64,000 bases of DNA, taken from NCBI GenBank assembly GCA_017499595.2, contig CM039002.1, positions 2,976,001-3,040,000 of the forward strand. Direction: 5' to 3'. Position numbers and translations under genes: made by a program. This DNA is from Psilocybe cubensis. Its lineage: Eukaryota. Positions 1-64,000 of this stretch are shown here, piece after piece. The notes beneath the pieces are model-generated. The model was given only the letters and a program-made list of their open reading frames with translations. It made no database searches and was not told the origin of the DNA. Each line of letters starts with the position of its first letter. The first letter of the stretch is position 1.

Positions 1-1357
1 GACTCATTATATTCGTTTATCTTTGCGATGATGACGGAGTCTGGTAAATTGGATGCTGTCGGACCAACGACAGGCCATCCGATGGATCCAGGGCATTACC
101 ATTCCAACCAGGAGTGACAACTGACGGGACGGAGATGGGAGAGGGGAGAGGGGCGAGTAAGGGGAGAAGAAGTCGACATGTAGTCTTACAGGAAGCAATA
201 GCAGGCGGGGCGCAACCAAAGACCGTAAACAGAACAGACCCTCCTTTAACAGTCAGAACTGCGCCACCAGCCCACAGATGCTCCGCTGGCAGTGTGACTG
301 GACTTAAAGAAACCGTTACCTTAGCATTACGAGAAACAGTCAGCCTAGTAGCTTTTTCCTGGCTGTTATGCCGTACACAAAGCTGACAGCATTGATTGGC
401 CGAGACACGAGAAATATGCCGCATAGTGTAGCTTTTTTCCTTTTGCTGTGCTGCTTGATATGATGGTAAAATACACTGTGCGATCATAGAGAGGACACAG
501 GCTATATCTCTGAGCTAGAGGTGGCACAAAATGTCGCTCAGTATTGCCAAAGTATCAGTTACCAGCTAAACGGTGTGTGGAAGGATGACCATGCGAGCTC
601 AGAACATGAGCTTGTAGTGTGGCTGGTTTAACATATAGTTTAAAGTTATAATTCACCCTTTTACCAGCCTAATGCTAAGTTTTAAGGATATACATGTATG
701 GCACGCTAGTAAGATATTAGTCGGTGGATCGATGAGTTATAGGTATACATAGCTAACCTGACTGAATCAAAAAGGTAGATAATCCCATTGAACCTGAGTT
801 CCCAAGTCCATTGGGTTCTCTGATCATATAGCGACATCACATTGCACGTAAACCCGAGTTTTTCGGTGCTTGGATCTGTGGGATGGGATACATGCAGGCC
901 TCGCCGTCGAGGAGACAGGTTCGAACCTCCATTGTAGCTTGTTTGGTTTCTCAGTTCATCTCGCCGAAACCCCATCCAGAAGAGAAACCGAACCAGAAAT
1001 CTCATCCCACACTAATTGCAAATTGCACCAGACCAGGGGCCTGGGACTAGAAAGCACAATTTCGAACAACGACAGGGATACCTCGATGCAGTAAAAAAAT
1101 AGACACCGCCTTCCAGGATTTAACTTTCGAACCAACGTTGTTGAGATAAATTTGTCATTAAAAAAAACTTTGGGACCAGCCGGCTGGTTCCAACGAGCAT
1201 TTTTGCGTAAACAGGAAGCCATCTTCGCCATGCGTGAAGTTGTTAGACAAGATAAATCAGGGGCTAGAAAAGTACAAGAGTGTCATTGAGTGAGTTTGTA
1301 GTACATCTTTTCATTTATCGCGGAGATGCCCTTAAGTCGATGGGTGGTGCCATTGAA

Positions 1358-2729
1358 TTACGGCTTTCCACATGAATCGATGACATATTGTCGCGCCTTT
1401 CTCTGTTCGGAGCCTCCGACACCTTCCATAGCTTCAGGAGTCTCTTCATCCAGGTTTTCCTGTAGGGAGATGTGAAAGCGCCATCGATGTCAGACTATTC
1501 ATTCTCACTGCGGTAAAAGAGGGGTATCAAAAGGACTAACGCGTGTTCGATCTGCACCTGCGTTGATAAGAACTACAGCTGCTTCTGCATGAGCCGAGTC
1601 CATGGCAAGATGCAAAGGGGTATTTCCTGTACACATACGAACATGCGATAAAAATAACGAATGAGAATAAGAGTCGTGGGTTTTGAAATGTATGCAGATG
1701 GGCAAAAAGAGCAACTTACCAATTCGATCAGCCGTATTTAGGCGCAGCTTGTTGGACGGGGTCGACGATTCAATAAGAAGACGAATAAATCCCACAGAAC
1801 CGGTGGTGGCAGCCCGATGTCTAAAAAGATGGAGGAAGTATTTCCAGCCCTTCGAAGCATTTAAAAAGGACAAAAAGACAGCGTACAAAGGGAGTTGATT
1901 GGCCTTATCCCGTGCGTTGTACTTCGACAAAGTTTCAGAACTCCTCGGTCATGAACAAACCGTCAAAAATACGTACGTCTGCGCCCCTCGAAATCAGGAG
2001 CCTGCCAATCTAAGAGATAAAAGCATCAGAAAATGCAAGGCGTGATAACGCCAAATTGACAGCACACATCTATGCGAGATTTAGAGGCTGCGTAATGTCT
2101 GTGAAAAAATGGAGATGTTAGATTATATTTTACTTTATGCGTCTGAACGGAGTCGGTTCCATAAGAGAAAACGTACAGCGGGGTCAATCCATTGTCATTC
2201 TTTCTGTCCGACAAAGTAAGACAGATTACAGGAGTTTGTCGTGCAATATTACCTGTTTACGTCTGCTCCAGCTCCGATTAATTCTTGGACAACACCAAGG
2301 TTTCCTGCACTAACTAGGATGTGGCACATGCAGATCAGGGGGAGACGAAACGAGAAGGATGCATGTAACTTGCCGGCAATATGCAACGGACTCCATCCAG
2401 AGCCATCCACCTTGTCAACTTCTGCTTTCTGATCGATAAGAAATTGCACGAGTTCAGCAGAACCGGAAGACGCTGCCCAATGAAGAGGTGTCCGGCCATC
2501 CTGTTTAGTTAATGCTTAATATGGTTAAGCATGTACTGATCGGTGCACATACCGCATCTACTGAGTTTACAAGCTTTGGATCCTCGGCGAGCAGACTGCG
2601 AAGCAGCGGTAACTGGTCTGGATGCCAGTCGATGAACAGACGGGCGGTAAGTCCAAATTGAAAATCAAAGTAGGTTTGGGGATTATACGCGCTTTTCTGG
2701 GCCGCTGAATGAACTGTAAGTGAAGACAT
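1358..2729 (-). CDS. Ankyrin-repeat protein, gankyrin/Nas6 (26S proteasome assembly chaperone)-like; multi-exon
   Basis: Exons encode ankyrin motifs (DGRTPLHWA, SGWSPLHIA, NGLTPLHYA, ANQLPLHRA, GNTPLHLAMDSAHAEAA). Start MSSLTVHSAAQK at 2729; last exon ENLDEETPEAMEGVGGSEQRKARQYVIDSCGKP*. Confidence 0.85.
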
Positions 2730-3249
2730 TCCTATCTCAATGCTCCTTTGACGCTCCGATTGTTAGTATTCGAGAAAGTATAGATGAAAGCAGGAGACAA
2801 AGTCCGACTGCAATGGATAGAGATTACGTAGTCGTCGCGTGACGCGTCGCGTCGATGAATCACATGCTCTTCTTATTCAAGCTATTGTAACCCTAACCTT
2901 AAGGTTGGGCGTCCTTGAGGGCACGGTGATCAATTTTCTGACTTGTCATCTTATTCTTAACGCCATCCTGAGTCGCAAAAGTCTCCACACAGATTCACAC
3001 TTGGTTCTCACTTCAGCAAGGCCTGAAAGTACTTGTTTAAGCGGTAATCATTCAACGTGGCTTACTTCTCGCACGACGCTTGTTCTCAATGCGTCAAAAC
3101 TCACGGAATTTTCCGAGAATGGACCTCTCTCTTCCTATGAATCTTAGAAGGTTTCGGCCCAACACCTACAATCCATAGTGAGGATGACACATCATAGTAC
3201 GAGGAATTTGCTTATGATTCTTTACAAAACTCCGTCTTCACTGTAAAGA

Positions 3250-3830
3250 TGGTTCAGAAGTTCAAGAAAAATTGAAATCATCGCAACTACTATGCCGATC
3301 AACCATGTAGATCAACCATGTATGTTCTAATGCATGCGTCTCGTCTGGAAGCTCATCATGCATTTTACATGCCTGAGCAGTGAAATATATAACGTCATTG
3401 GGTATTAGCGAGCCATAGTTGTTCTTGAAGACCTCCGCGACAACGGTCACATTTGGAACACCAGGTGTCTTTATATCCACGGAGTTTTGCTATCCATGTC
3501 AAGAGTTCTGACCATTCCTGCAACGCCTTCATCACGGCGTTTCAGTATCACCCGTCTTTCGACCACTCTGTCTTCTTCAACTTCTTCTCCCCGCTTCCCA
3601 CATCTGTGGCCGGTGTTAGCTCCGGTTTACCAGAGAAGGAATCGATATTCTGGAAGCGTTGGACAACCGAGTCTACTCCTACACTGGTAAGTCGTGCTTA
3701 GCGTAATGACGTCCTGCAGGCGCCATTCTCATTTTAACTGTAGTCGCAGCCAACCCTTCGTGATCTCATTCGAGTTCCCGCTCAAGATGCGATGCCGTGG
3801 TTAATTTATTACTATTCCCTAAAATCTTAA
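3250..3830 (+). CDS. Possible small hypothetical gene (or decayed gene) divergent from the ankyrin gene
   Basis: GTATGT/GTAAGT donors and YAG acceptors flank exon-like segments ending ...STPTL|SQPTLRDLIRVPAQDAMPWLIYYYSLKS*. A complete open model could not be assembled. Confidence 0.3.
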
Positions 3831-4413
3831 GCTATTGGTTATTCGTCCATCCTGGGTCCTTCCATGACTCGACTTCAACCCCAAAAGCTTAAATTCCCAT
3901 TAATGTTAAGTTGAATAGAAATTTACAGACAAAAGTTGACAATGACGATGTCCAGAGATGCTGGTCTACCTACAGAACGACGCCTCGAATGCCAAGAATC
4001 TCATCTTAGTCGATATTAACATCGCCTTCTGATTTCGACCTTGTTCGAATTTTGTGACACGTCGTGAAAACGGGTGTTTCATAATAGTACATCAGCATCC
4101 AATTTCCTAGTCAGTTATTATCTAGTAGAGTCTAGGAAAGACCCTCGAGTTATACTTTTCACAATAGATTGCCGCAATTCGAAATGGCTGAGTTGACGTT
4201 GATTAACCAGAGACCTTATCCGAGACGGGCGGAACTGGTGGGAGGATGCGAGGACAACATGTATAGTCTTTAAGGTAGTTTACAATACGGATGATGAAAG
4301 CAGGTATACAATTATAACATATATTCAACAAGAAAATACTCCACGGCTGTCAATTCCCGGGAAACGCTGATACTGATACGAGCTCAAGAAAATAAACGGT
4401 GCCTAATAAACGT

Positions 4414-6185
4414 CTAAGATTCCTGGAAATCATCGACCCCTGTGTAGTCGTCGGGGCTGGAGATAGCGGTAGATGAGTTGTAAGTCCCATCGTAGTTGAT
4501 TGGTGCCGGATTGGTGACCGGATGGAGGGTGGGAGTGGTAAGCATATTTGCATCGGAAGGCGTCCAGGTAGACGTGTAAGTAGTCGTAGTACTGTAAGAC
4601 TGTGGAGAGAATGGAATAGGAGGTGAAGACGATGGGTATGCGCTGCCAGTTTGACTATTACGACGAGCATCGCGATTAGCGTCTGGAGTGTCGCGTGTGT
4701 GCCAGTGCAAACGTTGCAAAGCTCCTTCGCGGGTAGCAGCCGGATGCCCGAGATAACGGACGGAGTACGCTTGGTGGTGCTGAGTGTTGTCGTTTTCGCG
4801 GCGATGAATTGTTTGACTGTCGTCGTACGAGTGCTGAGTTCTGACACGAGGTCGATCTGGATAAGCGCCGGGGTTTGTAGAATCATCATTATGGCTTTGC
4901 CATCGTCCATTAGACTGGGCATGAATAGACGACCAGTTATCCGACATAATTGTATCGCGCCGTCGACTAATAGCGTGTGCTGAGGTCAGAGTGGACGCGG
5001 AAGGAGACCATTGTCCTAAATCTTGTCGATGATTCGTGCCCACAACAACATCCCCTTGTCCGGGCCATCGGTTGTTTGGGTGAGATCTGTTGTATATATT
5101 TTGTCCATTTCCCGACGCCATCGAGTACATGGAGCTTCCACCAAAAGAGTTGTCGATAGGTGACGTTGGGCTGCCCGTGTGTGATGACCACGTTGGGGAT
5201 GAGGGGATATGGTAGCCCTGGTCTTCGACTTTGCAATCAACTTGGTCAAGTTCGTCGACCTCACTGCCATACAGTTAATTGCAGACTGGGACGTAAAGAC
5301 CTAGAACTCACACTAGCCTCATTTTGTGATCTGGACCCATCTCCACTTTTGGTGGAACTCGAAAGTTGGTGAGACGAAAGAGTTGCGGTGGCATATAAAG
5401 TCCCATGATGTCGGAGCGCGCTGAGGGCCGCTAGAATATCAAAGTTACTGGTACTATTCTTCATTTGAAGTTGAGAAAAATATGGCTCAACGTACCTTCA
5501 ACTTTCCTGATCGTATGTCTTCTGAGGTGTAGTAGGAGATCAAATGCAGGTCAGAGCCGTCGATGGTAACCGTGATAGTCTGGAGAATGTTTATTGGTGT
5601 TTAGTATAACGGCAGTGATTGTAGGAAAAAATAGCAATAGAATTCACCTTCTTGATGAGACCACCTGCTTTGAAAGTGCCTTGGTCGCTGCCGTGGCCCC
5701 TGAGCCCAATGCAATTCTGGTCGGGAGAGCTTTTGCGAACCAGAGACCGCGTCGGCGAATCTTCGCTCGGGTAAGGTTTCTTGTGATTTCCTCTTGTACT
5801 TGCGCGCTCGTTAATTTCACGATAGACCTGTTCAAACGATACGATTGGGAAAACGTATTAACCAGTGGAATATTTACGACCTACAAGAAAGTTTCCGACG
5901 ATACGAGACGGGGACCACAGCAAGCCATCTGAAAGAGTATAGTAGTTACTTAAAAGTTCCGAGCCATTGTGTCGGGAACCTACCTGTCCAGCGCTTGATC
6001 CCACTCTCCTCAACGCTGAAGACAAAGACCGCCCCGGACTTGATCATTGACCTCCGCTCGGAATCATTAAGCCGACGAGTAATACGTGGAATGACGCCTT
6101 GACGAGCAGCGTGGATAAGTCTGAGTGCATTGACTGTAGTTTCGACGTAGCCAGTAAATGGAGGTACGTCCGGGTTGCTCGTCAT
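4414..6185 (-). CDS. Gti1/Pac2 (WOPR; Wor1/Ryp1-like) family transcription factor; multi-exon
   Basis: FTGYVETTVNALRLIHAARQGVIPRITRRLNDSERRSMIKSGAVFVFSVEESGIKRWT|DGLLWSPSRIVGNFL|VYRE...GLIKK|TITVTIDGSDLHLISYY are WOPR signatures. The last exon runs in frame into ORF 4414..5130. Confidence 0.95.
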
Positions 6186-9100
6186 GTTGAAGGAAAACTT
6201 AAGCTAGAGTCTGTTGGACAAGGATAGAGTGGGATTGAGTGGTTGCGGGGAAGGTGAGCTCTTTATCGTGTTTTCGCTACTTACCAGCTGCTCATAGTAA
6301 ATCAAATCTAGCAAGTTCGGATCGATACCTGGCCTAAAGAGTGACACTGTTAATTTCCACGAGTTAGCCCCCACCTTCAAACTTCTACCTATCTCGAACG
6401 TCCATTTCTGGGAAATGAGAGGGGGGCGTGGGGGGTGCTCACGTTGTTTGATTCACGATATCAACTCGCATATACATGACATAACTACGCCACCTGTCAT
6501 AATTTTCTACATAGAGAGTCCAGTCGATTTTGAGTCGTACGAAATTTTGCCCTGAAAATGGGCTCAAAGCGGAAAAATCTGGGTAGGTCTGTAGATCCGA
6601 TTCACAGTGCTTCCATCTTCATGAGAACTCTTTTCGCTCCTTCCGATAGGCAAGCCATTCTTATAGTAGTCAGGCCATCTGAGAGGCCAGAACGTGAACG
6701 ACTTGAACAATTCATTGGCCAAAAGCGAAATTATATTATGTACCATTGATTTTCGTAGAGAAGATTTTACCGTCGATTTTAAAAGACACACAAAGTATTC
6801 AAAGGCTGTAAGTAATAGAACAGTAAGGGGCTGCGCGTCTCAATAAGATAAGCCGAAGATCTGACAGCTGGATGGCTGCTCCGAGGAAAATGGCCTCACG
6901 GTAGTGTCGTTGCCCAGGAGGCCTTACGTCGCTGAGTCTCTCTCGGTTTGCCGCTTGAATCTGAGGCTAGCATGGTGCCGTTTACGGGTACCGACAGAGG
7001 AAAGAATTGCCACAACGAAAATTCAGAGACAGAGAATCTCGAACCACTGGCAACTATCTGGTTCATTGATTCAGGGTCGACAGGTCTCAGGGTTTTACTG
7101 GCCGGGATCCCAGTGTAGTGTGGCCTGAGTCAGGTACACTTATTAATGACGCTCAGCGCCGGCCGCATACAGAACAGATTGCGATGGGTTGCACATTTGA
7201 AATCGCCGCCTAATTTTGGTTGGTAAGAATCTTGAAAATTCTAAAAATATACAGGCTCACCATTTGTCGAATTCGGCCAGTAGTGAATACAGATGAGTGT
7301 ACCTCAACATAAGATTTTTGTAGGTGCTCATACAGACAAAGTGCGTGATTTCCTCGGACTGACCTCTTTTTTATGAATAACAAATGATTCAAGATTTGAT
7401 TGAAGTGCTACCACCAATCACACAGGTAATTCAACGTCACAATGAAGTTACTTAACCTGCTGCTTCCTCTGAAGCTGGGATTATGCGCACCTTGCCAGGA
7501 GATATTTCTAATCCTCTGTCTCCGTTCGTATCGAACAAAGGATTAAGGCTTCTTGCCGGATTCTAGGACTCAGATGCCAATTATGGAGTTGCAAACTCGG
7601 CAATCTCCCCATTCGAAGGCCAGAACCAGTGATCCTGGCAGCCTGCTTCTCGAACGCTTCTCTTTCGCCGAGGCAGAAGAGCCTGTAGCCGCATTCCTGG
7701 GAATAAACGTCTGATAGCGGCCATTATCCTTGCGTTGGATCAAAGAGGGTACAGAGGTGTGGGGAACAGACGGGACTTCCCCCATGCCCCAAAGCAATCC
7801 CAACATGGCTTTTAGGGTCAAGAATAGATAATTACTCATCTTTACCAGGACCAGAACAAAGTTCCCTTTACGGATTAGTATCGCGTAGTTGAACCGCGTA
7901 TTAGGCCACAGCAACTACTATATCCACCCTCGTTTTGAAGGGTAGTCTTTCTGTATAGCGTTTAATTTCAACTTCAAGTAGTACAATATGTCCAGTTATA
8001 TGAAATGAATAGTTGTAATTTAGCTAGCTGCAGCAGGTATGTTTTTCTATTATAAATTTGCTTTTTTTTCAATGAAACAACGCCAATAAACTGTGCTAAT
8101 GCCTAATTTCTGAGATGGTCTGAGCCAATCGGTCCCCATTGAAAGATCTGATGGAGTTTCAAATTTTCAGATGTCGTGAGATTTATGAGGAGGTGTCAGT
8201 TTTATTCATGAGTGAGAAATCACAAAACACATATTTGGCGTTTCTTCTGTATATATTCTATTGTATCTCGTCCTCTGCCACTCATTTCCGTAACGGATAT
8301 TCAGAAAATTTTTTCGATAGAATTTTTGGTCATTGTTCATTTACTCCTGGAGACTTTGATGCAACTTGTCTTTTACAGTTTAACAATTTAATAAAAAAAA
8401 TGATATGATTAACAGGGTTTTATACTGTGAAGTTCAGATTGTTTTTGCGACAGACTAGACGCACTACCTCTCCTGGATACTCGGACAATCTCTACGCTTT
8501 ACTTACCCTCAGCGGATCACACTTTAATTAAATACGCTTGAGCAAGAAGTATATTGTTCTAGTTGGCCACCAACTAGGTATCCAGAAATTTCCGTAACAA
8601 GCGGGCTGGGAAAGCATCCAGCAACATGGCTCGTTGCCATCAGGTCCTTAAATCCGGCGCCGGAAGTGAAGCCACCTAAAAAGGGGCGGAATACTACTCC
8701 CCATAGTTTGGAACTTTGACAGCAGGGCGATCGTAGTCTTTAATTATTAGCTTTGATCCCGATGTTAAAATGGACTTATAATCCTGAATTCGTCTATGAG
8801 GCTCGAGAGCATATCACATTTGTTATTTGTTTAAAGACTGCAAGCCAGTTATGAATCTTTCATTAAGTTGGTTAGAGTAAGTTGAAAAAGTTGTAATTTG
8901 AAAGACATGCTATGAACAACGGAAAGTAGTGACCTTTTGCCAAGGTAGCTATCGTGAACCATTGGTCGCGAGCATGATACTTGGCTGATTTACGTTGCAA
9001 GGTGCCTTATCTCTGTGGTCATATAAACCGTAGCTCTTTCCAGCAGCAACCCTCACGAGTTTTATTTGTACATTCAAAGCCAACTTCCAAGAGCTTCTTG

Positions 9101-12100
9101 ACATTTTCGCTGTTTTTAACCAGGATTTTAGCGGGGAAAGTGTAATCATGAGACGTCGTGGCAAAGTATGCTAATTCTTAATTTACCTGCCACGTAAAGA
9201 TTTTCCTCATAGATTCAAAAAATTAGTACCCAAAGTTCATCATTTGTCGTATTTTATCAGATTTGCTGTCGATTGGCAATTGGGTAAAGTAAGAAATGAC
9301 AAATACAAGTATACATGAACCCCGAGAATAGAATTTCCTGGGGGTCCCTATGTTGGCACGTTCGACGACACTCTAGCGAAATGTGTTAAATCATCAATCA
9401 TGGGGAGAATACCATGGGCGTATATTTGCGCAGCAGACTAGGATACTAGTCCTGGGAGATCATGGTTGGAAGCACTTAAGAGAATGACGCATTCGACTTC
9501 GGAGAGTGCCGGTTCAAACTCGGCATGTCGAGGCTCACAGGATTACACCAGTCTCGCTATGAGACCAAGAATTCAAAACATATATATTGTATGGGTATAC
9601 ACGTATATATGGTAGGTTGGAGAGAATACAACGTCCTAGAGATAAGACCAGCTCAAAAGTCGGATGAATTACCGGAAACCGAACTCTTCTCATGAAACGC
9701 GACAAAAACGCGACAAGAACGTAACGCATAGGTGAGACATAGGCCGGAGCTTTCTCGTATTTTTACTAACCACGATAATCAATACTAGGTTAATTTTGTA
9801 CGTATTCTCGCGCCAACAGAGCCCATGACTGGATATGATCATGGGACAGTGTATAAAATTGAAGAACTGTATCAGACTGTCCTCGAGGGCTATGCCGTAT
9901 ATCTAAAGCCCTATACCCCCGGCCGGCTCATGAATGTGCGTGGTATGGGTAGCGCAGTGTAATCTAATCAAAGTCGTCATTTCATCAAGTTGCGGGAAAC
10001 TTACCGAAGTTTTACGAAACAACAACTGATCTTCTGAACAGCTCGCTCCTTAAGCGATCCAAAGCCCAGGACGAGGTCTACGCGGTGAACGTCAAAATTC
10101 TAAAGGCTCTAAAGCCGATGCCATCCCTAGAATTCCCACTCACTCGCAGAGTCGTATCTTTCTGTAAAACTGACACGGGATACATGAAAGTCCGTGAATC
10201 AGATATAGGTCGATATAACTTAAAGGGCACGCGTGAGCAGGTCGTTGAATAGCTTTACTGACGTAGATGCCATTGTACTGGTCATTGTTCAATTTGAGCT
10301 CTCGAATATAACACACAGCAAGGCGAAATGTTCCGGTCTAGCTGCAATGACCAATGACTGACTACACACTGTCGCTCGTTGGTACGACATGCAGCAAAGT
10401 CCTGGAAGTCATCATAAGGTAGATCGACAGTATCGATCATCGCGAAGCTCATTTAGGCATTGACGAGAGCGATAACTCACTTGAAGATAACGGGAGAACA
10501 AGAACGGTATTTTGGGCTGACATGGCGCAGACATAGCGCAAACATGCGGAGTCGCAAAAATTGTTCATGCCTTCATGGGTCTATGAACCCCCCCTTCCTC
10601 CTACTTTACCCATCCAGTCGAGTGTTTAATATGTTTAATACGAAAACTTCACGTACTTTTTGGTGTAGGATGTTAGGGAGACTGACATACCGTTCTTGGA
10701 CGTCACATGTCTTGAGATACCCGCGAACCTTAGCTCGACAAATATTGTGGGATAAAATGCAGCCGGCTTGACATTTTTGACAGCTTACAGGGTCGTAAAT
10801 AAATTCAACAACTCGGCAAGAATTATGAAAGAAACCCAGGGATGTTACCCAATATCCTATCTTGGACAGATTGTGTGACCCTCACCCTGATTTGTTTCAA
10901 TGATGCTGCAAGTGGAATCCTGCCGAAGAACCTCATTCCCGGGCGGTTCACATAATAGGCCGTCAGATTCACGCTATGAATCTCTCCGCTTCGTTTTTAT
11001 AGCACGTAGTAGTCCTCAGATTTGAACGCACATCAGTCTGGACGCTGAGCCTTGAATGGGAAAGTCCTGCAATCCATATTTAAGATTGGTTTCCGAAACA
11101 GTGGATACATACACCGTACTTGGGGACTCGGCCTGTGGGTCCTTAGTCTGTATGTCGCTAGCCGCCTGTCCCTGATCAGCTTCACTCTGAGGGCATCTTG
11201 GAAGCTTATATGCGGTTAAAGCTAAAGGAGAATGCGCTTAGATCGAAACCGCCATGCTTGTACTGAGTCATATTTTGTGGCAAAGCCACGTAACAGTGCC
11301 ATCTCCTCGATTGATGAGTCGGGCATGGCAGTGTGTGTGCGGGTAATGGTACGCACTTCCAGTGGCCGTTGAACGGTGTTGACCTTTGCCTGTCAAAACG
11401 GGCACGAGTTCAATACAGTTGACCGTAAAAGGACTCCGTAGAATGGCAACGAATGTGCGACGTGGAGTTTTGAATAGATGCATATCCGCCTGTCCGCCGT
11501 GCATTGTGCGTGATACTCACGGCAAGTTCGTCGTAATAGACCACGAATCGAAGGTGTGAAATATCGCCTGCATACACACCTTACTTTTAGCGGTCTCCGT
11601 CGCGTTTTGTAGAAGGCACAAAGGCAACATAACGAAGTCCAATAGCTTAAACCTAACGATCCCCAAAAAAACCAAACCTTATTTCGTTCCAAATATGTCT
11701 AGTTGGTAATGCTATTTTGAGAGAGCACGCCATATTCCGGGGATTGATATTTGAGTCTTGATCTGAACAAGTTTCTTCTGTTCGGCACGCGCCACCGTTT
11801 GGATTCCTGACCCTTGGGCGGCGGGTAGATCCAAAGTACCAATTGCTGGCGCGCCACGCAGGAATAGAATGGCATCAGTGGAAAGTTGATAGATAGATAG
11901 ATATGGATGAATGGATAGCTATGTCCCGGCCAGGTTCGGAGTTCTGATTTGAAATCGGTGGAAATACCCTATCTGTTGGTGCAGGGAGTGCATGGCTCCG
12001 CATCGACGTTCCGAATTGAAGAAAAAAAATTGCAGAGCATTCGTTGTTTGATCTCAGTTCAACTCCGAATTTATTGCGCGTCGTTTCAAATTACACCGCA

Positions 12101-12599
12101 GGACAATACCGCCTGTGCATAAATGGGTATATGGCCGACGCCCGACTAGACGGTGCACACGGCCTTACTGGAGTTAGAGAGCACATTCGCCATCCATACG
12201 GGAAAAGTAACCATCGTGTGATTGGAGAGAAGAACGGAGGGATCATCCAACATACTTGGGATGAAGGCAGGTTGTAGATTATTTTTGAAAAGAAGACGAA
12301 GAGAAGAGAAGAGACATCAGAATATTAAAATTTCCACCCACCATGCCTCTTCAAGTTGACGATATAATACGGATTTGGGTGTGAGGAGACTATGTTGGAA
12401 CGGCTTGAGAAACCATCGCCTTTGGTTCACCACGATGTCGCCAAGTTGATACTCACATTGTGAATGAGATGAGATGAACCTGCCCATATTGTAACCGGAT
12501 TATGCGGAAATAGACGTGGTGTCAAAACATGTCAGGGCCAGCTACGGGGAATAAAACAGTGTGAACGGCGAACCAGCGATTATAACGAGAAGATATTAC

Positions 12600-13536
12600 G
12601 CATAAACCTCGAGTAGACTTGGTTGTCGTGTACTCTGCATGATGTTTGACGCTTTTGTAGTTCACCGTCTTCGAATCGCTCCAGAACTCCGTCCTAGAAG
12701 AATTGGGATCAAATCGAAGACAAGCGAAAACATATTCCCTCGCCAGCTTAAAAACTAGATTGACTTTTCCCAGGTGTATAATTGGACGTAATAACCTGGT
12801 GCTGTAATCACACGGAGAAGTCGATATGTCGTTTGGAAGAAGGAACCATGAAGGCAACCACAATGTTTACCCTTACGCCCAGAAAAGAGAATACATACGT
12901 TCGAAGTTGTCAAAACGTTTTAGAAAGCTCGCTAAGAATACGCGTAGAGGGAGCCCCAAGGAACAGGTAACCGCAGCATGTAGACAGCGAGCCGTTTTCC
13001 GAAAACTCTTTGCACGTTGGAAGTCACCTCGTTGATCATATGCGCGAACAGGTTCCAGGTGCAAGGCCCTGTGATCCAGTTCAAGACGGAAATTTGAATG
13101 GGAGCAGTTGACATGATTGATACCGTGTCGGCGCCTATGACGGAGTGTGTGTCTTGGTTGTCCATCCATAGTCAGGACTGTCTAGGCATGGAGAGGTTTT
13201 GGAGAGGTCCCAATTGTCCCGACTCGGATCCTGGTGTGTGGTGAAAGGCCGGAGGAGAGCTATGAATAGCTTCAGGTACATATCACCTTCAAAAAGAATG
13301 GCATGGGTGATCGTAGATAGTACAGCTCCCAAACAGAGGGCATAAACAGACAGAGAAAAGGACCAAACTTCAAAGCAGGGAACAGATTTAGATCCAGCCA
13401 GAGTCTGAGAATCAGATGCCCTTATAGGGTGTACGGTATTACAATTTGTTTGCCTGAAGTTGTGACGAAAGATTAAGAAAAACCCAAGTTCAGAGTTCGA
13501 GCTATCCCTGTCTGTGGCAGGTGTTATCGCTGCCAT
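12600..13536 (-). pseudogene. Probable decayed gene of unknown family
   Basis: Intron-like segments are present, and protein-like text continues across an in-frame TGA (...MPRQS*LWMDNQ...) and apparent frameshifts. No family recognised. Confidence 0.3.
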
Positions 13537-14417
13537 TGCACCATTGCATCCTGAGAAACATCAGCGAACGTCATTCAGCTGATAGCACGAAACAGAGCCA
13601 CACTGGTCATTGGTAGTGGTGGTTTTGTTGATCATGTGGGATGCGAAAAGAGCGAACGCGACAGCACGCGCATTTGAAATGACTAGTTCCCTACGAAAGA
13701 TCATCAGCATTAGTTATTCTAGGACTCTTTGAAGAGTAACGTTAGGTCAGATCCCACCCAACGACGTCGGGTAAACAATGGCGGCTTTATGATGCATTCA
13801 AGCCTTTTCGAGTTCCCCGTGAGCTTATCTACTAGAAACTGTCGCGCCGCTGAGGAAAACCAAAGGCAAAAAGACAACGTACTTGACAGATGAGACCGGA
13901 CCCTTGCAAACAAATGACGAACCTCCTATTCAAACAAATTCGACAGCTCGATCTTTGGCGACAACTCGATGTTGATTGTTAGTTTCTGCGATCTCGTAAG
14001 GCCAAATCTGTCCTATGGTCTATATTAATTACTTAACATCAACGAAGACAATATGAAGACGTACTCTGATGTTCAAATTGTGGTCTCCTCTTGCTGATGC
14101 TTGCTTCCAACATCATCTGATACTTGCAACGATCCTGTGGCCATACAACTCCTATCATACATATGGCCGGTTATTTGACCGGATCCATGATGAACGAGTT
14201 CAACGTATATAGAATAGTCGGTAAGGGAACTGCTTCAAGAATATATGTCGGCTTCAACGCGCTCGAAAATGTCAAGGTTCAAATGTTCAAGCTGAGTGAC
14301 AACCGCTGCACAGAACTTTGTACTTGTTATTTCTGGGGGATAATGACGGTTTCCTTGCCAAGCCCATAGACCCCTTTCTGTTCTCTTCCATCCACCATCA
14401 CAATCTATATACAAGTT

Positions 14418-14903
14418 ATGCCTTCCCCGCCCTCGGCTCAACCCTTAAAAGTCCCTGCAACTCCGTCCAAGTCTTCGGAAGCGGATAAAGACAAGACCCC
14501 AGTCGCCACCAAGCAGCAGGCACCCTCGAAATTGGGAACGATAGCTCCAAACGACATCTCAAGCCCTCATGAATTGACAGCTTTCGTAAGGGCATTTCTC
14601 AATTTTTGGGGCCAAGGATGAGATACTCACTATGTCAATACAGGTCGAAACACTTCTGGAGCAGCTGGATACCAAGTTCGACGATATGTCTACCCAGATT
14701 CTGGACAGAAGTTCGTCAATCTTAACTTGTTTTGTGTGCGATGTTCTGATCTGTTGTTCTTCTCTTTAGTGAATCAAATGTCCACGCGAGTGGATGCGTT
14801 GGAAGCATCAATACAGGACATCATTAATGGAGACATCAGCGTGCCGCAATCGCCATCCCCTAGTACGCCGGGTGGGATAAGGCGAAGTGACAGCGGCATT
14901 TAA
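14418..14903 (+). CDS. HSBP1: Heat shock factor binding protein 1 (HSBP1) family; 3 exons
   Basis: Spliced product ...SSPHELTAF|VETLLEQLDTKFDDMSTQILDR|MNQMSTRVDALEASIQDII matches the HSBP1 coiled coil. Confidence 0.92.
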
Positions 14904-15706
14904 CAAAATTCGGCGAGAAATAAAACAAAATTGTAGGTTTGAAAGCAAAAGAAATCGTGTGTTGGGTTACTGACTGATCCGCCTTCTAAAAACAGTTCAT
15001 CCGATTTTCGAACGTCTTCAAAGAGTCAACGGCCAACCCTCTTTGTGTCGTGATATGATATCAATCGTTTCATATCCGAACAGCGAGTCATCCTCTGCTC
15101 ACAGAAAAAGAGAGAAGAATGTCAAGTGTTAAAGGTGTCAACTCTGCGCTCCAAGATTGGATGCTTTCCATCCTCCGTCAACAGCGCACGACACCGCCAA
15201 TGGACCAATGCACTTTCTTTACTGTTCGTTACCCGTTTGGTCGTTCATATATCACTCTTGTGGATTTCCTAGGCAATCGTGACGGTGTTGGAATGCAGGA
15301 ATTTTGTGGGATCCTCTTGCATGTTCAAGGACGTGTAATGTTTCTGATGACCTTCCCACACTCCAGTATCTACCCGCAACAGCTTGTATCAAACTCTGTA
15401 ATATTAAGTAGCGAAAGGATACCTTACTCTGATGGTTTTGTGTTTATAATCGTGTAAAAATTATTGTATAAATGGATCAGGGCAACGTTGTTTGATTGTT
15501 CAGGTCAATTTCAGCCATCAAAGTCATGGGTGGCACTGCGCGACTTTCTAACCGAAACTGCGAACACACTGGAACAATTCTTTCCTCCACATTCCCCACC
15601 TACGGTCTCCGCTGTCCCCAGAAGCGATATTTCCCACTTTTGCCAGACCTTGTGCTGTACAAAGGGTGTGACAGACATACATTCATAAATATATAGGAGA
15701 AAGGCG

Positions 15707-17544
15707 ATGGCGATGCCCACAACAGCCATGATTGGCATATCGCGATTTCATGCCATCGTCAGCGCACGACCTCTCCATGGGAATGGACCCCCAGTAATCC
15801 ACGAAGACACCTATCGTTCAGCATCATACGAGCCCTGGGGTAATGGGCGGCACCAAGTGAACGGCAAAAGGGCGAGAGAACCGGCGGATACAAGTGCTGG
15901 CCCCAGTACAACGAAAAAGGCGGCGAAGAAGGCGTCAGAGGACGACGCTGGCGCTCAGCGCGAGGTGAGCGTGCTTCCTTCTCTGTGTGCTTTTCCATTA
16001 GTTGGGTCTGACAATGTTTGATAAATTTGCGGTTGCTTTTCGAAACTGCAAGCCAACGACTCAGTATCGCGATCGGGATGGGCTGTTGGCCGCTCTGCGA
16101 GAGCGATTCCGCGCGGGGCCCAACGTCGATTTCCACGGTACATACGAGATGCAGGACACAGGAATGACACACAAAGAGCGTATACAGACAGTTGCTCATG
16201 AGATATGGAAGACGACCGGGTACCGCTTTACGTGCGTGTTTCCATGCATGCCATTTTTTTACGGAATTGTTAACGAAAGCACCAATTTTTCGGGTGCGTG
16301 CGCACAGTGTCAAAGACCACCCACAGTACACGAATGGGCACAAAACACGGTTTTGGTGTTCGCAGGACGAGGCACACCGCTCCAAGTCCTCCCGTGCGGC
16401 GCGCAAGGCGCAGGGGAGCTGCTACAAGCCGCGTGTGACGAGTGCGGGGGAGGCAATGGCGAAGGAGCGCTTCGCATGCCGTAGTCGCCTGCTCATCTCC
16501 TCCCGGGACACCCACCAACCGGGTACGCGAGTCATAACCATACGCATGCATCATCATATATCGCACGAGCCGTACATCGATGCAAGCATGTCCCAGGAAA
16601 CTATTCAACACATCTGGCGCACTTTCAGCTATGGTCATCAGCCAACACAGCAGCCACAGCATCAACAACAACCACATCAGCACCACCACCAGCAACATCA
16701 TCAGCATCACGCACAACCCGCTTCAACGTCTACGAGTAATATCAACCATAATAACAAAAACGAAAACGATGTAACTATGGACCAGGTGCCCCTGACCATG
16801 CCTATAGACGAAGAGGAGGAAGAGGAAGAGGAATCTTCGGTAGACGCAGATCGAGGGGCCCGAATGGACACTGGATATCATCGCCCATCAACAGACGATA
16901 CTCTTCGACACACAACGTTCGCTCCTACTAACCATGTACCGCAGTCCCAGCCCCAGCCACTTCAACAGTCACATACACATGCTCAAACGCAGGCGTTACC
17001 ACCACATCCTCAACCACTGGCGCTACCGCCTCGGCCTCATCCTCAAACACAGATACTACCGCCTCTTTCTCAGCCTCATCCCCAACATCAACCACAACCG
17101 CAACCACAACCACAATCCCGGCCGCAACCGCAACAACCTACCCTGCATCCGCCGTCAGAAGAGTACCACAGCAAGATGTTAGCGCACATAAAAAACCTTC
17201 GCGAGTTTTGTGAAGGACTCGAGTATCAGCTGCAGTTCAATGACTATCGGATGTTAGATGTACTCGAACGGGAAGGAGGGTCGTTTCTCGGACTTGTGGA
17301 GGACTGTCTTAGGAAAGAGGGTCGTTTGGTGTCGGTCGATCATCCGAGCATCTCCCAGCAGCAGCCTCAGCCCCTGCCCCAGCCTCAGCAACAACCACAA
17401 CCGCAACATCATCACCAAGCACCGTCGGCCACCAACCATTCTCTGCATAGTATTCGTATGGATATGAATGGCAGACACGCTGTACAAGGACGACAGACTT
17501 ATGATGGGAACCCTGGAATCAACCCGAGAGCGCTCAATTATTGA
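15707..17544 (+). CDS. Q/H/P-rich protein with putative WRKY-GCM1/FAR1-like Zn DNA-binding domain; 3 exons
   Basis: Two canonical introns join ORFs 15707, 16002 and 16192. Motif GYRFTVK...RFWCSQD...RFACRSRLLI...MHHHISH is followed by low-complexity Q/P tracts. Confidence 0.7.
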
Positions 17545-20500
17545 TATATTTTACTATTTTCACGAATCATCGTCCACTGAGTATTATGTAGTGGTCATAC
17601 TTGGACGCAACTAAACCTGGGTTGGGGTATCAAACGCTTGTATTAACTGTATGTGAGTTTTACCCTCCAACTTCATGCGAAAATTATCGTGTTCGTTATT
17701 TTCTAATGCCTCTATTCAACTAACAGGTTTATGCTACCGCTGTTATATTTCTGTAAATTAAAAAAATCATATATCGCACGCGAACAAAAGGGCAACTGAA
17801 ATACTTGTCCTATTCCAAGTTATCCGATTCAAACGATATATCACCGGCAATTCTCAGGATGTACCACAATTGACTCGCATCTAACTCAATTGTACGAACC
17901 CATTTCCTTCCTTGCGTCTCGGGTCTGTATGTCGTGCATATACCTGCTTTCTCCGAAGCCGTCCCAAATACACGCAGCGTTCATTGGCATTCTATTGTGT
18001 CGGCCATTTCCGCTTTCTTGCATCCCCCAATATCGTGGCCTTTCAGGTACAGATTTCAATGTGCGAGATGATCTATATCTAATATATACTACTGCAAAAT
18101 CGAGGGTGGTCATCGTTTGACATACATCACCCATTTACAATTTCCACGGAAGGCTTCATCTCTACCGATTCAATCCTCGTGGAGTTATGAAATTGTCTCC
18201 ATGCATCAACTCAACTCTGTTTTCATAGCGCAGAGCCATTGCAAGGCCACGGACAACTTGCATTTTGCAAAAGGCCTTATTGGAATTACCCACGTCAACC
18301 AAGGTTTTTAGCTCATGTGAAAAAAGAAACAGGCTTCTTTTGCGCTTCGACGTTCGATTTTCGATGTTTGGAGTTCGCGCGCGATTGTAGCCCCCAAACA
18401 TACACAGGTTTTAAGCACGCTTCGGACGTCGGACGGAGAGCTCGATATGACAGCAAGGATGTCGTATTTTTAGTTCTGTGGGGTTGCTTAACGGCCGAAA
18501 ATGACATATTCACTCATTGCCGTGATGATTGAAAGTCGAGATAAAAAGACCTCGTTACACGGATGTCGATATACATGATCATACATGTTCACCGCTGGGT
18601 TCACGAAGGTCGACTACTGCCTAACGCCGATCTGGACCTGAGAGAAAGAACGTTATTGGCTTGCCGAAGAGCAGCGAAGAGCTGATAGCATAAACAAGAA
18701 CGCGCAGTAAACGAAGGCGGCTGACCAGGAGTCGCATCTATCTTGTCGAAGCCATCAGGCAGATGCTCACGGTGTAATTGGGGTGAGGTTGGCGAGATGC
18801 CGTCAGATCAGAGCTCAGAAAGGTTTGCGCACTGCTCCGTGCCATTTGTGATACACACAGTGGAAACTAGGCAGGTTCAAATTGAAATCCTCCAAATCCC
18901 CAAACTGTTCCACCTCCATCTATCAGTTTCCGGTGATGACTATGTACATATAAAGCCGTGGTAACTGGATCGCGCGCGAAATGATGGATCAGGCCGTAGG
19001 GAGTAGGATTTATGACCTGCTGATAGAAGGATGCAAATCCAATGAAGGCACCCTCGACATCGTGGAATGGAGCAAGGATTGAAATAGTTAGAGACAACTC
19101 AGGAGCTTGAAATTTATTAAGCATGGTATGAAAATGTTATACAACAACGACGCCAGTGGGTAATAAGGCAGACCATTACACAGATCTTTCCCTGCTATGA
19201 AATTAACAGTACACATACTAACGGGATTTGGTTGCCCATGTTTATTTGCTGCCCACACGATTCGAAGAGAACAGCGCCCTGCCCGAACAACATGAGATTT
19301 GTCTCGTCATCCAACATAAGTAGAATTTCTCAAGACTAGGTCTGTAAAAAGAGCTTGTTTGAACAATGTTGACAAGTCTCCGTCAACAGGGTAAGGACCT
19401 AACGGGGACCTCTAAAAGCCCATATAGTGGAAGAAGCAATAGTTCACGTCTATGTCGGGACAAACACTTACGACATTGCTTCGAAAGACCCTATGGACCG
19501 ACAGCAGCCTTTAATATTAAAAGACGCCGTCTCTTAGAGCAGAAAACTCAAGTTGAGTTGACAATCAAAATCCATTTGTGGTGGATAAAGAAAAGGATAG
19601 TTCAAGTGGGTATAATGCGAAGAGCAACTTGTTCCAGTGAGTCCACGAATGTCAAAGAGTCGGATCATAAACAGGCGCCTATTACGGGTATATCCTTGGT
19701 CTTGGAGTCTCAAACTTGCGTACAGGAGCACGCCTCCTCTTTCAATGACAGTAGCCGAATTAGGTTCCGCGAGGCAGCATAACCTGTAAGTCCTCGTATC
19801 TCGCAAAACCCAGTATAGGGCGCACGCGATCAGAAATCATCGACGTTGTCCATTCCTCCATTCCCCTCGGCATAGGCTTCTTTCACATCATATGTCTCCT
19901 TTCTGGTGCTTCTAAAGCGCTTCAAGTAAGCAACCAAGATGCACAGGATGCCATTGAATGCTGACTGCTTGTGCCTTACCCCCTTTGTAGCAAGAAATAG
20001 TCCGATGATCTGCGTGGATTGATACATCAGCCGAAAGAACGGACAGCAATCCGAGGTCATTCGAATGAGCACAAATACTGAAAATACGCTTTTTTGTGAA
20101 TCATCGTCCTTTTGATATGGTTGGCATATGTTCATGATCATACGGCTTGTATTACTGCAGCGCTAAGACAGGTGAGGACGGTAGATCATTTGGAGCTGAA
20201 AGAATGACCAGTCTCTCCAGCATTTTGATTGGTCCAACGAGCAGAAAAGTCGTCACATGGTCCATAAAACATTAGTATGTCTCCTCGATCGAGACATCGT
20301 TCGTTTTGTGCTGTATCAGTTACCCAGTATGATGAACTAGTTGCATGTTGCAATTGTATTAGAAGGATAGCTCGTGTTATCGGCAACGCGAGGCTGGCCA
20401 ACGACAGCGGCTCTAGTGGCGCTTTCGAATCGGACGTCTTCTGTTTGAAAAGAGTGATCAGTGAGCCTGTACCATCACACATCACTGTTAGTTGCTCTAA

Positions 20501-20761
20501 CCTCCTCACAAGTTGACGCTTCGAAAACGCATCAGAGGGGGATATACATGCTCTTCAGGTTCAGAACCACTTGCTTCGCATTCATTTTGGAGAGTTGCGA
20601 GCGTTGCGGCCATAGATGGGTAATTCTACCCCAGAGGCATCCTTAATGTTCAACTCTAAGCCTTTCCTATCTTGAAGGCGATAGAGATACAGTATTCGAT
20701 TTCTTGTTTGCTATATTTAAGGGAGGTCAAGATACGATGATGAGTTCAGTCAGAACCAGCG

Positions 20762-22205
20762 ATGATTGTGTCGAGTTCCTTCTCTGTTTTAGCAGTGCTC
20801 ATCATAAACTTCTCCAAAGTGAATGGGCATCCTTACCAGCCTACGCCGACAACAGATTTACGCGAATTTAATGCACGTAAAGAGCTGGCTAATGCTCCAC
20901 CAAACTGTTTCCCTGCCATAGGATTTACCATGCCACAGTCTGTACCATCGTCCCTCACCAACTGGTGGTGCGACCATAGCACAGAATATGCATTCGTCGG
21001 CTTCAGTTATGAAGTCACTGCATGTGAGCCTGGCGATACTTCCAATGTAATTCAGCGCTTACTATTCATTAGGCCAAAGCTTGTCGACATTGACTAAAGA
21101 GTTCAAGGATATCAGAAATACATTCAATGGTCGGTACGTCCGGATTTACAGCGCTTGCGACAGGGAAGGATTCTAGTGCGTCAGCATTGAAGGATATGAT
21201 CCCTGTAAATCTGACGTGCTGCGCACAGTAACGATGTAATCAATGCTGCATGGAGCGCTGGCTTGGGCGTGCATGCCCTTATCTGGGTACGTTTCAATCA
21301 TCAACTTCTTCAACATAAAATAGGTCTAAAAGACCTTGAAAATGCAGTTTGGGTGGGACGATCCCAACATTTGGAAGACGCGTAGAGATGCTTTGTTGGG
21401 CATCCTACATTCAAATGCAAAGGCGAAGTATGTGGTCCGGGCACTGCAGTTTGGATCAGAGCCTCTGTACGACTATGCACTGGATGCAGGTACCCTTGCT
21501 GCGCAGGTGACGGCGGCGAAGGCAAATTTGTCAAGCCTGCACATTCCAGTAACAATTAGCGAGATGGCCTATGGATATCAAGAGGTAGCCTACCTAGAGT
21601 TTTCAAAAAATCTAGGCTCATAGAATTTCGCAGCGAGAACCTGACTCCCAGCAAGTAATGGATGCAATCGACATAATAGATGCGCACATGTTGCCATTTT
21701 TCTCCACAAAGGCATCGACTGGTAAGCACAATCCGCGCCTTCTGGTGGCATACACATTGATGAAACTCAGCGAGTGCATCCTGGCCGATTGTGACGACCG
21801 ATATCAATTGGTTTGTATCCAACGGCCAGAATAAAAAGATATACCTCAGCCAGGTACATTTACGCAGAGCCAACTGTGAAGCATACTGATAAATAGGCTC
21901 TAGAACGGTTGGCCTTCGACGACATACTCAGGAGTTGAGCCAAACAGTCCGTCAGCAGTTGCTAACGTCCAAAACGAAAAGGTTAGATTGACGTTTTGGT
22001 TGACAGTTTGAGTAAAATGCTCACATTTTTATCAAAGAACTACTTCGCTCTACTCGATTCGAAATGCTCATACTTTAAGAGCGTCGCTGGAGGTGGAATA
22101 GGTTGGTTCGCCCATATTTACTCCGACGATCAAGAGCCTGGATACGGGATATACGGAACAAATGGTGCATTGAAGTTCCCTTTTGCGCCGATAACGTCGT
22201 GTTAG
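20762..22205 (+). CDS. Secreted glycoside hydrolase, GH17-like (TIM barrel); multi-exon
   Basis: Signal peptide; RYVRIYSACD, AWSAGLGVHALIWFGWD, FGSEPLYD, PVTISE and SQ|NGWPS motifs. Confidence 0.8.
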
Positions 22206-22381
22206 AGCCCCTAAAGCATGAATCTCAGGGTTATATAAGGGTAGTCAAATGTATAAAGTGTATATTCCAAGATTTGTATGAAATCAAGACGCGATGGTGG
22301 TGGTTCGGTGTCAGAAAAGTATCTGATTATGATTTGGACTCCGCAAAGTTCAAACCCCTTTCTTCATCAACATCCACGACG

Positions 22382-23643
22382 ATGGCAACCGCTGCATCAT
22401 CCACAAGAGCCTTGAATGCTATTCTCCCTCAGATATCCACAGCTCCTTACGAGGCTCACCAAAAGGCTCGTACATTCGCCTCCCGATATGTCAAATCGAA
22501 TCAGTACGACACAGCGATCGATGTTCTCTTCCAAAGCGCAAGAGAACTGATCAAGGCAGGCCAACCGGGGAGTGGAACAGATCTCACGACATTCATGCTC
22601 GACGTTTATGAAACCAAAGCAGAGCCTGTGAACGACGAGAGTCGGGGTGAGTCGCATATATAGTTGCCATGCACGGCTGTCCTGATACCGGCCTAGGAAG
22701 GCTCACACAACTCATCGCTCTTACCGGTCCCGATGGCGGATGGAGGAAAACGATGATCGATAAATCTATCGCGTCAGTCTAGCCGAAATGCTAATCCTCT
22801 GCTCGCTGAATGACATCTAGATGGTCAGCTAAACACGGAACATGCCCCGCAGGAGACCCAGACCTGCAGCATTATGTTGGCGAATTGTTGTATAAAGGTA
22901 CGGCTCATCATCTCAAGACAGCCTATACTGACGCGAATGCTGCAGAGGGTTCATTTGAAGCTGCTGAAACCCACTTCCTCGCCTCGGGAAAGCGCGACAG
23001 TGCTCGCCTTTTGGCAGATATGTTTCTTCAATGGGCAGCAGAAACCAGTTCTTACGGCGTGTTTTCCGTTCGAGGGACTATACCGTGTGTAGATTCGCTC
23101 AATATCATGGCTTTTCTCATCGATGTCTGCTTTTAGATACCTTCAAAATGGGAATATCATGGCTGCGAAAACCTTCATCAAGCATTACACCTCTGGCCTT
23201 CCCGCGTCCATCCGGATAGAATCAGACGCAGTGATCAATGTAGGAGAGAAGGATGAAGTGATTATGATCAAGGATTCTCTCGTGAACTTTGCCCAGATGG
23301 CGGTCCTCACTTGCCAGCGTGCGCAAGGCGACCAGAACAAAGTCATGAGAGAAAGCTGGGTACGGCTTTGTGGGACATATCAGGGCAAGATCGGTCTTCT
23401 AGCAACACCCGAAATGCGAGCAGTGTGTGATTTTCTCTCTAGTGATATGCGTCAGTTTTCATTCTTTCCTTCTAGTCATTGAACGAAATTGCGACATTGT
23501 ACTTTGCCATTCCTCCACCACGCAGTCAGGCAGGTAATCCGTTCGGAGAGATGATGTCGTCTTTGTTTGGAGGGCCGTCTCAATCGCAACCCACAAGAAG
23601 GACGTTAACTCCTGCAAATACATCTTCGCCTGGTTTGGATTAG
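22382..23643 (+). CDS. GET4: Golgi-to-ER traffic protein 4 (GET4/DUF410); multi-exon
   Basis: YEAHQKARTFASRY, GQPGSGTDL, GDPDLQHYVG, LNEIATLYFAI and NPFGEMMSSLFGG motifs. Confidence 0.93.
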
Positions 23644-24599
23644 TTTAGTAGGTGGCTTTTGATAAGCACCTTTGATAATTGTTTCTGACATTACCTTTGC
23701 AGTTTTCAGTCGGTATAGTCGGTGATAGCTGTACAAGATTTGTCCACCAACATGATTTATTTTGAACCAAAATATTTCTGGAAATGCTATTGAGAAGTTC
23801 CCGACACAGTCTAATCTATTTTCTCCGCCTCTGGATAGCATCTACAGTTCAACCAACCTTTGAGGTAACACCTCACCCTGAAGTTCAGTACTTTTACCAA
23901 GATAGTTGTAAGTACTCGTTTTTTCATTGGATCGTGTGCTTATCTACGGGTCTAAATTAGAAGTTAAAGTATACGACGATTCTGGATCGTTCTACTCCAC
24001 ACATTCTGTTGCACAATTTGCCATTATTTCTCTGCGCATTCCACCTCAACCTAAATACGGGCCATTGTACTACTTGATATCAACTAACCCGATCAAGAAT
24101 CAAATGTTGACCCACTGCGTACTTGGATGCTCTATTATAATGCATGTGTTTCTTTTCAGAACAGTTTTGGATCGGCAGCACATGAAGCGGTATGACAACT
24201 GCATGGTCCTCTGCACACGGACGATAGGTCAATAATTCTACCCGGTCCCGAAATCACATTTCATTGGTTGGTATTCTCGCCCTAGTGCTGTCCTTCGCGG
24301 TTATGGATGATAAGATTTCAAGTATAGGAAGCCTGAAGCACGCTCCGCCGGTGAATATTTTTGTACCTGCAAATACACCTCGGGGGGCAAAGAGCTGTCC
24401 AATCTATTTCACGGTCTCCGTTACTGCCTTATCACTGTATGGATGCCATACGCAACTTCGTTTTAGACTTTTCAAGCGGGATAGGGGGGCCGAAGATACG
24501 AAAGACATTTCCTGGGAGCTTTCTTGCGTTTTAGCAATTTACGATAAAGTCCGTTTGTTTGTTTTTCCTGGGTGACGAGATCGATTCGACCTTATCGCT

Positions 24600-27011
24600 A
24601 TGTCAGTTCCTCCCGTAAACTTGGATGCGACTCTGGGGGCAGTATTCGTCGGGAACAGTGTATCTGCCATGTAAGGTCGTCTCCGTTGATGGGGCGCATC
24701 TGAAGTTTATTCTATCTGAACCAAATATGCATTAGGTTATTCGGAGTAACGACCTTCCAGACGTGTATATTCTTCAAGAGAAAGAGTCGAGATGGGAGAG
24801 CGTTCAAGCAGCTGGTACGGAGGGTTCTCTCGGTCAATATATGCGCTATTTATTGATCTTTTTCGCCTATACAGATCGCTCTGTTATGGTGATCTCAACA
24901 GTAGCATTGATGTGTTACATCTGCTTATGCGTCATCTAGGGTATTGGATATGCTGCACATGATATTCATGTCCCATGGCGTTTATCATTACCTGATAACA
25001 AGATTCGGAGACTTTACTGCGTTCGTGTCGCCTACCTGGTGAGTGTCATGTAGAACTATTTAACATATTATCCCAGCCAATCATCTTGACATTCGATAGG
25101 AGTTTACTTGTATGTTGCAGAAATGAGCACGGTGGCATGCACAACTTATCTAGACTTAATCGACATACAGAACCAGGTCATTATCACGGTAAATATGTCG
25201 CATTAATACGAAAACGTCCTCTTTGGAGTCAAACATTTTGTTAATCCAGTGCATAAACGATTTGATAGTCAGATGGTCAGTCTCTTGAGAGCTATCACGA
25301 AAACTTTACTCACGTCCGTTTGCTTTCCACAGCGTGTTCGCTCGCAGAATATGGTTTTGTTCGTTATTTAAATCGTTTTTCCAAGTGTTGTCCCGCTGAA
25401 AGTTTTCTCATGTCAGTAAGCAGAAGAAATAACTTTCTGCTATTCGCCATTGTACGCATCGTTTAAACCAACGTAATAATGCTAGGCCTAACACCCTTGT
25501 TGATAGGTTTCAACCTCATTATTCGTATTTGGTATGTGGCTATTTATGTCAACCACATGAAAACATTAACGGTGTAGAAAATGGGCTCAGCCATGGGCAT
25601 TGGTGAGAACCACAGCCATTGAAGGTTTCGCTCGTCTCACTTTCCACAGCATTCGTAGCAAGAGGGTGATTATCTTCAGGCACCCTACCGATACTACAAC
25701 CCAAATATAACCGATTTCACGTTTCCAGGTTCATTGATATGTCCTTCACCAAGCTCATTAACGAATCCGTAAAATTTATTAAGTCATTTCAGAGTGGACG
25801 GGCGTAGCGCTAAACGGAAATCGTTCTGTTTACATACACAGTGGCTTTTGTATACTGCACTTGGCGGTAGCGTCGTTGCAGACGGACTAATCACTACCTC
25901 GTTGTGTGTACTGCTCAATCGCAATCGCAGCGGTCTCAAAAAGTGAGCATGTGTCTGCTATACTGATTATCCTAATTCGATCAAGCATGATGCGACGCTC
26001 CTTTAAACAGCACAGACTCGTTGATCAATACCTTGATGATGTATAGCATCAATACGGGTGAGCCTTGACATTGTCTTGGGTTGTCAGTTTGCAACGCAGA
26101 GGGCTGACTACGAGGGGTCTATTTCAGGTCTACTCACTTCGTAAGCCTCTAGCTCCTACCTCATCCGTGTCCTCCCACAGCATTATACCCGCCCACGTTC
26201 TTCGATAACAACTGACAAAAATACTCTAAAAGGATCTGCGCAACCGCCTGCTTCGTGACGGTAAGTGCCAATTTTCCACACCTATCGTGTATATACCCCG
26301 AAGGCGGCCGAGTCCCCACGGATCGAAGAGTTCTTAATAATAATAAGAACGCCACAGTGAAACGGGGGATCGGGATGATCGAGTCGATGTCAATTTCTGA
26401 CTGTTTTTTGTCATCTTCTCAAATTCTCCACTCTTTCGTGCGGTTGTGCGTGCGTAACAGTTCGCGATTTGGCCACACCAATTCGTGTTCATGGGAATCT
26501 ACTTCGCTCTCGGAAAATGTGAGTAAGATTCAGAGAGACAGACTTAACGAGCTACAATTGCACACACTCATTCGTCGCTTTTTCCCCATCCGAACGCATC
26601 CTCCCATCCTCCCATCCCACCCGATCGCCTCTTCTTCTCGACGCTTCGAACATTTTCTTCTCACCATCGTGGACACCCGCTCCTGTTGGTGGTGTTTTAT
26701 TTAGTGTATCTCAACAGCCTCCTCGCAGTGCTGAACACCCGCGGAACTCTGCGGAAGCGCATCGCTGGAATGGTGTCCATACCACAATCGCCTTCATCCA
26801 TTGAACCGGTGACCATGAATTTTGCGGACCCTATGGGTACGAATTTTATTGCAGAACAAGAAACTTTGGCAGATGTCGCAAAACCGCATTCGGTATGTTT
26901 CCCAGTTGAACCCCTTCAACTATCAAGGGTACAGGTCTGTCTGACTGGTTTCATCAGTCCAAAATTGCATGGCATCATAACGCTACACACTACTGCATGG
27001 AATACATATGA
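24600..27011 (+). CDS. Multi-pass membrane protein with DUF6534-type domain; about 20 exons
   Basis: Spliced by eye: MSVPPVNLDATLGAVFVGNSVSAM|LFGVTTFQT...DGLITTSLCVLLNRNRSGLK|STDSLINTLMMYSINTG|LLTS|ICA...YFALGK|LYLNSLLAVLNTR. This pattern is typical of the expanded agaricomycete family. Confidence 0.85.
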
Positions 27012-27287
27012 AGTCCCGTCAGGTTTATATACATGATGTTATTTTATTGGACAATTGTAGTCACTCTCAAGACATTTATAATCATTGTTACATTAGGGTT
27101 ACAGGGTATAGATAGAATCATAGAAAACATGAGATGCAAGCGACAATGAGGGTAAAATTACGCAAGACCCGAAGAGACATGGAGTAGATCACAACAAATA
27201 TGTTTCGAGGAGTGGAGAGATACAGCTTACCTGAAAAGAGATAACAATGAGTATAATGTACGATGGATATGTTTTAAGTAGGGTGAG

Positions 27288-27370
27288 GGATCAGCAACAG
27301 GTAATTCAATCAAAGCCGAAGCTCAGAAACAGCTTCTAGTTGATATTTTTTTGAATAGGTTTCATCGGAC
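27288..27370 (-). ncRNA. Box C/D snoRNA targeting the LSU CAGCCTCTAGTTGATA region (snR62/U34-like)
   Basis: C box CCGATGA; TATCAACTAGA(A)GCTGTT antisense element, then CTGA, a GC-TTCG-GC hairpin, C'-like TTGATT and terminal CTGA. Target register is uncertain. Confidence 0.7.
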
Positions 27371-27514
27371 AAAGGGAAAGCGGATATGAAGACAAGAAAT
27401 ATTAAGACGCTTACCTGACTACTAAGATCTTCACGGATAACTACCAAAATCCAACGACGAGTGAAGACTGTGAAATTATGAATCAGTAAAGTGTTAATAA
27501 TCAATGATTCATGG

Positions 27515-27604
27515 AGGATCAGATGGGGTTGCCCGAAAAATTGAGCTGTGGCGGGCACTTTCGGCATGGAAGTACGAAGACCGTCGTGATAAAACATCAT
27601 TCGA
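27515..27604 (-). ncRNA. snR73: Box C/D snoRNA snR73/U35-like (LSU Cm2959 equivalent)
   Basis: C-like ATGATGT; TCACGACGGTCT is antisense to LSU AGACCGTCGTGA; terminal CTGA at 27519-27522; D' box is non-consensus. Confidence 0.78.
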
Positions 27605-27749
27605 AAAAGAAACGGATAAAATATTCACCATTTACGGCGTACGTCCCACCGCACAGAACTTTACATAACAATCCCGATGACCTTCATGAGAACCTGAACG
27701 AGAGGGTTTCATCAGTATACATGTTTCAACACAATAGGTATGAAGAAAA

Positions 27750-27843
27750 GAATCAGTATATTTTAAAAAATACAGCCATGGAATTGACATCAAAGCTGGT
27801 CCGAAAACCAGATCAGGCGGTAATTCCTTTGTATCATCACTTT
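27750..27843 (-). ncRNA. snR77: Box C/D snoRNA snR77-like (SSU Um578 equivalent)
   Basis: Perfect C box GTGATGA; GGAATTACCGC-CTGA is antisense to SSU GCGGTAATTCC, and D'+5 selects the U; internal CTGGT/ACCAG hairpin, C'-like TTGATG, terminal CTGA. Confidence 0.9.
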
Positions 27844-27979
27844 ATAATAATAACAAAATGCTTACCATGTGTATCGGACCATGGCGTAGAGGCGACAGGA
27901 TACTCGTGTCGAATGGTAGGTGAGCAGTAGTCTGTGAGAAAAAATCAGTAAGTGAAAAGGTCATCGAAATTTTTTTCAA

Positions 27980-28060
27980 AATCAGTATGGGTATGATAAA
28001 AGCATCGGGCCCTAAAGCGCTCATATACTCTAGTTTGAATGATTTGATATCATCGTGATA
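27980..28060 (-). ncRNA. snR78: Box C/D snoRNA snR78-like (LSU Um2421 equivalent)
   Basis: C box ACGATGA; TCAAACTAGAGT-at-ATGA (D') is antisense to LSU ACTCTAGTTTGA; terminal CTGA at 27982-27985. Confidence 0.82.
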
Positions 28061-28210
28061 GAGGAATAAAGTCATAACCATAAGAACGTAGTAACTTACC
28101 ATATTGCCCAGTACCACGAAACTAAAATCCTTCCCTCGACAAGCGATACATTGGCTAGAGGCCTAAGGGAGTGGATCATTAGTAAATTGTTTATGAAAAC
28201 ATACAGGAAA

Positions 28211-28304
28211 GCGGTCAGTGTAACTATGACAAAAAGAACACATCGTGTCGATGTCTAGGTATGACTATCGCACTCGATAAAGAATGGAAAATATCATCGC
28301 GCCG
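28211..28304 (-). ncRNA. Box C/D snoRNA, snR63/U46-like (LSU Am2256 equivalent)
   Basis: C box GCGATGA; GTCATAGTTAC-a-CTGA is antisense to LSU GTAACTATGAC, and the D+5 rule selects the second A; short terminal stem CGG/CCG. Confidence 0.8.
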
Positions 28305-28896
28305 AGGAAAAGAAAATGTAAATTGAATGGAAGACGTACTCACCATCGATCTATACAACACATGGTCGCGAAGAACTATCTGTGAGCGGCATTTGAGTAA
28401 CGGACACCGTGCATTGCGCCTAAACGAGGATGTGGTAGAAGGAGTTCTGTTGACGAAAAAAAAATCCACGGTTTTGTGGTCACGCTGAGTTTAGGGCAGG
28501 CTCAAAGTATTACATAATTACACGTCACGTGCCCATGGGCGCAATGGCGGGCGGGGCCACCCCAATGCTCTTGCACACTCTTGCTCCCGTCTTTCACGTC
28601 CGAAATTTGCATGTAGTTGCAATAGTGCTGTCGAAAGGTAGAATGGTAATTGGTATAACTTCGTGCAGACTAGAACAACAGATCGTCATAATACCCGGTG
28701 AAACTCCAAAACCCAGTGTCCAACGAGGCCTCGAACCGCTCATGAAGAGCGGCAATCTGAGAGGAATCCTTCTCAAAGATGCTATTATCTAGGCGCTGGA
28801 ACACCTCATGGCTTGGAAGAATTCTGACGAGGTCATTCAGGCTTCCCAATGGCCGTTTACAGTTGTGATGCGCTTCGAAGCCAAAGTTTATGTCTG

Positions 28897-31800
28897 ATGC
28901 CCACAAATCCTAGCCTATATGCGGTCTTTTTTCTTAACTGGAATTGCACGCATGGAGATTCGCATATAGACTTGCCTTTCCAAAGGAGACAGCTAGCCTT
29001 TGAGACATTTGTAGTCTTGTCCTGTAACCAATTGACCCAGAGACGTAGCATTCATAAAAGGGTTGACAATACCGGAGAACAATATTGTGCGAGGTTTTGT
29101 ACTTTTCTTCCAACCTTCTCCAGATGCCCACCGTATTTTTTCCCTCACGTCGGAAGTCGCCTGTAATTTCTTCACCTTTCCTTCATTGTTGGTGTCTGAT
29201 TTTTTGTTTGCAGATCGTTAATTTTGACGAACATGAACTGGCTACACTCATATATGGTACATTCCCATCAGCGGTTGCCGAAATGGCCAGAGATTTTATT
29301 CTCGAGCTCAAGGTATCAGGAGCGCAGTTCATGCAGATCGAAGACGAAAAGTTGCATATGTAAGACCGCCTTCAAATCTACCCATTCATTGTTGATTGAT
29401 TTTCTGCAGACTCGCAAACGACAACGTCGACGCGCTGCAGGCACTGCGAAATCTGCGACAATCACCTCCCGAATGTATACTGGCGCTGTTGTCCGCCGCA
29501 CGGCCATCACCTAGCATTCCCCTCAACTTCAGACAAATGGCCCCTTTCGCACGGCAAAAGGGGTTTGTAATAGCGGATGCCAATGACGAGGAGGCCCATC
29601 ACGATGATTCACCCACTTCAGCTTTAGATGATCTCGGTGCAGACTGGGACGATTACGAAACATTCGGTCTCAAATTCGATCACCAGCCTCCATCTATTAA
29701 ACCTACCTCAGATATAACGCCTCAATCTGTCGACGAGCCGCCGGCAAGTGCTGACTGGAACAGCGCATCAGAGGTTCTACCCCCAAGTGATGCAAGTGAA
29801 TCGCCTATCTCTCGACATTCCACGTCCACCATCACCTGCCATTCAACGGCATCCGTTATTTCTGCCAACGAAACAAGCTCGACAGCCAGAAATACTTCTG
29901 AAGCAGCATCCCCTATCAGGAACAAAATCTTGACCGATGGCCAGATCATCTACCATCGCCTGGACGTTCTACAGCCATCTCGGGGAGATGAACATGTGTC
30001 TGATCTACTAAATGCCGATGTGGTCTCTTCGTCGCCTTCTTTGGTGAAGCCCACGTTTAATTTTCGGGACATTCACAACGTGGTTTCCACAACCAGAATG
30101 ATGTCCTCTTTGGCCCCAGCCGACGGCGGAAAGGACATCGAGGTAAGCAGATGATGCTGAATGCGGATGTTTTATTGGCCACTTGTTTAATGTTAACCAA
30201 AAACCGTCTAGGAACGCTCGGCGACCCATATGTTGGTGCTTTCAGACCAAAATAATCAGCATTATAATAAACCTATGGACCGGTGTTCCAAAGTGACGTC
30301 GCCCACAAATCATGGAAGTCATGGCTCTTTTTCGGAGACAACGACGCTCTGCTTGGGAGATCGTGGAGACTTTTCAAATCTCCGGAGCCCTACAGCTGAT
30401 CAAGATAGTCTCCAACAAACTTCGATCTCACCTCAAAAGCGTATCTCTTTCTTAAATGACGGTGACTCGTCCTATGGCCTCGACATGGACAAAGATTTAG
30501 ATCCAGGAGTAGCAGAGGAAATACACCCGTCCTCTATCGTCCATCGTGACTCTAATTCGCCCAATAATCTCTTGATAGAAGATACAAATCTGTGGCCAGG
30601 AAGATCATATTCACGTAACTTTGCTCCGCACACCGTCAGCATTGCTGGAGATCTGTCTGCTACGAATGTATTGGGAGCGGTATCAGTATCATCATGCACG
30701 CACCCTGTTTCTACACGTTCAGAACTTTTGGTGCAACCCCCATTTGACGCGCCACCTTTGATACTTCCCATCACGAATGAACCACCGATTATCCGATACG
30801 CGGACGCTGACACGCCTATAAAGAGGGCCCTACAATGCGATATTACTACCAACCCAACAAATGACGACCAACACACCCCTACTCATCTCTCTCTATCTAC
30901 GTCGGGCGTGTGGATGACAAGCAGCGACGATGACGATTATGCATATTTGCATACATCTCTGCCGCTATCTGACCCACCGCCGTCATTCGTATCTGCGTGC
31001 CCTCCTGTTGAAAGCTCGCAGACCTTAGAAAACCTCGCAAATATCAATGATCAAATGGCGTCGTTGTTGGATGAAGGCAAGTCCCACGCTTTCTTCGCAG
31101 GCGTAGTGAATGGTTATTTAACAACACTTGCATTGCTGCCACTAGGACAACCTACAAATTCCTATTTGGCACACCCCAACTCAAGGGACGAGGCCCCGGC
31201 TGAATGCTTTACAGATTCTGACCAATCTGTCATAAGTGACATGTCTGTGTCGTCTGCACAGAGTGTCATTATTCATGATGAAGGCAAGCTCATTTTAACA
31301 CCGGCCAGTCGGCCTGAAAGCCCCTCTCCTCAGACTATATGTTCTCTTGATGATCTGGGGAACCTGTTCACTGCGCGCCCTTCACGTGGGTCTTCACCGG
31401 CGTGCCATCAATCTTCCGTGTTCCTTCCGGATGATAATTCTGGATATCTTGAGACTAATATAGATTCCCATATAAATGGAACTCCGCCTGGTTCTATGGC
31501 TGAAAATACGCAGACCTCATATCAAGATACTTGTCCAGGTTTGGAGGCGTTGGATGGTGGCGCAAAGCAAGCGCGTTATTCTCAAACTCAACTCGACGTC
31601 GGCACCGTTCCTGAACTTCGGCTTGCATTCAATCTTGACGTTCGTCCAAAACATATCGAAACAATGGAGGCGCAAGATAGCAATGCCGACCCAGCTACTG
31701 ATAGGGATATACAAGATGACGTCCAAGCATCGTCCAAATTTGAAGACTGGAAAACGCATCCCGAGATAAACGAGTTATTCCTTCCCCGCATCCCTTTGTC

Positions 31801-32416
31801 CCCGTCATTCTCGCAAGAAATGTCTTCATCTTTGGAGTCTCTGTCAGTTGACCGCCCGGCACATTCGCTACACGATACTGCCGAAGCGATACTTAGGTTG
31901 CCGAAACCTCTCCAATTTCCGCGTCGCGCCCTGCCTGCGACGCCCCGGACACTGTGGCCAATATCTGATGATTTATACGGAAAGCCACGTATTTCTGCTG
32001 TATCTTATGGCGGGAGAAGGCCGCCAATTAAAAGACGCTTAAAGACGCTATCTTCACCGTCGTTAGCCAACGCTCAGGACGGCAAAGCTAAAAACACACC
32101 TTGCTTGACGTATTGTGATGCTGCCACGCAGACTGAACTGGAATGCCAGAGAAAACTATTAAAGATTCAAGCAGATGACCAACGGCGCGAGCTCCCTATC
32201 AGTACATCTACGCCATACCTTCCTAATGCACCTTCACCTTCATTTTTGGGAGGGATCCATAAAGTTTTGGCCGGCATCCTTCCCAGCAAAGAAGCCCCTA
32301 AACCTGAACTTTGTTCAACCACCAATCCAAGACTACGAGTGCATATTACTTCTAGGGGCTTTCTCCCTTCATCTCAAGGACCAATGAGTGCACTTTCCGA
32401 AGTCAGCGACGTTTGA
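28897..32416 (+). CDS. Large low-complexity S/P/D-rich hypothetical protein (5' exons uncertain)
   Basis: Long ORFs 29396..30154 and 30230..32416 are joined by a GTAAGC..TAG intron. An upstream exon VNFDEHELATLIYG...LKVSGAQFMQIEDEKL loosely resembles a SAM domain. Confidence 0.7.
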
Positions 32417-32596
32417 TTGTCATATCATGCGGTTATTCTTGGAAACAAATCTTTCATTTATTTTTGGATCGAGCTAAGAATACTGCATTTGGTCGTAAGA
32501 ATAGCGTACAAGGTAAAATATATCACAGCAGGCAGAAAGAGTCCGGAATTCGAAGGCGTCATTTCATTCGTTAACCACATGATAGGAAAATCGCTC

Positions 32597-35117
32597 TCAG
32601 GCGGGACCGATGACTGTGGGCTTTGTCTTCTGGAGTTTTGCAATTGTTGCATCGTCAAAGCCTAGGTGGGCCTTGACTAGCTCAGGAGGTGTCAAGGCCA
32701 GCCACTGATTTGGGAGTAGAATGAGAATATTAGCGCATTTCCAGTTATTTAGTACCCATGTACTTACATTGCTGAGACTGATGTCTTCAAACATATCTGT
32801 AGCTGGGATCAGACGTTGAACCAGGATACGTGAGGAAGGGGGACTCACCGGTGTTGAAGATCTCAAGGAAACGAAGGGTTGAATTGCCAGTGTTTTCAAC
32901 ATAGTGGCCTGCAATAGTAGATTGGTCTTGTAAGAAAACGACCGGTATACTCGTACCAGGATATTAGGAACTTACCCATAGTTGCAGGTACGTAGCCTAG
33001 TGGGAAAAGAATCATATAAATTAGTCGTCGAATAAAAGTTTTACAGGAAAAAACGTGGCCATACCAATATCTCCAGCCTGTGAGAAGCCGCAGAAATGTC
33101 AGACCAAAAACTCGGCTCCGGTTTCAAGTGACCTTACCTGGTAGTTGAATGTTCGTGCGTTCGACTGAGCGGCGAAGATTGTTACACGACCTTCTCCCTC
33201 ACTGATAGCATGTCAGTCTGAGGTATCCGTGTCAGTGATGTGTGCTTGGGACTTACAGGAAGAAGCTCCATTCATCTTGTGTTGGGTGCCACTGAGAGTG
33301 TTTTGATCAATAAGTGTCCTGTGACAAATTGGAAAGATATTTACGTGAAGTTCTCTGTGTAAGGTGTTTAGACATATGCCTCATCCAACTATAAGATTTA
33401 AATGTACTGACCTCATCGCGCCTGGTTCAACAGTGACTTCGGCCGCAGCGATGGCTGTCGAAACTTTGAATGTTCTTGAATCTACAATCTTGACGCTACC
33501 TCCACTGAGTTTCGTTGGCTCCATCTTTGAGAAAGAGAAGGTGAAGGGGTTGTCGACCAATCCTTGAGGGCTTGTTGGGAGATTGCCACTGTCCGTTGGG
33601 GGCGCTGTTACATTCATCAGCACGATGACTCATACAATTTGGTAGAATCTTACTGCTTGGGAAGATGTACAATTCTTGCGATGGGATGTGTGCGAAGGCT
33701 GAGATGTCACTGTGGAAGGATGGTTCATTTCCGTGAGAACGAAGATCTACAAAATTCCTCACGTTTGGAAGTTCTTCGCGAGTACTAGGAAATTAAGTTG
33801 AGTAAAGTTCCATCAGTCCTATCGAATGAACTCACCTTCAGCGGGTACGTGAGCCAACCAGTCCGTGAGCTAAAAAGGTAGTATGAATAATCATATTGTT
33901 TTTATTCTCAAAGAATAACATACCAGGAAAGTGGAATCTTCGCTGAAAGCGCCGTTGGGGAACACCTTTTGCCAAATGTAAGAAAATTTTCTCGAGGTTC
34001 GCGGGAGAATGTACCAGAATAAATTCAGAGCCATCCGGGTCGTCAGCTGTTGCTTGAAGGGAGTGCGGAACGCCTGGTGGGAAATACCAAAGATCTCCGG
34101 GAGACTTTTGTAAGAAAGGCGGCCGATTAATAATACAAGTCTAATGTGGATGGAGCGACGAGGTCTCACCAAAGTAGCTATGAAATTCTTGCCATTTTGG
34201 TCAACTGATGTGACTTGAGTGTTCCCCTATTACAAGTAGTTTGTTAGACAGAAGTCAGCAGATAGATACTTGTGATAACTTGCCTTCAGAACGTATGCCC
34301 ACTAAAGGAATACAAATCCAAGTTAGAATTTTACAATTGTACTGCGTCTTTATGACTGTTTACCTCTGCGGTCTTGTGCCAGTGAAGCTCACTAGAATGT
34401 ATTACTGATGAGACTTTCTTCCTATTTTGAGGGGAAATGTTGAAGTTCACCGAATAGCACCAGCTTCCAAACGCATGTTTACACTGGCCATTTCCGTGGC
34501 AAGTGGCATCACACCAACTGTTCACGTTTTAGTCAGTGCATATTCCGTGGCTCACGTCATTATTGTAAACTTACTGTTCTCTTGACGTGCCCATCCTCCA
34601 GTTTGAAGACGGTTGTGACTTAAACTGAAAGGCCACTTCGCATTGTCACTAAGAGATATGTCAGCCTTAGAGTGAACATTGTTCAGTAAATTATTACTTA
34701 CACGCTGCCATGGTCAGTGGTAGGAGGAGCAAGCAGATCGGGGTTCTCTTTAACGGTGGGGTCGTCTGTGGGACCTAGGATAGTTGCCCCGAGAGAACCT
34801 CTGATTGCTTGGGGCGACCCTTCGACGGACGAGTTCCAAAGCGGGCCATTTGGGTCCAGTTTGATAAAAGGGACAGTAGCAGTAGATTCGGCAGCGCTGC
34901 TTGTTGAGGATGCAACCTTGGTCTGACTGGATGTCGACGCCGGTTTAGTTTTCAAGGCCGGCGATACACCTGATGCGCCAGCGGAAGATACCAGCCCGGA
35001 AGCTGAACTTGCAAGTGCCGAGCTTGAAGCAGAGGCCAAAGGATCGATGGCAGCAGGAGCAGCCAAGGCAAGAGTAGAGAGCAGAAGGGCGATGGTGCAG
35101 TAGGAGATTTTAATCAT
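32597..35117 (-). CDS. oxdC: Oxalate decarboxylase (bicupin), secreted; many exons
   Basis: Signal peptide; LAPPTTDHG, HNRLQTGGWARQ, ELHWHKTAEW, LWYFPPGVPHSLQ, GGSVKIVDS, EPGAMRELHWHPTQDEW and ISLSQWLALTPPELVKAHL motifs. Confidence 0.95.
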
Positions 35118-37390
35118 GCTTGTAGGAGAGAATTGGACAACTTGAACTTGGTGTTGTTGGTTGTTGGAAGAATGAACCTCGAAAACAGGCTCCCTTTATA
35201 CAAAACAGAGACTCTGAAAAATGAATTAAATGTTTCCGGATTCAGGCATACTGTCGGGTGTTGGGCTTTCCATCGGGTTGCTAGAATTCGAAAGACAGTA
35301 TTGGGCAAAGAATGTCACGCGTACATGGTGCACTCAACCACCAATGAGAGTTCCGAAATCGCGTCTCTTTCGATTTAGGATGTCGATAATCCTGAGTGAC
35401 GTATAGTAAAACAGTGCATCCCGGTCGGAACAGAATTTTGTTCCTCAAATTGCCGAATGAGAAACAGAATAATGCTTGCAATTCCAATGGAGGATCACCC
35501 GTATGTAGTGCTGGAGGATGTATCGGGATTAGCTGGAAAGCCTGTAATCCATGAAGTAGAATCAATCTTCAGATTTTGCCGTGCTGATTTTAGTAACAAA
35601 GAAACGTCGGCTCTGCAATCTCTCACTTCTGACAGATACCGGGCGTGTGGGGCAAAGAAAAGTCACAGGAACAAAACGTTCATCAGGTCCCGACGGCTCG
35701 AGTACAGGGAGACATTGGACTTATCTCGATGATGGAGATCTAGCAAAACTACCTGTGGAGCCGTGAGGTGGTCATAAAGGTCTGTGCTATTTCTGCGTTT
35801 ACCATGTCGAAATAATTTTCCAGTGCTAAAATAAGAACCACTCACAGGACACGACAGATATATTTGGAGAGTACTTTGCATTTGAATGTAGATGCCGTAA
35901 GTCATTTTGTTGTTGCTTTAAACGGAGATTGCTACGTTAGCTTGAGAGGCGTATCAGATACCAAATTGAAAAGGGATGCAAAGAGTTGACAGCCAGCATA
36001 TAACATAAATACCGCATGGTCAGCAATGATTTGTTAACATAAATAGCTGACTTGCAACTACAGCGCTAGGGAGTTAGAAATGGGACAAATGAGGTCAGCG
36101 TTAATACATGACTCTGGATCATCTTCTGAAGACCCCAGATATCTTCCGGGATCGATTAAAGAACGTCACAATCCACATACAACAGAAATTTCCATAATTT
36201 CACAAAAGTAAATAGATACCCTGACAGTACCGACTGGTGAGTGATGGTAGTATTCAACTAAATTGGCTACAATTGCTCACCGACAGATTGTGCGAGTCGG
36301 TGCAAAAAGGGTTCATGGAAAATACCCTGGGGTTTCTCCTAGTGTCTCGTCTCAACTTTCTCCGTATAGATGCTTGTTCTAACTTTGGATGTTGCTCATT
36401 AAAAATAACCCAGCAACCTCCCAACACCAGGCTTCGGCCAACGGAGCGATTCCTGAAATACACGGCATTTCCACAGAAGTACGTGTGCAGATGTTGGCTA
36501 ACGAAGTAGGCTCACTCGATCGTTTCATGGACTCTTTAGAATAGGCGATCGTTGGGGAAGGAGGTCGAAAGGATATTTGAAGACGTTCTCAACGCGTCAC
36601 CAGAACATCGGGGAGACTGATGCTATTCCATCGGTCAGTACGCACAAGGTATGGAGAGCTGAGTAATCACGAATGTGCTGATCGGGTAGTCACAAAGAAT
36701 CAGAGGACTAACCATGCCGCTTATACAGAGGATGCGTGACAAAAATGTCTTTACAGCTACCCATATTGCCCACGGGGAAGGTCCCCAACAATACGTGTCA
36801 ACATCCAGCATCCTAAGTCTGGAATGAGGCTATCAGTATTCAACTTCAGAAAGATATACGTGAGAACTGACAGTCTGTGGAGTAATAGGCGAGTCTGCAG
36901 AGCAATCGCTTTGTGGTCGATCGGTGTTTTTGTGCGTGGTCCAACTAGACTCTGGGTGGATCTTGATATGCTTCAAATCAACTCCGAATCTTTTAATGCA
37001 CAACATTCTAAAAAGATCTGTACTAATCGCGTGCGGCGGCGGCAATGATTCAAAATAGAGACGAGAATGATTGGATTGAAACGGCATCCGTTGATAACAG
37101 AGCAGTAGACAATGCTACGTCATGCTTCTAGAAAGTAAGAAAAAATTAAAATTAAGCAGAGGGCACAGTATCATATAATACTGATGTAGTTGAACATGTA
37201 CATAGAAAGCAATGCAACGTACAATGATTCCGAAAGTTAGATCGATTAACTTGAAATGAGCATTGTAATATAGCTTCCATCGGTCGAATAATGCACTATG
37301 ATGAGGAGTAATCAAAGGTCAGTTTGACAGATAGTGCAGCAATCAGATAGTGCAGCAATAAGACGAGTGAATGAATAGAGATGTACCTTA

Positions 37391-38167
37391 TTAGCAGGGA
37401 AAAATGCCTACACGACGCCCTCTTTCTAAAATTTGGATTGTTTGTCTCACTTCAGCAAACCAAGTGAGGCCTTTTGAGTTGTTGTTGAATCCTGGTCGAA
37501 CAGGATACTTTGCAGCTGACCCTGTGGAAACATAAGGCAGACCTTGCACATGAAGATGCAGGTGATACACCGAATTAAAGGGGGGAATATGGAAGCCCAT
37601 TCTACTCATTTTTTCATCGAAAAAACATAAAACTTATAAATATGGTGTTTGCTTACACGCGTAGAGAGGGTGGCACCGCAAGATTATTCAGCATAGTGTT
37701 GCCTATTTGTTCCATGGTTTTGACTTGAGACCAAAGGGTGGATAAGATCGTCGCTATATTTTGAGAAATTGACTGTGCCCACCCATTTCAGCGTCCGACT
37801 GTTTAAGCGAGCGGACACTTTCTGCCATTATCTTGGTTATGTGGATAAAGAGGGGAGTTGATACTAATAGAAGCTTACCTATGTGTTTCTTTGGAACAAC
37901 GAGATAATGGTATCGACTAGCGGGACTCCGATCCTCAAATGCAACGAAAAATTCGTCCTGGAAAGTTTGATATCAGAAGAATTGTTTACATGGTTGTGAA
38001 ATCGAGACACGCACTTCGTAATGAATCCTGAAGCCACGCTCTGCCGACACATTGCAAAATTTGCAGGCCTTAGGTGACACATCAAGCGATTTATCACCAC
38101 TTTGAACGCTTTCGTTCTGAGTATCCGGTTTAAAACATGATATTAAATATGAAAGCAGGACAACCAT
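37391..38167 (-). CDS. HIT-family nucleotide hydrolase, HINT3-like; multi-exon
   Basis: CKFC, FEDRSPASRYHYLVVPKKHI and MGFHIPPFNSVYHLHLHV (histidine triad). Confidence 0.92.
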
Positions 38168-38692
38168 GCTTGCTCTGAGAATACAACACTTTAATTAGAT
38201 GCATAAAATCTACCAATCACCGTTGAACGTACATTTTCCAACAGAAACTCCAGGCCTGTCAATCTTCTTGCGTTTCTTCCTCCAGTTGAAAGGGTTATAT
38301 ACGTAAGTTTAAATCAGTCCAACAGAACCTTACAGCTTGTCCCATGGAACAAAGTGGTTGGTCAAGAATGGTGGCAAGGGGCGAAGACGGAGCGGAGCGA
38401 GAAACTCAGGGGGAGTCAACCACGTGACTACAGTCACGATGTGACCTCGCTTTCGTGACTGTACCCGGCCTGCCGGACCTGGTGCCCTTTTAATTCTTCC
38501 CCACAACCTGTACGCCATTAGCGCGGCTAGATTCTATATACCTTCATTTTTACGGCTTTTAATAAAGGGATATACTCTGTACACGCATTCAAGGCTCACA
38601 GCGGTGAAAGGAACCCTCGAATACTCCCAGGCGTGTAGTCAAGTTGACAGTCTACGCGAATACCGAACGCGTTTTCAACCTCAACCAAAACT

Positions 38693-40961
38693 ATGGCCAC
38701 ATCATGTCCCCACATTTCGGTAGCACTAGGAGAAGAGGCTTCGAACAGTGATGTTGGAAAGAAGTTCATGTCTGTGATATCTTGGAATACGTATCGGTCG
38801 CAACCTACCCGACCGGCGAAGCGGAGGAAAGTAAGCACCTTTTTCTCCCATATGCAGTGTACGAAATTCACGCTTATGGACACGACAGATTGCTGCACCA
38901 ACCTGTGGTACATGCGATACATCCCTTTCACGACCTTTTGCCTGTTTGGAGTGTTCATATACAGGATGTTGGCGCGATGACCATGTCGTAAATCATTTAA
39001 GAAGCTCGGGCCATTACTTCTGCAAGTACAACCTGTTTAAATCAATTTCAAAATGTGTATTTACATTCTGAGGTCCCACAGGTGTCGACGCCAAAACTGG
39101 ATCGCTCTTTTGCAAGGAATGTGATGACTTTGTCTACGACTCCAGCATTGAATCTCTACACTTGTCTGCCATGGTTTCTGCACAAGAAAAACGAACAAAA
39201 TACCAGAGTATGTATTTCGTTGATTTATCAAAGGATTTACGTTGAGGGCAGTCTTATAGGTTCGAAACATCCTAGAGAAGCCTATAAACCTTGGACACCG
39301 AGTGCAAAAGAGCTTGAGGCTCTTGGGAACGCGGAGAAAATCCCATGTCATGGTAAATTCTAGTGGATCTCAAGTCATCTATTATGCTCACTTTTGCGTC
39401 CCTTAAAGGACGTAGAGGACTTTTGAACCTTGGGCAGACATGTTATATGAATGTTGTGTTGCAATGCTTCATTCACAACCCCCTTCTTCGAAACTATTTT
39501 TTGAGCGACAAACATAACTGCAAGCAATGCAAAGTGGAGAACTGCACATGTTGTGAAATGGACAAGCTATTCACCGAGGTAACGCTTATGCTTCGTCATC
39601 TTTATCCATTTCTGGTTTAACACTGCGAAGATCTACTCAGATGATCCAGTTCCCTACGGCCCGATCAGTTTCCTCGCCACGACATGGAAAGCGTCTGCCG
39701 AGATTTCAGGATACGCCCAACAAGATGCACACGAGTTTTTCATGGCGAATCTGAACCATATCCACTCGACATCTCGTGGTTGTACCAACGTCTCCTGTAA
39801 TTGCATCATCCATTCGACGTTTTCTGGATCCCTTCAGAGTGATGTCACATGCGATCGATGTGGCAACGTTACAACGACCATTGACCCCGTCCTTGACATC
39901 AGTCTTGAACTCAAAGGCAAGGCTGGCGAAGCGTCTTCGGGAGATACTCTGGGTGCATGCTTACGAAGGCACGTTCATTGTCTTTCTGGCATGCCTATAC
40001 TGATCCCGTAAAAATAGATTTACGCAAGCCGAAAAACTAGGGAGAGAATATAGCTGCGCTAAATGTGTGAAAGCATCGCCAGTAAGTCACGCAGATTATG
40101 GCGCAAGCCTAACAACCTTACTAGCACCTTTCCGAATATCGCTGACTATGTCTTTCTTAGGAAGCGACAAAACGATTTAGCATACAGAAACTACCGCCAG
40201 TCTTAGCTTTTCAATTCAAGGTCGGTCTTCTGTTTATACAAAGCACCGTTTCAGATGATTTTATCTTCACGGCTTCGAACACACAGCGTTTCGAACACAA
40301 GACAAATGATAGATCTTCGGCGCGCAAAATCGATACTCCAATCCGGTTCCCCGCGTCGATAAATATGGAACCTTACACGACACATTTTCTCAAGGAAGCA
40401 GGAAAAGAAAATATCGGGTCTCTTTCGTCGTAAGTCCGGCTACGCCATGCTCTCGAAAACTCCATTGGATACTCATGATATCATTCGCGCGACAGAATAC
40501 CTGGCCGAGAGACGATGTGCGAGTATGATCTTTTCGCTGTGATCAACCATGAAGGGCAGATCAACAATGGCCATTACACCAACTTTGCGCGCTGCAAAGA
40601 TGAGGTGCGTCACTCATTCCGTCAGATGAAAATTCGTAAATAAGTGGCGCTGACCCTCGCGGGCTTTAGTGGTACCGGTTTGATGACGATAAGTAAGTGT
40701 CTTTTGATTCAGGATTTAGGGCTCTCGCTGATGGTGGGATAACTTGGCTTCTCCAGGGTTACACCATCGAGTTTAGGCGCATGTCTTAATTCGAACGCAT
40801 ACATGTGCTTCTATGTCAAGCGACACCTAGATTATAAGCCAAACATGACGCCTACGTATGTGCTGACGAGGGAGACGGAGGCCCTTCGGGAGAAAGAATT
40901 GGAGAAAGAGAAGGCTGCACGCATGAGGGAAGTTGAGGACGATCTGCTGTCTATGCTGTGA
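38693..40961 (+). CDS. UBP8: SAGA deubiquitinase Ubp8/USP22-like; multi-exon
   Basis: N-terminal zf-UBP; Cys box RGLLNLGQTCYMNVVLQ...HNPLLRNYFL; QQDAHEF; His box HEGQINNGHY; WYRFDDD. Confidence 0.92.
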
Positions 40962-41329
40962 TGAAAGGAATGGACGCTCAGGACAAATCATTGCTGAATG
41001 TAAAAACAGACATTTGTATGTATAATTAGAGTTATGATTGGACGGGATTTGTTATTGCATTTTTTTAATTTACATGTTCAATTTGTGTCGGCACACATAT
41101 AGGAAAGCCTCCGAAAGATAGCACGAAAAGGAAAGGTGCCCACTAGTAATTCATTTATCGACCACTGCGGTCCGGCTAATAGGGAACACGTTGGAATCAA
41201 CTGATCACTATGGGGATTCGACAGATCCGAGAGGGCCATGTTTGTCTGCAATTCAAAGCATGTTCTTATCGTTTCTTCTCCCGCGAAGGAGACAGACCTC
41301 CATCAAACTCTTCCCGCGAAAGTGAGACT

Positions 41330-42878
41330 TCACTCGCTCAAAATCCAGCGCCGAGTGTCCCAAAACTCGTCCTTGATAATATCACAGTGGTCGAGAACTA
41401 TTCTTGTCTGTTTTTGTTTCGATTTCTTTGATTTGCCTTTCCGTTTCTCTCCTTGGGTCGACGTGATGCTGCCGCCAACCTCTGGATCTTCAAGGACCTC
41501 TTCGGATTCAGTCACCGTCGTACCTGTCGCCACGAGATCGTCTGAAGGAATCTACCAAAAATTAACAGAGCGATCGGTATTTCGTCATTTTCTGGAGAAA
41601 TAAGAATGCAGCCGACCTCTTCGCGGAACAGCACGCTACCCTTCCGATATCTCGCGTCTAGCTGGTTATAGTTGATTCCAAAGCGACTAAACAAGATTTC
41701 GTGCTTCTCCTTTGAGAAAGTGCCCTAAACAAACGGAATAAAGGTAAACTTTTGCTGCGCAGTCGAGGTATCGTATACTTACTCGTAGAGTTGCGTGAGC
41801 TTCCGTGGCAGTCTGACCTCCTTGCTGTATCAGGGCCCAGAATGTTGTATTGTACAGATTATTGATGTGCGCTGTTTGATGAAATTGAGCTTCGTGTCAA
41901 ATGATCATGGTTATTTAGTGACGTACTGTCTGCCTGCCGCCACGCAAAATAATCGCGAATATGTTTTTCTTCCGGATACAGAACAATGCGACCATCAAAA
42001 GATGGCGGGTACTTCAAGGGTGTGTTCGGGAAGTATTTTGGCCAGTTGAGGACGTATGAAGACGTGAAGAGCGATGTTAAAGTGGAGACGATCTTGGATT
42101 CCCGACGGTTGTACAGCGTGGTCGATTTTCGAAGAAGGAAACTGTTCTAACCAAGCTGGTCAGTCCATATGGTTTTGTGCGCTGCGTTCATAGTTCCTGC
42201 CCGCCCGTTCACATTCTAGAAACAAAAGACGTGGACCGGCCACACCGGCTATGACTGTACCCATCTTGGGCACGTCTGAAAGACAGGCGAAAAAAGGCCA
42301 ATGAAGCCCAGATTACAACCTGCCGACATGAGCATGTGTACATAATGATTGTACACCAATTGCCGCTGTTGATATGCTCTTCGGCTTGCCTTAACGTGTC
42401 GCGATTGTCCTGCAATAGCAATCGGCCCAGCTGGGCCAATTTTAGCGCATCTTGACGCGCTTTCAGCAACCCAGCGCACAACACAGTGTTTATCGCAGCC
42501 AATCACGGAGAACATCGGGTCCAGGAAAATAGAAACGCAGGTAGACAATTGAAGCAACCTCAAGGACACACCTAAATTCATCTGATTCTCCAAAGGCAAG
42601 CACGATATCAGGGTACTCGGTCATGACATCTTTTGCAGCATGGTCCATAAGTTCCAACGCGCGAATATCGTTCGGCTTTGCGAATTCATGTTGATCCGAG
42701 AACCTAACACCCAACACACGAGTAAGCCTGCGTGATTCCAAGGCGGTCCGTCATGAATAAAGAAAATTCTGCACCGATGAAATGAATGCCCATCCAAACG
42801 AAACAGCATAAATGTGCCGGGTAAAAGTGGGTCTGGAAGCTCAAAGTTTCGAACATAAGCATATTTGGAGTTCGCCAT
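41330..42878 (-). CDS. THG1: tRNA-His guanylyltransferase Thg1; multi-exon
   Basis: MANSKYAYVRNFE, RLDGHSFHRF, AFGESDEFS, PSFDGRIVLYP, WRQADAHINNLYNT and EILFSRFGINYN motifs. Confidence 0.96.
42182..42540 (-). ncRNA. Putative structured intronic RNA in THG1 intron 42142-42571
   Basis: Closing helix CTGCGTT..TTCCTG / CAGGAA..AACGCAG plus multiple internal helices whose G-U pairs work only on the THG1 sense strand. Confidence 0.55.
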
Positions 42879-45841
42879 GGTATAAAATTGTAGCAATATA
42901 TCGTTTTGAAATGATAAACTGGAACGGATGTAGATTTTGAAGATTTATGATTATGGTCGGTGATAGAAGGTGTTACGTACGTGACGTGACTCCATCATGG
43001 TTTCGGCGCTTACGATCAAGCTGGGCTTAAAATGTACATCGTTGCCGAGAATGCCGAATATCATGTAACTTGCGGATACGTTCGTTCCCGGAGATTTCTA
43101 CATTCCAGACAACTGCATTCGTGCGTTTGAACAAATAGCAGATACAGCTCCAACACACGTTTGGATTTGAGGACCCCAGACATGTCTTGCTAGCTATTCT
43201 TAAGACCTTCGTGTATTTACGACTTATTTCCGGTCCTTTCGCCGTTCATTGGAAAAAAGTTTCCTTTGTCTTTGGAACCTGTTATTTAATGTGGCGTTGT
43301 CTGTGCCGCACGATAGCCAGAATAACAAAGCCTCCAATAGCCTTATGTGGTGTACTTCCACTGGCATGAGGCCTCATCTTATCTATCTTTATTTATATCC
43401 AGGGATGAAGGGATCGTATTGACCTGAATGCAAAGCTCTGAAACCCCAAAGCAAGCCTAGTTTCCATAAAAAATAGACGAGTATGTCAGGAATGCCTGTG
43501 AGTCCATAAATATCCTGACAGACGCAGTCCAAACAAGGGCAACACAGCTGCGTAATGAACGGGCACCGGTTTTTGATTCGCCACAGAGCGTTGAATCGCA
43601 CGACAAAAGCACGCCCCACCGCTCTTCGATACGAGAATGTAGAAAGATATTTCTATCCAGGGTGCAAAATAGAACAAGTCAGATATAGTTTTAATCAGAC
43701 AAAAAATAAATCCTGCAGGCCAGCCGCTGTGATATTTCGCCCGAGATTCAAGAAACACCGTCCCGATTCCCATGAGAATGGTGCACTCCAATGCGTTGGC
43801 CGTGCTGGCGTTTTGGGGATTATAGGGCAATTCCGGTACCGTTGTTTCTGCCGCATTAGGACATAAGCTATCTATCGATGCGGAGTTCCGAGCCTCCTCA
43901 AATGCCGCAATAGATTATTCTGGCATGACGTCGAGCTACACTTTGTACCCTACTGTTTGCACAACTTTCAAGCTACTGTGAAGTCATTGGCTGCTAGTAG
44001 CTGCGCCCAATGGTAGTGGAGTGGAGTGGGGAAACATCGGGAAGCAGAGATGCAATTTTCAGTGTGACATGGACATGGGTCAGCGCAACCCCGAAATTTT
44101 CATCTTTGATGTATGCACCCTGTCTTTCCCCCAAATCCATCTCCATGCCTTGTGCGTCTTTCTCGAACAGGGTGTATAGGAAGATACCGTACTCTACCAC
44201 CCTAACAGCCAGCAAAATAGCTACATCAGTGACAGTTCCCTTTGCCGCAGGTCATTCAAGGAGGAGGCTCGATAACACGGCCAAGATACGGAATTTTTGC
44301 ATGTACGTTCGCTACATCTCTCCACTGCTCTATGAGTTAGTCAAAGACAGAAATCATTCTCATTCCATAGATCTGTGTGCTTTTCTGTGTCAGCACGCTA
44401 GATTACAGGCATCCATCCTTCTCCTGTACTCTCTTTGAGCTGATCGTCCCGGTATCAGGTCTAAAGATCAACGGAGACCGACTCATGCACCACAGCGACC
44501 TGCAGCCGTCAGCTATATTACACAACACGTTTTGCAGCACTCCATCTCCACCAAGTAGCTTCTCGTTCGCCCAATTCAAGGCCTTATTTGTCTTGTAGCC
44601 GATACTCTTTACCACACTGTGCCGCGACGAGTATACTGCCTTGGGTTGCTGGACTGTCAGGTTCCTGACAATATATAACGTGAGCGGCCTAAAGTATGTC
44701 TTAAATATCTCCCTTCCTTTACATACGCAAAGCCCATCATCCAAAGTACAGCCACACAATAGTCTCCAGGTGCTGTTGGACTTCAGATTGACTCTCCCCA
44801 TGACCATTGCCGGATCGACAGTGACCATGGCTCGCTAGATCCAGATGGACATTGTGTCATCATGTAAGAGTTAAATGCACCTGGATTCAAATTGTGTATA
44901 TATATTGGCTCGACTGTGGATATGCAGACGTAAATCCGCCATCTTCCCCGCTTGTGCCCCAGCACGGCCATCCATTGGAGATGGGATCCGGAAAATCAGA
45001 AGTTCCTGCCCGCCAAGGCTAGCCATGCGACGTTGTTATCCTACTAGCTAGCCAATTCAATAGATTAACTAGAGTGAGTTGAATCTTTGTCCGTAGCACA
45101 ATTTAATACGGAATTTTAGGCATCGGCGAAACGAGGATCCTAATCACTCCCAATCCTTTGCAATAGCGATGTCTACTACTTAATCAATAGCATTTGGCGA
45201 GCACTCAATTCAGAAAAAGGGCGTAGAGTAAAAGTTTGAATGGTATAAGAGACGTATACATTGGATTTCAAATGTCTGCCTCCAGCTCACAGCATACATC
45301 TTTTGTCAAGAGGCGTCGGACGTCCGTCCGTCCTCGTGCCCCTGACTCCAGACCCATCAGAGTCGCGTCTATTTATAGCACTCGTGTTGTTAAAACGAGT
45401 TTATATTATCCTCTTGGGAATTGGGAACCGCGAGAACCAGTGTGAGTAGTACATAGGCGAGAAAGTCGCAATTAATACATACATTCTAAGTAAGAAATTC
45501 AGGTCCTAAGTAGGAGTCCGAACAACCTTGAAAGGGTTCTTGAAAGAAATTTCATATCTATGGGGCTCCAGACGAGTGTGTAAGGTTGAAGAAGAGTCAG
45601 GAAATGGAATGGCGAACACGGCTGGACCAGTTTGCCACGCCAAACACGCACAAACAACCTCAGACTCACCATCACAACAACTCTTTGATTCAAACCTTTG
45701 TGTAACATTGACTACTATAGCCTGGACGCTTCAATTTACCTTTACAAACTGGAATTCAACATTTAAACCCCTTATGATATGATATGAGAAATTTCCCCTG
45801 AATATTCTTTAATATCTTTTCAATTTTCTTGAAATCTCAAC

Positions 45842-48800
45842 ATGTCCAATTCTAGTGGCATCAAACCTATTGACAAGACATCGATTCACCGCATTACCTC
45901 GGGACAGGTCGTTGTGGATCTTCAGACCGCAGTTAAAGAGCTACTTGAAAACAGTATCGATGCCGGATCTACCAATGTTGGTAAGATGCACCATGAATTT
46001 ACAATGGCCGCTCTGTCTGAACTCCCGGATCCAGAAATTCGTTTCAAAAACTATGGATTGACTTCAGTAGAGGTGATAGACAATGGATCAGGGATAAAGG
46101 AGGAGGACCATGACAGTATAGGTGCGAAAAACACGCGAAAAACGCGTCGGTTGTTCATTTATATAAATTACCGCAGCTCTTAAGCACCACACCTCCAAGC
46201 TCGAAACATTCTCCGACCTCACAACTGTCCGTACTTTTGGCTTTCGAGGAGAAGCTCTTTCATCGTTATGCGCCTTGAGTGAAGAAATGACAGTCTGCAC
46301 AGCGACTTCGGCGACTGCGCCGCGGGGTGTAACGCTGACAATGGATACTGGCGGCAGAGTGAAAGCAAAGAGTAAGGTCGCGAGGACTGTAAGCTCACTC
46401 TTTTTGCCACTGTATTGTTCTTGACATGTGTCAGCCAGCAAGGTACAGCCATATCTATGACCAATCTATTCAAACCATTGCCCGTTCGAAGGAAAGAGTT
46501 CGAGCGGAATGTTAAACGGGAGTTTGGGAAAGCTCTGTCGCTTCTGAACGCGTATGCACTGGGTCCATGCGCAGAAGCTCCTGGAGTTCGGCTGACAGTA
46601 AGCAACCAACCAGACAAAGGGTATGTTAGCTTTTTATGTCTGAGTAGGAGCATACTGAATCAAACAAAAGATCAAAATCTGTTCAGATCCGGACTTTGGG
46701 AGAATCGTCTCGCCGTGCATCCGTTACTGCTTTGTGGGGTCCACGAGCGTTGGAAAATATTGCGGATCTGAATCTTAAATTTGAGGTAGATCGGGAGCGA
46801 GCAAACGTGAAGCGACTTCATAGGTCCGTCCTTTTCTCTTTCATATTTGTCAAGCTTATGACACTCGTAAAGCCAGGCTTTGGACGCTGAACCCATCTCA
46901 GTACGGGTTGAGGGGTTGATTTCAAAGTTTGCGCTCGGATGTGGGCGTACAGGGACAGACAGACAATTCTTTTATATCAACGGCCGTCCTTGCAACCTGA
47001 ACAAAGTAATGCTCTGGCCGTTGAATCTTTTCGTATCGACTCTGACGATTATTCAAGATTCAAAAAGCGTTCAATGAAGTGTATCGATCTTTTAATGCAA
47101 CTCAGAACCCCTTCATCTTGGCTAATTTTCTTATACCCACTGGTTAGTTCAGTCCTTGGTCTCAAAAAATTTCTTCTAATCCAAATGTCGGAACTAGACT
47201 CTTACGATGTCAACGTCAGCCCAGATAAGCGAACCATCCTTTTACACAGCGAAGGCAGTCTCATAACGGCGTTAAAAGTAAGACACTTGCCCTGCCCAAT
47301 GTCATGTGTACTGATAGGCTATCTGGTAGACTGCTTTGGAAGAATGCTATTCGTCTGGCAGATCGACTTATGCAGTTGGCGGGGGCGCTACACAAGGACC
47401 GTCGACAAAGTCGATACAGACTTTACTTACCACCCAACCCACCAGACAAGAAAAAATACTCCGTGAGAGATTCAAGCGCAAGGACCTGTCTGATGAACTT
47501 GACGACTCCCAAAACTCGAGTAGGCCAGTTTCACCAGCCCAAGAAGATGACCTAGTCGAGATGGCTTCAAACACCCAGAAGTCGGTAGCGGAAGATAATG
47601 ATGATCTTGTTTCCGGTGATTCTAAAGACACCCCCGATGATACCATGGACGTCGACGATGAGCCAGTAATCATTGACAGCTCCCAGACGAAATGGGGCCG
47701 CCAAATGTGTATCTCGACCACTCGTTCGAATACACTATCTCCACCTCGTCCCAGACCAGATCCAACAGATTTAGACCCACTTCACAGTATTTCGCCGTCA
47801 ACTGGCGTAGACCGACGTCTTACAAGTTCGCCCCGGATCCTGACTCTACCGAAGGCACAGCACGAAGAGCCAACGACGGATTCGGACGACGGAGTAGGGT
47901 CTGGATCAATACGCGCACGTAAGAAGAGAAAGTCCGACAGAGGGCCAATCACGAGCGTTCGGGCTGAGTCATTGTATGACGAGGAGAAAGATGAGCGCCG
48001 GGCTGACGATGAGGACAACCCGAATGCTTCAGGTGATGATGATCATCGCGCTGGATCTTCTACCGCAAACAAAGGGAGCAGGGGCGGCTACAAAGCGGGG
48101 TCTAAGATTAAGATCTCTGGGTCTGCGAGAAAGCCGGGTGTGAGCGCCAGTCAGACGTTGCTCAGTCAGCTGGCTGGATTTGCTCGGACTGGAAGCCGGA
48201 TATCTTCTTCGGCGTCTCAAGCTACTGCCGCTTCAATATCTGAAGAAGTGGATGAGGATGAAGGAAGACAGGAGGATGAGGACGAGGTCGAAGACGTCGA
48301 CGAAAACAATGACGAATCTTCCAAATTAGAGGACGAAGTTGACGAATTAGAGAACGACCACCACAGCGGTCAAGAAGCCGTTTCGCATACAACTATACGC
48401 GTTAACAAAACCGGCCCAATTTTGAAAGAAAAAATTTCGTCAAACAGGGATGCCGCTGTTAACCAATTGGTCGACCTCACGATCGACAAAGAAGATGCTG
48501 AACAAGCAGACGACGATGTTGACGAAGAGGAGAATTCTGTGTCTGTCCTCACTCAAGTTCTTCAAAGCACTTCTACTACACCATCGACAATTTCGACCAA
48601 AGACATGCCATCACATCCCGAAGTTATCAAAACCGATAATTACGGGCGCGATATATTCATGAAGATTAACGTTGACAAGATTAAGCGTGTCTGGTCGCAT
48701 AAGCTGGGGCAGGATCAGCCTCAGGGCTCATCTTCAAATGACGTTGGAAGTGAAGCTGTGCCTACTAGCGTCCCCGCCGATGCCGGAATCGCAAATGCTG

Positions 48801-49713
48801 ACGACGACGCGAAAGCAGCGGACGCGCTTGCTCGGGTGATCGAGAAGCAGGATTTCGCGACCATGGACATCATCGGCCAGTTTAACCTTGGCTTTATCAT
48901 CGTTCGAAGACAAAAGCAACCAACCATGGAAGGCGGTTCTCAGCCTTTGCAAATTGCTGATTAAGCGGAGACAATGTTGGACGACCTATTCATTGTCGAC
49001 CAACATGCCGCCGATGAGAAATTCAATTTTGAAGATCTGCAATCTACGACGAAGATTCAATCGCAAAAACTTCTGAGGTCAACTTTATTTCCGTCTGATC
49101 GCGTACTTCCTCCAATTTTGCTGACTTGTACGACAGGCCACGGCCGCTGGAGCTCACAGCCTCCGATGAGATGCTCGCTTTGGATAACATCGAGGTCCTT
49201 CGACAGAATGGGTTCGAGGTCGATGTGGAAGAGGATAACCCCATGGGTCAAGTCAGTCGTTTGAAGCTGGTAGCCCAACCAGTCAGTAAGAGCACAGTAT
49301 TTGATATGAAAGGTACACACTCCATATGACTGGCAAATGTCTATATAGTTGTTGACAGACTTTTTCCTTTTGAAACAGACTTGGAAGAAGTGATTCATTT
49401 GATGCGCGATCGACCCACAGGGCAGATGGTCCGGTGTTCAAAGGCTCGTGCCATGTTTGCGTCGAGAGCGTGTCGAAAGAGTGTTATGGTCGGAATGCCT
49501 TTGAACCACCACCAAATGACGAGCGTGAGTTCCTGTCATAATCGAGGCTCTATTCTTTGTTCTTAATCTTATCAGGTGATACGACATATGGGAACTATGG
49601 ACCAACCTTGGAACTGTCCTCACGGACGGCCCACGATGCGCCATCTTTCTGATATCAGGAAACCCGGCTCAAAGTCGAGAGAATGTATCGATTGGTCATC
49701 TATTTCTTATTGA
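45842..49713 (+). CDS. PMS1: MutL-family mismatch repair endonuclease Pms1/PMS2; in-frame TAA at 48962-48964
   Basis: [10 protein letters not shown]...[62 protein letters not shown] and [13 protein letters not shown] motifs. Confidence 0.93.
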
Positions 49714-50373
49714 AAATCAGAAGATTGTTCCATAAGAACACGCATGCTGCGGGTGGTGATATAAGACAGTCAGATCTGTGAAGACAGTTGACTAGGGGTG
49801 GACAGGCTTGATTCCAGGGTTTGGCCTGTTGAGTGACGAGTTTTCCGAACCTGCATAAAAAAAGAGGGAGCGTTCTGTATGCTGTGAATCTCATGATTAT
49901 CATTTGACAGTTCAGTTTGACAGTAAACTCATAGCTACATTTAAAATGCTCTGTGAGATGGCCATCAGTCCAACTGCTGAAAACCTTTTCTTCCTTTTGG
50001 TGTACATGTTTTCTGTCTCTGTGACTTTATACCTCATATGACATTGTCAGACTCACTCTTTTAGCAGGGGGCTACCATTTTCCTGATGTGGTATGTGATT
50101 CTTTTGTGGTGAGAATATGAAAGGTAGCAAAGAAGTGTGTTTATTGCACATAGATATGAATACTGCACAGAGCATTACTTAGGAAAGCATCTTAACAAGG
50201 AATGAGGAACATGAGATGGTGATTTGGAAAACAAGAGGAAAGCAAACATAAGGGTCAACAATGTGCAAAAAGGAGGCAAAACAGGATGGGTGCAAGGGCA
50301 AGCAAAAGCAAAAGGAGACATGACAGAAAGGACCAGAGAACAATGTGTGGTAAGACACAAAATGCTTCTGGAA

Positions 50374-51336
50374 TTAGTCAATCAGGAGGCCAAGGGCTGC
50401 AGATATCTGCCTGCGACGGGCATCTATAGTTGCATTTGGTGGCAGGAGAGGTAACCCAAGGTCAGCAGCAGAGGCCACACATTGTTGTTCTGAAAAGCAA
50501 TTACAAGATGATTAGAGTGAGGATAGAACTACATTGATTAGACTCACCAGTAAAACCCAGGAGCTCCTGATAGGTGGTGGGGTTAGGGGGTTGGAGTGTT
50601 GGTGCCGACCCATCTGCTGCGATTAGGAAGGGGTTCCGTATTAGCCCCTTGAGTCCTGATTGGGCATTTGATATTATAACTGGGAGCCGTGCAAGCCGTT
50701 GATTTATCTCGGTGAGCTGAATGGTGTGGCCATCAATCTTCTCGTTGAGCGTGTTGACCTTCTCGTCAAGCGTGTTGACCTTCTCGTCGAGCGTGTTGAC
50801 CTTCTCGTCAAGCATGTTGACCTTTGCGTCGAGCATGTTGACCTTCTCGTCAAGCATGTTGACCTTCGCGTCAAGCGTGTTGACCTCCTCGTCAAGCATG
50901 TTGACCTTTGCGTCGAGCGTGTTGACCTTCACATCAAGGGCGTTGATCATGTTGACCAGGTGTGTTTTATTATCGGCGAGAGTCGCGTTGATGCTTCGTA
51001 TTCCCGAGCGAATTTCAACCATGAATTCCTTCATTTGGTCAATCACACCGAGGGAAACGTCGCCATCGACTGAGTGCGAGAACATGATTGAGGCCTTGTA
51101 TGCCTCCGCAGCGCTGAGCTCATCTGAGGTCGCATGATTGGTGCTTTCTGAGGCTATATTTGTTGTCAGTTCGAGTGATAAATTGGCGATGTTATAGCTC
51201 TCAACTTACCTTTGCTGTGCGCGAGTTTCTCGATATATTCCCTTGCATCGGTGATGTCCGATAACGACGGCGGGTTTGCGGGAGGTTTGGGTAGCGGGAT
51301 TCCTGCTGTATTGGTAGGCGCACGGCGGTCAGCCAT
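50374..51336 (-). CDS. Mug135-like protein with central heptad-repeat coiled coil; 3 exons
   Basis: MADRR...PANPPSLSDITDAREY|...ATSDELSAAEAY...(VNTLDEK)n...LLGFT|EQQCVASAADLGLPLLPPNATIDARRRQISAALGLLID*, with canonical introns. The family call rests on overall architecture. Confidence 0.7.
50738..50957. repeat. Coding minisatellite, 21-nt unit (GTGTTGACCTTCTCGTCAAGC), about 10 copies
   Basis: Directly visible tandem array encoding VN(T/M)LD(E/A)K on the minus strand. Confidence 0.95.
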
Positions 51337-51489
51337 CGTTGTAAGACAAGAACGGTTGCCTGAGGTAATTCCTTGGTTCTTCCTCATTGCGTGGGACAGG
51401 TGGCAGTGCAAGCGGAGACCCAGTGGCTTACCATAATCGGCATGCTATCGAAGATAACTGGGCCATGATACACAAAACGAACGAATTCA

Positions 51490-51865
51490 GAGATTAGGGA
51501 CCCTCAGCGGGTCATATTTCCGTGTCGGTTCGTCTTCTACATCACCTACATCTTCTCTCCCTTGGGACTTTCGGGCGTCTTCGGGTGCTGTGACGGAGTT
51601 GTTCAATGGCCAGCTCATGATCGAAGCATAGTAGGCGAGTCAAGGCTTTTGTGTGCGATGAGACGGTGACGAGATATCATAGGTATGGCTGCAGCCTAGC
51701 GACAGACGTCAATGACATCTTTCTTCGTTCTGGGACCCGGGCTTCCCATGCAACAGTGGCACCTACCCTTGCTGAGGTTTGGATAGCGTTGCACAGGAAT
51801 TGGGCGCAGGACGCTTCGACTTCCCGCATCAAGCTATCCATGACGTCCACTTCTGTCATAAACTG
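51490..51865 (-). pseudogene. Two-exon fragment of an unidentified gene
   Basis: CAG|FMTEVDVMDSLMREVEASCAQFLCNAIQTSAR|GTAGGT...TAG|AAAIPMISRH...; its 5' side is cut off by the PMS1 duplicate. Confidence 0.35.
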
Positions 51866-51882
51866 CTCGAGATAAGCGGACG

Positions 51883-52650
51883 AAATTAGAGGACGAAGTT
51901 GACGAATTAGAGAACCACAACCACAGCGGTGAAGAGGCCGTTTTGCCTACAACCATACGCGTTGACAAAACCAAACCGATTTTAAAAGAAAAAGTGTCGT
52001 CAAATAGGGGTGCCGCTGATATCATGATAACCAAGTGGTCGACCTCACGCACGACGAAGAAGAAGCTGAACAAGCAGACGATGATGTTGACGAAGATGAG
52101 AATCTATGTCTATCCTCACTCAAGTTCTTCAAAGCACTTCGACTACGCCATTGACTATTTCGACCAAAGACATGCCGTCACATCCTGAAGTTATCAAAAC
52201 CGATAATTTCGGGCGCGATATACTCATGAAGATTAATGTTGACAAGATTAAGCGTGTCTGGTCGCACAAGCTGAGGCTGGATCAGCCTCAGGGCTCATCT
52301 TCAAATGACGTTGGAAGTGAAGCTGTGCCTACTAGCGTCCCCGCCGATGCCGGAATCGCAAATGCTGACGACGACGCGAAAGCAGCGGACGCGCTTGCTC
52401 TGGTGATCGAGAAGCAGGATTTCGCGACCATGGACATCATCGGCCAGTTTAACCTTGGTTTTATCATCGTTCGAAGACAAAAGCAAGCAACCATGGAAAG
52501 CGGTTCTCAGCCTTCGCAAATTGCTGATCAAGCGGAGACAATTTTGGACGACCTATTCATTGTCGACCAACATGCCGCCGATGAGAAATTCAATTTTGAA
52601 GATCTGCAATCTACGACGAAGATTCAATCGCAAAAACTTCTGAGGTCAAC
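51883..52650 (+). pseudogene. Partial duplicate of PMS1 (copy of 48323-49083)
   Basis: Near-identical nucleotide sequence over ~770 bp, with indels in the first ~230 bp. It ends a few bases into the intron after QKLLR. Confidence 0.95.
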
Positions 52651-52715
52651 AAGATACTACTTCTAGGTGCGTGATCAAGCTTCCCGGATCACCCTTTCAT
52701 GTCCTGAAAGTCAAC

Positions 52716-53640
52716 AGGTCAGTTGGAGTCAGGAAAGGTTCATATCTTAATAGGTGATTTAAAGCGATGGTTAATGAATGATTTATCCGCGAACAGACTT
52801 CCGTCTTGAAGAGTCAGTATAATTCATTAACATGACGTCGATTCGATATCACTTACTTCTATCCTCAATTCTCAGATTTTCAATTGGCTTTTGCTCCGAA
52901 GCATTTTGAAAGTGAACGGCCCATTTGGAAAATTGTTATTCAACTCAACCTCATTGGGTAAGTGACTTACTATTGCAACGTTGATAACATTCCAGTAAAC
53001 TTTGTAATTAGCTCGATAAAAACCATTCTTGAAGCCCTGCGCGAGGAGTACGAACCAAATGCCCTGGCAACGATACCCAATTACATTTCGCCTAATTCAC
53101 CGTTGCGGACTCTTAGAAGAATGTCTCTTGGTCTTTCCCCCCTCCTTTTCATCGAGACAAATCTCCTGAAAATTTTATCTCCTGAATCATCTGATTCAAG
53201 AGATATGTCCGTGCGGGCGGGGAATGGATGGAAAGCGTTGCTCAAATCTAGACGGGATCCTTTTGCTCCAGGCGACCGCCACTCTACGCGAAGGCAATCT
53301 CAAGCCTTGTTGGGACAAGAGAACGACCCTTTGTCGGTGCTCCTGGGCCAGCGGGATGATATAATCTCCTTATGATGGAATCCAGAAACACAGGAAATTT
53401 TACAGAGAAGGCGCCCGCTTTTCCGTGAGCAACCAGGATTGTGAGTGCCCTGGTTTCCGCAGTTACCCACAGCTTCATAGACGATATTGCAAGAATCATC
53501 ACTCCTGATTACGTTCCAACCAATCATGAGTTCTCCGCCACTTTGTGTATTTTTCTCTCTTATAGGGATCCAGGTGATATCATCCGAGCACGACTACGTA
53601 CAACTGGAATTGAAGAGTATCGGTTTGTTGCTGAGAATTA
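52716..53640 (+). pseudogene. Truncated G-protein alpha subunit pseudogene
   Basis: Degenerate G1-like ESGK|TSVLK|NFQLAFAPKHFESERPIWKIVIQLNLI and FIDDIARIITPDYVPTN|DIIRARLRTTGIEEYRF; in-frame stop (ISL*W) and a frameshift; no DVGG or NKxD follows. Confidence 0.85.
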
Positions 53641-53722
53641 CAAGTCGCGTTTCTACAAACGTCATGTCGATTGTACTATATATTGTACTATATATTTTGC
53701 CAATGTGAATTTTTTTGTGTGT

Positions 53723-53822
53723 TTAAGCATAGTGTAGTTGGTTACGTCGAGCTGGTAGGTTGAATGTCGTCGTGAAGTCTGGAGTTCGACTCTGGGTTGT
53801 GCCCTTCTTATACAGATTTTTT
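53723..53822 (+). other. Degenerate tRNA-like / SINE-head Pol III unit
   Basis: A-box-like TAGTGTAGTTGGTTA (53730-53744), B-box-like GAGTTCGACTC (53782-53792) and a T run at 53817-53822; the cloverleaf is imperfect. Confidence 0.45.
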
Positions 53823-54424
53823 GTTACATTATTAGAAATACTGTAATATTTTTCTGCCTTATGCAAAGTAGACTTTTAAGTTATCTTGCAATAAGTAGCA
53901 GTGATAACCTAAGACCTCGTATACTGAGTTGCGCTATAGTGAACAGCACGACCTATGAGCTTGTCGACGTGGATATAAGGACCCAGAATGCGGAAAAGGC
54001 GTGTCGGAAATAAATGGGTCACAACTTACCACGCAATGTTTCCTTCCTTTCCACTTTCTCCAAGTCATTGCTCTGCACAGTGACACGCCAAAGTTGATGC
54101 AGGGTGATGTGTAACATAAGCTATTTTGACGATGTGGGCGGTTGTGGGCGACATATCCTTAGCGCGTTATCCGGGAAAACGCCCTGTGGTGTGTCCGGGA
54201 CGGAATATGGAGGGTGTAGAGCGTGTCAAAAGCATGTTCGCGATAACAATGAGTCACGATATCCTAATCGGGACAGTATTTGGCCCCAATCACACCTGCC
54301 TCCAGCTAACCTTGCGCCAATTGTGTGACTCTCACTGCGTCCTGACCACAACCACCATCATCACAACCATTCACACCCTTCACGCGAGCTCTCACAGGCC
54401 ACATACTCACACTCTTACACAACG

Positions 54425-55180
54425 ATGAGCACCGCAGCAAACTCTTATTACTTCCGTCGCCGCACCATGGGCCGAGCGGCCTCACCTCCGACGTGGGCAT
54501 GCTACGAGCAGATCCATAACGACGACGATTACAGCGACTCTGACTCGGATTCTTGCTCCGAGGATGACGACGACTACAAGGAGAGTGGTGTTCGAGGACA
54601 ACATCATGGGTCGGATTCAGATGAGAACGAGCCTGGGGTAGCTGCGGTAGAGACATCCAGGAACGACGACGATGGACACGACATCGACATGGATATGGAT
54701 GTAGACAGTCCTGAGGGAGCGTCTAAAGACGCCGCGGCAGACAAGCAGAAGAATGCTAAGGGAAAGCAGCGAGCCATTGAGCCCGAACCAGAGTCACCAA
54801 GACGCCAGAGGAAGAAGCGCCAACATGTCTACACTCTCAGGCCAATCTTGACTATTCAGAAGAGTCAAGGCTTCGTATGGAACCAGGTATGCAGATCTCT
54901 TTCATAAGGAAAAGGACATATTGACTCTGGTTTGATGAAATAGGACTTGTTCGTCCCCCCATATATCAAAGATAGATGTCAGTATGCCACTCAGCCTCAC
55001 TCAATTACATGACCCTTATTCTCTTTACCCCTCTCAGACATTGCATCCACGTCTCCTCCAAACTCCAGGGGATTCATCTCCAGCTCTGTTTCGTCGAACA
55101 ACTCGGCCATGACGGATTATGAGGTCGAAGTTGTAGAGATCCGAGTGAAAGAGGGAGACCTGGAGGGGATCATTCCCTGA
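54425..55180 (+). CDS. Acidic hypothetical protein; 3 exons
   Basis: ORF 54425 splices as ...LRPILTIQKSQGFVWNQ|DLFVPPYIKDR|YIASTSPP...YEVEVVEIRVKEGDLEGIIP* with canonical introns. Confidence 0.8.
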
Positions 55181-56151
55181 AGAGTTAGATTTCAAGTTTC
55201 CTGCGTCAACTTTCTGCATCACGATCGCTTGCCATCTCGGGTTTCTTTGCACATTATCCAACCTCAATTTTCTTCCTCTTCTTCTCAAGGCCATCTCTGC
55301 TGCATTTTATCTGGTGATTATTTGGATCCAGCGTACATTTGCTCAGCACTTCTACAACATTCGTGTTATTCATCACTCTTCAGCTATCGTTTCTCGTCCT
55401 TTCATCGTATCAAATCACTCACGACACCATCTTTCATCACGGTTTCTCTGTTGTTGCTCTTTCATGTCCATTTCAACCCCCTCTATAAATAACACACATT
55501 CAACTGTTTCGATACTACAACGTCTTGTTTTCTTGCCTTCCTTTTGTTACATCCATCCATACATCGTTAGTACGTTCGTAGGTGTCTTTTGCACAGAATG
55601 CTCATGTATTAAAGAACTATTCCACATAAATTAATCCCACCTCTGTTTCTCACGCGAATTAAGATCCGTTCCCACAGTAATCATCTGGTCAGCGCAGTAT
55701 TGTAGAGGCAACCTTGTTCCTAAACCTGCATCACAGTCCTCCACCCTCGTTCCGCGGCCTTGAGAGGTTGTGAACTGCATAACATCTCATTTACAAGAAT
55801 AGATTTGCCGGACTGTTGGGTAGAAAGTCCGGCGGACAATGCAGGTTGGGAACTTGATGTTTCTAATATGTGACTACAGGGGGGTCATTCATATGGCGTC
55901 TCGACTAAGTAATCTGTAGGCTACAAAGGATAATGATCGCTCAATATATAATACCCTTCTGTACCAGAATCTTCTGCCAAAATGAGAATTTAATTAATAG
56001 ATGTCGACCAGATTTTTATTCTATCACCAAATCGAATATGAACATAGAAAGGGGACACTTCAACATAACCTATCCTTTATGTTACATTGGTACCTTAATA
56101 ATCCACAGGCAACTGGAAAGTCTACGCATTTTGTTGTTAACGGGATGCCCT

Positions 56152-56380
56152 CACTGCGGGCAATGACTGCTGTAAGTTGAACAAAAAGCCATTGTTTTAC
56201 ATGTTTTATGTAAGTTCAGCTGTAAGTTTAACATACAGCCTACTTACACTCAAATATTCTCCTTTTATGGAAATTATTTGAGTGTAAGTCATGATGTATG
56301 TCGAACTTACAGCTGAACTTACATAAAACATGTAAAACAATAGCTGTTTGTTTAACTTACAGCAGTCGTCGCCCGCAGTG
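56152..56380. mobile_element. Non-autonomous foldback MITE, CACTA/EnSpm(CMC)-like
   Basis: 229-bp near-palindrome with termini CACTGCGGGC...GCCCGCAGTG, flanked on both sides by CCT (3-bp TSD). Confidence 0.88.
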
Positions 56381-57843
56381 CCTCCTGAGTCCTGACCTGG
56401 GGAACAAGAGGGGCAGTGCTAAAAATAGACAGTCCAAATTGATGCGGGGAACTTGGAATTGAAATCAAGGTGCTTAGCGCCTGCTTATCCGTTCTTCCTA
56501 AGGCGCCCAGAATCCACTTAAGATCATCAAACCATTAATAAGCTTTGAATTACCGTTTTCCTGTTCAAAAGAAGGGGGGGTTTGCTGGAGTTTATTTTGG
56601 TCACTTCATTATGCGGTGCAGAACGATTGGCTGTGCTTTACTCTGGCGACGAAAAGCGTTCGAGGGGACAGGAGGGGGTATGCAGATAGAATGTCTGTTG
56701 ATTGAAAATCCGGCAAGCATTGGAATTGAACGGGGCGGTGACCTTGTAAAGTCAATGTGTGCAGTGGGCAAGATCGCGGCCATTTGTCACGACGGCATCC
56801 GTTCTGTGGTCACTCGAGTCTCCTGCTCGATGGTAACATTCCATAGAATTTGCAATTCCCCGAGCAAGAGATGTGAGGAGAGGTTTGTTCTTTTCTAAAT
56901 GCGATGCTATGTTTGTATGTTAGTGTCATAACTGTGGTTTCCTGGATTATGCTTGTGGATGAGCGCTGGCAACGGCAAAGGTCAGCGGACGAGCATTACG
57001 TGCGCCAATAGGCGTTCATTTTTTCAAACTTGCTCCAATAGCAAATCAGGATGGCTCCCTGGTTTGACAGTTTATATAAGTACACAGAGTCTGAGGTAAT
57101 AGATTTGATGTGGGCTGTAATTAAATGCCGGAGTCAACTTTCACTTCCTCAGGCACTGGGGTTCATTTTCGAAGACACCGCAGGGCGTCTCTTGAACAGG
57201 CAACCTGATTGGCCTTGATGTCCCCTGGAAATAAGTAGCGTCAGGGTTGTTGTAATGTACCCGTTTGTCAACAAAGAAGTCATCCTTGCCATCGTCAACC
57301 AATGACTATCACGGCACTTTGTATGTGTGGGAACGAAGGTATTAGTTTACCTTTTAGTAACCTATAGCTGTCCAGAGGCATGTCATAAATCGGGGTGCCG
57401 ACAGCTTCCGGAGAAGGTACGCATTTCAACAGGTCCGTGCCCCAGACGTAAATCAATGTGAACCAGGTGGAGCTCCGACGTTTCGAGTCTTGCTTCGACA
57501 CAGCTGGATGCAATACTTAGCGAATATACAAACGAACCAGTTACCAGCCTGACATAATTCGCTTCAATACTTATTCGCTGGCTTCGTTCTAGCAACGGGC
57601 ATCAACTAGATTGAAAGGTATACTGAATGGAATGTGGTCCTTCCGTCCACCGCCGCCCCTGTCAAACTTGTCAATTCAATGATGGTGAAAATCCAGGTTA
57701 GGTGTGCCGTACATATATTACCTAGCCCACTACATAGGCCGTGGCAGACTACCCATGGAGGGGACAACTCGGTCATCGCTTTTCTCTAGAGGCTATCATC
57801 GCCGACTTCAGCTCAGAGACTCTTCAAAGAAACAGCGTTTGTG

Positions 57844-59148
57844 ATGATCCCAGAGCAGCCATATATGCCTTGGAAGGGTGCGTTGCATTCTTCGTCTTCT
57901 AGTTGATCAAGACAAACGTATCCATGCAAATGCAGTGTCGTTGACCATCCTCCACGCAATTGCTATGCTCTCGACTTGCCTGAGACTCGAACACCGCCGT
58001 CGGACAAGAAAGCTGTGGTGGGATGATTATGCGACTATTCTTCCTTTCCTGTTGGAAGGTTTGAATATATCCATCATATGGCTCCGAATCAGAGATCACC
58101 CGAGTAGTGCGTACATCTGACAAGTTCACATCAACGTTATAGTGGGAATGAAATCATCAAGGCTGATTTTCTTGCGTCTAGCACCGCTGAAATATCGAGT
58201 GTTGATGAGTTACGGAAGTATGACCTGTTTTATCAGCATACTCTGGTAAAGTTCCGCTACAAATTTCTCATTCGGATTCTGCTGATATTATGCGCATATA
58301 ATTCACACAGGTCATCGCGTATAAGCTTGGCTTTTGCGGTTGTTCGAATTACGCCTTCTTGGACGAAAAGTCGGCGCCTGGCCATAGGAATGACAATATC
58401 TTTCTTCCTCTTCTGGGCGGGCCTGTTTTCGACCATGATTCTGACTTGCACAATCCACACTGAGTGGCAACACATCGAAACCGAAATCCCCATCTGTGGA
58501 CCGAGTTTCCATGTAACAATCGGGATAACCGTCTGTGAGTCCAGATTCAGTCAATCCAAATATGGCGAAATCTACTGACGCCTTGCGCTGTGACAAGTCG
58601 ACGTTATGTCGGATTTAGCACTGATCGCCATTCCTTTGAACCTGTTGTGGAACATGAACCACCCGTCTAGTCAACGTCGGATGGTACAAATAGTATTTTC
58701 TGCTAGTGTGTTGACACTCCTTGGATCCCTTACTGTTTGCGTTGCCGGATACGCCCATTTTATGGTTGGTCCGGGGGCACTGGTGGTATGGCTGATGATT
58801 TGTTATATCGAGGTAGGTTGGGTACCAATCCAAGAATAAAACTGCGCCCACTAAATGTCCTGAATATAGACCGGAATTTCAATCATCACCTCCAACCTCT
58901 TGGTTCTTGTGTGTTGGGTTTATCGCCACATTACCAAGGAGCGAGACCAAGCGGACGATAGCGATGCGTATATCACCCCACACTGGTCTAGATATCACCA
59001 TTCGCAGCACCAAGGAGACAATCGACACATAAAGACGGACTTACCCACACCAGTGCCTATTCCCGCCATCCTCGGCAATGTGCATTCCAATATCTCTACT
59101 CTTAGCGAGGAAATTGAAAAGGAACCTAATAATTCAGTTGGAGTATAA
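57844..59148 (+). CDS. Fungal rhodopsin-domain (PTH11-like, no CFEM) membrane protein; multi-exon
   Basis: LRLEHRRRTRKLWWDD, SRISLAFAVVRI, DVMSDLALIAIPLNLLW and VFSASVLT motifs with several hydrophobic helices. Confidence 0.8.
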
Positions 59149-61473
59149 ACATCCAGACGTCTGGTTTAGGTTTATTACTATTTTATTCTTAATGTATTTT
59201 TTGTTCAGAGGACTAGTACAGTGTGGTACTTTTGTTTGATAAATTGGACGGCTAATGGACCTTTGGCAGTATTACAATCATCAATAAAACTTGTTCATGC
59301 AGGTTGACGTTTTGAGAAAATTTCAACAGACTAACAGGAAAGAATCGAGTGTATGCAGCTCTGTTGAGTTCTTTCTGGATGTCAGAAATAGTTTGTATAA
59401 ATCTATGGTTAGACAGGGATAAAACTGTATTGCCGACATAACAGCAGGAGACATAGCCCAATTAAATATCTGTAATTGAGTGAGCCCTGAGGGCACCTCA
59501 TCATTTAGATGACCGGTGAACATGTGTTTTGGGAGCGTAGAAGTGACGCTACTCAATGATGCATCCCCCTCTCCGAATGCGTCATAATCAGGCATACAGC
59601 AAAATTGGATTCATGGTTAACGTATTATTACAAATTTATTCATTCTAGAGAGGGGTGTTTTTATGAATTGTCCGCTTTTTCACTGAAGGGAAGCCAGATA
59701 TAATTAAAAATGATGCGATACTCAATGCCTGTTCATTGCCTCACAATGTAAGAGACTGTCCGTGACTTTTACACCATTTAGAAGCAAAGGGCTAGCATAC
59801 AGGCCTACAGTATATGAGTAGTAGTAGCCAGAGAAACCTTCCAGTATAGATGAGCCGCAAGGTCGCCCCGCTAGGATTAATGATGGTCTCCCACTACCAA
59901 TGCCATTCAATGATTTCAGGATTATCAAGGGAGTTCATCCGAATTCACCCCAAATCATTGTAAATATATACTGCCGCTTAGCCTCGCCGGATCATGATTG
60001 TAGCACCGCACCCATGTCAAGAGTCTGTGATTTTTAGTAGCAAAAGAAGACTACTGGTTCCTTTTGGCGCATTAGAATTAAATTTTTTATCTTTTATTTC
60101 TGATCCACTGACCTACTAAAATGGGCGCTTACTATACCTTGATGATCCTTTATTTTTCAGTATTTTCTGTCAGAAATCAACACAGTTCCACGGTATCAAG
60201 GTTCTCCGAGAGTCCCACCCTAGCTGGAGCTTCACGTGCACTTCGCGGTCGAAATTCCCGCTAAATCGACCACGAGTCCCATTTGAACAAGAAAGTGGCC
60301 TAATCCGGGTTGTGGGTCAATTGCACCCGCTGATAGAAGTCCGATCATGGGAAAATATGTTATAGCTGTGACATTTCTCAGCCACTGCCCCTAGAACTCT
60401 CGTGCTGTCGAAAACCTTGCTGTCTCAATATTCGCTAAGGACCCCACCACTTGGCTATGAGCGGGCGGACACCCGCCAAAGTTGTATCCCGCCATCCATT
60501 ACTCCGACCTTGCTCAGTTCATCCAAATAGCTCCCGCCACGCGTTGCGGCGCAGTCAGACTTCATCACTCGAGTTGAACTTGCGCACAGTGTGCTGTTTC
60601 TACCTTACACATGCTACTTTTGAAAACAATTGGCGACCGACGACTTTCAACTGTCCAGCTTGTCGTTACTGAATTATTTTGACGACACATGGGAGTATGA
60701 GAGAGAGTTATGAAGTCACCGGATCGATGCTGGGCCAATCAACTTGGTCACGGAGGGTCTCAAGTTCCGTTCTTTGTTTCTCAGGTTCTGACTATTTTAA
60801 AAAATGGGTCTGAACCAATCGACATGATCACCATTTCAAGGGATTACAGAAAATATACTTCTTCTGGTAAGTCTGCTCTTACAGAGTAGCCTCTTTCAGA
60901 CAGAAACCTTCGCTGATTCATGCTGATAGTATATTGCCTCCGGAAAAACTAGGCTCGGCCCAATCCCGAGCCCAGGAGCCCACCAATCCGCAGAAATCCG
61001 TTGTCGATTCTACCTTACAAGGAAGGAAACGTTTTGATGCCTCGCCACTCGGTTGATGGAGCTATGGTGGTATAAAAGAAGGTGTAGATTCATTGCTTAT
61101 AGTCAGAGAAACAGCCTCTACACTCGCTGAGCAGTTACATACATTATCCCAGATTTCCATCTTCAGAGGCATCCAACCTTGGGATATACCCTTCAACCCC
61201 CCATCGCTGATACTTTCGACCGTCGCTATCACACAATCACACGATCACCGCATCTTTGCTGACACAGGTTCGCAATCACCTGACAAATGTAAGCCCCCAC
61301 ATCCAACCCTACCCCCCAATTATTGTGGGTCCAGTCCCAGTATAGTTATCTATTTTTTTCTTTCGCATTTCGCCGTTGATAATCCACAATCACTCACGGC
61401 GATCTTTTCTTTTGTTATCTCCCCCTATGCCCATTCCCTTATAATCTTGAAATCCGATGGCGGTGACCTCAAG

Positions 61474-63189
61474 ATGGAGAACTTCACTACTGAATTCCCC
61501 TCCATGGCTTACCACGAGAGAGTTGTTGGATACGCATACGACGAGCTCCCTCGACTCTATTCTCAGGATCCAAACATTTCAGATAGCTTTGATCGTGTCA
61601 AACACGAGCCTGGTATCCCACAATATGATATCAGTTTCGCTATTGGCAATGAACAGTCTGGTGAGTGATTGACTTTGGGCGACACCCTATCGATGTGCTA
61701 TCGCTGACTATTACGGCTCCCCATAGGCACATTTGCTTCATCCGTGAGTACAGCGCTCAGTATGTACTACGACATCACATTGATTACCAGACATTAGTAC
61801 CATATGCTACCATCTACCACTGATCATTATCCGCAACAATACGCTGACGCCCCTCGCGAAGGCTTTGTGAAACAGGAAGAAGACGAATATGAGGACTATC
61901 TGTTCCAAGATGATTATCCCCATGATGAAAACCAACATGTCGACGCCACTAGCGAGCGATCATGGTCCGGAAGCCCTGGTGCTGCAGATAGCGATAACGT
62001 CGAAGACCCTCATTTCGTAACCGATGCCGTATACTCCAGCGTTGGTCTACCATCGCATGCAGAAACCGAAAATTACTTGCGACAGACCTTGGGTATCCCA
62101 TTGCAAGTTCCTGTCACGCTTTATGCGCTCGCTGACGATCCTCGAGGGCCTAACAAGCCTTCAGTGACCACAATGGCAAGACTCGCAATATGGGGAAGCC
62201 CTCATAAGAAGCTGACATTGAACCAAATTTTCGAGGCTGTAGAGCAACGATATCCATCTCTTGGAGCGCTCGTGGACAAGCCCCATAGGGTACGTAAATT
62301 CTTATTTACCTTGTGTCTTTCATATTAAGGACAACTATGTAGCGCTCAATACGCCATAATCTGTCGTTGAAGGGAATATTTCGTCGGGAGAAGCGACCCC
62401 AGCATGCCCCAGGTCAAGGAGACTACTGGTTTCTCGATGTTAGATATGGCGAAGCGAATAAGCGGCGCCGTCATAAAACGGAGAGGAACATCCCCGAGGG
62501 TACTCATGGAACGATTCTTCCTTATCATCCTCCCGAACCCAGCTCCACGCCCTCTCGTCAGGCTCCTTCAAACCTTTTTTTGCATGCACCAGTCCCATAC
62601 CGCAAAAACTATTCGACCCCCAATTTGTTGATGGATCCCCTAAGTAACAGGCACCACTCGCAAGAGATGTTGGAATCTCTTCGTGATTCCGAGATCGACC
62701 CTCATACTCCTCCTGTTAGGCCATCATACGGAAGCACCATCCCATACTCTGAATATGCTCAAGTGCCCGAGCAGCTTCCTCCGTATTATACCCAGGATAG
62801 ATTTATAGCGGCAAGTCAAATTAACGACTTTATAACTCCTCGTGATACTCATATTTGATATATATCCACAGAATGTGAATTACCCTGTAGCAAATGCCAG
62901 TGGACATCAGACTCGGCATACTACGGGATATCTACAACCTGTATATACCACTGAACGAGGGCGAGAGTGGAGTAGTAATTTATATCCTGGTCACCGCTAT
63001 CGTCAGGAGGTCCGATACGCCGCCTACGTCCATAATGTCTCGGGAGTCAGCACCAATGTTCGTGAATCGGCTGGCCGCCGTGGCGCTCCGCGGCGAAGTC
63101 ACTCGGACGAGACGTTTGATCGAGATTTTCACGCTGAACAGAGGGACACTGACAGAACGTATAATCATGCCTCAAAATTCATCAAGTGA
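61474..63189 (+). CDS. Forkhead-domain transcription factor; multi-exon
   Basis: KPSVTTMARLAIWGSPHKKLTLNQIFEAVEQRYP...HR|RSIRHNLSLKGIFRREKRPQHAPGQGDYW. Confidence 0.9.
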
Positions 63190-64000
63190 ACTACGGCTAA
63201 TTCTTTCGCATAATCATTTTAAAGAATACATTGTATGTCAATTGTGCAATCTGTATCTCTCAATGTCTCTTCTGACTAGCCATATTTTGACAGCGCTCAA
63301 TACCCCATTTTTGCTATCGATTCGCCTCCATTTCGTCGACATGGGAGCCCATCCCCTTATCCATATAGTTTGCGCAATACACGACCTCTACGACCCCCCT
63401 ATGACATGTTTTCTTCTTTGTATCTCATTCTTCGAATTTTCACGCGTCTTCGTACCCATTGACAGGCTGACTATCGACAGATTAGTAATTTTCCCGTTCC
63501 ATGTTTGTATCTGATTTACTCATGAATCTTTTGCTCTTCTGTAATAATTAATAACGACCTGCTATGTATAATGTTTTTCAAATATTCATTCTTCGCTCAC
63601 TGTACAACGCCAATTCGATTGCGTTCCTGTTCTCGCTGTGTTCGGTCAATGCCGCTCGTTCTAAATCGGAGATTGAATGACTCGGTGTCCTGGCCGCATG
63701 GCATCATTGATCGATGATCCTCTACAAATCCCTAGGTCACCCACCATTGTTATTCTTATTATCGCCTGTCCGAGGACGTGAGGAGCACAGCGCCGGTGAC
63801 CACGCGGTATACCTAAAACTATTTCAAGAAACCTATATACTTTTAAATGTTCCCGGCCTCTGCTTAAGTGGAAATTGTCTGCTTTTATGTATTCAATCTC
63901 ACCGGAATCGTACTCGAACCTGTGACTGACTATAAAAGAGTACGGGCGCTACGCCTGAGAACAGCGATCCTACCCGTATTGGTAAGTTTTTACCAAGAAT

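Follow-up and report, generated by a model that had tools for sequence, protein, structure and literature searches.

A probable non-coding snoRNA host gene of the UHG/GAS5 type in Psilocybe cubensis, with a box C/D snoRNA in each of five introns

Background

The question raised by this locus is which part of a spliced minus-strand transcript is its product, the exons or the introns, and, if it is the introns, what they encode. The locus lies within a 64,000-nucleotide stretch of Psilocybe cubensis DNA (the window; all positions are counted from its first letter), and the neighbouring ORF matches a Psilocybe cubensis protein at 100% identity. An initial annotation, made from the sequence alone, had read it as an exon/intron array whose introns carry box C/D guides from the snR72-78 cluster, with an snR63-like and an snR62-like guide added at the two ends. 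Published work already describes UHG-like clusters with intronic snoRNAs, among them remnants of snR72-78 in Basidiomycota (PMC3596301 and PMC2780460, in the sections cited here). The locus type is not new: the arrangement is known in fungi and is found here in a mushroom-forming species. A literature search on Psilocybe and snoRNA together found no paper.

Extent, exons and introns of the host gene

The host gene comprises six exons on the minus strand, from 28434 to 27049 (about 1.4 kb of seemingly unannotated sequence). Contigs of runs X10 and X11 bridge the five intron intervals given below. The skipped segments have CT..AC ends on the plus strand, which equal GT..AG on the minus strand, and the proposed exon/intron array was thus confirmed by five GT-AG introns that are spliced out in these contigs. 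The two runs belong to one study and were labelled RNA by guess; no run recorded as RNA contains the stretch.

Exon 1 (28344-28434, minus strand, as are all the exons and introns that follow) is represented by record 3 of X10 (28344-28434) and record 7 of X11 (28344-28399); its 5' boundary is a lower bound, the exon reaching at least out to 28434. Intron 1 (28163-28343; 181 nt, GTGAGT...TTAG, branch site TACTAAT) has its joint at 28161/28344 in both X10 and X11; a strain difference at 28162 makes its ends appear as CC..AC and leaves a single letter between. The spliced contigs delimit exon 2 (28100-28162, 63 nt), exon 3 (27866-27931, 66 nt), exon 4 (27629-27693, 65 nt) and exon 5 (27415-27467, 53 nt). 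Introns 2 (27932-28099, 168 nt; joint 27931/28100) and 4 (27468-27628, 161 nt; joint 27467/27629) show CT..AC ends in X10 and X11. The junction of intron 3 (27694-27865, 172 nt; joint 27691/27864, cut +2) was observed in X11 only, whereas the other introns were seen in both runs or with agreeing ends. For intron 5 (27231-27414, 184 nt) the joint is at 27224/27409 in X10 (cut +6, both = 10) and the loose ends in X11 agree with it. Exon 6 (27049-27230) is represented by record 2 of X10 (27096-27224) and record 5 of X11 (27049-27234), and just past its mapped part the sequence reads AATAAA at 27048-27043.

Intron 5 is flanked by a 10-nt direct repeat, TCAG/GTAAGC, compared with 1-3 nt at the other four introns, so that joining exons 5 and 6 recreates a consensus 5' splice site where they meet. 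This recreated site could serve as a recursive splice site or as a decay signal.

The functional product might be the spliced RNA itself, as a micropeptide mRNA or lncRNA in which the snoRNAs are mere passengers. A 54-codon ORF begins at the last ATG of exon 1, ATG ends four of the five exons, and the recreated 5' splice site can be counted on the same side. However, the ATGs upstream of this ORF lie in other frames, and the exons change fastest between strains and are unalignable in organism D, a distant relative. No ATG-started ORF longer than 54 codons occurs in the spliced RNA. We consider a functional exonic product very improbable. The properties of a UHG-like host were all observed, namely a spliced multi-exon RNA with one snoRNA per intron and without a long or conserved ORF, and with high confidence we regard the locus as a spliced, non-coding, minus-strand snoRNA host gene of the UHG/GAS5 type.

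Box C/D snoRNAs and their complementarity to rRNA

Each of the five introns contains one box C/D snoRNA (sno1 to sno5). The C boxes are GCGAUGA, ACGAUGA, GUGAUGA, AUGAUGU and CCGAUGA, three of the five having the form CGAUGA rather than UGAUGA (consensus RUGAUGA), and a CUGA D box is present in all of them, the two boxes being 75-88 nt apart. The C box lies 25-46 nt from the 5' splice site. From the D box it is 50-60 nt to the 3' splice site and a uniform 35-42 nt to the branch site. Terminal stems beside the boxes appear weak or absent, the flanks showing at most 2-3 possible pairs. The five antisense strings named in the initial annotation were all found on the minus strand as claimed, and each intron does combine C/D boxes with an exact 11-12 nt rRNA complement, which adjoins the D or D' box.

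The LSU and SSU references used were L048 (RF02543, 2876 bits) and L124 (RF01960, 1790 bits), respectively; the rRNA references are metagenomic or contaminant eukaryotic sequences and not this species' own rRNA. The LSU references were fished with the sno1 and sno2 complements and the SSU primer contained the sno3 complement, therefore only the matches of sno4 and sno5 are independent of the fishing design. At least 109 metagenome contigs carry both LSU fishing motifs at a spacing of 155 nt, and the universal 18S primer pattern detected 49 contaminant eukaryotic SSU loci in genome contigs and none in viral contigs. An exact complement of at least 11 nt to LSU or SSU was present in all five snoRNAs, while none of 2000 shuffles gave five (mean 0.33, maximum 4). 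When a core of nine base pairs was strictly required over guide positions 3-11, sno1 to sno4 passed and sno5 failed by one mismatch. The only other 11-mer complementary to rRNA across the host gene is at 27045, in the last exon.

A G.U-permissive duplex scan was rejected in favour of stricter scans, as it yielded dozens of meaningless 10-13 nt matches. The non-guide halves of sno1, sno2, sno4 and sno5 gave no convincing target in LSU, SSU or partial 5.8S. A pairing of the sno2 D guide with SSU G719 was not trusted, this being a variable region of the foreign SSU, and neither was an alternative sno3 box with an LSU match. An 11-mer complement to the sno5 site at 61120 (minus) in the window has no nearby C box and was taken as a chance match.

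Rfam, against which the initial annotation proposed to check the snoRNAs, gave a divided answer: guide families were matched below threshold, but no match in the whole window reached a gathering score (best 23.5 versus 36 bits). As all five snoRNAs fall below the gathering scores, routine annotation would miss them. The sub-threshold alignments, to SNORD35, Afu_300/snoR77Y, SNORD46, snR78 and SNORD95/Z119, all lie on the minus strand with the register correct. A weak match to the Giardia U1 family at 38399-38501 was without a U1-like 5' end and was discarded.

Identities and predicted targets of sno1 to sno4

The snR63/U46, snR78, snR77 and snR73/U35 identities given in the initial annotation are borne out by the sub-threshold Rfam alignments, by LSU spacing and by target sites placed by mapping against the part of N. 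crassa Table 1 cited here, to which all N. crassa positions below refer.

The U46/snR63-like sno1 (28215-28300, minus) has its C box at 28300-28294, a D guide at 28230-28220 and its D box at 28218-28215. It aligns locally with SNORD46 (RF00218) at 15.6 bits (gathering 40), with 18 of 18 letters identical over guide and D box. The guide is an exact 11-mer complement to L048 2001-2011 in which position 5 pairs with A2004, and it is predicted to target the LSU A that corresponds to N. crassa 26S-Am2218. According to Table 1, CD33 of N. crassa is a D guide with the homologues snR63/U46.

The snR78/U52-like sno2 (27982-28056, minus) has its C box at 28056-28050, a D' guide at 28038-28027, a D' box AUGA at 28024-28021 and its D box at 27985-27982. 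Its full-length alignment with snR78 (RF01176) scores 18.5 bits (E 0.6; gathering 48), and the guide-to-D' register agrees; snR78 is a D' guide for 25S-2421 (PMC5824354). The exact 12-mer complement to L048 2167-2178 places U2169 opposite position 5, so the putative target would be the LSU U equivalent to N. crassa Um2383 and yeast 25S-2421. The LSU spacing between A2004 and U2169, 165 nt, matches that between N. crassa 2218 and 2383.

For sno3 (27753-27840, minus), which is snR77/snoR77Y/Afu_300-like, the C box is at 27840-27834, the D' guide at 27827-27817 and the D' box CUGA at 27816-27813, followed by a UUCG hairpin (27811-27796), a C' box UGAUGU (27792-27787) and the D box (27756-27753). 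It scores 22 bits with Afu_300 (gathering 40), 17.1 bits with snoR77Y (gathering 52) and 21 bits with snoZ157, and has the guide GGAAUUACCG followed by CUGA in common with Afu_300/snoR77Y; a 13-nt AU-rich stretch between the Afu_300-shared element and the D box counts against the assignment. The exact 11-mer complement to SSU L124 570-580 pairs position 5 with U574, which makes the counterpart of N. crassa 18S-Um575, a U in the 530-loop region of the SSU, the probable target.

The U35/snR73-like sno4 (27519-27601, minus) has the C box AUGAUGU at 27600-27594, a D' guide at 27589-27578, a degenerate D' box CGUA at 27576-27573 and its D box at 27522-27519. Its 5' half, including the guide, aligns with SNORD35 (RF00211) at 23.5 bits (E 0.021; gathering 36). 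The guide is an exact 12-mer complement to L048 2740-2751; with L048 a2730, c2732 and C2743 anchored to N. crassa 2904, 2906 and 2917, respectively, the LSU C equivalent to N. crassa Cm2917 is the predicted target. As the initial annotation had also stated, the locus contains no guides for the snR76, snR75, snR74 and snR72 sites.

The fifth snoRNA

The last snoRNA, sno5 (27291-27368, minus), resembles N. crassa CD28/U95/Z119. It has its C box at 27368-27362, a 19-nt D' guide at 27345-27327, a D' box CUGA at 27326-27323, a GC-UUCG-GC hairpin, a C' box UGAUUGA and its D box at 27294-27291. The 11-mer 27345-27335 pairs with L048 1638-1648, and the whole guide faces 1630-1648 with an A x C mismatch at 27334 and a G.U pair at 27327. 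The mismatch falls on guide position 8 and faces a C shared by all 22 LSU contigs compared. When L048 A1634, A1648, U1655 and G1696 are equated with N. crassa 1845, 1859, 1866 and 1907, respectively, the canonical CUGA register is predicted, from base pairing, to point to A1634, the equivalent of N. crassa Am1845 and the CD28/U95/snoR33 site, which lies 21 nt upstream of the snR62 site. The alignment with SNORD95 (RF00189) scores 12.6 bits (gathering 55), with 17 of 19 letters identical over guide and D box, and that with snoZ119 (RF00361) 18.5 bits (gathering 70). In the portions of the sources cited here, N. crassa CD28, human SNORD95 and plant Z119 all have, like sno5, GCUGUUU followed by CUGA directed at the same LSU adenosine; sno5 differs from them by a G-to-A change at guide position 8 and by an extra 11 nt of collinear pairing, and is without a guide for the second CD28 site, N. 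crassa Am1859.

The initial annotation took the fifth snoRNA for a homologue of snR62/U34, and the sno5 11-mer does pair with LSU merely 7-17 nt upstream of the snR62 site. That site (N. crassa Um1866) is, however, L048 U1655, which fits all four anchors; the guide stops at 1648, and no D' box stands in register for U1655. The locus has no complement to the immediate surroundings of U1655, and the 8-mer matches within 25 nt of it are sno5's own guide and one inside the sno2 guide. An snR62 homologue is thus scarcely credible, and the initial interpretation holds for the host gene and four of the identities and fails for the fifth.

A second alternative is that the D' box of sno5 is a degenerate CUGU (27332-27329), which would methylate the LSU U six nt downstream, L048 U1640. 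Read this way, guide positions 3-13 form 11 uninterrupted Watson-Crick pairs and the mismatch moves to position 2, where it is tolerated; moreover, the 11-nt extension of the guide appears too long for idleness, and degenerate D' boxes occur elsewhere in the locus (AUGA in sno2 and CGUA in sno4). CUGU nevertheless lacks the GA required for the kink-loop, a canonical CUGA is found 2 nt beyond it, with a UUCG hairpin and a C' box after it exactly as in sno3, and the SNORD95 and Z119 consensus sequences have GCUGUUUCUGA in common in the CUGA register. We consider the CUGU register unlikely, though deserving of attention, and retain sno5 as a U95/CD28-like snoRNA, which may have shifted to a new methylation site via its extended guide. 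The U1640-equivalent site is not among the sites in the cited part of N. crassa Table 1.

Conservation and variation

Alignment of a 15.5-kb contig of organism D (X12) at 80% or above is confined to the five snoRNA blocks, which are 92-98% identical, and a part near the start of the gene. The blocks have the same order, with gaps of 165, 147, 142, 158 and 157 nt in organism D against 141, 153, 146, 155 and 160 nt here. The block at sno1 is 28212-28279; sno4 with its flanks is identical at 96 of 98 positions and sno5 at 79 of 81. In the sno3 hairpin the three changes of organism D keep all pairing, as judged by eye. In a close relative, 15 of 25 substitutions fall in exons (285 of 1028 nt) and 2 in snoRNA bodies (326 nt; P = 0.0056). 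Exon 3 varies most between strains, with 7 substitutions at 27882-27914 in X8. Conserved introns beside drifting exons make a clean textbook pattern that can be used to find more genes of this kind.

These data also bear on whether the snoRNAs are chance resemblances, or the locus a protein gene on the plus strand. That strand does contain an ORF of 139 aa (27511-27930), but it belongs to no Pfam family, the splice sites have minus-strand polarity, conservation tracks the snoRNA blocks rather than the ORF, and the shuffles never gave five of five. We give this explanation practically no credence; it is already refuted by the splicing, the organism D alignment and the shuffles. A Pfam search with six neighbouring or overlapping ORFs found no family.

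The alignment near the start covers 28440-28462. Beyond 28462 the loose end of X12 agrees with the window once more, by eye, over three stretches of 9, 7 and 8 letters without a difference. This conserved promoter-proximal block (28463-28497, minus) contains a telomere-like CCCTAA box at 28496-28491, CGTGACC and CAAAACCGT. The CCCTAA box may act as a Tbf1-type site or telo-box.

Proposed mode of production

Transcription of the minus strand by RNA polymerase II would start near 28440 and run to about 27049, and the spliceosome removes the five introns of 161-184 nt, a step shown by the spliced contigs. After debranching, exonucleases would shorten the excised introns as far as the box C/D core, guarded by Snu13, Nop56, Nop58 and fibrillarin, giving five snoRNAs of 75-88 nt; we infer debranching and trimming from the snoRNA family and the uniform D box-branch site distance. 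Pairing of the snoRNAs with pre-rRNA would direct 2'-O-methylation to the nucleotide that faces guide position 5, counted upstream from the D or D' box, and the spliced exons would be a by-product with no coding role.

Alternatively, the snoRNAs might come from their own promoters or from endonucleolytic cutting of a polycistron, with splicing incidental, a route with a precedent in S. cerevisiae, where snR72-78 is processed without splicing (PMC3596301, in the section cited). Yet all the snoRNAs lie inside confirmed introns at a uniform distance from the branch site, and the only conserved promoter block seen is upstream of exon 1. There is little to commend this route, and we favour release from the spliced introns.

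Discussion

When the snR78-72 cluster arose is in dispute, for the sections of PMC3596301 and PMC5824354 cited here disagree on whether it predates Ascomycota, and the locus provides an Agaricales data point. Most likely, snR78, snR77 and snR73 owe their linkage and order to the host gene from which the ascomycete snR78-72 cluster also descends. The ancestral order and the joining of two guides at the ends, both proposed in the initial annotation, are reasonable readings. By our own arithmetic, taking the about 55 box C/D families reported in the cited part of the N. crassa work, the chance that three of five members come from a seven-member cluster is about 1/100, or about 1/500 if they are collinear, which speaks against an origin of the cluster only at the root of Ascomycota, as stated in PMC5824354. 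The introns with the U46-like and U95-like snoRNAs are probably, though by no means certainly, lineage-specific members. The 10-nt repeat at intron 5 is the footprint predicted by the 'excision-and-insertion' model of mobile snoRNA introns, as described in the cited section of PMC3596301. A tentative proposal, to which we give less than even weight, is that an snR78-72 host gene older than the Dikarya survives here as a living remnant, with membership turning over intron by intron.

The snoRNAs of mushroom-forming fungi slip past routine annotation; an Rfam-based survey of Pleurotus ostreatus lists only seven snoRNAs in the section cited (PMC5040776). The present locus adds five predicted, testable rRNA methylation sites, including the U95/CD28 site, which is without a guide in budding yeast.

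Among known systems, the closest is the intronic cluster I of fungi (N. crassa, Basidiomycota and Zygomycota), which, in the account of PMC3596301 cited here, likewise has a non-coding multi-exon host with poorly conserved exons, short ORFs and one box C/D snoRNA per intron, and carries snR78, snR77 and snR73 in the same relative order. Here only three of the seven members (78, 77 and 73) are found, versus the full order 78-77-76-75-74-73-72, and snR78 has one guide only, whereas N. crassa CD5 carries the snR72 element as well. In addition, U46/snR63-like and U95/CD28-like snoRNAs occupy the first and last introns, whereas in N. crassa, according to the cited part of the source, they are on chromosomes III and II and the cluster is on VI. 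The S. cerevisiae snR72-78 polycistron shares the guides 78, 77 and 73 in the same order, but has no introns and no splicing-based processing (PMC3596301, section cited), and the cited part of N. crassa Table 1 gives no S. cerevisiae homologue of the U95-type guide. As in the mammalian UHG and GAS5 genes, there is no long conserved ORF, the functional products would be intronic and the snoRNA-branch site distance is fixed; the locus is more compact than these genes, with introns of 161-184 nt and exons of 53-66 nt, and has a promoter with a telomere-like box.

Transcription and splicing of the snoRNA host gene

Sequence reading of the 28434-27049 region on the minus strand revealed five introns with consensus fungal signals, namely 5' ends of the form GTGAGT, GTAAGT, GTAAGC or GTGAAT, a branch site of the TACTRAT type and a 3' YAG, and the exons between them are short (53-66 nt). 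Of 14 sequencing runs listed, 12 contain the locus wholly or partly, and four were aligned at 80% likeness. Contigs from X10 and X11, two runs of one study whose RNA nature is a guess (no run is recorded as RNA), join exon to exon over 27231-27414, 27468-27628, 27932-28099 and 28163-28343, and 27694-27865 is likewise skipped, in X11 contigs only. Four of the five skipped parts are bounded by CT..AC on the plus strand, corresponding to minus-strand GT..AG; the remaining one was listed as CC..AC with one letter between, owing to a strain difference at 28162. Since five canonical introns are removed exactly, these contigs derive from spliced minus-strand RNA. This shows that the host gene is transcribed and spliced on the minus strand, and the exon/intron array described in the initial annotation is borne out at all five junctions. 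Exon 1 extends to at least 28434 and the last exon to at least 27049, directly before AATAAA at 27048-27043. In the joined exons no ATG-started ORF exceeds 54 codons, and the 54-codon ORF is preceded by ATGs in other frames. The plus-strand ORF 27511-27930 and five neighbouring ORFs matched no Pfam family.

A 10-nt direct repeat, TCAG/GTAAGC (27415-27418/27409-27414 and 27231-27234/27225-27230), flanks intron 5, so that splicing regenerates a consensus 5' splice site; at the junctions of the other four introns the shared sequence is just 1-3 nt long. The repeat could have been left behind by an inserting intron, or it could be a recursive-splice-like site. The downstream exon is retained at the exon 5/6 junction in the assembled contigs of the guessed-RNA runs.

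A convergent plus-strand transcript with its own 61-nt intron (26896-26956, GTATGT...ACAG) abuts the 3' end of the host gene. Judged from loose contig ends, the two 3' ends (at least 27077 for this transcript, at least 27049 for the host gene) meet or overlap by a little.

Conservation of the introns and of the upstream region

In run X8, from a close relative, one contig spans 27525-28552 with 25 substitutions, 15 of which lie in 285 nt of exon and two in the 326 nt occupied by snoRNA bodies (binomial P = 0.0056 for two or fewer); one of the two body changes replaces the first C-box purine by the other purine. A single 15.5-kb DNA contig of a distant relative (organism D, run X12) aligns only at 27289-27369, 27511-27608, 27762-27843, 27990-28056, 28212-28279 and 28440-28462. 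Its snoRNA blocks carry 2, 2, 6, 2 and 2 differences, and the spacers between blocks are of similar length (165, 147, 142, 158 and 157 letters versus 141, 153, 146, 155 and 160 in the window) with unalignable sequence. Such a pattern, in which introns are conserved while exons drift, is the signature of snoRNA host genes. By eye, three of the four changes listed in the intron 3 snoRNA fall in its internal UUCG hairpin, and all of these preserve pairing (U.G to C-G, G-C to G.U, U-A to U.G).

By eye, three further stretches of the organism D contig past 28462 are identical to the window (9, 7 and 8 letters), marking a conserved promoter block at 28463-28497 on the minus strand. A telomere-like CCCTAA box lies inside it on the transcribed strand (28496-28491). 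We take the block to resemble the Tbf1 or telo-box sites found in promoters of snoRNA and ribosomal-protein genes. CGTGACC and AAAACCGT motifs occur in it as well, and transcribed sequence is first observed about 30-60 nt downstream.

Anatomy of the intronic snoRNAs

The snoRNAs of introns 1 to 5 (sno1-sno5, in transcription order) measure 86, 75, 88, 83 and 78 nt from box C to box D. The distance from the 5' splice site to box C is 25-46 nt; box D stands 50-60 nt away from the 3' splice site and 35-42 nt away from the branch adenosine. Such uniform spacing is a requirement of splicing-dependent processing. Terminal stems are weak.

In sno3 the sequence AUGGCUGU (27757-27780, minus strand) is common to Aspergillus fumigatus Afu_300 and plant snoR77Y, where it stands directly upstream of the D box; a 13-nt AU-rich insertion parts it from the CUGA box in sno3, which may reflect the disabling of an ancestral second guide. 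The 3' half of sno4 (27523-27560, minus strand) is a non-guide part with a GCCCG/CGGGC stem and is 98% conserved in organism D. None of the references (LSU, SSU and partial 5.8S) offered it a target; it may act as an orphan guide or be a structural element.

Predicted rRNA targets

The five antisense strings reported initially are present on the minus strand at 28230-28220, 28038-28027, 27827-27817, 27589-27578 and 27345-27335. The rRNA references were metagenome or contaminant loci from public collections, not the host species' own rRNA. An LSU pattern that joined the sno1 and sno2 complements across a gap of 140-170 nt matched at least 109 metagenome contigs, with a span of 177-178 nt in nearly all matches listed, and Rfam identified two such loci as LSU rRNA (L048, 2876 bits; L003, 2853 bits). 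The sno4 complement, outside the pattern, was found 40 times among the 109 loci listed, 54 of which reach at least 900 nt downstream; the sno5 11-mer is present in 6 of these 109, 74 of which reach at least 450 nt upstream. A universal 18S primer pattern gave no match in viral contigs and at least 49 contaminant loci in prokaryote assemblies, two of which (L124 and L134) carry complete SSU rRNA.

These loci (L110-L158) are at least 49 contigs filed as bacterial genomes or MAGs that bear the eukaryote-specific primer site. All four contigs checked were eukaryotic SSU rRNA, which points to contamination of prokaryote assemblies.

All five snoRNAs have an exact complement of at least 11 nt to L048 or L124, a result reached by none of 2000 shuffles (mean 0.33), three of the five matches being built into the search patterns. 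By the fifth-nucleotide rule and a 9-bp core test, which all four pass, the predicted targets are LSU A2004 (sno1, D guide), LSU U2169 (sno2, D'), SSU U574 (sno3, D') and LSU C2743 (sno4, D', position set by anchors). The available part of a Neurospora crassa study lists Am2218 (D guide, snR63/U46), Um2383 (D', snR78/U52), 18S-Um575 (D', snR77), Cm2917 (D', snR73/U35) and Um1866 (D', snR62/U34) (PMC2780460). On that numbering the 165-nt spacing of A2004 and U2169 in L048 equals that of 2218 and 2383, and the same offset puts the snR76 site on C and the snR75 site on G, both as required. Cm2917 falls on C2743 when the anchors a2730 and c2732 are equated with N. crassa 2904 and 2906; therefore the sno4 D' box is CGUA, a register shared with the SNORD35 consensus.

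Rfam gave alignments to the expected families, but none in the window reached the gathering score. The sub-threshold alignments agree with the site names: SNORD35 (23.5 bits), Afu_300 (22 bits), snoR77Y (17 bits), snR78 (18.5 bits, full length) and the SNORD46 consensus (18/18 identical over guide and D box). Target mapping and Rfam thus concur on the snR63-like, snR78, snR77 and snR73 guides proposed initially. At the locus no complement of at least 8 nt adjoins a box for the snR76, 75, 74, 72 or 62 sites, in keeping with the earlier view that guides 76, 75, 74 and 72 are missing here.

A relaxed Rfam scan of the whole window yielded no further snoRNA candidate. A MITE-like element or a hairpin RNA locus could lie at 56200-56335, where a near-perfect palindrome of about 130 nt (a long hairpin) matches plant and animal miRNA precursors below threshold on either strand (37.7 and 35.3 bits). 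At 38420-38465 on the plus strand, CACGTGAC, CAGTCACG and CGTGACTG form a Homol-D-box-like motif cluster in inverted arrangement, which is probably a promoter. A Giardia-U1 match over it is spurious, resting on these motifs.

The fifth snoRNA

The fifth guide had been taken as snR62-like, and this did not hold. Over 19 nt the sno5 guide (27345-27327) runs collinearly with L048 1630-1648, with one G.U pair and one A x C mismatch (27334). Next to it come a canonical CUGA, a GC-UUCG-GC hairpin and a C' box, in that order, a layout as in sno3. Guide position 5 pairs with A1634. The anchors A1634, A1648, U1655 and G1696 agree in nucleotide type with N. crassa 1845, 1859, 1866 and 1907, so the canonical sno5 target is predicted to be the CD28/U95 site, in the available text a D'-guided Am1845 with no yeast homologue (U95/snoR33) (PMC2780460). 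An alternative anchor mapping breaks at the fourth anchor. Rfam supports the assignment (SNORD95 guide and box matched at 17/19; snoZ119 at 18.5 bits). The locus has no guide for the snR62 site, which maps to U1655; the only complements lying 25 nt or less from that site are the sno5 guide (pairing with 1638-1648) and one 8-mer within the sno2 guide.

sno5 fails the 9-bp core test because of its one mismatch. The mismatched C is invariant in all 22 LSU loci with a recognisable flank, and therefore the guide is imperfect, perhaps compensated by 11 extra pairs. If a degenerate CUGU served as the D' box instead, the duplex would be a perfect 11 bp and the target U1640; set against the canonical CUGA and the SNORD95 alignment, we consider this the less likely reading. 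With the CD28/U95 site as predicted target, one guide is re-assigned from snR62 to U95/CD28.

Comparison with published clusters

An ORF 2 kb upstream of the locus gives a product 100% identical to an NCBI protein named from Psilocybe cubensis, which bears out the initial placement in Agaricomycetes. A literature search found no paper pairing 'Psilocybe' with 'snoRNA'. The locus is a further fungal intronic snoRNA host gene, ordinary in kind, and the finding is real and well supported; standard annotation thresholds miss it. The N. crassa study, in its available part, describes UHG-like hosts with ORFs of 159-267 bp (PMC2780460). The snR78-72 cluster was analysed across fungi including Coprinopsis, Phanerochaete and Ustilago; as far as the accessible sections go, its snoRNAs in Basidiomycota are all intronic, in non-coding and poorly conserved hosts, with 78, 75 and 72 relocated and 73, 74, 76 and 77 missing in some species (PMC3596301). 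On the contrary, an excerpted account has the cluster arise at the root of Ascomycota from scattered genes (PMC5824354). As these portions present the two views, the P. cubensis locus fits the former rather than the latter.
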